64,000 bases of DNA. Source: Ranitomeya imitator (taxonomy: Eukaryota). The stretch covers positions 365,428,001 through 365,492,000 of the forward strand of contig NC_091283.1 of NCBI RefSeq assembly GCF_032444005.1. The letters are read 5' to 3'. This document shows, piece after piece, positions 1 through 64,000 of this stretch. The notes under the pieces were generated by a model. That model did not search any database. It was not told where the DNA came from and worked only from the letters and a program-made list of their open reading frames with translations. The translations under genes were made by a program, and so were the position numbers. The first letter of the stretch is position 1. Each line of letters starts with the position of its first letter.

Positions 1-270
1 TTGCTTTGGCTGTGGAACCGTTGGCTGCCAAAATTCGACAGTCTGCTGAGGTGTCTGGGTTCAAGAATGGGTCAATAGAAGAAAAGATAGCGCTATACGC
101 GGACGATATACTACTGTTTTTGGGTGATCCAATTGCTTCCTTGGGAAGTGCCATTGGGCTTATTGAGAGATTTGGCTCTTTCTCGGGGTTGACGATAAAT
201 TGGAGTAAGTCAATTTTGTTTAAAGTTGACGTAGGGGATGAGGTGAGTGAGTCCGTAGATGGAGGGAGAC
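1..270 (+). mobile_element. L1/Tx1-clade LINE reverse transcriptase fragment, interrupted at TTAA 271-274
   Basis: ORF 6..302 reads EPLAAKIR...EEKIALYADDILLFL...FGSFSGLTINWSKS, typical L1-clade RT motifs; similarity ends at TTAACCCCTT (271). Confidence 0.85.
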
Positions 271-589
271 TTAACCCCTTCTCGACCTTTGACGCCACGT
301 AGGCGTCATGAAAGTCGGTGCCAATCCGACCTATGACGCCTATGTGGCGTCATGGAAAGATCGCGTCCCTGCCGATCTGCAGGGACAGGGGGAGTGGTAG
401 TTTAGCCCAGGGGGGGTGGCTTCACCCCCCCCGTGGCTACGATCGCTCTGATTGGCTGTTGAAAGTGAAACTGCCAATCAGAGCGATTTGTAATATTTCA
501 CCTATTAAAACTGGTGAAATATTACAATCCAGCCATGGCCGATGCTGCAATATCATCGGCCATGGCTGGAAACACTAATGTGCCCCCAC

Positions 590-900
590 CCCACCCCACC
601 GATCGCCCCCCCAAGCCACCGATCTGTCCGGTACACTGCTCCGGCTCCCCTCCGTCCTGTGCTCCGCTCCCCCCGTGCTCTTGTCCGCTCCCCCGTGCTC
701 CAATCACCCCCCTGTGCTCTGATCCAACCCCCCGTGCTCCGATTCACCCCCCGTGCTCCGATCCACCCCCCTGTGCTGCGATCTACCCCCCGTGCTGCGA
801 TCCATCCCCCCGCGCTCCGATCCATCCCCCCGCGCTCCGATCCACCCCCCCATGCTCCGATCCCCCCCCCGTGCTCCCCCCATCCCATCATACTTACCGA
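590..900 (+). repeat. C-rich degenerate ~20-bp tandem repeat (CCCCCCGTGCTCCGATCCA-like)
   Basis: Direct inspection; explains the Pro-rich ORFs at 514-1033. Confidence 0.8.
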
Positions 901-1162
901 TCCTCCCGGGGTCCGTCCGTCTTCTCCCTGGGTGCCGCCATCTTCCAAAATGGCGGGCGCAAGCGCAGTGCACCCGCCGAATCTGCCGGCCGGCAGATTC
1001 GTTCCAAAGTGCATTTTGATCACTGAGATATAACCTATCACAGTGATCAAAATAAAAAAAATAGTAAATGATTCCCCCCCCCCCCCCTTTGTCACCCCCA
1101 AAGGTAGGGACAATAAAAAATAAAGAATTTTTTTTTTCCCACTAAGGTTAGGGTTAGGGTTT

Positions 1163-1506
1163 CGATATGTGCACACGTATTCTGGTCCTCTGCGGATTTT
1201 TCCGCTGCAGATTTCATAAATCCGCAGTGCTAAACCGCTGCGGATTTATGGCGGATTTACCATGGTTTTTCTGCACATTTCACTGCAGTTTTACAACTGC
1301 GATTTTCTATTGGAGCAGTTGTAAAACCGCTGCGGAATCCGCAGAAAGAAGTGACATGCTGCGGAATGTAAACCGCTGCATTTCCGTGCAGTTTTTCTGC
1401 AGCATGTGTACAGCGATTTTTGTTTCCGATAGGTTTACATTGAACTGTAAACTCATGGGAAACTGCTGCGGATTCGCGGCGTTTTCCACAGCGTGTGCAC
1501 ATACCT
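1163..1506. mobile_element. Harbinger-type MITE
   Basis: Inverted ends TATGTGCACACG / CGTGTGCACATACC; internal GCGGA/TCCGC-rich palindromic body. Confidence 0.65.
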
Positions 1507-1515
1507 TTAGAATTA

Positions 1516-1876
1516 GGCTATGTGCGGATTTGGCTGCGGATCCGCAGCGGATTGGCCGCTGCGGATTCGCAGCAGTGTTCCATCAGGTTTACAGTACCAT
1601 GTAAACCTATGGAAAACAAAATCCGCTGTGCCCATGGTGCGGAAAATACAGCGCGGAAACGCTGCGTTGTATTTTCCGCAGCATGTCAATTCTTTGTGCG
1701 GATTCCGCAGCGTTTTACACCTGTTCCTCAATAGGAATCTGCAGGTGAAATCCACACAAAAAAACACTGGAAATCCACGGTAAATCCGCAGGTAAAACGC
1801 AGCGCCTTTTACCCGCGGATTTTTCAAAAATGATGCTGAAAAATCTCACACGAATCCGCAACATGGGCACATAGCC
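1516..1876. mobile_element. Harbinger-type MITE with TTA target duplication
   Basis: TTA|GGCTATGTGC ... GCACATAGCC|TTA. Confidence 0.7.
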
Positions 1877-4006
1877 TTAGGGTTGGAATTAGGGTTGTGA
1901 TTAGGGTTATGGCTACAGTTGGGATTAGGGTTAGGGGTGTGGGGAGGTTAGTGTTGGAGGTAGAATTGAGGGGTTTCCACTGTTTAGGCACATCAGGGGT
2001 CTACAAACGCAACATGGCGCCACCATTGATTCCAGCCAATCTTGTATTCAAAAAGTCAAATGGTGCTCCCTCACTTCCGAGCCCCGACGTGCGCCCAAAC
2101 AGTGGTTTACCCCCACATATGGGGTACCAGCATACTCGGGACAAACTGCGCAACAATTATTGGGGTCCAATTTCTCCTGTTACCCTTGTGAAAATAAAAA
2201 ATTGCTTGCTAAAACATCATTTTTGAGGAAAGAAAAATGATTTTTTATTTTCACGGCTCTGCGTTGTAAACGTCTGTGAAGCACTTGGGGGTTCAAAGTG
2301 CTCACCACACATCTAGATAAGTTCCTTTCGGGGTCTAGTTTCCAAAATAGGGTCACTTATGGGGGGTTTCTACTGTTTAGCCACATCAGGGTCTCTGCAA
2401 ACGCAGCCCTTTCGCCCTCTTTTGCGGCGACTTGGGTAGCTAAGGCCATGATATCTTGGTCAGAAACTTTAACTAAGGCTCTACAGGAGAGGAACCTACC
2501 GGCGGAGTTAACAGAGATGTCAAATCAGATAGCCCTAACTGGGAGCTACCTGATCAATGCATCTTTGGATGCAGCGAATGGTGCGGCATTATCTGCCGCA
2601 AACGCAATTGCCATTAGATGGGCCCTTTGGTTGAGAACATGGTGGGCGGATTCTACCTCGAAAAAATCCCTTACAACTCTCCCATATCAAGGTGGTTGAT
2701 TATTTGGGGAAAAACTGGATCAACTCATTTCTGATTCCACAGGGGGGAAAAGCAATTTTCTCCCACAGCAAAAGATTAAACAACCCTTTTGTCGCCAGTT
2801 TCAGGCTCGTTTCAAATCCTTTCGTAATCCCAGGTGGACCCCAGCGTCAAACCCCGCTGGCCCAGGTCGACCTAATCAGGACAAAGATCATCAGATCTCC
2901 TACAGGGCAAACCCGTTGGGAAGAATGCGGTCCCAGCTACCAAGGTCAAGGAGACCTAGGTCCCATAGGTTTTCGGCCAAATGACTGGAGGCGGTATCCG
3001 ATCACCTCCAACAGAGTAGGCGGTCGTCTACTCTTCTTTCATCAGTCATGGCTGTCAGTGGTTCACGACAGGTGGGTAAGAGATCTAATGTTCTCAGGGT
3101 ACAAAATAGAGTTTCTCAGTCTCCCCCCATGGCGGTTCTTTCCCTCCCGTTTTCCCACTTCAGGATCCCAGGTACAAGCCTTGTTCGGAACTGTAGAATC
3201 CCTTCGGCTCTGCGGGGTCATCATTCCAGTCCCGAAGGAAGAGAGATTTCAGGGGTTTTATTTCAACCTGTTCATGGTTCCCAAAAAAGACGGATCTGTA
3301 AGGCCCATTCTGGACCTAAAGTTTAAACAGGTTTGTCAACCTTGGTCACTTTCGAATGGAATCTCTCCGGTCAGTCATTGCGGCAATGGAAAAGGGAGAA
3401 TTCTTGGCCTCAATAGATATTCAAGATGCTTATCTTCACATTCCCATGTTCCCTTCGCATCAAAAATTTATACGTTTTGCCGTAGGCAGCCTACATTTTC
3501 AGTTCACTGCCTTACCTTTCGGGCTGGCCACCGCACCCAGGGTATTTACAAAGGTCATGGCAGCAGTGGTATCCATCCTGCATTCCCGGGGCATACTCGT
3601 TTTGCCATACCTAGACGATCTCCTTATCAAGGGGTAGTATTTTCAAGCCTGCGAGGAAAATGTCAGCATTACCCTGGATACGCTTTCTCGCTTAGGGTGG
3701 CTGGTGAATCTAAAAAAATCATCCTTTGTGCCATCTCAGAAAATCTATTTTCTAGGGATGATCTTCAACACCTCACAAGGGTTGACAATCCTACACCGGG
3801 ACAAGGTCCTGACCCTCTGCAAAGAGGTGAGGATCCTTCGCCGGCCGACCTACCATACAATCTGGTCCTGCATGAGAGTTTTAGGAAGAATGGTGGTGGC
3901 AATAGAGGCAGTACCTTTTGTGCAATTCCATCTCTGTCCTATCCAAGATGCACTGTTGGCAGCATGGGACAAGAATCTGTATTCTCTCAATCTCAGGTGT
4001 CGTCTG

Positions 4007-4263
4007 AAGATAGGAAAATGACAGCGCTCCATCCGGGTGTAATCCAAATATGAAAATTTATTAAGCCATAAAACAGCAAACAGCAACGTTTCGACCTAAC
4101 AGGTCTTTATCATGCTTTATTATGGCTTAATAAATTTTCATATTTGGATTACACCCGGATGGAGCGCTGTCATTTTCCTATCTTCAGACTTCTACGGTCC
4201 TAGTGGGTTCCCTGGACTTGGACTGGCGCTCCGGTCAAGTGAAGTGCGGTTAGCCATCTTGCT
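4007..4263 (-). mobile_element. 257-bp micro Penelope-like insertion (foldback tail plus hammerhead-like motif) in DIRS A pol
   Basis: 16-bp direct repeat TCTCAGGTGTCGTCTG at 3991-4006 and 4264-4279; removing the insert restores pol (NLYSLNLRCRLSLQVRQALAWW). 70-bp inverted repeat 4002-4071 / 4120-4189. Confidence 0.8.
4082..4116 (-). ncRNA. Minimal type I hammerhead-like motif with variant core
   Basis: Minus strand AGC ATGATAA A GACC TGTTA GGTC GAAAC GTT GCT. The core differs from CUGANGA at positions 3 and 8. Confidence 0.5.
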
Positions 4264-6190
4264 TCTCAGGTGTCGTCTGTCTCTCCAGGTCAGACAGGCT
4301 CTTGCATGGTGGTCAACATGCCCTTCTCTATGACAAGGGAAACCCTTTCTCCCAGCCCATTGGCTGGTAGTCATGACAGACGCCAGTCTTCTCGGTTGGG
4401 GAGCAGTGTTTTGCCACCACACAGCCCAGGGACACTGGTCCTCGCGGGAGTCAACCCTCCCGATCAATCTATCGGAGATTCGGGCGATTCGGCTGGTGCT
4501 ACAACATTTTCATCTTCTAGCAGGCCGTCCTGTCCGGATTCAATCGGACAATGCCACAGCAGTGGCCTACATAAATCATCAAGGGGGTACCCGCAGCAGG
4601 GCAGCCATGCACGAGGTAAAACAGGTCCTCGACTGGGCTGAAAAGAACCACTCTGTGATTTCAGCAGTCCACATTCCGGGCGAGGAAAACTGGGCTGCGG
4701 GTTTTCTCAGTCGTCAGGGCCTTGCATCCGGGAAGTGGTCTCTCCATCCCGAGGTGTTTCAGGAAATATGTCATCGCTGGGGAACCCCGGACATGGACCT
4801 GATGCCTTCCGGAATGAGTGCCAAGGTACCCAAGTTTGTCGCCTGGTATCGAGACCCACAGGCAATCACCGTGGACTCATTCATTCTACATTGGAACCTG
4901 TTTCATCTCCCATACCTGTTTCCCCCTCTTGCGCTGCTCCCAAAGGTAGTCAGGAAGATCCAGACAGATGGAGTTCCAACAATCCTGGTTGCTCCAGATT
5001 TGCCTCGTCGGTCATGGTACGATGACCTAGTGCAGCTACTCACCAAGGTTCCTTGGCGACTTCCAGAGCACCCAGACCTACTATCTCAGGGCCCGATCTA
5101 CCACCAGAACTCAGAGGTCCTGTGTTTAATGGCCTGGCCATTGAATCTTGGATTCTGACGCAGGCCGGATTCTCACAAAAGGTTGCCGCTACCGTGATTA
5201 GCACCCGCAAATCCGTCTCAGCACGTATTTATAATCACACCTGGAAGGTTTTCTTTTCATGGTGCGGAAACCGTGGGCTTCCCCCTCTACGTTACTCCAT
5301 TCCTAACATCCTTGCTTTTCTCCAAGCCAGCCTGGATTCGGGGCTTACACCAAGTACCCTCAGAAGACAGGTATCATCCTTATCGGTTCTTTTTCAGCGC
5401 AGGATTGCCATCAATTTACAGGTGAAAACTTTTCTACAGGGAGTCACTCACATGGTACCGCCTTACAGGGCCCCCCTGGGCCTCTTCAGGATGTCTCTTT
5501 GACCTATCTTTCCTGGAAAGTCGTGTTCTTGGTGGCCATAACTTCCATTAGGCAGGTATCAGAGCTGGTGGCTCTATCCTGCCGGGCTCTGTTTCTACAT
5601 TTCCATCAGGATAAATAAAGTGGTGCTCAGGCCAGCACCCTCATTTTTCCAAAGGTGGTTTCCTCGTTCCACATTAACGAGGACATTGTCTTACCTTCTT
5701 TTTGCCCAGTGCCAACGCACCGCGTGGAAAAAGCTCTCTATACGCTAGACCTAGTGAGAGCACTAAGGAGGTACATTTCTTGGATGGCACCTTTTCGGCA
5801 GACGGATGCGCTGTTCGTCCTTCCTGAGGGTCACAGGAAGGGGCTCGCTGCATCAAGATCCACCATAGCAAGGTGGATACGATCAGCTATTCAGGAGGCC
5901 TACCGCGTCAAGGGCATGATCGTTCCGGCCGGAATCAGAGCTCACTCCACTCGAGCAGTGGGGGCTTCCTGGGCTTCGGCACCAGGCTTCGGCAGAACAG
6001 GTTTGCAAGGCAGCAACCTGATCCAGTTTGCATACCTTTTCCAAACACTATAATGTCCATACTCAGACTTTTGCAAATGCAAGCCTGGGTAGAAGGATTC
6101 TTCAGGCAGCGGTAGCGCACCTATAAGCGGCAGATGCCTGGATATTACTCCGGTGAGTCAATTTCCCACCCAGGGACTGCTTTAGGACAT

Positions 6191-6285
6191 CCCACAGTCC
6201 TGTGTCCCCCAATGAGGGGAAGGAGAAATAGGGATTTTTGTCTTACGTAAAATCCTTTTCTCCGAGACACTCATTGGGGGACCCA
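6191..6285 (+). repeat. DIRS A internal complementary region (ICR)
   Basis: ATAGGGATTTTTG...GTAAAATCCTTTTCTCCGAG...CTCATTGGGGGAC is complementary to the right terminus 6520-6594. The first half (CCCACAGTCCTGTGTCCCCCAATGAG) corresponds to the lost left terminus. Confidence 0.85.
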
Positions 6286-6594
6286 GCTCCCTCCCTATTA
6301 GCCAGATGGCTCTTTTTTGTTATTTGACTTTATCAGTCGGTAGGGTCGTTTTCGAGACATGTTGTTTCTGTATTAATGCTGCCATATTTGTTCTCCTACT
6401 GCTTTTTTTCACCAAACTGGGTTTGCCTTCGGCCCATGTCAGGGTGTATACGACAGAGGAGGAGCTAAACCTTTTTTTATGTTTACTTAGTATCAGCCTC
6501 CTGGCGGCAGTAGCATACACCCACAGTCCTGTGTCCCCCAATGAGCGCCTCGGAGAAAAGGATTTTACGGTGAGTAACACAAAAATCCCTATTT

Positions 6595-8340
6595 CTCATG
6601 CTGTTCTTTTGAGAATGCAAAATTTGGAGCTAAAACATTTTTTTTGTTTAAAAAATGCAATTTTTATTTTCACAGCTCAACGTTATAAACTTCTGTACAG
6701 TGCCTGGGGGTTCAAGGTGCTTATCACACATCTAGATAAGTTTCTTGAGGGATCTAGTTTCCAAAGTGGGGTCAATTGTGGGGGGTTTCCACTGTATGGG
6801 CACATCAGTGGCTCTCTAACGCGATTTGCAGTTCGCGAATGATTCCAGCTAATTTTGCATACATAAAGTCAAATGGCACTGTTCTGTCCTCACTAAATGA
6901 GGGAGGCTCATATGTAGCTATATAGGCAGCTAAACCGCTATACCGGAGTCCAATAAGGAGACTGGTTGAGTCTGTGCTTTCTTGAACGTAGTAGTATATT
7001 GATGCGGTGAAACTGTAAACAATCATATACATACAATCAGTGCATGGTATAGCAGAAATATATACTAAACATGTTGCACATTATGCATGAACATTTATAA
7101 GGCTAGTATCTGAACTAGGAGTACAACACAGTAAGTTAGGCTACTATTAGAGCAGAAATTACCTACAGAAAGCATAAAGACATACCGGCAATGCAATCGC
7201 AAGGGGGATGAAGTGGAAGCGTCTTTCCTTGAAAGAAGACTGAAAGAAGTGAAAACAAAATGGAGGGAGATGTAAGCTGAGTCATCATAATGCTTTGCAA
7301 AGGGGAGGAGAATCAGACATGGAAAATAGAAAAAAAAGAAAATAGAACTGTGAACATGACTCTGACCGCTAGAAGGAGCCAAAACAGTACAGACAAATAC
7401 AGGTATGAATATATCAGTTACTGTATACTAGCTACTAAGAAAACTGCAAATTATGCAAACAGATAATCAAAGGTAACAAATTAGATGGCGGAGACAGAAC
7501 AGGCACTCCATCCCTTCTGAGATCTAACGTGCACCTGAACAGTTGTATCCGCATGCTCAGGAGAAATTGCACAAAAAATTATGGGGTCCATTTTCTCCTG
7601 TTACCCTTTTGAAAATAAAAAATGTGGTCTAAAGTTTAACAATAATTTAAGTTAAATGTTCACTTTTTTTTCACGTTGCTTCAGTTCCTGTGAAGCACCT
7701 GTAAGCTTCTTATGTGGTTTTGAGCACCTTGACTGGTGCAGTTTTCAGAATGCTGTCACTTTTCGGTATTTTCTGTTATATAGACCCCTCAAAGTCACTT
7801 CAAATGGCTTTGTAAATGTCATAAAAATGAAAAATCGCTGGTCAACTTTCAATCCTTCTAATTTCCTAACAAAAAAAAATGTTTAAAAATGTAGCTGATG
7901 TATAGAAGACATGTGGGAACTGTTATCTTGTGTGGCATAATTCTCTGATGTAAGGGCATAAAAATTAAAAGTTTGAAAATTGCAAATTTCCCCAAATTTC
8001 CGATTTCCCCCCCCTCCCCCACAAAAAACACAAGTGATATCGAGGAAATTTTACCACTGTAAAGTACAAAATGTCACGAAAAAATAATCTCAGAATCAGT
8101 GAGAACTGTTGAAACCATTCCAGAGATATCACCATATAGGCTGCCGTCACACTAGTAGTATTTGGTCAGTATTTTACATCAGTATTTGTAAGCCAAAACC
8201 AGAAGTGGAACAATTAGAGGAAAAGTATAATAGAAACATTTATCACCCACTCCTGGTTTTGGCTTACAAATACTGAGGTAAAATACTGACCAAATACTAC
8301 TAGTGTGACGGCAGCCATAAAGTGACACTGGTAAGAGTTC
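6595..8340. mobile_element. Continuation of the large piggyBac-type non-autonomous host element
   Basis: Repeats internal blocks seen at 1960-2400; interrupted by the MITE at 8139-8316. Confidence 0.45.
8139..8316. mobile_element. Harbinger-type MITE (178 bp, near-perfect foldback)
   Basis: ATA|GGCTGCCGTCACACTAGTAGTATTTGGTCAG ... CTGACCAAATACTACTAGTGTGACGGCAGCC|ATA. A right-half copy lies at ~28913-28970. Confidence 0.8.
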
Positions 8341-10032
8341 TAAAATTTGGTCTGTCATGAAGGGGAAAACAGGCTTGGGGGTGAAGGGGTCAATGCTCAC
8401 CAAAACTGCCAGCTGCAGATAACAGCTACTTAGTAGGACAGAGAGGGAAACGCCCATCCAAAGATCTTATAACACCACACAAGGCAGGTAGAAAAGGAAA
8501 CGCAGGTAGTGGTGCTCATCCCATAGTGAGAACTATGTTGTAATCCAGGTAAGAAAAATAGCGGCACCTAATACCAAATAAAATGTTGACCTTTTATTCA
8601 AGCATGAAATTACTAAACTGGGAAAATGAAGACCCAGTGGACAATGCCATTTTGCACGAACACAGGTTTTTATCTGCCTGGTTTAGCAATTTCATGCTTA
8701 AATAAAAAGTAATCACTTTATTTGATAATAAGTCACACTATTTTTTCTTACCTGAATTACTGAACAGAGGCATCATCTACAGGAAATTTTAGGGCTACAG
8801 AAACATCACATATTTTATACAGAAGAATAGCACTATCGCCATTGTTCTCTGTGCAATGACCTATAGACCAGACATAGTCCTCATAATATTCTCACACACT
8901 CTTTGTGTGAATGATCAAGGTCTCCTTATACCGAGTAGAGCAGCCCCAGAGACATAGACCCCATCTGGTACTAACATGCTGGAGGCCAGATCCGGAGTAT
9001 CCAGCCACGGGGCCTGGATTCTCTCATTTTGGGCTTTGGTGTTTCTTTCAGAATAAATCACCGTCTCATAAAGTTCTGTAGTAATGACTTTGTTAATCAG
9101 GTTTTGTAGGAGCGTTCGTCTGAATCCATCTAAATGTTAACAATATATGCAAGAAACGATAAAGGTACTACCACAGTTTTACCTTGCGTGTCCAGTGTCC
9201 GTGCTACATAAATACCCTGGTAAAAGAAACCTTGATGTCTCCAACCAAACCTGTTGATTATGATTATACAATTGTAATAACTTACTCTAAAAAAGAATTT
9301 ATAATCTCGCAGTATGTGTATAAGATAATCTTCCACTAAACACTTCGGACTTTTGGCCTCTAGACGTATGCCGACCTTGTGAAGAAATAGATATGTGATA
9401 GTCAGAGTTGGTATTAGAGGGGGAAAGACTGGTCAGTTGCTTAGGGCCTCAATCCCCTAAGCGACCCCACCTCCAGGCAGTGATTACACTGCTCTACAGC
9501 CAAATTGTTTCAGAGAAGAAAATAGCTGAACTTAACTAATTTTGTGGTGCTGAAAATGAATATGATGCTTAAATTTGTTGATTGGCTCTAACTTTCAAGA
9601 ACCAGAGGAAGTTGTAATTACTTATGACACCTTTCATGCAGGTGTATAGAAAAATGTTGTCTTTATTATTTTAGCATTATTGCATTGTTAGTATCTATAC
9701 ACAATAAAGCAAATGGAGTCAAAGAGGCTCATTCATGAATACAAAAGTATAACATTTATTAAGTACATCGTCATAAAACAATCTAAGCATAATAATACAA
9801 AAGTTAGTTATACAAAAAGAGGATTTCTCACTATTTGTACAAGGATCCGGGTAAAGATGTTCCTACACCCACACAAACATAAAGTGTATCGGCCAGAGGT
9901 TCAAGTTCTCAATGCTATAATATTACAATTGCATGTAGCCACTATACAGGGGCTGCCGTTACAAGGTGGTACAATATTAAAAAGACTGAACCTCACCCAT
10001 GTTTGCCGTAGTGTGGATGCGGAACCGCCAGC

Positions 10033-10066
10033 TCCTACGCGCGTTTCGCGTAGGCTTCTTCAGGGG
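10033..10066 (-). ncRNA. Minimal type I hammerhead ribozyme motif in the PLE1 3' region
   Basis: Minus strand CCC CTGAAGA A GC-CTAC-GC GAAA C-GCGC-G TA GGA: intact CUGANGA/GAAA core, GUA cleavage triplet, palindromic helix III. Confidence 0.75.
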
Positions 10067-10997
10067 GCCGTGTCAAGTGTGTCACTACGAGGTCTTAAAT
10101 AGTGCTACCGCACCTGATGTGGATAACCGGACCTGAACGGTGCATGTACGCGCGACGCAGGCGCCGGAAATTGCATCATCCCCGGCCTCCTGAGCGACGC
10201 GCGACGCCAGGGAGCCATCTCCATGGCAGCCATGGTCGGCGCGCATCACCCAATGGGCGCCAAGAAAGATGCTCCGAAGCACCGATGTCACGGTCATGCG
10301 CACTGGCCCGTAGTAGAAAAAATGAGAGCGGGAGCTATAAACATATGTAAAGTGCGAAGTGCTGTGCAAATGGGACGCTGAAACAACCCTTAGTGCGTAC
10401 TGAGTTTCCAAGTGCCTAACACCAGAGTCATGGAAAATACATGAGTCCGTACTGAATAGGACGCAAGGTGTCCCTAAATATGTACCAATCCAGGCACATC
10501 ACAGTGTAATCATAAAAGTGCATAGAGGCGTGCCAAATGCAACGTTAAGACGTCACTAATTATGTGCACATAAGGTTACATTTGAAAATGCATACTACTG
10601 TGCTAGATAGGACGCACAAGCGTTCCAAAAATATACTAAGTAAAGTTACATAAAAACTAATGTCAAAAAAACAAAATAATATTGATTCACATAACTTTTA
10701 TATGCATATATAATTATATATAGAAAATCAACAATAAACATATTATAAATACATATAGAAACTTCAGTGCAGTTCTTTCTTGAAATATAGAAGTGAATCG
10801 AATTCCCGCATCACTCATCATCCACTCGGTAAGATGGCTATTGTAAATAGATTTAGTCCCTTTATGGTACAACTAGAAATAAACATAAAAATAAAATGAG
10901 ACATCACATAAAACATAAAAGACACACGGATATAAAATACCAAATCCAGAGGTAATCTGTACAATCTAAAGGAACGGGGCGAAACTAATTTGTTTGT

Positions 10998-12557
10998 TCA
11001 ATCCGTGATCCATCTACATTCGCGCTGGAAAAGAAGACGTTTTAAATTACCACCCCTGATCCCGGCGTGGACCCTATCAATCCCACATACTCTCAAATCA
11101 TTGGGATTGCAGTTGTGTTTCTCCCTGAAATGTCTTGGGATGGTTTTGAGGTTCCCTGTTTCCTTTTCCAATCTTGCGGCTGTGATTTCCCTCACGTGTT
11201 CGCGTGTCCTCACACGTAACTCCCGTGAGGTGAGGCCTATATATATGAGGTTACAGGTGCATTTTGCATAGTATATAACAAATGTGCTCTTGCACGTTAT
11301 AAATTCTCTGATTTTATATTCCTGTACCCCATCTGAAGAATAAAAGGAAGAGGCTCTCTGATGGTTTTTGCATGCCAGGCACTCAGTACAGGGGAAAAAT
11401 CCCACTCTTGGTTTCCCAATGCCAGGGATTGTGGGTGGTTTTGCCACATAGTGACTCTTAACGAGAATGTCACGTAGGTTCCGGCTTCGTTTAGCCGTCA
11501 TCAGTGGGTATTCAGAGAGGTGTTGTTTCAATATTGGATCGGTTGTAAGAACCGACCAATATTTTGATAGGATGGAACGTAATTCGTCCCAATTCGAATT
11601 AAAAGTTGTAATGAATCTTGTTGACACTTGTTGTGTCTTATCCATTTCCTTTTTGTTGGCACAACTCTGTCCCTGTTGGTTCTGGGATAGCAGCGAGGTC
11701 CTGGGTGTTCTTTTTGCTCTTTTATATCCCTTTTTAATACACCTCCTGCTATACCCACGTTCTCTAAATCTCTCCCCAAGGTCCACAGCTTGACGCTCAA
11801 AATCCTCATCAGAGGTACAAATTCTTCTCATCCTGAGAAATTGTCCCACAGGTACAGCCCTGATGGTTGACTCCGTATGTGCCGATGAGGCATGTAGAAG
11901 TGCATTCACTGAGGTATCCTTTCTGTGCACATCGGTGCCCAGTGAACCATCAGGCTGCACCTGTATCTTGATGTCCAGAAATGAAACCTCATGAGCATGG
12001 TAAGTATGGGTGAGTCTGATGTTGTAATTGTTGCGGTTCAAACTGGAAACAAAATGATCTAAATCCCTGACCGACCCCTGCCAAATGAAAAAAATGTCGT
12101 CAATGAAGCGGTACCAGCTAAGGATTTGGGGGACGGCATGTGCGTCATCCGGAAAAATCTCCCTCTCCCAAAATCCCAAAAATAAATTAGCATATGAAGG
12201 CGCACATGCCGCCCCCATTGCGGTACCACGCTTCTGCAGAAAGAAACGGTCCTTAAACGTAAAAAAATTGTGTTCCAAGATGAACCGCAACAAGTCCAAC
12301 ACCAGCTCACGGACGTCTGGATCAAGATTGCTAACCTCAAGGAAAAAGCTCGCAACCCGCATGCCATCCTCGTGATCAATGCATGTATATAGCGTTTCAA
12401 CGTCTGCTGTCACGAGGAGCATGTCAGGCTCGAGGTGCAATCCATCCAGACGTCTAAGGACGTCCATAGTGTCCCTGACATAGGAGGGCAACGTCTCGAC
12501 CTGTGATTTCAAATAGTGGTCAATATATTTACAAATTGGTTCGTTTAGCCCTCCCAT
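10998..12557 (-). CDS. PLE1 polyprotein, partial (RT, Cys-rich linker, GIY-YIG endonuclease)
   Basis: GTAMGAACAPSYANLFLG, WYRFIDDIFFIW, CTECLACKNH, VIYYAKCTCNLIYIGLTSRELRVR. The frame continues upstream to ~12620 (YLLPKVHK..PGRPIVS). A small deletion near 11000 removes the normal ..GLNKQISFAPFL* end. Confidence 0.9.
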   Translation of the reverse strand: MGGLNEPICKYIDHYLKSQVETLPSYVRDTMDVLRRLDGLHLEPDMLLVTADVETLYTCIDHEDGMRVASFFLEVSNLDPDVRELVLDLLRFILEHNFFTFKDRFFLQKRGTAMGAACAPSYANLFLGFWEREIFPDDAHAVPQILSWYRFIDDIFFIWQGSVRDLDHFVSSLNRNNYNIRLTHTYHAHEVSFLDIKIQVQPDGSLGTDVHRKDTSVNALLHASSAHTESTIRAVPVGQFLRMRRICTSDEDFERQAVDLGERFRERGYSRRCIKKGYKRAKRTPRTSLLSQNQQGQSCANKKEMDKTQQVSTRFITTFNSNWDELRSILSKYWSVLTTDPILKQHLSEYPLMTAKRSRNLRDILVKSHYVAKPPTIPGIGKPRVGFFPCTECLACKNHQRASSFYSSDGVQEYKIREFITCKSTFVIYYAKCTCNLIYIGLTSRELRVRTREHVREITAARLEKETGNLKTIPRHFREKHNCNPNDLRVCGIDRVHAGIRGGNLKRLLFQRECRWITD

Positions 12558-13039
12558 GCCAGAGACAATAGGACGCCCAGGAGGATTTTGAGCATCCTTG
12601 TGGACCTTGGGGAGGAGGTAAACTATAACTAACTTTTGTATTATTATGCTTAGATTGTTTTATGACGATGTACTTAATAAATGTTATACTTTTGTATTCA
12701 TGAATGAGCCTCTTTGACTCCATTTGCTTTATTGTGTATAGACTATTGGGAGTTGCTCCGCATTAGATTATATGGTGCTCTAATCTATATATTCATATTG
12801 TTAGTATCTAGTCTATTACATAATATATTTAGTCTATTGAGCCTTTAGTTTTGCATCACATCTCCAGTGGTTACATAGAAAGAGGCAATCTATGCCTTTT
12901 GCAGTCCCAATGATCTGAAAAGAGCCAACCGATCACACTACCAATTGCTATTTCTACATGGTGCCCCCCATTAGTAATGGAGTTTCAAGGAAGAAGTGGA
13001 CTTTACTGTATTAAATCATTCCATCTGCAATACATGTCG

Positions 13040-14860
13040 TCGATGGAGTCCTCAAAGTTTTGGAGGATGGTACATATGTCTGACATCCATGTCCACTTCT
13101 GAGGTCTTATGTGGGAGTCTGAACTGAATACAGATGGCCTTGTTGATGCTGGTAGTCAACAATTGCCCTCTTCTGCTCACAAATCCTTTCCAACATCTGC
13201 AGTGTAGATTTCCAAGGCGTGGGGACATCACACACCAGTCGGTGAGCCGGAAGCTGCAAACGCTGCTGAAGCACATCAAGGGTGGCGGAAGCTGTAGCTG
13301 ACTTTCTCAAATTGGCACACAGGCAGCGTACTTTCACAAGCAGATCTGGCAGCTAGGTAAGTTTTGAGAAACTGCTGAACCACGAGGTTAAGCACATAGG
13401 CCAGGCATGGTACGTGTGTGAGCTCGCCTCAGATCTGCCACCAGATTCCAGCCATTGCCACACACGACCATGCCTGGCTGTAGGTTCAGCGGTGTCCGCC
13501 ACAGATCTGCCTGCTCTTTCAGAGCTGTCTGCAACTCTTCAGCATTGTGTGGTTTGTCACCTAAGCATATTAGCTTCAGCACAGCCTGTTGCAGCTTGGC
13601 TGAGACAGTGCTGCAGTGCTTCCAGCTTGTGACTGATGTGGTCATTTTGGAGATGGAGGCTGAAGAGGAGGAGGTGGTGGAGGTGCAGGAGCTGTAGATT
13701 GTGGGGACAACCCTGATTGACCTAAAGCCCACAACCCTCGGCGTCTGGAGGACGTGTTCCATCCCAAGGTCCAACTGGGTCCTGGCTTCCACTATTTTAA
13801 CCCAGTGTGCCATCAGCGAGATGCACAGTCACTGCCCACAAGCACTTGTCCACGTGTCCATGGTTAGGTGGACTTTCCCAGTAACTCCATTGTTGAGGGC
13901 ATGGCTAATCTTGTGGAACATGTGCTTGTGTAATTCGGGGAGAAATAGTGGTGCTGGGGACCGAGTACCAAGGGACGGCCACCACCATCAGGTTGTGGAA
14001 AGCTTCCATCTCCAGGAGCCTAAAAGGCAACATTTCTAGCACTAGCAGTTGTGAAATGAGGAATTTTAATAGACTGGCCTGCGGGGTGTTGGCTGCGTAT
14101 TTGCGCTTGCGTTCCGAGGACTGGGGTATGGACAACTGAACACTGCCCTGGGACAAGGATTTACTTCCTGATGGTGCTAGTTGAGTGTGTGCAATGACAA
14201 ATACAGGGCAATAGGCATCTTCACATGCACCATATACAGGGGTTTGGCTTTCACGCACAACAGCGGAATAAGCAGTGGTGTCACCCGCAGACACTGTTCC
14301 TGGACCCTGGTGTTCGGCCCACGAAGTCGGGTGCTTTGCTGCCATGTGCCTGATCATGCTGGGGGTGGTCAGGCTGGTAGTTTTGCTACCCCTGCTGATG
14401 CTGGCCTGGCAGGTGGTGCAAATGGCCTTTTTGGGGTTATCAGCAGATTCTTTAAAAAAACAACCAGACTTGGGAAGACCTGACATTTGTACTTGTACTG
14501 GCAACTTCCATCGTGTTGGTGTTACGGGGAATGGTTGCCCACCTTCTGTCTGCAACCACCACACTGCTTCTTCCTGCCTGTTGGGGTGCCCCTGTGTGCT
14601 GCTGTCCTCACTCTGAAGGTCCTCCTGCCAGGTTGGGTCAGTTACTATATCATCATCCACCACCTCATCTTCCATTTCTGAACTCTGGTCCTCCTGACTT
14701 TCTGGCAATTGTGTCTCATCATCGTCCACCTCTTGTGACACTTTCCCACCATCACCTTCATGTGACCGTGGCTGCTCAAATATTTTGGCATCGCTATATG
14801 CGACCTTCTCTTGCCCCACTTCAAGTGAACTGGGTGAGAGGCCCAAAACTATAAATGGAA
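13040..14860 (-). pseudogene. hAT-family transposase, frameshifted
   Basis: BED-type zinc finger (CTTC...SMIRHMAAKHP), LVLEMLPFRL, KVHLTMDTWTS, a PCLAH-like motif and CDVPTPWKSTLQMLER, spread over several frames. Confidence 0.85.
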
Positions 14861-15281
14861 AAGTGAACGGAGTGTCCAAGTGTGGGATCAGTTGTCTCTG
14901 GGCACTCGGCATTGTGGGAGGAAGGAGGATCAGGGTGAGGAATATGCGGTCCAGACTCACAGCTTCTGAGACCGTGTGGAAGGCAGGGAGGTGGTGGTGG
15001 CGGCAAAGTGACTGGAAGCATTATCCACTATCAAATAAACAACCTTTTGACACTGCGCTGGGTTTAATAGTGGTGTGCTGTGGTCCTGTAGTAATTGGGA
15101 CAGGAAGGTTGGGCAGGAAGATGTGAGTGTTTGCTGTGGCACAATTTCAGCTTGCCCATGGCCTTGGCCTCTGCATGCACCATTACCATCACATCCAGTT
15201 CCCCCTCCCTTGCCACGTGCCTTGCCCAATGGAGGACAATATTATCCATGTTCAATACAAATGGCTGAATTTGGAGTGAAC

Positions 15282-15620
15282 TTATATGTGATCCGTGTGA
15301 CGGACAAACCACAGTTTTAAATAGCTGGCCTCTTTGTAACTATTTTTACCAGCAAACTGGTGTCAATAACTTCTCTAACACACTGCACCAAAATTTAAAT
15401 GGATACCATAAATGGTAGAATTTTGAGCACAATTATATGTGATCCGTGTGACGGACAAACCACAGTTTTAAATAGCTGGCCTGTAGGTAACTATTTTTAC
15501 CGGCAAACTGGTGACAATAACTTTGCTAACACACTGCAACTAAATTTAAATGGAGGCAAGAAATGTTAGAATTTTGAGCGCAATTATATGTGATCCGTGT
15601 GACGGACAAAGCACAGTTTT
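15282..15620 (+). repeat. 151-bp tandem repeat (~2.3 copies), probably subterminal DNA of the hAT element
   Basis: TTATATGTGATCCGTGTGACGGACAAA at 15282, 15433 and 15584. Confidence 0.8.
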
Positions 15621-15745
15621 AAGTGGATGGATTTTTAGGGCTGTAATATGGAAAGGATCTGACTGTATTCTGCAGTGCCAACAGGCAAATGGAGCAGAAA
15701 AATGGTGTTCTCTGGAATGCTTTTTAAGCAAATGATCAGGATTAA

Positions 15746-16935
15746 CCCCTTCTCCCCGGAGCTTTTTCCATTTTTGTTTTTCGCTCTGCTTCTTTCCAGA
15801 GCCATAACTTTATTTTTCCGTCAATATGGCCATGTGGGGACTTATTTTGTGTGGGACGAGTTGTACATTTGAATGACACCATTGGTTTTACCATCTCATG
15901 TAACAGAAAACGGGAAAAAAATTCGAAGTGCGATGAAATTGCAAAAAAAGTGCAATCCCACACTTGTTTTTAGTATAGCTTTATTTCTAGGTTCACTAAA
16001 TGCTAAAACTGACCTGCCATTATGATTCTCCAGGTCATTACAAGTTCATAGACGCCAAACATGCCTAGGTTCTCTTTTATCTAAGTGGTAAAAAAAATTC
16101 CCAAGTTTGCTAAAAAAACAAATTGCGCAATTTTCTAATAATGGTAGCTTCTCCATTTTTTGTGATCTGGGGTCAGGTGAGGGCTTATTTTTTTCATGCT
16201 GAGCTGATGTTTTTAATGATACCAATTTGGTGCAGATACGTTCTTTTGATCGGGTGTTTTTGCATTTTAATGCAATGCTGTGGCGAGCAAAAAAAGGAAT
16301 TTTGGCGTTTCATTTTTTTTCTCACTATGCCGTTTAGCGATCAGGTTAATCCTTTTCTTTTATTGATAGATCGGGCGATTCTGAACACGGCGATACCAAA
16401 TGTGTGTAGCTTTGATTTTTTTTTTTATTGCTTTATTTTGATTGATTTTTAAACACAATTTTTTTTAATTTTGGCATGCTTCAATAGCCTCCACGGGAGG
16501 CTAGAAGCATACACTAATCGATCGCCTCTGCTACAAAGAAGTGATGCACAGATCACCTCTATGCAGCAGAATTGCAGGCTTGCTATGAGCACCGACCACA
16601 GGGTGGCACTCATAGTAATCTGCCATCAACAACCATAGAGGTCTGAAGGAGACCTCTGGTTGTGATGGCAATGCACCGATGACCCCTGATCAGTACCTCC
16701 GGCCGCGCTGCTGGCAGCACTGGTTAAATGCCGTTGTCAGAGTTTGACAGTGGCATTTAACTAGTTAATGGGAGTGGGCGGATCGCGATTCCGCTCGCGC
16801 CCATGGTGCGCACATGTCAGCTGTTAAAAACAGCTGACATGCGCAGCTTTGAGGTGGGCTCACCCCGCCGGAGCCCATCTCAAAGCGGGGGATACTGCCA
16901 GCTGACGTACTATTCCATCAGCTGGCAGAAAGGGG
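15746..16935. mobile_element. Complete non-autonomous piggyBac-type element (1.19 kb)
   Basis: TTAA|CCCCTT ... AAGGGG|TTAA; shares internal sequence with 34861-35696 and 24455-24900. Confidence 0.8.
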
Positions 16936-17710
16936 TTAAGATCCATAAAAAAATGATTACTGGCCTCTGGTACCTGGGGCTATGTCTAGAAATATCTGTC
17001 AAAGCAGCAGCAGACAGAACTGGAATGGACCCTCTTGCTATATGCACAGCAGTCTGCCACATACATTGCATGCCTGCCTAGCACTGATCTCTGCAGCTTT
17101 ATTAGTCCTCAGAAGGACTGTTAGTTGAGATGATATGTGTATCATATATGGTATACCTACACTAACTAAGACACAAGCAAATCTCTCCCTAGCTTAGAAG
17201 CAACTGTCCCTACAATGCCTGATTCCGAAGTAGACTGTGACGAGTATAATGGTGCCAGGTCTGATATAGACCTGATGATGCTGAGTGGCCAGCCAATCAC
17301 TGTGATGCCACAACCAACATGGCTGCGTCATTACAGTGTGTGGCAGACAATCCCTGCACGTTCATTGGCTCTCTAAAGAGCACCAAACATGCAGGGCGGG
17401 GAAGATGAGAAATCCAAAGTAACATCCAGTAGCTTACAGGTGTCCCTCCATAAACAAGAGGTAAACTGGACACTTCTATCGGAGACTGTGACGCGGTAGA
17501 CCATGGAGCAAAGCACACAAGGTTTTTTTTTTTTTTTGGGGGGGGGGGGGGTTCACAAATTTACATTTTTTTTTCCACTGCTTTATTTATCTGTTTGGTA
17601 TCAATGTAATCGTACAGACCTGGGGAATCATATTGCCAGGTCAGTTTTACTGTATAGTAAACATGGTAAAAAAAATGGCGAGATTGCAGCTTTTTTGCAA
17701 TTTTAACCTA

Positions 17711-19368
17711 CCGTATATACTCGAGTATAAGCCGAGAATTTCAGACCATTTTTTTAGGCTGAAATTGCCCCTCTCAGCTTATACTCGAGTCATACCCAGG
17801 GGTCGGCAGGGGAGGGGGAGTGGCAGCTGTGTAATAATACTCACCTGCTCCTGGCGCAGTCCCTTGTTCTCCGGTGCCGGCAGCTTCTTCCTGTAGTGAG
17901 CGGTCACATGGTACCGCTCATTACAGTAATGAATATGGACCCGACTTCACTCCTATAGGGGTGGAGCCGCATATTCATGTGACTGCTCAATACAGGAAGA
18001 AGCCGCCGGCGCCGGAGAACCAGGGACACCGTGCCAGGAGCAGGTGAGTATAACGCAGTGCGCGATATTCACCTGCTCCCCATTAAACCGTCGGCGTCGC
18101 TCCGTCTTCCCCGTCATCTGCACTGACTCTCAGGTCAGAAGGCACGATGATGCGATTAGTGTGTGCACCGCCCTCTGCCTGAACAGCCAGTGCAGAGGAC
18201 GGGGAAGACACAGCGGCGCCAACGGTGGAACACGGATCAGGTGAATATAGCAAGTGTCGGGGGCCTGAGAGGTGAGTATGATTTTTTTTTTTTTTTTTTT
18301 TAATCGCAGCAACAGCATAAGGGGCAAATGTCTGTATGGAGCATCTTATGGGGCCATGTGCAGCATTATATGGGGCAAATATCTGTATGGAGCATCTTAT
18401 GGGGCCATGTGCAGCATTATATGGGGCAAATATCTGTATGGGGCCATGTGCAGTATTCTATGGGGCAAATATCTGTATGGGGCCATGTGCAGCATTATAT
18501 GGGGCAAATATCTGTATGGGGCCATGTGCAGCATTCTATGGGGCAACTACCTGTATGGGGCCATGTGCAGCATTATATGGGGCAAATATCTGTATGGAGC
18601 ATCTTATGGGGCTATGTACAGCATTATATGGGGCAAATATCTGTATGGGGCCATGTGCAGCATTATATGGGGCAAATATCTGTATGGGGCCATGTGCAGC
18701 ATTCTATGGGGCAACTACCTGTATGGGGCCATGTGCAGCATTATATGGGGCAAATATCTGTATGGAGCATCTTATGGGGCTATGTACAGCATTATATGGG
18801 GCAAATATCTGTATGGGCCATGTGCAGCATTATATAGGGCAAATGTCTGTATTGAGCATCTTATGGGGCCATAATCAGCATTTGTGGAGCATTTTACGGG
18901 GCAAATGTGTCTATGGAGCATCTTATGGGGCCATAATCAGCATTTGTGGAGCATTATATGGGGCAAATGTCTGTATGGAGCATCTTATGGGGCCATAATC
19001 AACATTTGTGCAGCATTATATGGGGCATATTTTAATATGGAACATCTTATGGGGCCCATCATAAACTGTATGGAGCATTATATGGGGCATATTTTGTATG
19101 GAGCATCTTATGGGGGCATCATGAACTGTATGGAGCATTAAATGGAGCTACTGATTCAATATGGATATTCAAAAACACTTAACCTACTGATGTCTCAATT
19201 AATTTTACTTTTATTGGTATCTATTTTTATTTTTGAAATTTACCAGTAGCTGCTGCATTTTCCACCCTAGGCTTATACTCGAGTCATTAAGTTTTCCCAG
19301 TTTTTTGTGGCAAAATTAGGGGTCTCAGCTTATACTACTCGGGTCGGCTTATACTCGAGTATATACGG
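17711..19368. mobile_element. Tc2/pogo-type non-autonomous element with internal minisatellite
   Basis: TA|CCGTATATACTCGAGTATAAGCCGA ... TCGGCTTATACTCGAGTATATACGG|TA; extra subterminal TACTCGAGT motifs. Confidence 0.8.
18310..19140 (+). repeat. 39/51-bp minisatellite (ATGGGGCAAATATCTGTAT[GGAGCATCTTAT]GGGGCCATGTGCAGCATTAT)
   Basis: Period of 39 nt (18421 to 18460) with a +12-nt variant; matches the 13- and 17-aa ORF repeats. Confidence 0.9.
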
Positions 19369-19559
19369 TAATTGGAATTTTTTTCCTGTTTTCCAGTGCA
19401 TTACATGATAACATAATGGTGTCATTCAAAATTAACTCTAGTCCTTCAAAAACAAGCCTTCGTACATCTACGGTATATTGACGAAAAAATGAAAGTTATG
19501 GCTCTTGGAACAAGGGAAGGAGAAAATGCTGGAAAATTAAACTTGTCAGCAGAGGGAAG

Positions 19560-19870
19560 CATGAAGTGCTCTAAAAAATTTCCTGGTGGACGGCTGCGCT
19601 GACTTTGGTCTTGACACAAAACACAGTGAACCTACACCAACAGATGACATGGCTCCCAAAACCATCATTGATTGTGGATACTTTACACTAGACCTTGGAA
19701 ATTAAGGTCCCAGAGTCTGGAGGACAAGTGGAGAGGCACACAATCCAAGCTGCTTGAGGTCTAGTGTGAAGTTTCCACAATCAATGATGGTTTGAGGGGC
19801 CATGTCATCTGCTGGTGTAGATCCACTGTGTTTTATCAAGACAAAAGTCAGCGCAGCCGTCTACCAGAAA
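19560..19870 (+). mobile_element. Tc1-like transposase fragment with internal deletion
   Basis: VKFPQSMMV*GAMSSAGVDPLCFIKTKVSAAVYQ, the Tc1 catalytic-domain segment. Confidence 0.7.
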
Positions 19871-19944
19871 TATATATATATACTAGCTATTGAACCCGTT
19901 CTACGCCCGGGTGGCGAGCATTTATATTGGTATATGGTCTCCAT

Positions 19945-21130
19945 TCTGGTATGTGCTGCTCCATCCTGCGTCCCCATCCTGTCATGTGCTGCTGCCATCC
20001 TGCGCCCCCATTCTGACATGTGCTGCTCCATCCTGCGCCCCCATTCTGTCATGTGCTGTTCCCATCCTGCGCCCCCATTCTGTCATGTGCTGCTCCCATC
20101 CTGCGCCTTCATTCTGTCATTTGCTGCTCCCATCCTGCGCCCCGGTTCTGTCATGTGCTGCTCCCATCCTGCGCCCCCGTCCTGTCATGTGCTGCTCCCA
20201 TCCTGTGCCCCCGTCCTGTCATGTGCTGCTCCCATCCTGCGCCCCGGTTCTGTCATGTGCTGCTCCCATCCTGCGCCACTGTTCTGTCATGTGCTGCTTC
20301 CATCTTGCACCCCCGTTCTGTCATGTGCTGCTGCCATCCTGCACCCCCGTTCTGTCATGTGCTGCTCCATCCTTCCATCCTGCGTGCCCGTTCTGTCATG
20401 TGCTGTTCCCATCCTGCGCCCCCGTTCTGTCATGTGCTGCTCCCATCCTGCGCCCCCGTTCTGTCATGTGCTGTTCCCATCCTGTGCCCCCGTTCTGTCA
20501 TGTGCTGCTCCCATCCTGCGCCCCTGTTCTGTCATGTGCTGCTCCCATCCTGCTCCTCCATCCTGTCATGTGCTGCTCCCATCCTGCGCCCCCGTCCTGT
20601 CATGTGCTGCTCCCATCCTGCGCCCCGGTTCTGTCATGTGCTGCTCCCATCCTGCGCCACTGTTGTCATGTGCTGCTTCCATCTTGCACCCCCGTTCTGT
20701 CATGTGCTGCTGCCATCCTGCACCCCCGTTCTGTCATGTGCTTCTCCATCCTTCCATCCTGCGTGCCCGTTCTGTCATGTGCTGTTCCCATCCTGCGCCC
20801 CCGTTCTGTCATGTGCTGCTCCCATCCTGCGCCCCTGTTCTGTCATGTGCTACTCCCATCCTGCTCCTCCATCCTGTCATGTGCTGCTCCCATCCTGCGC
20901 CCCGGTTCTGTCATGTGCTGCTCCCATCCTGCGCCCCCGTTCTGTCATGTGCTGCTCCCATCCTGCACCTCCGTTCTGTCATGTGCTGCTTCCATCTTGC
21001 ACCCCCGTTCTGTCATGTGCTGCTGCCATCCTGCACCCCCGTTCTGTCATGTGCTGCTCCCATCCTGCACCCCCGTTCTGTCATGTGCTGCTCCCATCCT
21101 GCGCCACCGTTCTTTAATTTGCTGCTCCCA
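19945..21130 (+). repeat. 34-bp minisatellite (GTTCTGTCATGTGCTGCTCCCATCCTGCGCCCCC)n
   Basis: Direct inspection; ORF translations repeat every 34 aa (3 x 34 nt). Confidence 0.95.
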
Positions 21131-21171
21131 TCCATATGCCCCATACGCTTCTCCATAATATATGCCCCGTA

Positions 21172-21960
21172 TCAGGTGGCGTAAGTAACAAATAGCTGTG
21201 GCATGAAGTGCCACAGCCTCATGCCACAGCAATTTGTTACTTGCGCCACCTGATTCCTTTCCGCCGCCATTTTCTTGGTCCTCCTGCTGGCGGAATCGGT
21301 GTCTGCGCAGTCCGCGCTTTCCGGCGCCATTTTCTTGAAGACACACTGCAGTGTGTCTTCAAGAAAATGGCGCCGGAAAGCGCGGACTGCGCAGGCGCCG
21401 ATTCCGGAAGCAGGACCAAGAAAATGGCGGCGGAAAGGAATCAGGTGGCGTAAGTAACAAATTGCTGTGGCATGAAGTGCCACAGCTTCATGCCACAGCA
21501 ATTTGTTACTTACGCCATTCCTTTCCACCCATTTTCTTCGTCCTCCTGCTGCCGGAATCGGCGGCTGCGCAGTCTGCGCTTTCCGGCGCCATTTTCTTGA
21601 AGACACACTGCAGGGCGCAGGCGCCGATTCCAGCAGCAGGACAAAGGAATCAGGCGGCGTAAGTAACAAATTGCTGTGGCATGAAGTGCCACAGCTTCAT
21701 GCCACAGCAATTTGTTACACCATTCCTTTTCGCCCATTTTCTTCGTCCTCCTGCTGCCGGAATCGGCGCCTGCGCAGTCCGCGCTTTCCGGCGCCATTTT
21801 CTTGAAGACACACACCTACAGTGTGTCTTCAAGAAAATGGCGCCATAAAGCGCGGACTGCGCAGGCGCCGATTCTGGCAGCAGGAGGACGAAGAAAATGG
21901 GCGGGGCGGAAAGGAATGGCGTAAGTAACAAATTGCTGTGGCATGAAGTGCCACAGCATA
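21172..21960. repeat. Tandem array of alternating palindromes (~210-270-bp units)
   Basis: The GTAAGTAACAAA..GCTGTGGCATGAAG hairpin head recurs at 21181, 21450, 21659 and 21921; a long GC-rich palindrome is centred on CTGCAG at 21346-21351. Confidence 0.9.
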
Positions 21961-22268
21961 ATCAGGGCGCAAATATGTGCACGGTGTCCCCCTGCTCCCA
22001 ACCCCCTGCTCCCGGCAGTCCGCGCCTTCCGGCGCCATTTTTTTTTCCTGACACTATAATGTAACGCTAGGAGCGTCGCGCCTGCGCAGTCTATAAAGGC
22101 TTCGGACAGAGTGACGCTCCCAGCGTTATATTATTGATATATAATGTAGACAGAGCATATATTCCATTTGTGTGTATACAGTATGCGTATCACAGAAGCA
22201 GTAGCTAACTCCTGCTCGCTCCTTTTTCATGGATTCTGTGAAATTGTAGAGGCTTTCCACTCTTTATA

Positions 22269-23915
22269 CAGTTAGGTCCATATATATTTGGACAGAGACA
22301 ACATTTTTCTAATTTTATTTATAGACATTACCACAATGAATTTTAAACAAAACAATTCAGATGCAGTTGAAGTTCAGACTTTCAGCTTTCATTTAAGGGT
22401 ATCCACATTCAAATTGTATGATGGGTTTAGGAGTTTCAGCTCCTTAACATGTGCCACCCTGTTTTTAAAGGGACCAAAAGTAATTGGACAGATTCAATAA
22501 TTTTAAATAAAATGTTCATTTTTAGTACTTGGTTGAAAACCGTTTGTTGGCAATGACTGCCTGAAGTCTTGAACTCATGGACATCACCAGACGCCGTGTT
22601 TCCTCCTTTTTGATGCTTTGCCAGGCCTTCACTGCAGTGGTTTTCAGTTGCTGTTTGTTTTGGGGCCTTTCTGTCTGAAGTGTAGTCTTTAACAAGTGAA
22701 ATGCATGCTCAATTGGGTTGAGCTCAGGTGACTGACTTGGCCATTCAAGAATATTCCACTTCTTTGCTTTAATAAACTCCTGGGTTGCTTTGGCTTTATG
22801 TTTTGGGTCATTGTGCATCTGTAGTATGAAACGAGGGCCAATCAGTTTGGCTGCATTTGGCTTGATCTGAGCGCACAGTATGTCTCTGAATACCTCAGAA
22901 TTCATTTGGCTGCTTCTGTCCTGTGTCATATCATCAATAAACACTAGTGACCCAGTGCCACTGGCAGCCATGTATGCCCAAGCCATCACACTGCCTCCGC
23001 CGTGTTTTACAGATGATGTGGTATGCTTTGGATCATGAACTGTACCTCGCCTTCGCCATACTTTTCTCTTTCCATCATTCTGGTAGAGGTTGATCTTGGT
23101 TTCATCTGTCCAAAGAAAGTTCTTCCAGAACTGTGCTGGCTTTTTTAGATGTTTTTAGCAAAGTCCAGTCTAGCCTTTTTATTCTTGATGCTTATGAGTG
23201 GCTTGCACCGTGCAGTGAACCCTCTGTATTTACTTTTCTGCAGTCTTCTCTTTATGGTAGATTTGGATATTGATACGCCGACCTCCTGGAGAGTGTTGGT
23301 CACTTGGTTGGCTGTTGTGAAGGGGTTTCTCTTGACCATGGAGATTATTCTGCGATCATCCACCACTGTTGTCTTCCATGGGCGCCAAGGTCTTTTTGCA
23401 TTGATGAGTTCACCAGTGCTTTCTTTCTTTCTCAGGATGTACCAAATTGTAGATTTTGCCACTCCTAATATTGTAGCAATTTCTCGGATGGGTTTTTTCT
23501 GTTTTCGCAGCTTAAGGATGGCTTGTTTCACCTGCATGGAGAGCTCCTTTGACCGCATGTTTACTTCACAGCAAAATCTTCCAAATGCAAGCACCACACC
23601 TCAAATCAACTCCAGGCCTTTTATCTGCTTAATTGAGAATGACATAACGAAGGGATTGTCCACACCATTCCATAAAATAGCTTTGGATTCAATTGTCCAA
23701 TTACTTTTGGTCCCTTTAAAAACAGGGTGGCGCATGTTAAGGAGCTGAAACTCCTAAACCCTTCATCCAATTTTAATGTGGATACCCTCAAATGAAAGCT
23801 GAAAGTCTGAACTTCAACTGCATCTGAATTGTTTTGTTTAAAATTCATTGTGGTAATATCTATAACCAAAATTAGTAAAATGTTGTCTCTGTCCAAATAT
23901 ATATGGACCTAACTG
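22269..23915 (-). mobile_element. Tc1-family (IR/DR-type) transposon, full length, frameshifted transposase
   Basis: TA|CAGTTAGGTCCATATATATTTGGACAG ... CTGTCCAAATATATATGGACCTAACTG|TA; ~220-bp TIRs; MRSKELSMQVKQAIL... and WPSQSPELNPIEH. Confidence 0.95.
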
Positions 23916-24089
23916 TATATGACAGACATTTTACCTGGAGTTACCCATTAGCCTCTATCACCCAGTTATAAATAGCTTTCATGAGACTGCTGCGTGATGG
24001 TGCAATATCTTTGTATTTGAGGCCCCGCTTTTGATTTTGCCCTTGGCCCACTTTGTCTAAAACCGATCCTGGTCGGCTTTAGACACTAG

Positions 24090-24450
24090 CAAAATAAAGG
24101 GCTCTACAAGATTTCACAACTAATTTGAGATAGCCAGTTCAAGGTTTTCAAGGAATTTAAGGAAGAGCTGGGTATTTTACGCAAAAGATTCTACCAGTAC
24201 CTGTGAGACATGCCTTTACACTGCAATTAGATAAACCCCATTCATTCAAGTAACAGGGGCTATATTCTTAGATAATGTAGTCAGAGAGGGCTTGACAAGT
24301 GGTATCATCCCTCTCCACAATGGAGGATGGAGCCAGTCCTTAAAAAAGAGCGGTTGTACCCTTAAACCCAAATGGGAGCAGGATATAGGTCCTATAAGTG
24401 AGGGCACGTGGGAGGATATTTTACAAAGTCTCTATGGTATGGCTGACAGA
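24090..24450 (+). mobile_element. L1-clade ORF2 C-terminal fragment
   Basis: FKEFKEELGILRKRFYQYL and LKPKWEQDIGPISEGTWEDILQS resemble the post-RT region of frog L1/Tx1. Confidence 0.55.
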
Positions 24451-24900
24451 AGTATTTAACATGCGCTTCCAGCAATCGTGCTGGAAATCTGCCAATCGGT
24501 GACCCCCGTCACGTGATCGCGGGTCATCGATGGGTTGACATGACAACCATAGGTCTCCTGGAGACCTCTATGTTTGTCACTACTGGATTGCTATGAGCAC
24601 TGCCCGGTGGTCGGCACTCATGGCAAGTGAATAATTCTGCTACATATAGGTAATGTGATCATCGCCTGTATGCAGCAGAGCCGATTGAGTTATGGCAGCT
24701 TCTAGTCTCCCATCGAGACTATTGAAGCATGCCAAAAGTAAAAAAAAAAAAAAAAAAGTTTTTGAAAATATATAAAAAAAAAAGTAAAAAAAAATATAAA
24801 AGTTCAAATCACCCCCCTTTCATTCCATTCAAAATTTTTTTTTAAAAAAATCAAACCTACACGTATTTGGTATCGCCGCATTCAGAATCGCCCGATCTAT

Positions 24901-27900
24901 TTTATTATTATGCATTTTTATAGCGCCATTTATTCCATGGCGCTTTACATGTGAATACGGGGCAGATATAGACAAATACATTAAACATGAGCAGATAACA
25001 AGGCACACGAGTACATAAGGAGGGAGGACCCTGCCCGCGAGGGCTCACAGTCTGCAGGGGGTGGGTGAGGATACACTAGGAGAGGGAAGAGCTGGCTGTG
25101 CGGCTGTTCAGTAGGTTGAGGATCACTGCAGGCTGTAGGCTTGTCGGAAGAGATGAGTCTTCAGGTTCTTTTTGAAGGTTTCTATGGTAGGCGCGAGTCT
25201 GATGTGTTGGGGTAGAGAGTTCCAGAGTATGGGGGAAGCACGGGAGAAGTCTTGGATGCGGTTATGGGAAGAAGAGATGAGAGGGGAGTAGAGAAGGAGG
25301 TCTTGGGAGGATCGGAGGTTGCGTGTAGGTAGGTACCGGGAGACCATGTCACAGATGTATGGAGGAGACAGGTTGTGGATGGCTTTGTATGTCAGTGTGA
25401 GGGTTTTGAACTGGAGTCTCTGGGCGATAGGAAGCCAGTGAAGGGCTTGACACAGGGGAGAGGCTGGAGAATAGCGGGGGGACAGGTGGATTAGTCGGGC
25501 AGCAGAGTGTAGGATGGATTGGAGTGGTGCCAGAGTGCTAGAGGGGAGTCCAGAGAGTAGGAGGTTGCAGTAGTCGAGGCGGGAGATTATAAGGGCATGC
25601 ACTAGCGTTTTCGCAGTGTTGCGGTCAAGGAAAGCACGGATCCGGGAAATATTTTTGAGTTTGAGACGACAGGAGGAGGCAAGGGCTTGGATATGTGGCT
25701 TGAAAGAGAGGGCAGAGTCGAGGATCACCCCGAGGCACCGGGCGTGTGGGACTGGGGATAGTGAGCAGCCGTTGACATTGATGGATAGGTCTGGTGGAGG
25801 GGTAGAGTGAGATGGGGGAAAGATGATGAATTCTGTTTTGTCCATGTTCAGTTGTAGAAAGCGAGCAGAAAAGAAGGCTGAAATGGCAGACAGACAGTGC
25901 GGGATTTTGGTAAGCAAGGAGGAGAGGTCAGGTCCGGAGAGGTAGATCTGCGTGTCATCAGCGTAGAGATGGTACTGCAAACCGTGGGATTCTATGAGCT
26001 GTCCCAGGCCGAAAGTGTAGATGGAGAAGAGTAGGGGTCCTAGAACAGAGCCTTGAGGAACACCGACTGACAAGGGGCGAAGTGAGGAGGTGGTGTGGGG
26101 GAGGGAGACACTGAATGTTCGGTCTGTCAGATATGACGAGATCCAGGAAAGGGCCAAGTCTGTGATGCCAAGGGATGAGAGGATTTGTAGCAAAAGGGAG
26201 TGGTCTACAGTGTCAAAGGCAGAAGACAGGTCCAGGAGAAGGAGGACAGAGTAGTGTCGCTTGCTCCTGGCAGTTAGTAGGTCATTGGTGACTTTAGTTA
26301 GGGCAGTTTCAGTTGAGTGATGGGAACGGAAGCCTGATTGTAACCGATCAAAGAGGGAGCAGGAGGAGAAGTGGGAGGACAGTTCAAGATGGACGTGTTG
26401 CTCCAGCAATTTGGAGGCATAAGGGAGAAGAGATATCGGGCGATAGGTAGACACAGAGGATGGGTCGAGGGAGGGCTTTTTGAGGATGGGTGTGATCTTG
26501 GCATGCTTGAAGGATGAGGGAAAGACACCTGTTGTGAGTGAGAGGTTGAAGAGGTGCGTTAGGGTTGGGATGAAGACAGTGGAAAGGTTAGGGATGAGGT
26601 GGGATGGGAGCGGGTCAAGCGTGCAGGTGGTGAGGTGTGATCTTGACAGGAGGGTGGAGAGCTGATCTTCTGTCACGGTGGAGAAGCTGGTTTTTGAGGA
26701 GCAGGGCTGAGCAGCTAAGAGGGGTAGTGGGCGCTGTGGGCCAAAGCTTTCTCTGATCGTATCGATCTTCTGTTTAAAGAAAGAGGCGAAGTCATCAGCA
26801 GAAATGAGGGGGGAGGGAGGAGGTGCGGGGGGACGGAGTAGAGAATTGAAAGTGTTGAAAAGCTGTTTAGGGTTGTGGGACAGGGAGGATATGAGGGATG
26901 AGAAGTAAGTTTGTTTTGCGGCAGTGAGCGCAGACCTGAAGCTGGCGAGGGACTGCTTGTATGCAGTGAAGTGGTCGGCAGAGTGGGATCGCTTCCATCT
27001 CCGCTCAGCAATCCTGGAAGCCCGTCTCAATTCTTTGGTCAGGCTGGTCAGCCAGGGCTGCCTGTTAATTGTACGAGTTTTACTATGCATGAGTGGGGCG
27101 GCCGAATCGAGTGTTGCTGTTATTGTGGTGTTATAAAAAGTGGCAGCAGCATCTGTGTCGTGAAGGGAAGCTATGTCTGTGAGAGGGAGAAGGGACTCAG
27201 AGAGTGATTGTAAGTTGAGATGTTTGAGATTTCTGCGAGGGTGAGTGAGTTTGTGGAGTGGGGGTTGCACCCTAGGAGAGGAGAGGGATGAGAATGTCAG
27301 TAGGTTGTGGTCAGACAGGGGGAGGGGTGTGTTAGTGAGGTTAGTAAGGGAGCAGAGGCGGGTGAAGATGAGGTCCAGCGTGTGGCCATCTTTGTGAGTG
27401 GCCTCAGAGGACCATTGAGTGAGGCCGAAGGAGGCAGTCAGTGATAAAAGTTTAGAGGCAGCTGAGGTGAAAGTGTCAATGGGGACATTGAAATCACCCA
27501 TGATGATAGTGGGGATGTCAAAAGAGAGGAAATGAAGTAGCCAGGTGGTGAAGTGGTCGAGAAAGGTGGAGATGGCTAGTTCTGGGGGGCGGTAGATGAC
27601 AGCTAGCTGGAGGTTGGAGGGGGCATAGATGCGGACAGAGTGCACCTCAAACGAGGGAAGATTAGCGGAGGGTGGTAACGGGATTGGAGTGAAGGAGCAG
27701 GTGTCGGACAGGAGCAAGCCAACTCCTCCACCGCGTTTGTTGCTGGGGCGAGGGGTGTGAGAGAGGTGGAATCCGCCATAGGAGAGCGCAGCTGGAGAGG
27801 CCGAGTCAGAGGGGGTGAGCCAGGTTTCGGTGAGGCCGAGGAAGGAGAGTTTGTTGGTGATGAAGAGGTCATGGATAAATGGCAGTTTGTTGCAGATGGA

Positions 27901-28783
27901 GCGTGCGTTCCATAGTGCTCCAAGTAGGGGGAGCTGGGGAGTGGGGGCTGGATGAATGGGTATGAGGTTGTCGTGGTTGGGAAAACGTGCGGAGGATCGT
28001 GGCAGGGGGTTAGAAACGAGTGTGGGGATGAATTGGGGAGGGCCGGGATTTGGGGATATGTCACCAGCAATGAGGAGTAGCAGACAGATCATTAGAAGGT
28101 GGGAGCAGGATAGGACATGATGCGGCCGTGTGTGTCTGGATAAAAAGGATTGTATGTGGAGGAACAGTTCTGAGGAGAAGGTGAGATGGCTGGGGAGTAT
28201 GGAGGAAGAAATGACTAGTTCCTTACTAGGTGGAGTGATTGCAGGAGATTGTAAGAAGGAAAGTAGTATGGGGGTGAAAGAGAAAAGAAACCGAAACATT
28301 GTAGTGGTCGGTGTTCTGTTACCTTCCAGTCAATTCCAGTCCAATTCAGTCTAATTCAGAATCATAATTAAAAAGATGGAAGTTAAAAGATGAAATTGCA
28401 GCAGACTGAGTCTATAGCAGACTCCTGCATGTGAATATATCCCCAGTTAAGGGCAATCAGGTGTGAATGAGGAGGTGGCTGGGTATGGGAGACCAGATGT
28501 AGAGAGTTAAGCAAAGGTCATAAAGTGAGGGAGGGGTAAGACTGACCACTCAAAGAGATGCCAGGATCACACAATGAGAGACATGAAAACAGGTCGTGGA
28601 AACAAGCTCATAGGTGAGAAAGCATACTTTAAATATTATATGTGCTGCACCAAGACACTCAGATCCAGGGGAAGCATAGAAGAGTCAGTGCAATATATAG
28701 AGACATTCGGGAGCCAGGGAGAGCTGGGTAAAGTCAGTGCATACCATGGAAAATCAATGCAGTATACAGAGACATTCGGGAGC
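24901..28783 (-). mobile_element. L2-clade LINE, apparently full length with a single ORF
   Basis: ~480-bp 5' region, intact ORF2, 3' stem-loop GCGCCAT-GGAATAA-ATGGCGC (24923-24943) and a (TAA)n-like tail. Confidence 0.92.
25123..28299 (-). CDS. L2 ORF2: 2A-like leader, AP endonuclease and reverse transcriptase (1058 aa, uninterrupted)
   Basis: APE: [38 protein letters not shown]: [40 protein letters not shown]. Confidence 0.95.
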
Positions 28784-28969
28784 AAAAATAAAGGATTAAC
28801 ATGATCGCTAAACGGCATAGCAAGAAAAAAGTTTTTTGTCGCTGTGACATTGCATTAAAATGCAATAATGGGCGATCAAAAGAACGTATCTGCACCAAAA
28901 TAGTATCATTAAAGGCTTACAAATACTGATGTAAAATACTGACCAAATACTGCTAGTGTGACGGCAGCC

Positions 28970-29200
28970 TCACACACACACGGCTCTGCACCATGCACCT
29001 CATACACACGGCTCCGCTCTGTACACCTCGTACACACACAGCTCCGCTCCATTCACCTCGTACACACACACGGCTCCGCTCCATAACCTCAAACACGTGG
29101 CTCCGCTCCGTACACCTCGTACACACACAGCTCCGCTCCATTCACCTCGTACACACGGCTCCTCTCCGTACACACACGGCTCTGCTACATCCACACTGTA
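28970..29200 (+). repeat. Degenerate ~30-bp minisatellite (ACACGGCTCCGCTCCGTACACCTCGTACAC)
   Basis: Direct inspection. Confidence 0.75.
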
Positions 29201-29604
29201 AACCCCTCCTGACCCCACACATAAACTTCCCCTCATCCAGCACCATGACAACCAGCACAGCAGAGTCCTGCATACACTGAGGCCCCTGATCATGTGACCC
29301 CTGACTCCTCCCCTCCTGTGACCTCATCACAGGTCCTGTGCGCACAGAACAGCCATATATGTGGTGTGCGGCTCTGCAAGTGGAGGTAGGTGCTGGAGAT
29401 TCCCCATTACTTGCGGGGAGGGGTACTAATTCTGGGTGGTCCGGCTATTTTGAGCCCCTATGGGGGGGGGGAGGACAATAACCCTTTCACGAAGAGACTA
29501 TTTTGGTGTTTTTTCTGTTGTTACCTTTTAAGAATTAAATATTTTTTGTTCCTTTTCCTCTGATAGTTACATATGACCTAACTATGAAAAACAGGAAACA
29601 TTGA

Positions 29605-29952
29605 GGCTATGTGCACACGTTCTGGATTTTTCGCGTTTTTGACTGTTTTCCGTGGTAAAAAAAGCATACATTAAGCATCCCATCATTTTTAATGCATTTC
29701 GCAATTTTTGTGCACATGTTGCGCTTTTTTTTCCACGATCTCGGAAAAATACGCAGCATGTTCATTAATTTTGTGGATTTTATGCGGATTTCCCACTATT
29801 TATTGCATTTTGAAGCTCTGGGAAAAAAAAGAGAAAAATCTGCACAAAAACCGCAAGAGAACTGCGAGAAAAACGCATGCAGATTTCCTGCGGAAAAAGT
29901 CCGGTTTTGTTCAGGAAATTTCTGCATAAAATCCTGACATGTGCACATAGCC
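29605..29952. mobile_element. Harbinger-type MITE
   Basis: GGCTATGTGCACACGT ... ACATGTGCACATAGCC; flanks TGA / TTA. Confidence 0.75.
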
Positions 29953-29956
29953 TTAA

Positions 29957-30079
29957 AGGGAACCTGTCACCGTTCAGGTAAAATCGGGGGCTTATCTACA
30001 GCATTACACAATGCTGTAGATAAACCCCTGATGCCGGTGGGCTTACCTCACCCGCGATTTTCGGGGTGACAGGTTCCCT
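29957..30079. mobile_element. Short T2/Kolobok-type MITE
   Basis: TTAA|AGGGAACCTGTCACC ... GGTGACAGGTTCCCT|TTAA; internally deleted relative of 47591-50014. Confidence 0.8.
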
Positions 30080-30121
30080 TTAAACACATTTTTATCACAC
30101 AGTACAGTCTTTTTTTTAATC

Positions 30122-30389
30122 TTTTTTATTTTTATATAGCGCTAACATATTCCGCAGCGCTTTACAGGTTGCACACATTATCATCGCTGTCCCCGTTGGG
30201 GCTCACAATCTAAATTCCCTATCAGTATGTTTTTGGAATGTGGGAGGAAACCGGAGTACCCGGAGGAAACCCACGCAAACACGGAGAGAACATAAAAACT
30301 CTTTGCAGATGTTGTCCAAGGTGGGGTTTGAACCCAGGACTCCAGCGCTGCAAGGCTGCTGTGCTATCCACTGCGCCACCGTGCTGCCC
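30122..30389 (-). mobile_element. V-SINE (tRNA-derived head, V domain, L2-like tail)
   Basis: A box TGGCGCAGTGG (30378-30368), B box GGGTTCAAACC (30335-30325), central GTTCTCTCCGTGTTTGCGTGGGTTTCCTCCGGGTACTCCGGTTTCCTCCCAC, and a 3' GCGCTGCGGAATATGTTAGCGC stem followed by an A-rich tail. Confidence 0.88.
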
Positions 30390-30409
30390 TTGTGCCCTTT
30401 TATTGGACC

Positions 30410-31710
30410 CCACACAATAATATTACCATAGTACTGCCATCCCCCACACACAGTATAATTTTCCCCCAGTACCGCCATCCCCCCACACAGTATAATGTTC
30501 CCCCAGTACCGCCATCCCCCACACACAGTATAATGTTCCCCCAGTACTGCCATCACCCACACAGTTTAATGTTCCCACAGTACCGCCATCCCCCCACACA
30601 CAGTATAATGTTCCCACAGTACCGCCATCCCCCACACACAGTAAAATGTTCCCACAGTACCGCCATCCCCCACACACAGTGTAATGTTCCCACAGTACCA
30701 CCATCCTCCCACACGCAGTATAATGTTCCCACAGTACTGCCATCCCCCACACACAGTATAATGTTTCCACAGTACCGCCATCCTCCCACGCACAGTATAA
30801 TGTTCCCACAGTACTGCCATCCCCGACACACAGTATATTCCCCAGTACCACCATCCCCCACACATAGTATAATGTTCCCACAGTAACACCATTCCCCCGC
30901 AAACAGTATAATGTTCCCACAGTACCGCCATCCCCCACACAGTATAATGTTCCCACAGTACCACCATCCCCCCACACACAGTATAATGTTCCCACAGTAC
31001 TACCATCCCCCCACACACAGTATATTGTTCCCACAATACCACCATCCCCCCACACACAGTATAATGTTCCCACAGTACCACCATCCCCCCACACATAGTA
31101 TAATGTTCCCACAGTACCGCCATCCCCCCACATACAGGATAATGTTCCCACAGTACCACCATCCCCCACACACAGTATAATGTTCCAACAGTACTGCCAT
31201 CCCCACACACAGTATAATGTTCCCACAGTACCGCCATCCCCCCACACAGTATAATGTTCCCACAGTACTGCCATCCCCCCACACACAGTATAATGTTCCA
31301 ACAGTACTGCCATCCCCACACACAGTATAATGTTCCCACAGTACCGCCATCCCCCACACAGTATAATGTTCCCACAGTACTGCCATCCCCCCACACACAG
31401 TATCATGTTCCAACAGTACTGCCATCCCCACACACATTATAATGTTCCCACAGTAGCACCATCCCCCCACACACAGTATAATGTTTCCACAGTACCTCCA
31501 TCCCCCACAAACAGTATAATGTCCCCACAGTACCGCCATCCCCCACACACACAGTATAATGTTCCCACAGTACCGCCATCCCCCCACACACAGTACAATG
31601 TTCCCACAGTACCTCCATCCCCCACAAACAGTATAATGTCCCCACAGTACCACCATCCCACCACACACAGTATAATGTTCCCACAGTACCGCCATCCCCC
31701 CCCCCCCCCC
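30410..31710 (+). repeat. 36-40-bp minisatellite (CACAGTATAATGTTCCCACAGTACCGCCATCCCCCCA)n
   Basis: Direct inspection; G-rich on the minus strand. Confidence 0.95.
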
Positions 31711-31949
31711 ACACACAGCATGATACTACATGGTGCCGTCCACTAGATCTGTGGAGTCGAAGACATGGAGTCGGTATGTAATGGAGCTACTCCTAAAAAA
31801 TATAATAAATTGGGCTCAGTAATTGAGTGCATGATGTGCTGTAAATGTTTTATTAATAATTTGGGAAAGTTATGAAATGTCCTATAAATGTTTGTTCTGT
31901 TTCTGATCTGAGGATTTCTGCTTTTAGTTGAGATGAATCTGTGCATATG

Positions 31950-32025
31950 AGATGATGTACATGCTCAGTAGTGAGGCAGTGCTGTAGGGTCAGTCGGGAG
32001 TCAGTGAAATTGATGAGTCGGAGGT
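31950..32025 (+). promoter_or_regulatory. Possible non-coding first exon / transcription start of the ZNF gene
   Basis: ACATGCTCAGTAG...GAGTCGGAG|GTTAGG is a plausible donor ~900 bp upstream of the exon-2 acceptor; no transcript evidence. Confidence 0.25.
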
Positions 32026-32251
32026 TAGGTTTACCGAGGCCACAACCCTGCCCCCGCAGTCTGATACCACCCACCTTACTGGCTAATAATTACTCACTTA
32101 GCCCCATTCTTAACGTCAGTACAGTTGAACCCGGGACATATGAGATAATCACCACATGATAGTTGTGTAGGATAATAGAGTATAATAAAGTCGTTGTGGA
32201 CGTGATTTCCCCAACATTGTGCAGGGAGATTGTTTTCCCTATAGTGATGTA

Positions 32252-32760
32252 ACGTATTTTGTGGTTTATAAGACACACCGGATTATAAGACGCAACCCAA
32301 ATTTTGAGGAGAAAATTAGGAAAAAAAAAACTTTCTTTTTTTTAATAACGTGGTGCTGCTTCTTACAATCCATGCGTATTATTGCTTACCGGGGACGGTG
32401 GCTGCGGTGAAGCGAGATCCCAGGGTCACTGCTGGCGGAGGCAGGAGTGGGGCGATGCTGCGCACCCCAGACTGGGAGAAAGGGGTGTTCGGATGTGCAA
32501 TGCTGCTGGTGTTCGGTGGGGCAGGGGCTCCGTTGACATTTTGTGAAAGCCAAAGCCCCCGCACTTACATGGTTTACTATGTGGTGGACTCAGGGAAAAT
32601 GGCTGCCAGGGGCGGCGCATGTGCAGATGCAGACTGGGGTGGGGAGCATCGTCCCACTCCTGCCTCCACCAGCAGCGACCCTGGGATCTCGCTTCATCGC
32701 AGCCACCGTCCCCGGTAAGCAATAATACGCATGGATTGTAAGAAGCAGTGACCAAATTAG
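32252..32760. mobile_element. Tc2-type element end plus internal foldback (arms 32353-32468 / 32636-32748)
   Basis: CGTATTTT...TATAAGAC..CCGGATTATAAGACGC terminus-like motif; ~115-bp inverted arms. Confidence 0.55.
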
Positions 32761-33001
32761 TGAATGGCACAAACGGACTATCACTAATTGAACTAATGTT
32801 GCATTGTATATGATTTAAGAGTACAACATCTACACATTCTATCTCCTCATATGTTTCCCCTTATTATCACCAGTAATTGTATTATTACATGAGATCTTTA
32901 TGATGTTACATCATCATCTTCTCATTCAGGTTCCTACAATATCGGATCCTCTCAGTGGAGATCTTCTATATAAGAGAATTTTCCCGATTGACCCCTCAAG
33001 G

Positions 33002-33079
33002 ATGCATAGAGACAGGGACAAGATGGCGGAGAGGATATTACACCTCACCCTAGAGATCCTCTTCCAGCTTACTGGAGAG
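33002..33079 (+). CDS. ZNF gene coding exon 1 (exon starts 32930): MHRDRDKMAERILHLTLEILFQLTGE
   Basis: Acceptor TTCTCATTCAG|, donor GAG|GTGAGA; phase 0. Confidence 0.85.
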
Positions 33080-33208
33080 GTGAGAGATTCTGATGACGTC
33101 ACATTACACCATTCTTATCTATTGGAATAACAGATGGACAGAACTGGAGAGGGGAGGACTCTGGAAATGTCTGTAGAGAGATTTATTAATGTGTCTCTCC
33201 ATAACTAG

Positions 33209-33388
33209 GATTATACAGTAGTGAAGAAGACCTCTAGTGAGCGCTGTCAGGCCCCTGTGTCTGAGGGATGGGGAAGACCCCTGAGCCCAATTACGGGGCC
33301 TCCACCTCATCCCCTGAAACATGAGGACATCAATGACCAGAAGATCTTAGAACTCACCTACAAGATGATTGAGCTGCTGACTGGAGAG
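33209..33388 (+). CDS. ZNF coding exon 2: DYTVVKKTSSE...QKILELTYKMIELLTGE (60 aa)
   Basis: CTAG| acceptor and GAG|GTGACA donor; 180 nt, phase 0. Confidence 0.88.
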
Positions 33389-33470
33389 GTGACACTGCTG
33401 GGAATACTGGGACATTGTATAATAACACTATGAAGGGATCAGGGGATGATGGTATCATTGTATGTGTCAG

Positions 33471-33594
33471 GTTCCAATAAGGTGTCAGGATGTCACCATC
33501 TATCTCTCCATGGAGGAATGGGAGTATTTAGAAGGACACAAAGATCTATACAAGGACGTCATGATGGAGGATCCCAAGCTCCTCACATCATCAG
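33471..33594 (+). CDS. ZNF coding exon 3: KRAB-A-like box [33 protein letters not shown]
   Basis: DV.IY.S.EEW..L...K.LY.DVM.E matches the KRAB-A pattern; GTCAG| acceptor, CAG|GTAATG donor. Confidence 0.92.
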
Positions 33595-33674
33595 GTAATG
33601 GACAGAACTAAGTACAAACGTCCTATAAATTATCTGTATGTAAAAAATTAATTCGGTCCCTGTGTTTCCTCCAG

Positions 33675-33772
33675 TACTATCCAGTAAGAGGACAACACCA
33701 GAGAGATGTCCCCGTCCTCTTCTTCCACAGGACTATAAACAGGAAGATCCCAATGTTCCTCAGGATCATCAG
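33675..33772 (+). CDS. ZNF coding exon 4: (V)LSSKRTTPERCPRPLLPQDYKQEDPNVPQDHQ
   Basis: TTTCCTCCAG| acceptor and CAG|GTAGAT donor; phase-compatible. Confidence 0.85.
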
Positions 33773-33970
33773 GTAGATGGAGAGAAGGTGTCATGAGATC
33801 TCCCCTATGATGTGTAGACGGCTGTGAAGGTCTTGTGCTCAGTCTTGTTTTATCCACCAGTATTATATGTTTTATACTTGTGTAATGAGAACGGTGGAGA
33901 TGGCAGGATTAGAGCTGTTCATAGATGTGACTTCTCCTTCTGTCTGTGACTTGTACAATATTTGTTTCAG

Positions 33971-34061
33971 GGTGAAGATCTGACCCATATTAATACTACA
34001 GAGACATATGTGAAGGGAGATGAGTGGTGTAAAGAGGAGATTCCTACATATGGCCACACAG
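33971..34061 (+). CDS. ZNF coding exon 5: GEDLTHINTTETYVKGDEWCKEEIPTYGHT
   Basis: TTTGTTTCAG| acceptor and CAG|GTGAGT donor (phase 1). Confidence 0.88.
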
Positions 34062-34559
34062 GTGAGTAGTAACCACTAAATGCAGAGATGTCACAGATTC
34101 TTTTCTGTCACTGGATGTGGCTGCTCTATCTTCAGTGTAGTACCACCATATTACAATCAAACAGTCACCGTTCTCCTGCTAAACACAAACTGTCCCGATT
34201 ACTTTGGTCATTGAAAGTTCTTTTGTTGAAGTGAGACCTATCTCAACAAGAGCTTACAGCCCGGAGAATGCACCCTACTAGCTGGAATTAGAAGATGCTG
34301 ACCCTTACCTTCCCAGATCTCTAAACTGCAAAGCCCAATGACAGCGTAAGTAGAATGTGCTGACAACATAGAAAATCATGTGCAGAAAAGTATAATCTGT
34401 ACGGCGGGCCTTGCTTTTATGACGAGACACCAGTCCAAGTCCTTTTATTTATATGCTCAAATATAGATACATAATTTTATTTAAATGCATCCCTGACACC
34501 CCCTCATTCAGAGTAGAGAGTAAAGAAGATAAAACCCTTCAATCAATAATTGTTGCCCG

Positions 34560-34856
34560 GATTTCCACAACTCTTTGCTTTTACTTATCACAGCTATTAA
34601 TTTATTTCAACGTGTAACTTGGTGTAACGTATTGTTAGTAGTTATCCAGTTCTTAAAAATAATTCCCCTTGTAGATCACGACCGTGAAGTAATTAGATCC
34701 TTAGTAGAACAAACCATCTTGACTCCTATTACAAAAATGAAATGACAAAAAAGATAACTGGTTCCCAAAATTCCCTAATTTCCCAGGAATCTGAATCCAT
34801 ATGAGATGGCTCTACCGTCTCAGAGTTACACTTGAGACATTTAGAATTTTTATTTT
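34560..34856 (-). mobile_element. L1-clade ORF2 C-terminal zinc-knuckle fragment
   Basis: CLKCNSETVEPSHMDSDSWEIREFWEPV. Confidence 0.6.
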
Positions 34857-34860
34857 TTAA

Positions 34861-35696
34861 CCCCTTAAGAACCAGGGGTATTTCCGTTTTTGCATTTCCA
34901 TTTTTTTCTCCCCTTCTTCCCATGGTCACAACTTTTTTATTTCTTGGTCAAAATGGCCATGTGAGGGCTTGCTTTTTGCGGGAAGAGTTGTATTTTTGAA
35001 TAAGGTTTTACTAGGTTCACTAAATGCTAAAACTGACCTGCCATGATGATTCTCCAGGTCATTGAGTTCTTGGACACCAGACATGTTTAGATTCTTTTTT
35101 TATCTAAGTGGTCAAAAAAAAAAATCCAAACATTGTTAAAAAAGAGTCACATTTTCTGGTTCTCATAGCGTCTCCATTTTATTTTTAAAAACTTTTTTTT
35201 TTTTAACTTTTGTCATGCTTCAAAAGTCTCCACGGGAGACAAGAAGATGCCATAACTTGATCGGCGCTGCTACATACAGGCCGTGATCAGATCACCTGTA
35301 TGTAGTAGAATTACACACTTGCTATGAGTGCTGACCACCAGGCGCCGCTCATAGCAATCCGGCAGTGACAACCATAGAGGTCTCACGGAGACCTCTGGTT
35401 GTCAAGCCGGCCCATCGGTGACCCATAATCATGTGACACAGGCACCGATGGGATGAGGTAATGACGCGCTTCATGTGCGTGCATGCTAAATGCCGCTGTT
35501 AGAGTTTGACAGCGGCATTTAACATATTAACAGCCGCGTGTGGATCGCGATTCTACCTGCTGCTGTTAGGAGCACATGTCAGCTGATCAGATCAGCTGTC
35601 ATATGCCAGAAAAGGTGCGGGCTCATCGCCAGAGCCCACCCCAAATGGTGGAAGGCATCCAATGACGGACCATGTCTGTCATTGGACGTTAAGGGG
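34861..35696. mobile_element. Non-autonomous piggyBac-type element
   Basis: TTAA|CCCCTTAA ... TTAAGGGG|TTAT; collinear with 15746-16935. Confidence 0.75.
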
Positions 35697-35999
35697 TTAT
35701 TCAGTATTTTTTATTGAAAGTTTTTGTATATGAATATTACAATTCCAAAATTACCCCCACAAGTCTCTGATCCTTCCCACCCCAACAAAATACAGCAAGT
35801 TATATTTAAGTACAACATACCCAGTAAAGTGGATTTCACAGTTCAGTAAAGGATAGGAATGCTGTAATGGCAGCTAATATACCATTTGTCAGAATGTATA
35901 ATGAATTTCGGCATTTTCCAATATAGTATAAATAACATCGATATATCATGCCCAATCAGTGCTTCTGGAGGCATGCCACCCGTAAGTTAGGCAGGCTCT

Positions 36000-37586
36000 C
36001 ATTGCTTCAGAAATGCCAAATGTGGATGCAATATGTGGTTTAGGTACACTGTGGGGCTCAGAAGTGAGGGGTGCATTTGAATTTGGGAGCGCAGAATTTG
36101 CTGAATTTCTTTTGGCGGGCAAGGAGCCATTTTGCTTTCCCAGAGCCTTTGTGTGCTACCAGTAACGTGGAAGCCCCTATATTTCCATTAACAGATGATG
36201 GACCTGAGTGGGGATTTGCTTTTTTTGTGGATTTAGTGGAAGCTTTTATTGGGAACATTTTACATAATGTTTGGGATCACATTTATCCAGCACTCTGCGC
36301 TAAGTCCTTTGGGGTTTCCATCTAAATATCTGAGTGACGTGATTCAGATGAAACCCCCGAGGTATTAATTCATTGTAAAGAGGCAGCAGAGTTACTCTGG
36401 ACGCCATATGGCCTCTGTTCAGCATTGTCCTTCTTTTCAGAAGTGCACAAAACTGTGGCCGACGGCACTTTTATGCAATCTTAAAAAGACAGACACCGCC
36501 GGATCAGACGGCGTCCACAGTGCCTCCATCTGCCTCTTTATGGGGAATCTTCTGCCAAGGGTTCCATCTGATTTTGGTATTTCAGAGATTTACACGGAAA
36601 CCCCGGTGTAAGCGCTCAGCGCAGAGCGTAGGATAAATGTGCGCCGAGCCTTACTGCGATCTTTGGGAGGCAGAATGGAAACATGAACAGCATGTGAAGA
36701 ATTGGTTTTATTTATTTTTTACGCCGTTCCTCCTGCGGTATAAGGCTGCTTTATTTTTCAGGTCGGTGCGACAGCTATAACAGATATATATTGGGTTTTT
36801 ATGTTTGGCTGCTGTCACACATTAAGACGCTTTTTATTGCAAAAATTAGTTTTTGCATCACCACATTTTGAGAGCTATAGTTTTTCCATATTATGGCCCA
36901 CAGAGTCATGTGATGTCTTGTTTTTTGCGAGTACCATTTTTGGGCACATGACATTTTTTGATTGCTTTCTATTCCAATTTTTGGGAGACAGAATGAACAA
37001 AAACATCAATTAAGGAATTTCTTCTTTGGGGCGGGGGGAGGCTTTATGCCGTTCCATGTGTGGTAAAATTGATAAGGCAGTTTTATTCTTCAGGTCAGTA
37101 CGATTACAGCGACACCTCATTTATATTGTTTTTTTTTTTGTTTTTGCACTATTTGTGTAATAAAAACTTTTATAGAAAAAAAATAATTATTTTTACATCG
37201 CTTTATTCTGAGAGCTATAACTTTTTTAATTTTCCGCTGATGGAGCTGTATGGTGGCTTTTTTTTTCAGGACAAGATGACGTTTTCAACGGTACCATGGT
37301 TATTTATATCCCTCTTTTTTATCTCGTTTTATTCCACTTTTCGGCAGTATGATGATAAAGTATTGTTTTTTTATTTGTAGTGGGACAGTTTTATAGGTTG
37401 GGTCGCTGCAGACACGCTCTTGGCACCTAGTGCCGGGTATGAGCTGTCAGAATAAGCTGACACCTGGCGGCGATCGCCCGCACACCCACTATGTGCACGG
37501 GCGATTGTGCAGACGTAATGATCCATCCCTGGTCAAATAGGCCCAGGGCACATGAACAAATTATTGCTTCTGATGTCAGAAAGGGG
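36000..37586. mobile_element. Right part of a large piggyBac-type non-autonomous element
   Basis: Ends AAGGGG|TTAA (37587-37590); left boundary uncertain. Confidence 0.5.
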
Positions 37587-37590
37587 TTAA

Positions 37591-38294
37591 TACCTAAATA
37601 TTTGAATTCAGAAACTACTTGTAAGCCAGAACCTGAATATGAAGGTAGGTTATCATAATTATCTAATGGGAGTAAGGCTACGTTCACACTAGCGTTTTTT
37701 TCAATACGTCGCAATGCGTCGTTTATGGGAAAAAAACGCATCCTGCAAAGTTGTCTGCAGGATGCGTTTTTGCCCCATAGACTAACATTAGCGACGCATT
37801 GACACACGTCGCAACCGTCGTGCGACGGTTGCGCCGTGTTGTGGCGGACCGCCGGGAGCAAAAAACGTTACATGTAACGTTTTTTGCTGCCAACGGTCCG
37901 CCATTTCCGACCGCGCATGCGCGGCCGGAACTCCGCACCCACCTCCCCGCACCTCACAATGGGGCAGTGGATGCGCTGGAAAAATGCATCCGCTGCCCCC
38001 GTTGTGCGGCACATTCACTGCTAGCGTCGGTACCTCGGCCTGACGCACTGCGACGGGCCGAGTCCGACGCTAGTGTGAAAGTAGCCTAAGACTGATTTGT
38101 TCCAGTTGATCTTTTAACCCAAATATTTCCCAAATCTTTCGATAACCTTCATCGTCACTGGTAATGTATTAGAAGTCTCTGCCAAGAACAACAAAGTGTC
38201 GTCAGCATAGAGGGCCACCTTCTCTTCTATTGCTTCTCTGCGGAATCCTACCCTGTCCGAATGTTTCCTGATAATTTCGGCAACAGGTTCAATA
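37591..38294 (-). mobile_element. L1-clade RT fragment split by a MITE
   Basis: 38290-38090: IEPVAEII...EEKVALYADDTLLFL...INWNKS; 37672-37591: LQVVSEFKYLGI. Confidence 0.85.
37676..38086. mobile_element. Harbinger-type MITE with TAA target duplication
   Basis: TAA|GGCTACGTTCACACTAGCG ... CGCTAGTGTGAAAGTAGCC|TAA. Confidence 0.88.
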
Positions 38295-39435
38295 CACAGG
38301 TCAACAAAAAAATTTTTTTTTTCTGGTGTCCAAAATATTTTAATGAATTTGGGGTATTTTTGGGGTGCTGATTCTGAATATGCTATCAGTTTTGCCAGAT
38401 TGGCTCAAGTTTTTGAGATTTTTGGTATCTTATTTATAGCACTTGTTGGTAAATGCGACGCATCATCTCATTAATTTCTTTGTATTAGTACTTGAACTGA
38501 GCAGTTCTCAATATAGTTTTGTGTTAATTAGTGTTCTAAAAGTTTGTTCATAGCTTGATTTTTGCACTAACTTTATGTTGTTGTCTGTTTTCCAGTGAAA
38601 AGCATGAACTCATCAAGAAGAAGTTGTCTTAACGATCCAGACTCATTCTGTTACATTTGTGGTGAATACACACTGCCAATACACACTTCATCATCATCAG
38701 GTGGGGGAAGGTCAGGTAACATGGTAAACACAGGTACAGGCACATCTTCACAATGAGGGACAGGCCTTCTTGCAGATTCCATGTTAGGTTACTCCCATTT
38801 TCGTTTCTTATGCTTATTGAATCCTTGCACTTGCACTGCACAGAAATAACAGTCATCATGATGATTTTTTTGCTCTCTCCACACCATTGGAACACCAAAT
38901 TTGAAGCTTTTTCTTTGTCCTTTGCTCCATTTTCGTAATAATTCGATACATGCTTTGCACACTATGTGTGGTGCCCAAAACTTGTCTTGGTCCCCAAGCA
39001 TAACCCCAAAATAGGCAAAATACACTTTTTTTACGAAGTCTGTTATGTTTCTTCTATGTTTTGGCAGTGTGTATTCACCACAAATGTAACAGAATGAGTC
39101 TGGATCGTTAAGACAACTTCTTCTTGATGAGTTCATGCTTTTCACTGGAAAACAGACAACAACATAAAGTTAGTGCAAAAATCAAGCTATGAACAAACTT
39201 TTAGAACACTAATTAACACAAAACTATATTGAGAACTGCTCAGTTCAAGTACTAATCCAAAGAAATTAATGAGATGATGCGTCGCATTTACCAACAAGTG
39301 CTATAAATAAGATACCAAAAATCTCAAAAACTTGAGCCAATCTGGCAAAACTGATGACATATTCAGAATCAGCACCCCAAAGTTACCCTAAATTCGATGA
39401 AATATCTTTGGCACCAAAAATGCTGTTGACCAGTG
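38295..39435 (-). mobile_element. Chapaev(3)-like DNA transposon foldback derivative with truncated transposase
   Basis: CAC(A/T)GGTCAAC ... GTTGACCAGTG ends; ~380-bp inverted arms (38295-38679 / 39061-39435). ORF 38789..39145: CYICGE...GDQDKFWAPHIVCKAC...PMVWREQKNHHDDCYFC. Family assignment is from motif recall. Confidence 0.65.
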
Positions 39436-39700
39436 TATGGATTATTTAATATATCCTATCTTATGCATAAAAGCCCGGGAAGGCATAGCCTGTGAATAAC
39501 GATAAATTGGATCATTCTCTCATGTGACGTAGAAAAGAACTTTAGCAGAATTTACAATTAGGTCTCATTGTTTAAGGTGAATCCAAGATCTGATTCCTAG
39601 AATTTATTTTCTTCTGAAAGTCAATTAATCAAATGTTTTATAGGGAACTAATTCTGCCTTTACAGATTTCATTTAACAGTAAATAATCCATGACAGGATA
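39436..39700 (-). mobile_element. L1-clade ORF2 remnant, continuous with 46871-47150 across the DIRS B insertion
   Basis: The empty site reads ...LYLQIRRSIQSSPRLFILGK|YPVMDYLLLNEICKGRISSL on the minus strand. Confidence 0.6.
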
Positions 39701-40029
39701 TTTTTATTCAGTCGCCATGACAGCACAACGAGAGAGGGGATCCGCCCTTCAGGGACAGGAAACCTCAGACATAAAAAGGGCGGCACCTCACTCCCCCGCC
39801 AGTTGGTTTCCTGTCCCTGACAGCGGAACCTCTTCAGACAGACCTTGGGAAGAAGGTTGAAGAAAAGAAGCTATCCCACTCCTGACAGGCCGATACAGGT
39901 AGCGGGGGTCACCTGCCTCGGTCTGGTCAGGAGGTTGGTAGCACCACACGGCAGGGGGACTGTTGGTGTAGGTGGCAGCAGGAGGAAGCAACCCAAGGGA
40001 AGGGGTTAGCTTCTTGGGTGTCCGCGTTG

Positions 40030-40300
40030 TCATACCTGGTAAGTAGGCCGTGGAACCATGTTTGTGGGGCCTCTGGGGCCTGTACAACCGCTGCCACTGT
40101 CTGCGCGTCTGCCCTCAGCGCCGCAGCTGTGACCGGAAGGGGCGTGTCCGGATGACGCGGCGAGCGGCGCGGGGTGATGACGCGGCCGCGCATGCGCGGT
40201 AGCGCTTTTTCTCCGGCTAATGGCGGCGCCCAGGGGCGGAAGGGGGATTGTGGCCGCAGGGAGTCCGGCGCTCAGCATGGGGGCGCGGCTCACAGTGTAC
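40030..40300 (+). promoter_or_regulatory. CpG-rich internal 5' region of DIRS B (candidate promoter)
   Basis: Dense unmutated CpG; CCGGAAG (ETS-like), TGACGC twice (CRE half-sites), GCGCATGCGC (NRF1-like). Confidence 0.45.
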
Positions 40301-40412
40301 CGATTAACGACACCTGGAGGAAGCCCTGCTGACCCCCATCCGGGGGTGGTACCGAGGGGGATGATTTAAGACCTGCACAGACGCCTCTGCATGTTCCTGT
40401 CCTGTTTCCTAC

Positions 40413-41959
40413 ATGGAGTCACCGGAGGGAACTCCGCAGCTGTGCGGTGAACAGCAGCAACCACTGGAGCAGCCACAGACAGGGAAATCTCTGAGAAGCT
40501 CCCAGCGGCGTTCTAGTGGCAGTAGTCGCGCTGGTGGAGCTAAAGCTGCTCAGAAATCTACCAAATCCTCAGGCCGTAAGGATTCTCCGGCTAGAGAGGA
40601 CCCCCGATCACGGTACCATTTGTTGCAAGGATGGGTAAGTGAGCTACGTGAAAGTACGCTTTTTTGATTGCTGTCCCTCCTTGTATTCCCTCTCTCCTTA
40701 TCCAGGGGAGAAAAAGTACTTCCAAAGCCAAGCATAGGGAGTGTGCCGTATGTACAGAGCCACTTCCAGATGGGCATAAAAAGAAGCTGTGCAGATCCTG
40801 CATACAGCGCTTAATCGAGGAGGAGGCCCCTGACCTGACATCTACCCTTAGGGACATGGTTAAACAGGAGGTCAGGGATTCCTTAAAATCCAGTTCTCAC
40901 AGGACAAGGTCCCAAAAGAGGATAGAAGTCCCATCCCCAGTTTCAGATGTGGATTCAGATGGGGTGAGCTCGGATTCTCATCCATCATCTTCATCTTCAG
41001 AGGACGTAGAATCTAGTCGAGCATGTCTGTCACTAGACAGGATTAATCACCTAGTGAAGGCTGTCAACAACACTATGGGGATTGAAGAGACCCAGTCAGA
41101 ATTCTCCATTCAGGACATTATGTTCAAGGGCATAGACCGTAAATCTCGAAGGGTTTTTCCTATAGTGGAAAAAATCAAGTCACTGATTACGAAGGAATGG
41201 AAGAAGCCCAAAAGGAAGGGGTCACTGCCACCAGCATTTAAAAGAAGGTATCCGTTCGAGGAAGAGGCTTCAGCTTCTTGGGACAAGGTCCCGAAGTTGG
41301 ATGCAGCGGTGGCCAAGGTGTGCAAAAAGTCTTCTCTTCCATTTGAGGATCTAGGTAACCTAAAGGACCCGCTTGATAGAAAAGCTGATGTGTTCCTTAA
41401 AGGGGCTTGGGAGACTTCTGCGGGATCCTTGAGACCAGCAATTGGGGCCACTTGCACAGCTCGGTCCTTGATGGTGTGGCTAGGCCACCTGGAAGACCAA
41501 CTCAAGGATAAAGTTCCTAGAAATGAAATCCTATCCTCTATGCCCATGATCCAAGATGCTGCAGCCTTCCTTTCAGATGCGTCAGCAGATTCAGTTAGGC
41601 TGGCCGCAAGATCCTCAGCCTTATCCAACGCAGCCCGCAGAGCACTTTGGATAAAATGTTGGCCAGGTAATTTACAGGCCAGATCAAAACTATGTGGCAT
41701 CCTCTGTGAAGGGGTTCATTTGTTTGGTCCGGTACTAGATGAGCTGCTTGAGAAGGCAGGTGATTCTAAGAAGTGGTTCCCTCTATTGAGAAAACCCTTT
41801 TATAGGCGTGATGACAACAGAGGATGGATAGAGAGCCAAATAGAGATTCGTCCAGATATAACAGCAGCAGAAGAAGAGGTAGGGGATATATGTTTAACTC
41901 CCCTCGGGACTCTAAGAAGCCTCAATGACTGGCGGTCCAGGTGGGCGGTAGGCTTTTAG
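40413..41959 (+). CDS. DIRS B gag, two exons (40413-40634 and 40706-41959), with an inferred 1-nt deletion near 41826
   Basis: In-frame GT-AG join gives ...HLLQGW|GRKSTSK...; CAVC-x12-CRSC zinc motif; ALSNAARRALWIKCW, LFGPVLDELL. The alternative frame after 41826 gives the expected RRRGRG...KKPQ* end. Confidence 0.85.
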
Positions 41960-43823
41960 CCTTCTACCCAGCCTGGTTGAGGATCACCAATAGTCCGTGG
42001 ATTCTCAGTATCATTAAAGAAGGTTTAAAGTTCCAGTTTCATCATATCCCTCAGGACAAATTTAAATTAACTCCTATCCGTTCTTCTCCTGCAGAACAGT
42101 TGGCATTGGAGTCAGAGGTTCAAGATCTCCAACAAAAGGGAGTTCTTATTAGAGTACCCACGGAAGAACGAGGTATGGGGTTTTATTCCCCTTTATTTCT
42201 GGTAAAGAAGCCAGATGGGTCATATCGTACCATCATCAATCTGAAAGGCCTGAATGAATTCTTGCTGATCCCATTCTTTAAAATGGAATCTGTGAAAAGG
42301 CAATAAAGCTTCTTTTTCACAATTGCTTCATGGTTGTCTTAGATCTGAAAGACGCCTATTACCATGTCCCGATACATGTAAATCATCAGCGCTTTCTCAG
42401 GGTGGCGGTTTCTCTTGCCGGCACAGTAGAGCACTTTCAATATCGGGCACTCCCCTTTGGTGTTGCGGTCGCACCACGGGTTTTCACTAAGATTATGGTA
42501 GAGGTTATGGCACACCTTCATGAGCAAAACATACTAATAATTCCCTACCTGGATGATTTATTGATTGTTGGGCGTTCAGAGTCACACTGTAAAGAGCAGT
42601 TGGAGAAGGTGATGGCAGCATTACATAACTTAGGATGGATTATCAATCTCAAAAAATCGCGTCTTCAGCCCTTAACATCACAGCATTTCTTGGGTCTTAT
42701 TGTAGATTCGGGTCAGCAGGAATGTCGCCTGCCGGACTCAAAGGTTGATAGTATTCATCGTCTGGCCTCCAGAGCTATTAATAATCCCGTTATCTCCTTA
42801 AGAGGTGCAATGTCACTTTTGGGTTCTCTTACTTCTTGTTTTCCGGCGGTGCTGTGGGCACAGTTTCACTCCAGGTCTCTGCAATGGGATGTTCTACATA
42901 ATTTTCGTCGGCTGGGCGCTAACCTTGATAGAGAAAATTTTTTATCTATGGAGGCCACTAATTCACTAATTTGGTGGACACACATTCCGAATCTGCGTAG
43001 AGGGGTACCCTGGACAAATCAAATAACGCGAGTAATAACAACTGATGCTAGCCCCACGGGTTGGGGGGCACACTGGGAAGATGATTGCATTCAGGGGCTG
43101 TGGTCCCAGTCTGAGCGAGACACGCCTTCCAATCTAAAAGAATTGTTGGCGGTAGAGCGTGCTTTGAATGGATTCCTTATACCTCTGCAGGGTAGACATG
43201 TCAGACTACTCTCTGACAACCAGGTGACCGTTGCTTATATTAACCACCAAGGAGGTACGCGGTCTAGGTCATTAATGAACGTTACAAATCGTATTTTTCA
43301 GATGGCCGAAAATCACCTACTCTCCCTTACGGCCCTTCATATAAAGGGAAAGCTAAATACCATGGCCGATTATTTAAGCCGCAACGAGCTCAAACAAGGG
43401 GACTGGTCTCTAAAACCGGCTGTCTTCAATCAGATCGTACGTTTATGGGGATGTCCAGAAATAGATCTTTTTGCCAGTCGAGGAAACAGGAAACTACATC
43501 AATTTTGTTCCCTAAATCCGGAGGACAACCCGTTTGCAGTCGACACTCTTCTAATCTCCTGGAACTTCAGTCTCGCCTATGCCTTTCCCCCTCTAAATCT
43601 GATTCCTATAGTTCTGAGGAAAATTCGGGAAGACCGGGCCCGAGTGATATTAATAGCCCCGTTCTGGCCCAGAAGGTCGTGGTTCCCATGGCTAAGAAGC
43701 ATGTCCATTTCCCAGCCATGGATCCTCCCAGAAATACCAGACCTCCTTTCCCAGGGTCCAGTCCTGCATCCACGAGTAACCAACTTACACCTGACAGCGT
43801 GGAATTTGAGAGGTCACTTCTGA
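41941..43823 (+). pseudogene. DIRS B pol (RT, RNase H, N6-adenine methyltransferase-like), broken by one frameshift at ~42298
   Basis: FYSPLFLVKKPDGSYRTIINLK; LDLKDAYYHVPI; LPFGVAVAPRVFTK; PYLDDLL; TDAS; SDNQ..YINHQGGTRS; DLFAS...YAFPP. Confidence 0.92.
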
Positions 43824-44833
43824 AGGGGAAGGGATTTTCTCAAAATCTTATAAATACACTGCTTAAAAGTAGGAAAACCTCCACGACAAACATTTATGTT
43901 AGGGTTTGGAGAAGATTCCTATCGAGTTCAGGGGCACAAATTGATCAAAGACCTGATATTACTCAAATCTTAAAATTTTTACAAAAGGGCCTAGAGTTAG
44001 GCTTAGCCACCAGCACCCTTAGAGTTCAGGTTTCAGCTCTAGGGGCGCTATATAATTCTAACTTAGCCAGTAATCACTGGATAACAAGGTTTTTCAAGGC
44101 GGTTACCAGATCCAGGCCGGTTATTAAACAAAAAATAGTCCTATGGGACCTAAATCTTATGCTCTCAGCTCTAACGCAAGCCCTGTTCGAGCCTATTGAC
44201 TCTGCTCCAATCAAGATCCTGTCGGTCAAAACGGCCCTCTTAGTTGCCCTCACATCCGCGAGAAGGGTTAGTGATCTACAGGCATTGTCCAGACAACATC
44301 CATACATGCAGTTTAGGGAAGATAGAGTGGTTATGAGACCTGACCCTCTTTATCTTCCAAAGGTTGCTTCAAAATTTCATAGATCCCAAGAAGTGGTCCT
44401 ACCTTCATTTTGTTCTAATCCCTCTAACGATAAGGAACAGAGATTTCATTGTTTGGACGTACGAAGGTGTCTTCTCAAATACATTTCAGTAACAGACACC
44501 TGGAAAAAAGATCACTCCTTATTTTTATCCTACCAGGGAGTTAGAAAGGGGCTTAGGGTATTAAAAAATACACTAGCCAGATGGATTAGGGAGGCGATAT
44601 CTCTTGCTTATACCGCAGGTGGCGTGGAAATTCCAGAAGGTATAAAGGCTCACTCCACTCGTGCGGTAGCCACATCCTGGGCTGAGAGAGCAGAGGTATC
44701 GATTGAGGACATTTGTAAGGCGGCCACATGGTCTTCTCCATCTACCTTTCTTAGACACTATAGATTAGATCTAGGTGGCTCCTCCGACCTCACGTTTGGG
44801 AGAAGGGTGCTGGAGGCAGTGGTCCCTCCCTAG
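43445..44833 (+). CDS. DIRS B tyrosine recombinase (intact ORF overlapping the pol 3' end)
   Basis: TSARRVSDL (R), KAHSTRAVATSWA (H-x-x-R), FLRHYRLD (Y); 462-aa open frame. Confidence 0.93.
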   Translation: MGMSRNRSFCQSRKQETTSILFPKSGGQPVCSRHSSNLLELQSRLCLSPSKSDSYSSEENSGRPGPSDINSPVLAQKVVVPMAKKHVHFPAMDPPRNTRPPFPGSSPASTSNQLTPDSVEFERSLLKGKGFSQNLINTLLKSRKTSTTNIYVRVWRRFLSSSGAQIDQRPDITQILKFLQKGLELGLATSTLRVQVSALGALYNSNLASNHWITRFFKAVTRSRPVIKQKIVLWDLNLMLSALTQALFEPIDSAPIKILSVKTALLVALTSARRVSDLQALSRQHPYMQFREDRVVMRPDPLYLPKVASKFHRSQEVVLPSFCSNPSNDKEQRFHCLDVRRCLLKYISVTDTWKKDHSLFLSYQGVRKGLRVLKNTLARWIREAISLAYTAGGVEIPEGIKAHSTRAVATSWAERAEVSIEDICKAATWSSPSTFLRHYRLDLGGSSDLTFGRRVLEAVVPP

Positions 44834-44856
44834 TCACTTTTTCACTTCTCTGAAAG

Positions 44857-44941
44857 TCTCTCGTTGTGCTGTCATGGCGACTGAATAAATACATACGCTA
44901 CTCACCTGGTAGCAGTGTTTTTTCAGGAGCCATGACAGCAC
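44857..44941 (+). repeat. DIRS B internal complementary region (ICR)
   Basis: 44857-44889 is the reverse complement of the left terminus; 44890-44941 is the reverse complement of the right terminus; the halves join through AAA. Confidence 0.95.
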
Positions 44942-45032
44942 CCTTATATTCCCTACCCTCTTTTGGCTTATTTGGATCAACACTTCCTTTAGTTAATTCC
45001 TAAGTTATTCACTGGGTGAATTGTACCATATA

Positions 45033-46681
45033 CAGTTAGGTCCATATATATTTGGACAGAGGCAACATTTTTCTAATTTTGGTTATAGACATGACCGCAA
45101 TGAATTTTAAACAAAACAATTCAGATGCAGTTGAAGTTCAGACTTTCAGCTTTCATTTGAGGGTATCCACATTAAAATTGGATGAAGGGTTTAGGAGTTT
45201 CAGCTCCTTAACATGTGCCACCCTGTTTTTAAAGGGACCAAAAGTAATTGGACAGATTAAATAATTTTAAATAAAATGTTCATTTCTAGTACTTGGTTGA
45301 AAGCCCTTTGTTGGCAATGACTGCCTGAAGTCTTGAACTCATGGACATCAAAAGACGCTGTGCTTCCTCCTTTTTGATGCTCTACCAGGCCTTCACTGCG
45401 GTGGTTCTCAGTTGCTGTTTGTTTGTGGGCCTTTCTGTCTGAAGTTTAGTCTTTAACAAGTGAAATGCATGCTCAATTGGGTTGAGATCAGGTGACTGAC
45501 TTGGCCATTCAAGAATATTCCACTTCTTTGCTTTAATAAACTCCTTGGCTGCTTTGCATTTATGTTTTGGGTCATTGTCCATCTGTAGTATGAAACGACG
45601 ACCAATCAGTTTGGCTGCATTTGGCTGGATCTGAGCACACAGTATGGCTCTGAATACCTCAGAATTCATTCAGCTGCTTCTGTCCTGTGTCACATCATCA
45701 ATAAACACTAGTGACCCAGTGCCACTGGCAGCCATGCATGCCCGAGCCATCACACTGCCTCCGCTGTGTTTTACAGATGATGTGGTATTCTTTGGATCAT
45801 GAGTTGTACCACGCCTTCGCTATACTTTTCTCTTTCCTTCATTCTGGTAGAGGTTGATCTTGGTTTCATCTGTCCAAAGAATGTTCTTCCAGAACTGTGC
45901 TGGCTTTTTTAGATTTTTTTTTAGCAAAGTCCAGTCTAGCCTTTTTATTCTTGATGCTTATGAGTGGCTTGCACCATGCAGTGAAACCTCTGTATTTACT
46001 TTCATGCAGTCTTCTCTTTATGGTAGATTTGGATATTGATACGCCGACCTCCTGGAGAGTGTTGGTCACTTGGTTGGCTGTTGTGAAGGGGTTTTTCTTC
46101 GCCATGGAGATTATTCTGCGATCATCCACCACTGTTGTCTTCCGTGGGCGCCCAGGTCTTTTTGCCTTGATGAGTTCACCAGTGCTTTCTTTGTTTCTCA
46201 GGATGTACCAAACTGTAGATTGTGCCACTCCTAATATTGTAGCAATTTCTCGGATGGGTTTTTTCTGTTTTCGCAGCTTAAGGATGGCTTGTTTCACCTG
46301 CATGGAGAGCTCCTTTGACCGCATGTTTACTTCACAGCAAAACCTTCCAAATGCAAGCAGCACACCTCAAATCAACTCCAGGTCTTTTATTTGCTTAATT
46401 GAGAATTACATAACGAAGGGATTGCCCACACCTGTCCATGAAATAGCCTTGGAGTCAATAGTCCAATTACTTTTGGTCCTTTTAAAACCAGGGTAGCACA
46501 TGTTAAGGAGCTGAAACTCCAAAACCCTTCATCCAATTTTAATGTGGATACCCTCAAATGAAAGCTGAAAGTCTGGACTTCAACTGTATCTGAATTGTTT
46601 TGTTTAAAATTCATTGTGGTAATGTCTATAACCAAAATTAGAAAAATGTTGCCTCTGTCCAAATATATATGGACCTAACTG
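45033..46681 (-). mobile_element. Tc1-family transposon (same family as 22269-23915) nested in DIRS B
   Basis: TA|CAGTTAGGTCC ... GGACCTAACTG|TA; frameshifted transposase ORFs 45866..46363 and 45382..45669. Confidence 0.95.
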
Positions 46682-47590
46682 TATTAATATTGTTTATGTG
46701 CTACTAACCTAGAAGGTCCTTTCATACTCTGTAAACCAACTGGCGGGGGAGTGAGGTGCCGCCCTTTTTATGTCTGAGGTTTCCTGTCCCTGAAGGGCGG
46801 ATCCCCTCTCTCGTTGTGCTGTCATGGCTCCTGAAAAAACACTGCTACCAGGTGAGTAGCGTACGTATTTCCCCAAAATGAAAAGTCGGGGTGAAGACTG
46901 AATAGAACGTCTTATCTGCAAATAAAGCAAGAAATCTGAATCCTCTAATCCTTCTTGTATAACAAATCTCTCTTCTAATATCTGTGACAATAATTATTCC
47001 TTTTTTTTTATCCAAAGTTCAGCCCTGTAAGTAATGGGGGAAATCCGTATTATCCCACAGTGGGAACATGGAGGCTGGGCAGCCCACCCACAAGAGGTTT
47101 TTCTTAAATGTCTGACAAAATTTAGTTATAAAAAAAGGACAGCAATTGATACATAAAGGTCTGATTTTTTTTTTTTTTTTTTACCTACAAGAGCCTGAAA
47201 GATATTTTCTCTGTTAAGAATTCTACAAATGTCCATTATATAAGAACTTGAACTGGAGCCGTCCATGGTTGAGTCTGAGAGGGCAGAAAATAAAAGTCCC
47301 CCTTTTATTAGAAGAGTAAATTAAGTCAACCCTTTTCGGACCAGAGTATTTCTCTATTTTACACTTTTTTAATTATTCCTTGTCTTTTTCCAAGAGCCAT
47401 AACTGTTTTTTTTCCCTCAACATAGATGTCGTGGCGTTTTTGTTTCTGTGGGACAAGTTGTAGTTTTAAATTACACCATTCAGTTTGCCATAGAATGTGC
47501 TGAAAAACAGGGGAAAAAAATCTAAGTGGGAAGAAATTGTGAAAAAATGCAATTCTGCCATTGTTTTTTTTTTTTTTTGTTCGATTTTAA

Positions 47591-50014
47591 AGGGAACCTG
47601 TTACCTCCAAAATCGAAGATGAGCTAAGTCCACCAGCATCAGGGGCTTATCTACAGCATTCTGTAATGCTGTAGATAAACCCCCGATGTAACCTGAAAGA
47701 TGAGAAAAAGAGGTTAGATTATACTCACCTGGGAGGGCGGTCCAATCCGATGGGCGTCGCGGTCTGGTCCGGGGCCTCCTATCTTCATAGGATGACGTCC
47801 TCTTCTTGTCTTCACGCCGCGGCTCCGGCACAGGCGTACTTTGTCTGCCCTGTTGAGGGCAGAGCAAAGTACTGCAGTGCGCAGTTGCCGGGCCTCTCTG
47901 ACCTTTGCCGACACCTGCGCACTGCAGTACACAAAAATCCCCCAGGATTTGGGTGTAGCAGCTTTGAGGAAAATTTTGGGGTCATTAAAAAGAAGTGATG
48001 GTTTTGTCAACTTTGTGTGTGAGGGCATGGATTTCATATTAAAACACAATGCGTTCAAATTTATGGATTCCTGGTTCTTGCAATGCACTGGGACTGCGAT
48101 GGGGACTCCGGTGGCGCGCACTTTTGCAAACCTTTTTCTGGCTTTGTTGGAGGAGGATTATGTGTTCAATATTAGAAATAATTTTTTGAGGCACATCAGA
48201 CTTTATGTTCGCTATGTGGACGACATTTTTTCATGATATGGGACGGACCTCGTGAATCATTTGATGATTTTGTCCAGTATCTCAATGAGTCTAATCAAAT
48301 AAATATGTCGTTCACATCGAGATATGGAGGCCTTGATTTGGATTTTTTAGATGTACAAATTAACATTGTGGATAGTGTGATCGGTACTAGAGTGTTTCGA
48401 AAACTGTCTGCTACGAACTCTGTCCTACATTTTGATAGTTTCCATCCGGCTCATGTAAAATGCTCCCTCCCTTATAGCCAATTATTAAGATTGAAGATGA
48501 TTAATAATACTCAGGAGAGCTGCACTCAGCAGGCAGAAGAGTTGTGTGACAGGTTCCGCTGTAGGGGTTATGCCAATGAAGTTTTGAATGAGGCTAACAA
48601 TAGGGTTAATCAGGCAAGAGACAATCATGGTTCTACCCACATACCCACAAACGCGATAAAAGATTTGTTTTTTGTTTTAAATTCGTCCCTATGGATGGTA
48701 TCATACGGTCTGCTATTCGCAGGAATTGGCACATTCTAGAACGTGATAAAGATATTGCGGAGGTGGCAGAAAGGGGTCTCATTATTTCTTAATAGATGCA
48801 GCACCACTCTGGGTGACATAATAGTGAAAAAACGGATGGTGAAGAAGGTAATTGGTTAAGTAAAAGTGTTCCTCATGGTAATTTTAAGTGTGGACATTGT
48901 CCTTTTTGTAATTACCATAATGTAAGTCAAACACTTTGCATTGGAGGTGTGTCTCATACTGTCAAAGATTTTATCGCGTACAAAACGACCCATGTGGTTT
49001 ATGTGGTTTTATGTTGTTGTAAGTCCTTCTATATTGGCAAGACCATTCGCCCCCTCTATGTGAGGTTCAGAGAGCATTACAACTTGATCGTTTCAGGCAA
49101 GGGGATTCCACGTTTGATCAAACATGTTAGGGAATTCCATGGAAGAAACCCAGAGGTGCTTTCTTTTGCTGGCCTTGAAAAGGGGTCTCGTCCAGTGCAA
49201 GGAGGAGATCTGCACAAGCTTCTACTAAAAAGAGAGGCCATCTGGATTATGCACACTCGAGCGCAAGAATCCGCTGGTTTGAATGAGAGATTGGATATGT
49301 CCATTTTCCTGTGATAAGCCGGTTTTATTGTGTTTTTGTATTGTTTTCATTTGTTTTCCAAATGCATTTTAATTATGTATAGCTGCTGCAAATGTGTTCA
49401 AGCATCGGGTGTGGGGTTTAGCTGCCTCCCTCTGTTAAGAGGTGATGTCAGTCTCACTTACCTGTGTGACTAGTAGAAGCGACACTGCAGCGCGAAATGG
49501 CTGTTGTCCATTTCACTCCTGCACCCATCATGCCGATGTTTTAAAGTATTGGAATAAAGAAGTTTTTTTAACCGGTGAGTGCCATCCATTCCTTTCAATT
49601 TTTGTATCCATTGTGGCTATTTTCTTTGGAGTGGCACCCCGGCTCACGGAGCACTTACTGCTGTATACATGCTTGCAGCATCAGTTCATGCAATTACCTG
49701 TGCACTGAGTGGGCTTCCTCGCTGTGTGATTAACACTTTGTTGGAGCACTGCAGTACTTTGCTCTGCCCTCAACAGGGCAGAAAAAGTACGCCGGAGCCA
49801 CAGCATGAATACAAGAAGAGGACGTCATCGTAAGAAGATGGGAGGCCCCAGACGGGACCGCATCGCCCATCGGACCGGACCGCTGGGTGAGTATAATCTA
49901 ACCTCTTTTTCTCATCTTTCAGGATACATCGGGGGCTTATCTACAGCATTCCAGATAAGCCCCTGATGCTGGTGGGCTTAGCTCATCTGCGATTTTGGGG
50001 GTGACAGGTTCTCT
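47591..50014. mobile_element. T2/Kolobok-type foldback MITE split by PLE2
   Basis: TTAA|AGGGAACCTGTTACC ... GGTGACAGGTTCTCT|TTAA; ~290-bp inverted arms. Confidence 0.85.
47931..49745 (+). mobile_element. Penelope-like element 2, 5'-truncated and frameshifted
   Basis: 12-bp duplication GCACTGCAGTAC at 47919-47930 and 49746-49757; GTAMGTPVARTFANLF, YVRYVDDIF, CGHCPFCNYH, VVYVVLCCCKSFYIGKT..R, GLNERLDMSIFL*. Confidence 0.9.
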
Positions 50015-50352
50015 TTAAGTGATGAAACAAAAATTCTGCATTGCAAAAAAAAAATGTTCTCCTTTGTGTTGGCATTTTCCAAGACGCATTTAAGGTAAGT
50101 TTTTATTGGTTTCATTTTGGCCTACATAACATTTTTTGCAGTTGTATTATTCCAGTGTCTGGGAGGCAGACCGAACATCATCCTCTACTTGTTCATGGTC
50201 TGAGGTCTAAAGTTTGATTGTCAACTGGTTTAGTCTTCGTAAATAATTGCATTTTTTTAAATAACGTGCAATTTTTATATGTATTTTAGAAATGTTATAC
50301 ACATATATTTTTTAAGGATATTTTATTAAAAAATAATTTTTATTATCGGCAG

Positions 50353-51788
50353 ATAATTGTACCAGGAGATCACAGGGACAAGTGACGTCTGTAATTTCTA
50401 AATCAGATGACCTTGTTCTCACACAAGATATAATTGAAGTGAATATTATTACTCCAGATGTTCCATTATCCCTTGACAGCAAAGATCTATCATCTGATCC
50501 TTTTAAACAGGTTCTAACTTGTAACTCATCACCGACTATTAAGAAAAATAAAACTTACAAAAGAGACTTTGAAAATCGAACTGATCTTAAAGCAAAAAAG
50601 CCATTTTCAAGTGCAAAATCTAGAAAACGTTTTTCCCTCAAAATGTCTTTTGCTACTCAGAAACAAATTGCCACAAAGGAAAAAAGATTTTCTTGTGCAG
50701 AGTGTGGGAAATATTTTAACCACAAATCAGAGCTTGTTAGACATGAGAGAGTTCACACAGGGGAGAAGCCATATTCATGTTCAGTATGTGGGAAACGTTA
50801 TACAACTAAATCATATCTTGTTATACACCAAAAATCACACACAGGAGAGAAGGCCTTTTCTTATTCAGAATGTGGGAAATGTTTTAATTTAAAATTAGCT
50901 TTAGTTATCCATCAAAAAATTCACACAGGGGAGAAGCCATATTCATGTTCGGAATGTGGTAAATGTTTTGCAGATAAATCAAATTTTGTTAGACACCAGA
51001 AACTTCACACAGGTGAGAAGCCATATTCATGTTCAGAATGTGGGAAATGTTTTGTAGGGAAATCAAGTTTTGTTAAACACCAGAGAACTCACACACAAGA
51101 GAAGCCCTTCTCATGTTCAGAATGTGGGCAGTCTTTTGCAAGGAAATCAAGTTTTGTTAAACACCAGAGAACTCACACAGGAGAGAAGCCTTTCTCGTGT
51201 TCAGAATGTGGGAAATGTTTTGTAGGGAAATCAAGTTTTGTTAAACACCAGAGAACTCACACAGGGGAGAAACCTTTTTCATGTTCAGAATGTAGGACAA
51301 GTTTTAATAGCAAATCAGGTTTAGTTGTCCATCAGAGAATTCACACAGGGGAGAAACCTTTTTCATGTGCAGAATGTGGAAAATGTTTTGCAGCTAAATC
51401 AACTTTTGTTAAACACCAGAGAACTCACACAGGAGAGAAACTTTTTTCATGTTCTGAATGTGGGAAACGTTTTAATCATAAATCATATTTAGTTGTTCAT
51501 CTGAGAACTCACACAGGGGAGAAGAAATATTCATGTCCAGAATGTGGGAAATATTTTGCAGATAAATCAAGTCTTGTTAGACACCAGAGAATTCACACAG
51601 GGGAGAAGCCATATTTATGTTCTGAATGTGGGAAATGTTTTAATCGGAAATCAGATTTAATTATCCATCAGAGAACTCACACAGGTGAGAAACCTTTTTT
51701 ATGTTCAAAATGTGGGAAATTTTTTTCAGTGAAATCACATCTTGTTAGACACCAGAGAACTCATATTGGAAGAAATCATATATTTTAA
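50353..51788 (+). CDS. ZNF terminal exon: linker plus 13 C2H2 fingers (oocyte/gastrula zinc finger XlCOF/XlCGF-like); spliced product ~668 aa
   Basis: The GGCAG|AT acceptor completes a GAT codon in frame with ORF 50382..51788. TGEKP-type linkers; finger 3 has C to Y at its first ligand. Confidence 0.95.
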
Positions 51789-52049
51789 CAAACTGTACAA
51801 GACCGCACATAACAGACAGTCAATGTAATGACAAATAAGTAAATGATAAAGAAACGCAAGTTAGAACTTATATTAGAATCAAAATATGTAGTTCCTTATA
51901 GACATCTGTTATCTAACAAGCAATATAACATGAGCATTACATATTTCACATTGTTGCATATTTATATAATCAGGATATGGACAAGAGTATTGCAACCCCC
52001 TCCCCACACATCACCCCAAAAATACCCAACGTTTCTTCCTCTTTTTTTC

Positions 52050-52490
52050 CCCCAATATCAGTGATCTGCCATTCATTACAGTTTATTTAAATCCACAGTC
52101 TCCATGCCTGAAGAAATGTATTTAATGTATGTATATTACAGTAATAAACATGTTAATGTTGTAAGTTACTATTCACAATTACGATACATTCCTTCTTTGT
52201 AGGAACATCTGATGGCATCCAAATATAATAGTTTTTCACCATCATTAGGAACTGATTCCCTTTTCTATTCCACAATACACATACAGTAAGTGTAAAGTCT
52301 TCCTTAATTGTCTCAGTAACCTGACCCCCCAAAATGTAAACTTTATAGCATAACATTCGATGGGTTAATCTGACACTTAAGACACTCTGGGTTCCTTTTG
52401 TTAGTCATCTTTGACAAAACCTCTGGTGTTAAATAAATCTTATGTACAATGAACAATTAGAAGATTCTAACCTTTTGTCTTTTTGTAAAA
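52050..52490 (-). mobile_element. L1-clade ORF2 3' fragment
   Basis: IVHKIYLTPEVLSKM...PECLKC and VCVLWN resemble the L1 C-terminal cysteine-rich region. Confidence 0.55.
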
Positions 52491-52739
52491 CAAAGTCTTA
52501 GGCCCCAATTCATTAAGACTGATGTTTCATACACCAGTCTTAATGAGGAACGTGCAGCAATAAGATGTACCAGATTCATTAAGAGATGCCACTTAATAAA
52601 TTTGGTGAATCTTATTAGTAGCTTTCGCCTCATCAGAAATAGTTCTCCAGATAGGGACTGGAATAACAGAGTAATAAACAAGAAGCATTAACACTCCCCA
52701 AGACAGGTAGAAAAGGAGACACAGGTAGTGTCTGCAAAG

Positions 52740-54810
52740 ACCGGCAGCTGGGTTAGTTCAGCAGAGAGGTGTAGTCCTGAAGCTTAACAGAGGTGTGTTT
52801 GTTGCTGAAAGAGTTTAAAACTGCTTGAGCTGCTACAGCCTGGAATACTGATATTGGAGAGGCTGCTACATTTACTGTGTTTCATTGTGCCTGAAGAAAG
52901 GATTGTTTGCTATTCATTTGTACTGGAGAAAGGTTTTTGTCGTTTTGAAGCTGTAAAGATTATGATTAACAATAAACTCTATGCTGTTTTTGATATAAAA
53001 AGCTAAACCCCCTACAATTGGTGTTTAAATGTGGGCATGAAGTCGTAAAGAGCACAGGTGATTACAGTTTAAAGACTGAATGTCCTGAATAAAAGGCACC
53101 TACAGTCTGAAAGCATGGAAGAGCTTGTTAAGCAACTGATCTAGGCCAATCTGCAGCAGCAGGACTTGCAGCAGCAGCAGCAGGTCCAACAAGAAGCCTA
53201 CAAACTCCTGATCTAACAGTTGCAAAAACATTTTCAGCAGAAGCAATAGTTTCAGCAGCAGATTGTTCTCTTGGCAGAAACTGTTCAGGTCAAGGAGACA
53301 GCACCTCCTGCCAGCCAAAGTGATGGTAACTGTGTGAGGCAAAGGACTCTGGAGGATGATGCCTAGGCTTTCCGGACTGTCCTTGAGAGGGCGACATACA
53401 GGGACAAAATGTCCCCAGAGCAATGGACAGAGGTCCTATCTCCAAAGCTTACTGGGGAACCACAGAGCGAATACTGCGACCTTGACCTGCAGGATGTCAA
53501 GGAGTACAGCAAGGTGGAGATTATGAAATGTTTGGGTGTAACCCTAGCAGTCAGGGTGCAACGGCTGAACCACTGACACAACCATGAGGACAAGACTCCC
53601 AGGCCCAATATGTTCGAACTGTTACACCTAGTACAGAAATGGCTACAGCCTGAAACTTGCTCTAAGGCATAGTTGGTGGAGAGAATGGTGACGCACCAAT
53701 TTATATACTCATTTCCTAGGTCTGTACAATGCAGTGTTGCCAAGGGGGATTCCTAGAATGCAGATGACTTTGTGAGCCTTGTGGAAAGATATCTTGCTGT
53801 TCAGAACTCCCTGGGCAGAAAGTCACTGGAGTACTTGAAGGGTAGCTTTTATCCAAAAGGGGCCTTAATCTTATCTTGGAGGGTGCCCAAAGACCCAGGA
53901 GCATATAACACAGAGCCAGAATAAGTGGACGTTGAGTCCGCTGCCACTTGAGGAATGAATCATAAACAATTTAATGGAAAGTGGTTTGTCAACGCATTTC
54001 AAAGTCAAATCCAACCCCTTCCTCAGGACAGCAACATGTGAAAGTCAACTCGTTAAAGACAGCTGTCTTATATAGTCAACTTTTGATCAGCGTCATTTGG
54101 AAGTTTTGGGCTGTCATTATGATTTAAAAAGAGAAAAAACAGTAGTTTTACAATAAATGGCTTCACCCAACCACTAACCATGAGTAGAGAAAAAGTTTTG
54201 GTGTTAGCATTCATATTCTATGAATAAAGGCCATGAAAGCAAAAATTCTGCTGGGGTATGTAAACTTTTGAGCACAACTGTAAAAGTGAATAGATTATGT
54301 ATAGAAAGAATGCAGTTGTACAATGTGAATAGAGAGAACTATAATGGCATATTCCCTTGGATTATGTCATCATCTCTAACTAGGTCAGTTGGTGAGCCTG
54401 GGGAAACTGAGCTACACATCTCATTGCAATTTTGCACAAAATTAAGTGGCATAATTCCTATATTTTTCTAACAATAGATGTATCCGTTTTATACTCCAAT
54501 ATTGAACATGAGATCTGGCTGATGTTTTGACGGCCTGATGAAAAATGCTCCTGCCACTTTCCAGCATATGGTCAACCAGCTACTCAAGGGACTAGAAGGG
54601 TTTGCTGTCGCTTGCTTGGATGACATTGCTGTCTTCAGTCTCGCCTGGAAGAGGGACGTGTTGCAGGTGCTTAGGTGGACCCATGGCACTGGTTTGACCA
54701 TTAATCCAGAAAAATGCTAAAGTGGCATGACAGAGGTGCAGTACTTTGGTCACAGAGTGAGTGGCAAACCCCTAAAGCGAGAGCTCGGTAAGGTAGATGC
54801 TATCACCTTA
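52740..54810 (+). mobile_element. Gmr1-like Gypsy LTR retrotransposon remnant (LTR end, PBS, gag with SCAN-like domain, RT fragment)
   Basis: ...CCCTACA (53016) followed by TGGTG PBS-like (53019); gag from ATG 53115 with stops, including WLQPETCSKA*LVERMVTHQF; RT 54538-54810: KNAPATFQHMVN..CLDDIAVFS..LTINPEKC. Confidence 0.8.
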
Positions 54811-55419
54811 TAGTGTGAATATAAAAATGGATATTTTGAGTCCATATTGAAATGCACAGAATTCATTCAGACCATTACAGAGCAGCATTACTGGTCATAC
54901 ATTTACAGACAGAAAATGCTCACAGTGACACAATCTTGAGAAATGTGTACTCATTGTCTGAAATCCTTCACCTCACATACAGATCTGTTTGTTTTTGTAA
55001 AACATGAATATTTATTTAACCTCTGTTTGTGGTGGTTTCATCCAATCCATGTGGGCTTTTATATTCAGGGTTTATGGCCCAACGTCTGATGTTTGACTGG
55101 TATCTGTTTCATCTTATCTTGAAAGCTGGCCACTGGATGGGTATGGTGAAACTGGAGTTAATACATAGTGTATGTCACGATAATGTAAAAATGTCATATT
55201 GTGAATTTAGTTTCAGAAGGTTACATGGCTTTCCAAACATGGTGTGGGCCATTCCGACCCCCCTCTTCTCTGCCTGCTGCTTGTGTGTGTGTATCCTAAA
55301 CCCCTCCCTGAAGAATTTTTATGGTTCTACGCTGCAGGCAGAGCATTCTCCCTAAAACTACTCATTCCCCCTCCCACATGGTACTAGTTGAAACTGGTGT
55401 AGCCACCATGAGATTCTTT

Positions 55420-57926
55420 GTTCTATTAAAGTGACATATTCTGGCACCGATGCGGGCTAGAGATATAAGAGCTATATATACCAGATCTCCATTGATAGAT
55501 CTATCACTCCCTGACACCGCTAGCAGCTAAACGCAACTAGGGCAAAGTACGGATTTCTCAGTATCGGTTCAGGTAATTGCTCCGTGTTTACACTTAAAAA
55601 AATCACCCCAATGTGGCACACCTTGTGATCCGGGTGTATTCTGGATATGAGATTCCTACAGCGAGCTAGGCATAGAAAATAGTTTTCCTAAGTCTAAGTA
55701 AAGGGGAGGTTTCAGCCCCTAATTGATGTCACCGCAGGGGGAGTGCCTGGGTTTTAGGCTAAGAAACAAGTAGTGAAGTGAGCAGTCTTCTGGAGTCTTT
55801 TTGCACGGATCCAGCTGCTCTATAGATGTGACATGCATCTTGATGGATCTCCTGAGCACATGGGCAAACAGGAGATGAAATGATCTAAAAGCTATGTAAG
55901 TGTTTTTTCAATTTTAATCCTTTTATTTGTAATGTACACATGATTTTGCCTTCTTTATAATATCTTTTTTATACCTTGTAAACACTGCCTGCCTTTTTTT
56001 TGGAGTAAAATACAAAATTACTAGCTTGTCTCTCAATGCTCTAAACGAACTGTTGCATCCTCTGAAGTGAGTTATGCTACTGATTGGGTTGGCTCCGGAC
56101 CCGTCAATACTTTGAAAATCGGAGCTGGTGTCAGCATACATTGTTCTGTGCGTTTGGGAGGCTTTTGTAGCGATGGCGGTGTTCATAATTATTGTTCCCC
56201 CCTCAGTGGGAGTAGTTATATCACCCTTGCTGCAGCGAACCGAATAGCCAGTACATAGCAGGCAGCCTTTCTGGCAACTAATTACCCTAGGTGTAGTACC
56301 CTGACTGACCTAAGGGTAAGGGGGCGCCAGAGAGCTGCAAGTTCCAAACCGGAACTGGGAAGTAGGATATGGATAAATCCCCTTCAGAAGGAACCAGGGG
56401 AAACCAAACAACCACGATTCGGGACAAATTGGTGTGAGTGGTGGGGATGATAAAGGTATCTTCCCCGTGACATAGTGGTGGGATCCCTGACATCCGGTGG
56501 GATCCGTGGCAGTGTAAATCTCTCTATATAAGCCCAGAGAAACATGACTGAGATAGAAGCAGAAACTTGCGTACCTGTATACGTGTACGGTGTTGTGATG
56601 TCTGCTCAAGTGGTGATGCCCGTGCAGTGTTGTGAATTTCCCAGGGGTTTCTTGGTGTTGCTTCGTTGATATTCCAGACGGATGATGTTTAAAAGCCTCT
56701 TGGTGACGATGTGAGTATATGTACTTAATCTTTATATATACTGTAGTGTAGCAGTAGCACCCTGTGCAGTAATGAGGCAGTGACCCAGCAAAGTTCAAAA
56801 CAAAACATCTCTTTAATGTTCAACTCAAAAAACAGTACACGATATCCTCCGGAACGCAGCTAGGAAACAGGACAGTCCACCTCCGGATCGCAGCCGGGAA
56901 CAAGACAGTCCACCTCCTGTTCACAGCCAGGCACATATCCTCTGGATTACAGTCACTAAATATGCCTGTCCACCTCTAAACTTTTGCTGTGGGCAACTGC
57001 ACAGCCGTGTTAATGTAATGTACAACATTACGCAGTACACGATATCCTCCGGGTCGCAGCCAGGAACCATATTCTCCAGTTTATAGTCACTAAACAGGCC
57101 AGTCCACCTCCTGAGCCCAGTTGCCATGGGCGACTGCACCACTGTGTATGCTGTGGGGTGCCAGGTTTTCCAGCTGCCTTGGCTCCGCCGGCCTGTTTTG
57201 CTGATGAGGTTGCATTCTTACAGAAAGTGAAAATGGAGAAAGGTAAAGAGTCTGACACTGCGAAGGGTTACTGCTGTCTTTCCAGTTTCTAACATTGTAG
57301 CCAGTACTGGTCAGCAGCAAGCAGATGTCTTTGGGACTAAGTCCTACTTTTCCCCTTCTGAGCATGCCCAGGGTAAGATCTCTCATTAGAGATCAAGAGT
57401 CACATGCTCAGGTACTGCAGCTATTCCCATTGGTCCTTTTTTGGAAGGTCCTGTAGTTGCTGCAGCTATATAAGCTGCGCATGTCCGCATGGCCATGCAC
57501 TAGTATCTTTCTGTGTTATATGCTTTGTGCCAGTGTGGTCATGTGAGATTGCATTCAGGGACCCGGCTGAAATAAGCCCCTAGAATACTGGCACCTCCGG
57601 TGAGGAGATTGTGTGTTAGAGTGTATTCAGGGACCTGGCTGAAATAAGCCCCTAGAATGCTGGCACCTCCGGCAAGGAGTTTTGTGTGCATGCATGACCA
57701 CTGACTGCTCTTTGTTGGGCAGTTAGCCTGTGCTCCTGTGAAGTCTAACAGGGCGCAGTGCTTTCCTTTCACGGCTTCTCTGTGAAGTAACAGAGCTAGT
57801 ATATACCGCCAAATAGTGCCACCATTTACTAGCAGCAGGTTCTCCTGCACGGTGGACCCCGGGCTGCGAACGCATCAATAATAATAAACATCTATATTTA
57901 CTCGGTGCGTTCCGCTAACCCTAACA
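55420..57926. mobile_element. Patchwork of LTR-like sequences with short internal duplications
   Basis: TGTAGTACC at 56292; AATAAA then ...CTAACA at 57926; duplicated 48-bp block at ~57552 and ~57624. No target duplication confirmed. Confidence 0.35.
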
Positions 57927-58333
57927 AAGAGGGAAAGTAATCCTCCTCTTGACCCAGTGAAAGTTCATCCTATATATATCGTAGACGGATTGTAGAGACA
58001 GCTACAGGTACACAGAATGAGAATGCGGTAGAGGATTGCAGTCTGAAGGAGCTTAATGACCTTCATGATCGTTTTTCTCAGAAGCCAAATGAACCGCTGG
58101 TAGCGTGGGCAGTCAGATTATGGATGAGCGCTGTGGATGGCCCAAAATGTATCCAACTCAGTCATGAACCTATAGTGAAGGTGGTATTCCGTACCTTGAT
58201 AATCCAGCAACCACATGTGGTGTGTACTATGCTTGACATTGTGGCTATGGCATTGCAGCATAAATACCCATATGAGGCGGATTGGCTGCTGTAAAGGGGA
58301 GAGGATTTTTCCTCTAAAAATAATAACATTATA

Positions 58334-59963
<1,630 letters not shown>

Positions 59964-60904
59964 TAGTTATTAACCCCCTTCATTAACTACTATTGCCAAA
60001 CTTAAATAATTAATATCCACTTAATAATGCCTCAAAGTTATCTTTTCCTTATACTATATACTAACTGAGACAAAACAGTGTAACAATAAAGGATATTTAT
60101 TACACAAACAAGTCTGCAGTCTATAACATTATACCCAAGCTGGCGACTATAAAAAAAAAAATACACAAATATACGGATACTACAACTCTAATACAGTAAT
60201 ATCACTACAGTGTACAGTAATATCACAACAATATCACACAGTAAAAACCCACAATTAACTGCCTGAATTACCCAAATCACACATTCAATATCAGCCCTCC
60301 CATCTATAGCTTACTATCCCTAATGAGGAGTACAGGGCCTAGTAAGAAAAGGGGATACAGAGTATACTTAGCCACCATGTAAGTCCATCCTTGTCCCAGG
60401 AAGCCAGCAAGGCAATAGAGCGCAGGCCACATGCTGTTGTCCCTTTTATCTGTACAGCTAGAAGATGTGTGTCCAGCCCCAGGTGTGTGGGGATGATACC
60501 ACAGTTTATTGTCCACTGGCAAAGGTACATCCCTTTAATCCTGAATGATTACAGCAAGGTAACTATGTTACTATGGTTCTGTAGAAGGACGTAGATCTGG
60601 GGATTTATGATGGAATATAGGCTGAACTGGATGGACAAATGTCTTTTTTCGGCCTCACTAACTATGTTACTATGTTATGTTACTAAGGTGGAGGAGGGGG
60701 CCTCATGTGGAACACATGGCAGATTACAGCAAGGTGGAGGAGGAGCTTTCTGGGAACACATGTGGGGGACACAAGTGGATATACATTTTTGGGCACCTCC
60801 CTTCTACAGCTGCCCAATGAAAAACCATGGTTTACGTTAAGATTGTGCTCAGAGGTTGAAGGAGGATGTCATGAAAAATGCTGTTTCGCAAATACCTATG
60901 ATTA

Positions 60905-62358
60905 CCGTATATACTCGAGTATAAGCCGACCCGAGTATAAGCCGACCCCCCTAATTTTGCCACAAAAAACTGGGAAAACTTATTGACTCGAGTATAAGCC
61001 TAGGGTGGAAATGCAGCATTTACCGGTGAATTTCAAAAATAAAAATAGATCATTTCCCCATAGCTGTGCCATATAGTGCTCTGCACCGTTCATTATTTCC
61101 CCATAGCTGTGCCCCATATAGTGCTCTGCACCGTTCATTGTGCCCCATTGCTGTGCCCATATACGGTGCTCTGCACCGTTCATTGTGCCCCATTTCTGTG
61201 CCATATACGGTGCTCTGCACCGTTCATTGTGCCCCATTGCTGTGCCATATACGGTGCTCTGCACCGTTCATTGTGCCCCATTGCTGTGCCATATACGGTG
61301 CTCTGCACCGTTCATTGTGCCCCATTGCTGTGCCATATACGGTGCTCTGCACTGTTCATTGTGCCCCATTGCTGTGCCATATACGGTGCTCTGCACCGTT
61401 CATTGTGCCCCATTGCTGTGCCATATACGGTGCCATATGCTCCCTGCATGTCCCACATATATACACAGCTCTGCCGCCTGCATGTCTCACATATATACAC
61501 AGCTCTGCCGCCTGCATGTCCCTCATATATACACAGCTCTGCTCCCTGCATGTCCCACATATATACACAGCTCTGCTCCCTGCATGTCCCACATATATAC
61601 ACAGCTCTGCTCCCTGCATGTCCCACATATATACACAGCTCTGCTCCCTGCATGTCCCACATATATACACAGCTCTGCTCCCTGCACCGTTCATTGTGCC
61701 CCATAGAAATCTCTGCCGCCGCCGCCGCCGCTGCTGCAATAAAAAAAAAAAACACATACCTCCCTTGATTGCAGCTCCCGGCGTCTCGTTCCGGCGCCTC
61801 CATCTTCCCGGCGTCTCTGCTCTGACTGATCAGGCAGAGGGCGCCGCGCACACTATATGCGTCATCGCGCCCTCTGCCTGAACAGTCAGAGCGCAGACGT
61901 CGGGAAGATGGAGGCGCCGGCCGGGAAGATGGAGCGACGCCCGGCGGCTGGAACGAGGACAGGTGAATATGACATACTCACCTAGTCCTGGCGATCCTCG
62001 CGCTGTCCCTCTGCCTGGTCTTCGGTGCCGCAGCTCTTCCTGTCAGCGGTCACCGGCACCGCCGATTAGAGGAATGAATAGGCGGCTCCGCCCCTATGGG
62101 AGGTGGAGCCGCTTATTCATATCTCTAATGAGCGGTCCCACGTGACCGCTGAAGAGAGGAAGAAGCTGCAGCACAGAAGACGGGGAGGAAGGCAGGGACA
62201 GCGCGAGGATCGCTGGGACTAGGTAAGTATACCTCAGCGCCCTCACCCCCTCACCCGCCGACCCTGCCACCCACATTGACTCGAGTATAAGCCGAGAGGG
62301 GCACTTTCAGCCCAAAAATTTGGGCTGAAAATCTCGGCTTATACTCGAGTATATACGG
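60905..62358. mobile_element. Tc2/pogo-type non-autonomous element (same family as 17711-19368, opposite orientation)
   Basis: Identical TIRs CCGTATATACTCGAGTATAAGCCGA with TA duplication. Confidence 0.82.
61060..61710 (+). repeat. Compound minisatellite: 44-bp unit (~61060-61435) followed by 34-bp unit (~61440-61685)
   Basis: Periods 44 (61201 to 61245) and 34 (61561 to 61595). Confidence 0.92.
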
Positions 62359-62501
62359 TATATGCAAGTTGTTGTAAGTGTGTCTGTCTGTTAGAAATTG
62401 TATAATTAGAAGTGCCCCTCCAGCTTATAAACATATGACGCTTATGGTAAATTAGACTAGGAAAACAATCGCTAATACATTGGAGGCAGTTCGACAGTTA
62501 A

Positions 62502-63368
62502 GGCCTCTTTCACACTTCCGTCTTTCAGCTCCCGTCACAATCCGTAGTTTTTTTGAGAATGCAAGATCCTGCAAACAAATTTGCAGGGTCCTGCATTTTC
62601 TCTTAGACTTGTATTAGCGACGGATTGTGACGGATGGCCATCCGTTTCATCCGTCTTTCACTGGATCCTGCATTAAAAAAATGGTCCGTCGGGCAGAGAA
62701 AACGTTCAGAGGAACGTTTTTTCTGCACGTCGGAAAATCGGTCAGCGACGCATCCTGCGCTGCCCGTCACTGGCTACAATAGTAGCCTATGGGCGCAGGA
62801 TGCGTCGCTGCCTGTGAAAAGCAGGAATCCAGCGTCGGGTCCCGCCTTTTCAAAACGAGCATGCGTGGAAGAATTTCCCGTTAGGGAAATTCTCGCTCGC
62901 TCTCTTTCTCTTTTTACTATTGATGCTGCCTATGCAGCGTCAATAGTAACAAGATATAATGTTAAAAAAAAAAAAAATCGAATATTCTCACCCACTGGTG
63001 TTCCCGCGCAGTGTCACCGATGTTCCCGGCAGCTAGCGTTACTTCCTAGTAATACATTGCGACTTCTCGCAAGATTTCGCAATGTATTACTAGGAATGTT
63101 AGCTGCCGGGAGTATCGCTGCGCAGGAACGCTGGTAGGTGAGAATATTGCGATTTTTTTTAAAAAAAATTCTGGTTTGTGTTGTATATGCATTTTAGCAG
63201 CGGAAAACTGCTGCGAAGACGCATACACAACAGGTGCACATAGGCTCGACGGGTTCGTCAGAAAGACGGGCCCAGTGCACACGTTTTCCACAATCTGCAC
63301 AGGATTGGTCATTTCAACGTCTTGTCGGATCCTGTGCAGATTTGGAAGATGGAAGTGTGAAAGAAGCC
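62502..63368. mobile_element. Harbinger-type MITE with TAA target duplication and a central hairpin
   Basis: TAA|GGCCTCTTTCACACTTCCGTC ... GATGGAAGTGTGAAAGAAGCC|TAA; central palindrome ~62965-63155. Confidence 0.85.
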
Positions 63369-63735
63369 TAAGGGATCTGGGAGATTGGGGTCCCAAACAA
63401 AAGGGTAATTTTCCCTCTGAAGAGCAGCATTACGATGTCAAAAGTGAATACAATCCTAGATCCCGTATTACCCGGAAATATATGTTTATGGCCCTAATAA
63501 AGGAAGGCGTCCACAGAGATAAAATAGACAGGATTGGTACTGACAAGATATGTAAATTGTATCAAAAGAGAGGAATTAATAAAATTCCAGGTGTTTCACA
63601 TAATGAAAAGGTTTCAGTAAAGATTCTGAATCTCCACAGTGGGGGCGAGACAGGACACGGGAAGAGAGAGCGCCCACTCCTTCGTCTCTGTCAAAGCCCA
63701 CGTCAAATTGTTGATACAGGAATTTAAAGCCTAAA

Positions 63736-64000
63736 GGCCCCTTCACATTGAGCGACGCTGCAGCGATACCGACAACGATCCGGATCGCTGCAGCGTCGCT
63801 GTTTGGTCGCTGGAGAGCTGTCACACAGACCGCTCTCCAGCGACCAACGATGCCGGTAACCAGGGTAAACATCGGGTAACTAAGCGCAGGGCCGCGCTTA
63901 GTAACCCGATGTTTACCCTGGTTACCATGCTAAAAGTAAAAAAAAACAAACACTACATACTTACCTACAGCCGTCTGTCCTCCAGCGCTGCGCTCTGCTT
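63736..64000. mobile_element. Harbinger-type MITE left part with three nested hairpins (runs off the window)
   Basis: GGCCCCTTCACA start; AGCGACGCTGCAGCGAT/ATCGCTGCAGCGTCGCT, TCGCTGGAGAG/CTCTCCAGCGA and GGTAACCAGGGTAAACATCGGG/CCCGATGTTTACCCTGGTTACC. Confidence 0.75.

What the first reader, a model, noticed from the sequence alone, without database searches (positions are those of the whole stretch)
40635..40705. A 71-nt spliceosomal intron that joins two DIRS gag ORFs exactly in frame
Seen in sequence: ORF 40413..40667 reaches ...CAA GGA TGG|GTAAGT (consensus donor at 40635). A TTGAT branch-like site and a long pyrimidine tract follow, ending CTTATCCAG|GGG AGA AAA at 40705/40706. Both junctions are phase 0, so splicing gives ...HLLQGW-GRKSTSKAKHRECAVC..., fusing a 74-aa Ser/Gln-rich leader to the zinc-motif gag of ORF 40664. 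Unspliced RNA stops at 40667. Established: retrotransposons normally lose introns because they copy from RNA. Inference: this lineage reverse-transcribes unspliced genomic RNA but makes Gag only from spliced mRNA, a splicing-based Gag switch that could be tissue- or germline-regulated. I cannot tell whether this is already documented for this family.
Basis: partly seen in the sequence, partly recalled or inferred. Interest (0 to 1): 0.8.

Follow-up and report, generated by a model that had tools for sequence, protein, structure and literature searches.

The report
Conserved short intron in frog DIRS gag
A frog DIRS "jumping gene" keeps a short, ordinary-looking intron at the start of its capsid-like gag gene, as six related families also do, so the RNA that is copied is probably unspliced while full-length Gag needs spliced RNA; but the exact in-frame splice seen here depends on a one-letter length difference peculiar to this copy, and no RNA evidence was obtained.

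Summary
The sequence facts hold. GTAAGT starts at 40635, a pyrimidine tract ends in CAG at 40705, and removing the 71 nt joins ORF 40413 to the gag ORF in phase 0.

A gag intron at this position looks real at the family level:
- Six other diverged DIRS families carry the same layout: a short AUG exon, then GT…polyY…YAG in phase 0, 12-23 codons before a conserved C2C2 motif that precedes the first Met of the main exon.
- Other copies of this family show 1- and 2-nt length differences inside the interval.
- RefSeq models of sister copies are spliced here.

The exact reading needs correcting. This copy has a C-run (40601-40605) one letter shorter than the contigs of other copies and than all 11 related gene models. 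In those, GTAAGT is out of phase with gag. The frame-keeping donor there is a weak ACG|GTACCA at 40613, which gives a 93-nt intron.

No spliced joint appeared in contigs of four public runs, so splicing itself remains untested. The copy is also defective: its pol frame is broken and a Tc1/mariner element is inserted.

I found no description of DIRS introns in the papers I could read. An earlier follow-up in this scan reported the same phenomenon on other DNA of this genome.

The parts
39698..39809 (+). Left inverted terminal repeat of the DIRS element
   Evidence: inverted repeat I3 pairs 39703-39809 with 46733-46839 (107 nt, 97%). I5 pairs 39698-39735 with the internal complementary region.
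40413..40634 (+). Leader exon (exon 1) of gag: AUG plus a Ser/Gln/Arg-rich peptide. It ends at 40634 if GTAAGT is the donor and at 40612 if the upstream donor is used.
   Evidence: Leaders of R. imitator gene models P0083-85 are 89-93% identical.
40601..40605 (+). C-run whose length sets the phase of exon 1. This copy has 5 C; other copies are one letter longer.
   Evidence: table 4 (40600 'put in behind C'); (11 models read DPP where this copy reads DPR).
40613..40618 (+). Upstream candidate donor ACG|GTACCA. It is weak (4 of 9 matches to CAG|GTAAGT). It is phase 0 in the majority state and gives a 93-nt intron.
   Evidence: RefSeq models P0002 and P0087-P0091 join ...DPPST|GRKS. P0002's gene span minus its CDS is 89 nt.
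40635..40705 (+). The reported 71-nt interval: GTAAGT donor (7 of 9 consensus matches), TTGAT branch-like site at 40664-40668, pyrimidine tract, and CAG acceptor.
   Evidence: One search shows differences among copies inside it: 40658 G>A, a 2-nt deletion at 40659, a 1-nt deletion at 40660, 40664 T>C, 40669 T>A, and 40703 C>T, which still leaves YAG.
40706..41959 (+). Main gag exon. It starts with a basic stretch, has the C-x2-C-x12-C-x2-C motif at 40742-40801 and its first Met at codon 51, and carries a LAP2alpha-type domain.
   Evidence: (PF11560, E=3e-13), (homologues in dendrobatid frogs).
41941..43823 (+). pol (RT/RNase H). Its frame is interrupted between about 42290 and 42330 in this copy.
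   Evidence: table 4 shows one-letter length differences in other copies at 42294 and 42298.
43445..44833 (+). Tyrosine recombinase ORF
   Evidence: PF00589, E=0.001; 43-48% identity to the YR of other DIRS contigs.
44857..44941 (+). Internal complementary region (ICR)
   Evidence: I5 pairs it with the left ITR and I4 pairs it with the right ITR.
45030..46684 (-). Tc1/mariner-type transposon inserted between the ICR and the right ITR
   Evidence: 224-nt terminal inverted repeats, 96%. One search shows ORF pieces at 45382-45669 and 45866-46363 (- strand); I recognised the first as Tc1-type transposase-like by eye, and no family search was run.
46733..46870 (-). Right inverted terminal repeat
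   Evidence: I3, I4.

Best explanation
Window 39.7-46.9 kb is a defective copy of a DIRS-type (tyrosine-recombinase) retrotransposon of a dendrobatid frog. The nearest proteins come from Ranitomeya imitator.

The reported interval belongs to a genuine U2-type intron that this whole clade of DIRS elements, those with LAP2alpha-type gag, carries between a short AUG-bearing leader exon and the main gag exon. Its acceptor is at 40705|40706.

Every copy and family examined keeps the intron. The inference is that unspliced RNA is the template for reverse transcription. The conserved C2C2 zinc motif sits in exon 2 before any Met, so full-length Gag can only be started from the exon-1 AUG after the intron is removed (inferred).

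In this copy the strong GTAAGT at 40635 happens to be in phase, because its C-run is one letter shorter than in other copies. In the majority state, and in young RefSeq-annotated sister copies, leader and gag lie in the same frame, separated by a 93-nt stop-containing interval. There the frame-keeping donor is the weak ACG|GTACCA at 40613. A weak donor would leave much RNA unspliced, as retroviruses do.

Shown here: the anatomy, the conservation, the copy-to-copy length differences and the frame relations. Inferred: actual splicing, donor choice, and the division of labour between spliced and unspliced RNA.
For: - Element identity: RT, YR and LAP2alpha-type gag; ITRs and ICR.
- Splice signals: rare in the window and placed exactly at the ORF junction. 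There is a 49-nt AG-free zone before the acceptor.
- Cross-family conservation: L001, L002-4, L005, L006, L007/8 and L011 are 37-46% identical to this copy in gag where measured (L007/8 and L011 were not in that comparison). Each has an 18-23-codon AUG exon and a GT donor in phase 0. Each has an 80-221-nt intron with a pyrimidine tract and YAG, and an acceptor in phase 0, 12-23 codons before C-x2-C-x12-C-x2-C. The first Met of exon 2 always falls after the motif.
- Non-coding behaviour: among the indels listed for other copies, 2 fall in the 71 nt (1- and 2-nt deletions). Six fall in the 5' UTR, and only 4 fall in about 4.4 kb of coding sequence (table 4).
- No intron-less copy appeared among 1044 contigs of a DNA run laid at 90% or more (table 5).
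- RefSeq models at about 9 R. imitator loci join ...DPPST|GRKS.... One 475-aa product is listed under four RefSeq accessions and seen on 3 contigs. P0002's gene span exceeds its CDS by 89 nt.
Against: - No RNA evidence. None of the four runs' contigs shows a joint at 40634/40706 or 40612/40706, and contigs run unspliced across the donor (X13 record 17, 40506-40694). Whether those runs are RNA is a guess.
- Gene models are ORF-driven predictions. Older models pick whichever GT fits the frame (P0079 against P0083).
- The in-frame donor of the majority state is very weak (4 of 9 consensus matches), and a near-perfect GTAAGT lies 22 nt downstream. The spliceosome would be expected to prefer GTAAGT, which gives an out-of-frame product in most copies.
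- Same-family genomic DNA other than this copy could not be fetched.
Confidence: 0.7

Rival explanations
1. One reading: GTAAGT at 40635 is the donor used in vivo throughout the family. The 5-C state of this copy is the functional state, and the 71-nt intron is the real one.
For: - GTAAGT has 7 of 9 consensus matches, against 4 of 9 for the upstream GT.
- In this copy it restores the frame exactly.
- One contig of run X1 also lacks the extra C (table 4).
- Older gene models P0077-78, P0080 and P0083-85 use this donor, though they join it to a different acceptor.
Against: - The one-letter-longer C-run accounts for all depth at that place in the DNA run (348/348) and in X13.
- All 11 gene models from two subfamilies read DPP.
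- The sister subfamily has multi-locus intact gag models with the upstream junction.
- This copy is otherwise defective: its pol frame is broken and a Tc1 element is inserted.
Confidence: 0.2
2. There is no splicing. The GT…AG arrangement is not used, and Gag is made from unspliced RNA from the internal Met (codon 51 of exon 2) or a non-AUG start. The leader ORF would then be an upstream ORF.
For: - No spliced contig was seen.
- RefSeq also offers Met-started models without a leader (P0001, P0088).
- L001 reads through its intron without a stop.
Against: - The C2C2 motif and the basic stretch are conserved upstream of the first Met in seven families.
- All seven have a phase-0 GT…polyY…YAG layout with 38-59-nt AG-free zones. 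This is hard to explain without splicing.
Confidence: 0.07
3. It is a copy-specific frameshift: the family has one continuous gag ORF through 40613-40705.
For: In the majority state, leader and gag share one reading frame.
Against: - That frame holds two stops in the interval, at 40640-42 and 40649-51.
- Other copies differ there by 1- and 2-nt deletions.
- RefSeq gene spans exceed CDS length.
- Six other families show the same interrupted layout.
Confidence: 0.03

Closest known systems
Penelope-like elements (introns retained after retrotransposition; Arkhipova et al. 2003, as cited in PMC8557442)
   Same: A retroelement whose genomic copies keep a spliceosomal intron. A conserved intron lies near the 5' end.
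   Different: PLEs use target-primed reverse transcription with a GIY-YIG nuclease, and their intron lies in the 5' UTR or promoter. Here the element is a tyrosine-recombinase DIRS, and the intron splits the gag coding sequence, so splicing is needed for the protein. PMC8557442 calls PLEs 'highly unusual among retroelements' in this respect and names no DIRS case.
Ty1/Copia (EVD, BARE, Drosophila copia) spliced subgenomic Gag mRNA (PMC5580714, PMC3735527)
   Same: Separate RNA pools serve translation and replication. Splicing decides how much Gag is made, and unspliced RNA is the template that is copied.
   Different: In Copia elements splicing removes pol to raise the Gag:Pol ratio, and Gag is also encoded by the unspliced RNA. 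Here a short 5' intron interrupts gag itself, so unspliced RNA encodes only an 84-aa (18-57 aa in other families) peptide from the first AUG.
Retroviral major 5' splice donor and suboptimal splice sites (textbook knowledge, not tested here)
   Same: A donor near the 5' end, weak signals that leave much RNA unspliced, and unspliced RNA as the genome.
   Different: Retroviral Gag comes from the unspliced RNA and spliced RNAs encode env or accessory genes. Here the roles are reversed.
DIRS1-like elements as described in Piednoel 2011 (PMC3266345), the Xenopus DIRS survey (PMC9210276) and the LAP2alpha origin paper (PMC4495291)
   Same: The same order and the same LAP2alpha-type ORF1, RT/RH, YR and ITR plus ICR.
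   Different: None of these three papers contains the word 'intron' or 'splic'. They treat ORF1 as one ORF. Goodwin & Poulter 2001 could not be read, so prior description cannot be excluded.

Membership tests
U2-type GT-AG spliceosomal intron | GT at the 5' end within a donor consensus | tested here: met
   TGG|GTAAGT at 40635 has 7 of 9 consensus matches. The alternative ACG|GTACCA at 40613 has 4 of 9.
U2-type GT-AG spliceosomal intron | Pyrimidine tract plus YAG acceptor, an AG-free zone and a branch-like site | tested here: met
   17 of 20 positions are pyrimidines before CAG at 40705. The AG-free zone is 49 nt. TTGAT lies 38 nt upstream of the acceptor.
U2-type GT-AG spliceosomal intron | Removal restores one open reading frame | tested here: inconclusive
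   This holds for GTAAGT in this copy only. In the majority state it holds for the 40613 donor only.
U2-type GT-AG spliceosomal intron | Position and phase conserved in homologues while the interior is not | tested here: met
   Seven families have phase 0/0 and lengths of 71/93, 80, 102, 192, 198 and 221 nt (L011 not measured). Copies of this family show 1-2-nt indels in the interior.
U2-type GT-AG spliceosomal intron | Spliced joint observed in RNA | tested here: inconclusive
   Contigs of 4 runs show no joint. The runs' RNA status is unknown, and contigs drop rare forms.
DIRS order (DIRS1-like tyrosine-recombinase retrotransposon) | RT/RNase H plus a tyrosine recombinase instead of a DDE integrase | tested here: met
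   PF00078 at E=1.5e-18. PF17917 and PF00589 are both below Pfam's cut-off. YR is 43-48% identical to the YR of other DIRS contigs.
DIRS order (DIRS1-like tyrosine-recombinase retrotransposon) | Inverted terminal repeats plus an internal complementary region | tested here: met
   I3, I4 and I5.
Intron-retaining retroelement (Penelope-like behaviour) | Intron present in many independently inserted copies | tested here: met
   DNA-run contigs at high word depth cover the interval with the intron present. No intron-less joint appears among 1044 contigs.
Intron-retaining retroelement (Penelope-like behaviour) | Membership of the PLE clade (GIY-YIG nuclease, PLE-type RT) | tested here: not met
   The element has YR and DIRS-type ITR/ICR. 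It resembles a PLE in retaining its intron, but it is not a member of that clade.

The most novel reading that the evidence does not exclude
The leader exon carries two donors 22 nt apart in different phases, which feed two acceptors. The weak 40613 donor would join to the gag acceptor (40705|40706). The strong GTAAGT would join to a strong acceptor inside pol (ttaactcctatccgttcttctcctgcag|AA at 42094|42095). In the majority state this second join is in frame and gives leader-EQLALESEV…RT. One AUG exon would then serve separate Gag and Pol mRNAs, a retrovirus-like subgenomic scheme in a tyrosine-recombinase retrotransposon. A further possibility is that keeping an intron shields the element from surveillance of intron-less transcription units of the HUSH kind (PMC8770142).
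Probability: 0.1. Interest if true: 0.8.

Novelty: new variant of a known kind. Interest (0 to 1): 0.55.

Why it matters
- Retrotransposons are expected to lose introns. A clade-wide, phase-conserved intron inside gag means these DIRS elements must keep spliced RNA out of reverse transcription, or must gain from the intron. It would give them a built-in split between the RNA that is translated and the RNA that is copied.
- It changes how DIRS ORF1 should be annotated. The AUG exon and the zinc motif are missed when ORF1 is treated as one ORF.
- It offers a ready-made 3' splice site in front of gag. This could help explain why DIRS gag was captured as an alternatively spliced exon in TMPO/LAP2alpha and ZNF451 (PMC4495291), and why many chimeric host-DIRS gene models exist in frog annotations. 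That link is my inference.
- For this particular copy the result is mostly corrective: the neat in-frame 71-nt splice is a peculiarity of one defective copy.

Tried and rejected
- RNA evidence. Two run searches found no run on record as RNA. The one read-laying run (X15 DNA?, X1, X13, X12) gave no joint at either candidate junction, nor at 40634→42095. All material was contigs, so this is inconclusive.
- Same-family genomic DNA. NCBI frog assemblies return gene spans but no DNA.
- Leader searches. The 84-aa leader ORF found nothing in the word-indexed search. The exhaustive representative search found only the known gene models plus one weak unrelated hit.
- Second DIRS copy in the window (about 2300-6200). 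It is 5'-truncated and lacks the region.
- Acceptor inside pol. It is not conserved at the homologous place in L001 or L002. L005 has a different polyY-CAG about 9 codons downstream. I therefore treat it as a lead only.
- Older R. imitator gene models (P0077-P0085). I rejected them as evidence for donor choice because they use whichever GT fits the frame.
- Literature. Five searches and six papers read gave no description of introns in DIRS elements. Goodwin & Poulter 2001 is not held.

Full report
**What is there.**
- The ATG at 40413 opens a Ser/Gln/Arg-rich ORF that reaches ...CAA GGA TGG at 40634.
- GTAAGT follows at 40635-40640, with TTGAT at 40664-40668.
- A pyrimidine tract (17 of 20) ends in CAG at 40705, and GGG AGA AAA starts at 40706.
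- The interval is 71 nt and both junctions are phase 0.
- Unspliced reading stops after 84 codons.
- The 49 nt before the acceptor hold no AG.
- Only three places on both strands of the window combine a GTRAGT with such a tract and YAG 45-160 nt downstream, against 0.9 in shuffles. One of the three sits exactly between the two gag ORFs.

**Context.** The interval lies in a DIRS-type retrotransposon.
- Left ITR 39698-39809.
- gag 40413-41959, with a LAP2alpha-type domain (PF11560, E=3e-13).
- pol 41941-43823 (RVT_1, E=1.5e-18).
- Tyrosine recombinase 43445-44833.
- Internal complementary region 44857-44941.
- Right ITR 46733-46870.

The copy is defective. A Tc1/mariner element with 224-nt inverted ends sits between the ICR and the right ITR. 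The pol frame is interrupted between about 42290 and 42330, where other copies show one-letter length differences. The nearest proteins are from dendrobatid frogs, up to 90% identical in Ranitomeya imitator.

**Is it a family feature?** Yes, at the level of the clade. I fetched DNA for six other diverged DIRS families from Logan and ENA contigs: L001, L002-4, L005, L006, L007/8 and L011. The four families in the tblastn comparison are 37-46% identical to this copy in gag. Every one has the following:
- an 18-23-codon exon that starts with ATG;
- a GT donor in phase 0 (GTATTG, GTAAGA, GTAGGA, GTAAGG, GTGAGT, GTAGGA);
- an interval of 80-221 nt in the five families scripted (L011 was read by eye), ending in a pyrimidine tract and YAG;
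- a phase-0 acceptor 12-23 codons before a conserved C-x2-C-x12-C-x2-C motif.

A seventh contig (L009) starts right at such an acceptor. In all families the first Met of the main exon lies after the zinc motif, at codons 36-174. The motif can therefore only be translated from the upstream AUG once the interval is removed. The exception is L001, whose 102-nt interval is stop-free and in frame.

**Evidence within this family.** Contigs of a DNA run laid on the element show 1-nt and 2-nt deletions at 40659-40660, and base changes at 40658, 40664 and 40669. At 40703 they show C>T, which keeps YAG. Of the listed indels, two fall in the 71 nt and six in the 5' UTR, against four in about 4.4 kb of coding sequence. 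No contig lacks the interval (table 5).

**The correction.** This copy's C-run at 40601-40605 has five Cs.
- The DNA-run contigs that cover it, and one X13 contig, have one more: 348/348 and 5.8/5.8 of depth (table 4).
- All eleven related gene models read ...DPP..., where this copy reads ...DPR....
- In that majority state the leader downstream of the C-run lies in the same frame as exon 2. The two are separated by a 93-nt interval (40613-40705) that holds two stops.
- GTAAGT is then in phase 1 and out of frame with gag.
- The GT that keeps the frame is ACG|GTACCA at 40613, which is weak (4 of 9 consensus matches, against 7 of 9 for GTAAGT).
- RefSeq models at about nine R. imitator loci of the sister subfamily use exactly that junction (...DPPST|GRKS...). 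One 475-aa product is listed under four accessions.
- The span of P0002 exceeds its CDS by 89 nt.
- L001's donor (ACG|GTATTG) resembles the upstream one.

So the 'exact' 71-nt in-frame splice results from 22 nt minus a one-letter shorter C-run in a defective copy. I cannot say which donor the spliceosome uses: on signal strength GTAAGT should win, on frame conservation the upstream GT should.

**RNA.** No listed run is on record as RNA. One X13 contig runs unspliced from 40506 to 40694. Contigs show presence, not absence, so splicing is untested.

**Mechanism, with status.**
- Shown: the anatomy, conservation of position and phase across seven families, non-coding behaviour of the interior, retention in genomic copies, and the frame relations.
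- Inferred, about 0.7: the interval is spliced, unspliced RNA is what gets reverse transcribed, and full-length Gag with its zinc motif needs spliced RNA.
- Speculative: why spliced RNA does not give rise to intron-less copies. A signal inside the intron needed for copying, or a benefit of carrying an intron, are both possible. Any tissue regulation is also speculative.

**A lead I could not settle.** Nine older R. imitator gene models join the leader's GTAAGT donor to a strong acceptor inside pol (42094|42095). A 78-nt piece follows, then a donor at 42172|42173. In the majority state this join is in frame with pol. The acceptor is not conserved in L001 or L002, and these models plainly choose whichever GT fits. 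I give a two-donor, two-acceptor scheme about 0.1.

**Comparison with known systems.**
- Penelope-like elements keep introns. PMC8557442 calls this highly unusual among retroelements.
- Ty1/Copia elements and BARE use splicing to separate Gag production from the copied RNA (PMC5580714, PMC3735527).
- Retroviruses keep unspliced genomes by means of weak splice sites.

The present case works like a mixture of these, in a different order of elements and with reversed roles: here Gag needs splicing. The DIRS overview (PMC3266345), the Xenopus DIRS survey (PMC9210276) and the LAP2alpha-origin paper (PMC4495291) do not mention introns or splicing in DIRS elements. Goodwin & Poulter 2001 could not be read.

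**Earlier notes of this scan.** Several first-stage notes on other DNA of this genome, and one follow-up (s1-280603), report the same gag intron in DIRS families. These are leads, not evidence. My cross-family check agrees with them.

**Verdict.** This is a real and interesting family-level feature, a new variant of known kinds. It is not proven at the RNA level. The specific claim for this copy holds only in part.

Noticed in passing
L001:2081-4954, L005:2371-5232, L007:1949-4810: In three diverged DIRS families the tyrosine-recombinase reading frame stays open for about 1.4-1.5 kb upstream of the YR-homologous part. In L001 and L005 it overlaps the RT/RNase H frame. The ORFs are 953-957 aa and have no Pfam hit on record.
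   Followed up: no
window 42072-42178: A strong acceptor-like site inside pol (ttaactcctatccgttcttctcctgcag|AA, 42094|42095) is followed by CGAG|GTATGG at 42172|42173. Nine older R. imitator gene models use this 78-nt piece as an exon after the DIRS leader exon. It is not conserved in L001 or L002.
   Followed up: partly
window 40130-40300; L001:400-480; L007:380-440: The region upstream of exon 1 is CpG-rich. It holds GCGCATGCGC (40188-40197) and repeated TGACGC. L001 and L007 carry TGACGTCA upstream of their exon 1. This may be an internal promoter with CRE/NRF1-like boxes; the motifs were recognised from memory and not tested.
   Followed up: no
window ~2300-6200 (+): A second, diverged and 5'-truncated DIRS copy: a gag remnant, RT and YR at 27-43% identity to the first element. 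It lacks the intron region.
   Followed up: partly
window 45030-46684: A Tc1/mariner-type transposon with 224-nt terminal inverted repeats (96%) and broken ORF pieces on the - strand (one transposase-like by eye), inserted between the DIRS ICR and the right ITR.
   Followed up: no
window 38320-39420: An inverted repeat with 364-nt arms (96%) separated by 373 nt. Both arms encode the same N-terminal peptide (MKSMNSSRRSCLNDPDSFCYICGEYTL...), on opposite strands. Its nature was not examined.
   Followed up: no
proteins P0023, P0027, P0030, P0059, P0062, P0066, P0069, P0074, P0076-P0085: Many frog gene models fuse DIRS gag or leader pieces to host domains such as UBC, spectrin, HSP60, KRAB/zinc finger, SDHA and SRP72. 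They are either annotation artefacts or real exonisation driven by the element's own splice sites.
   Followed up: no
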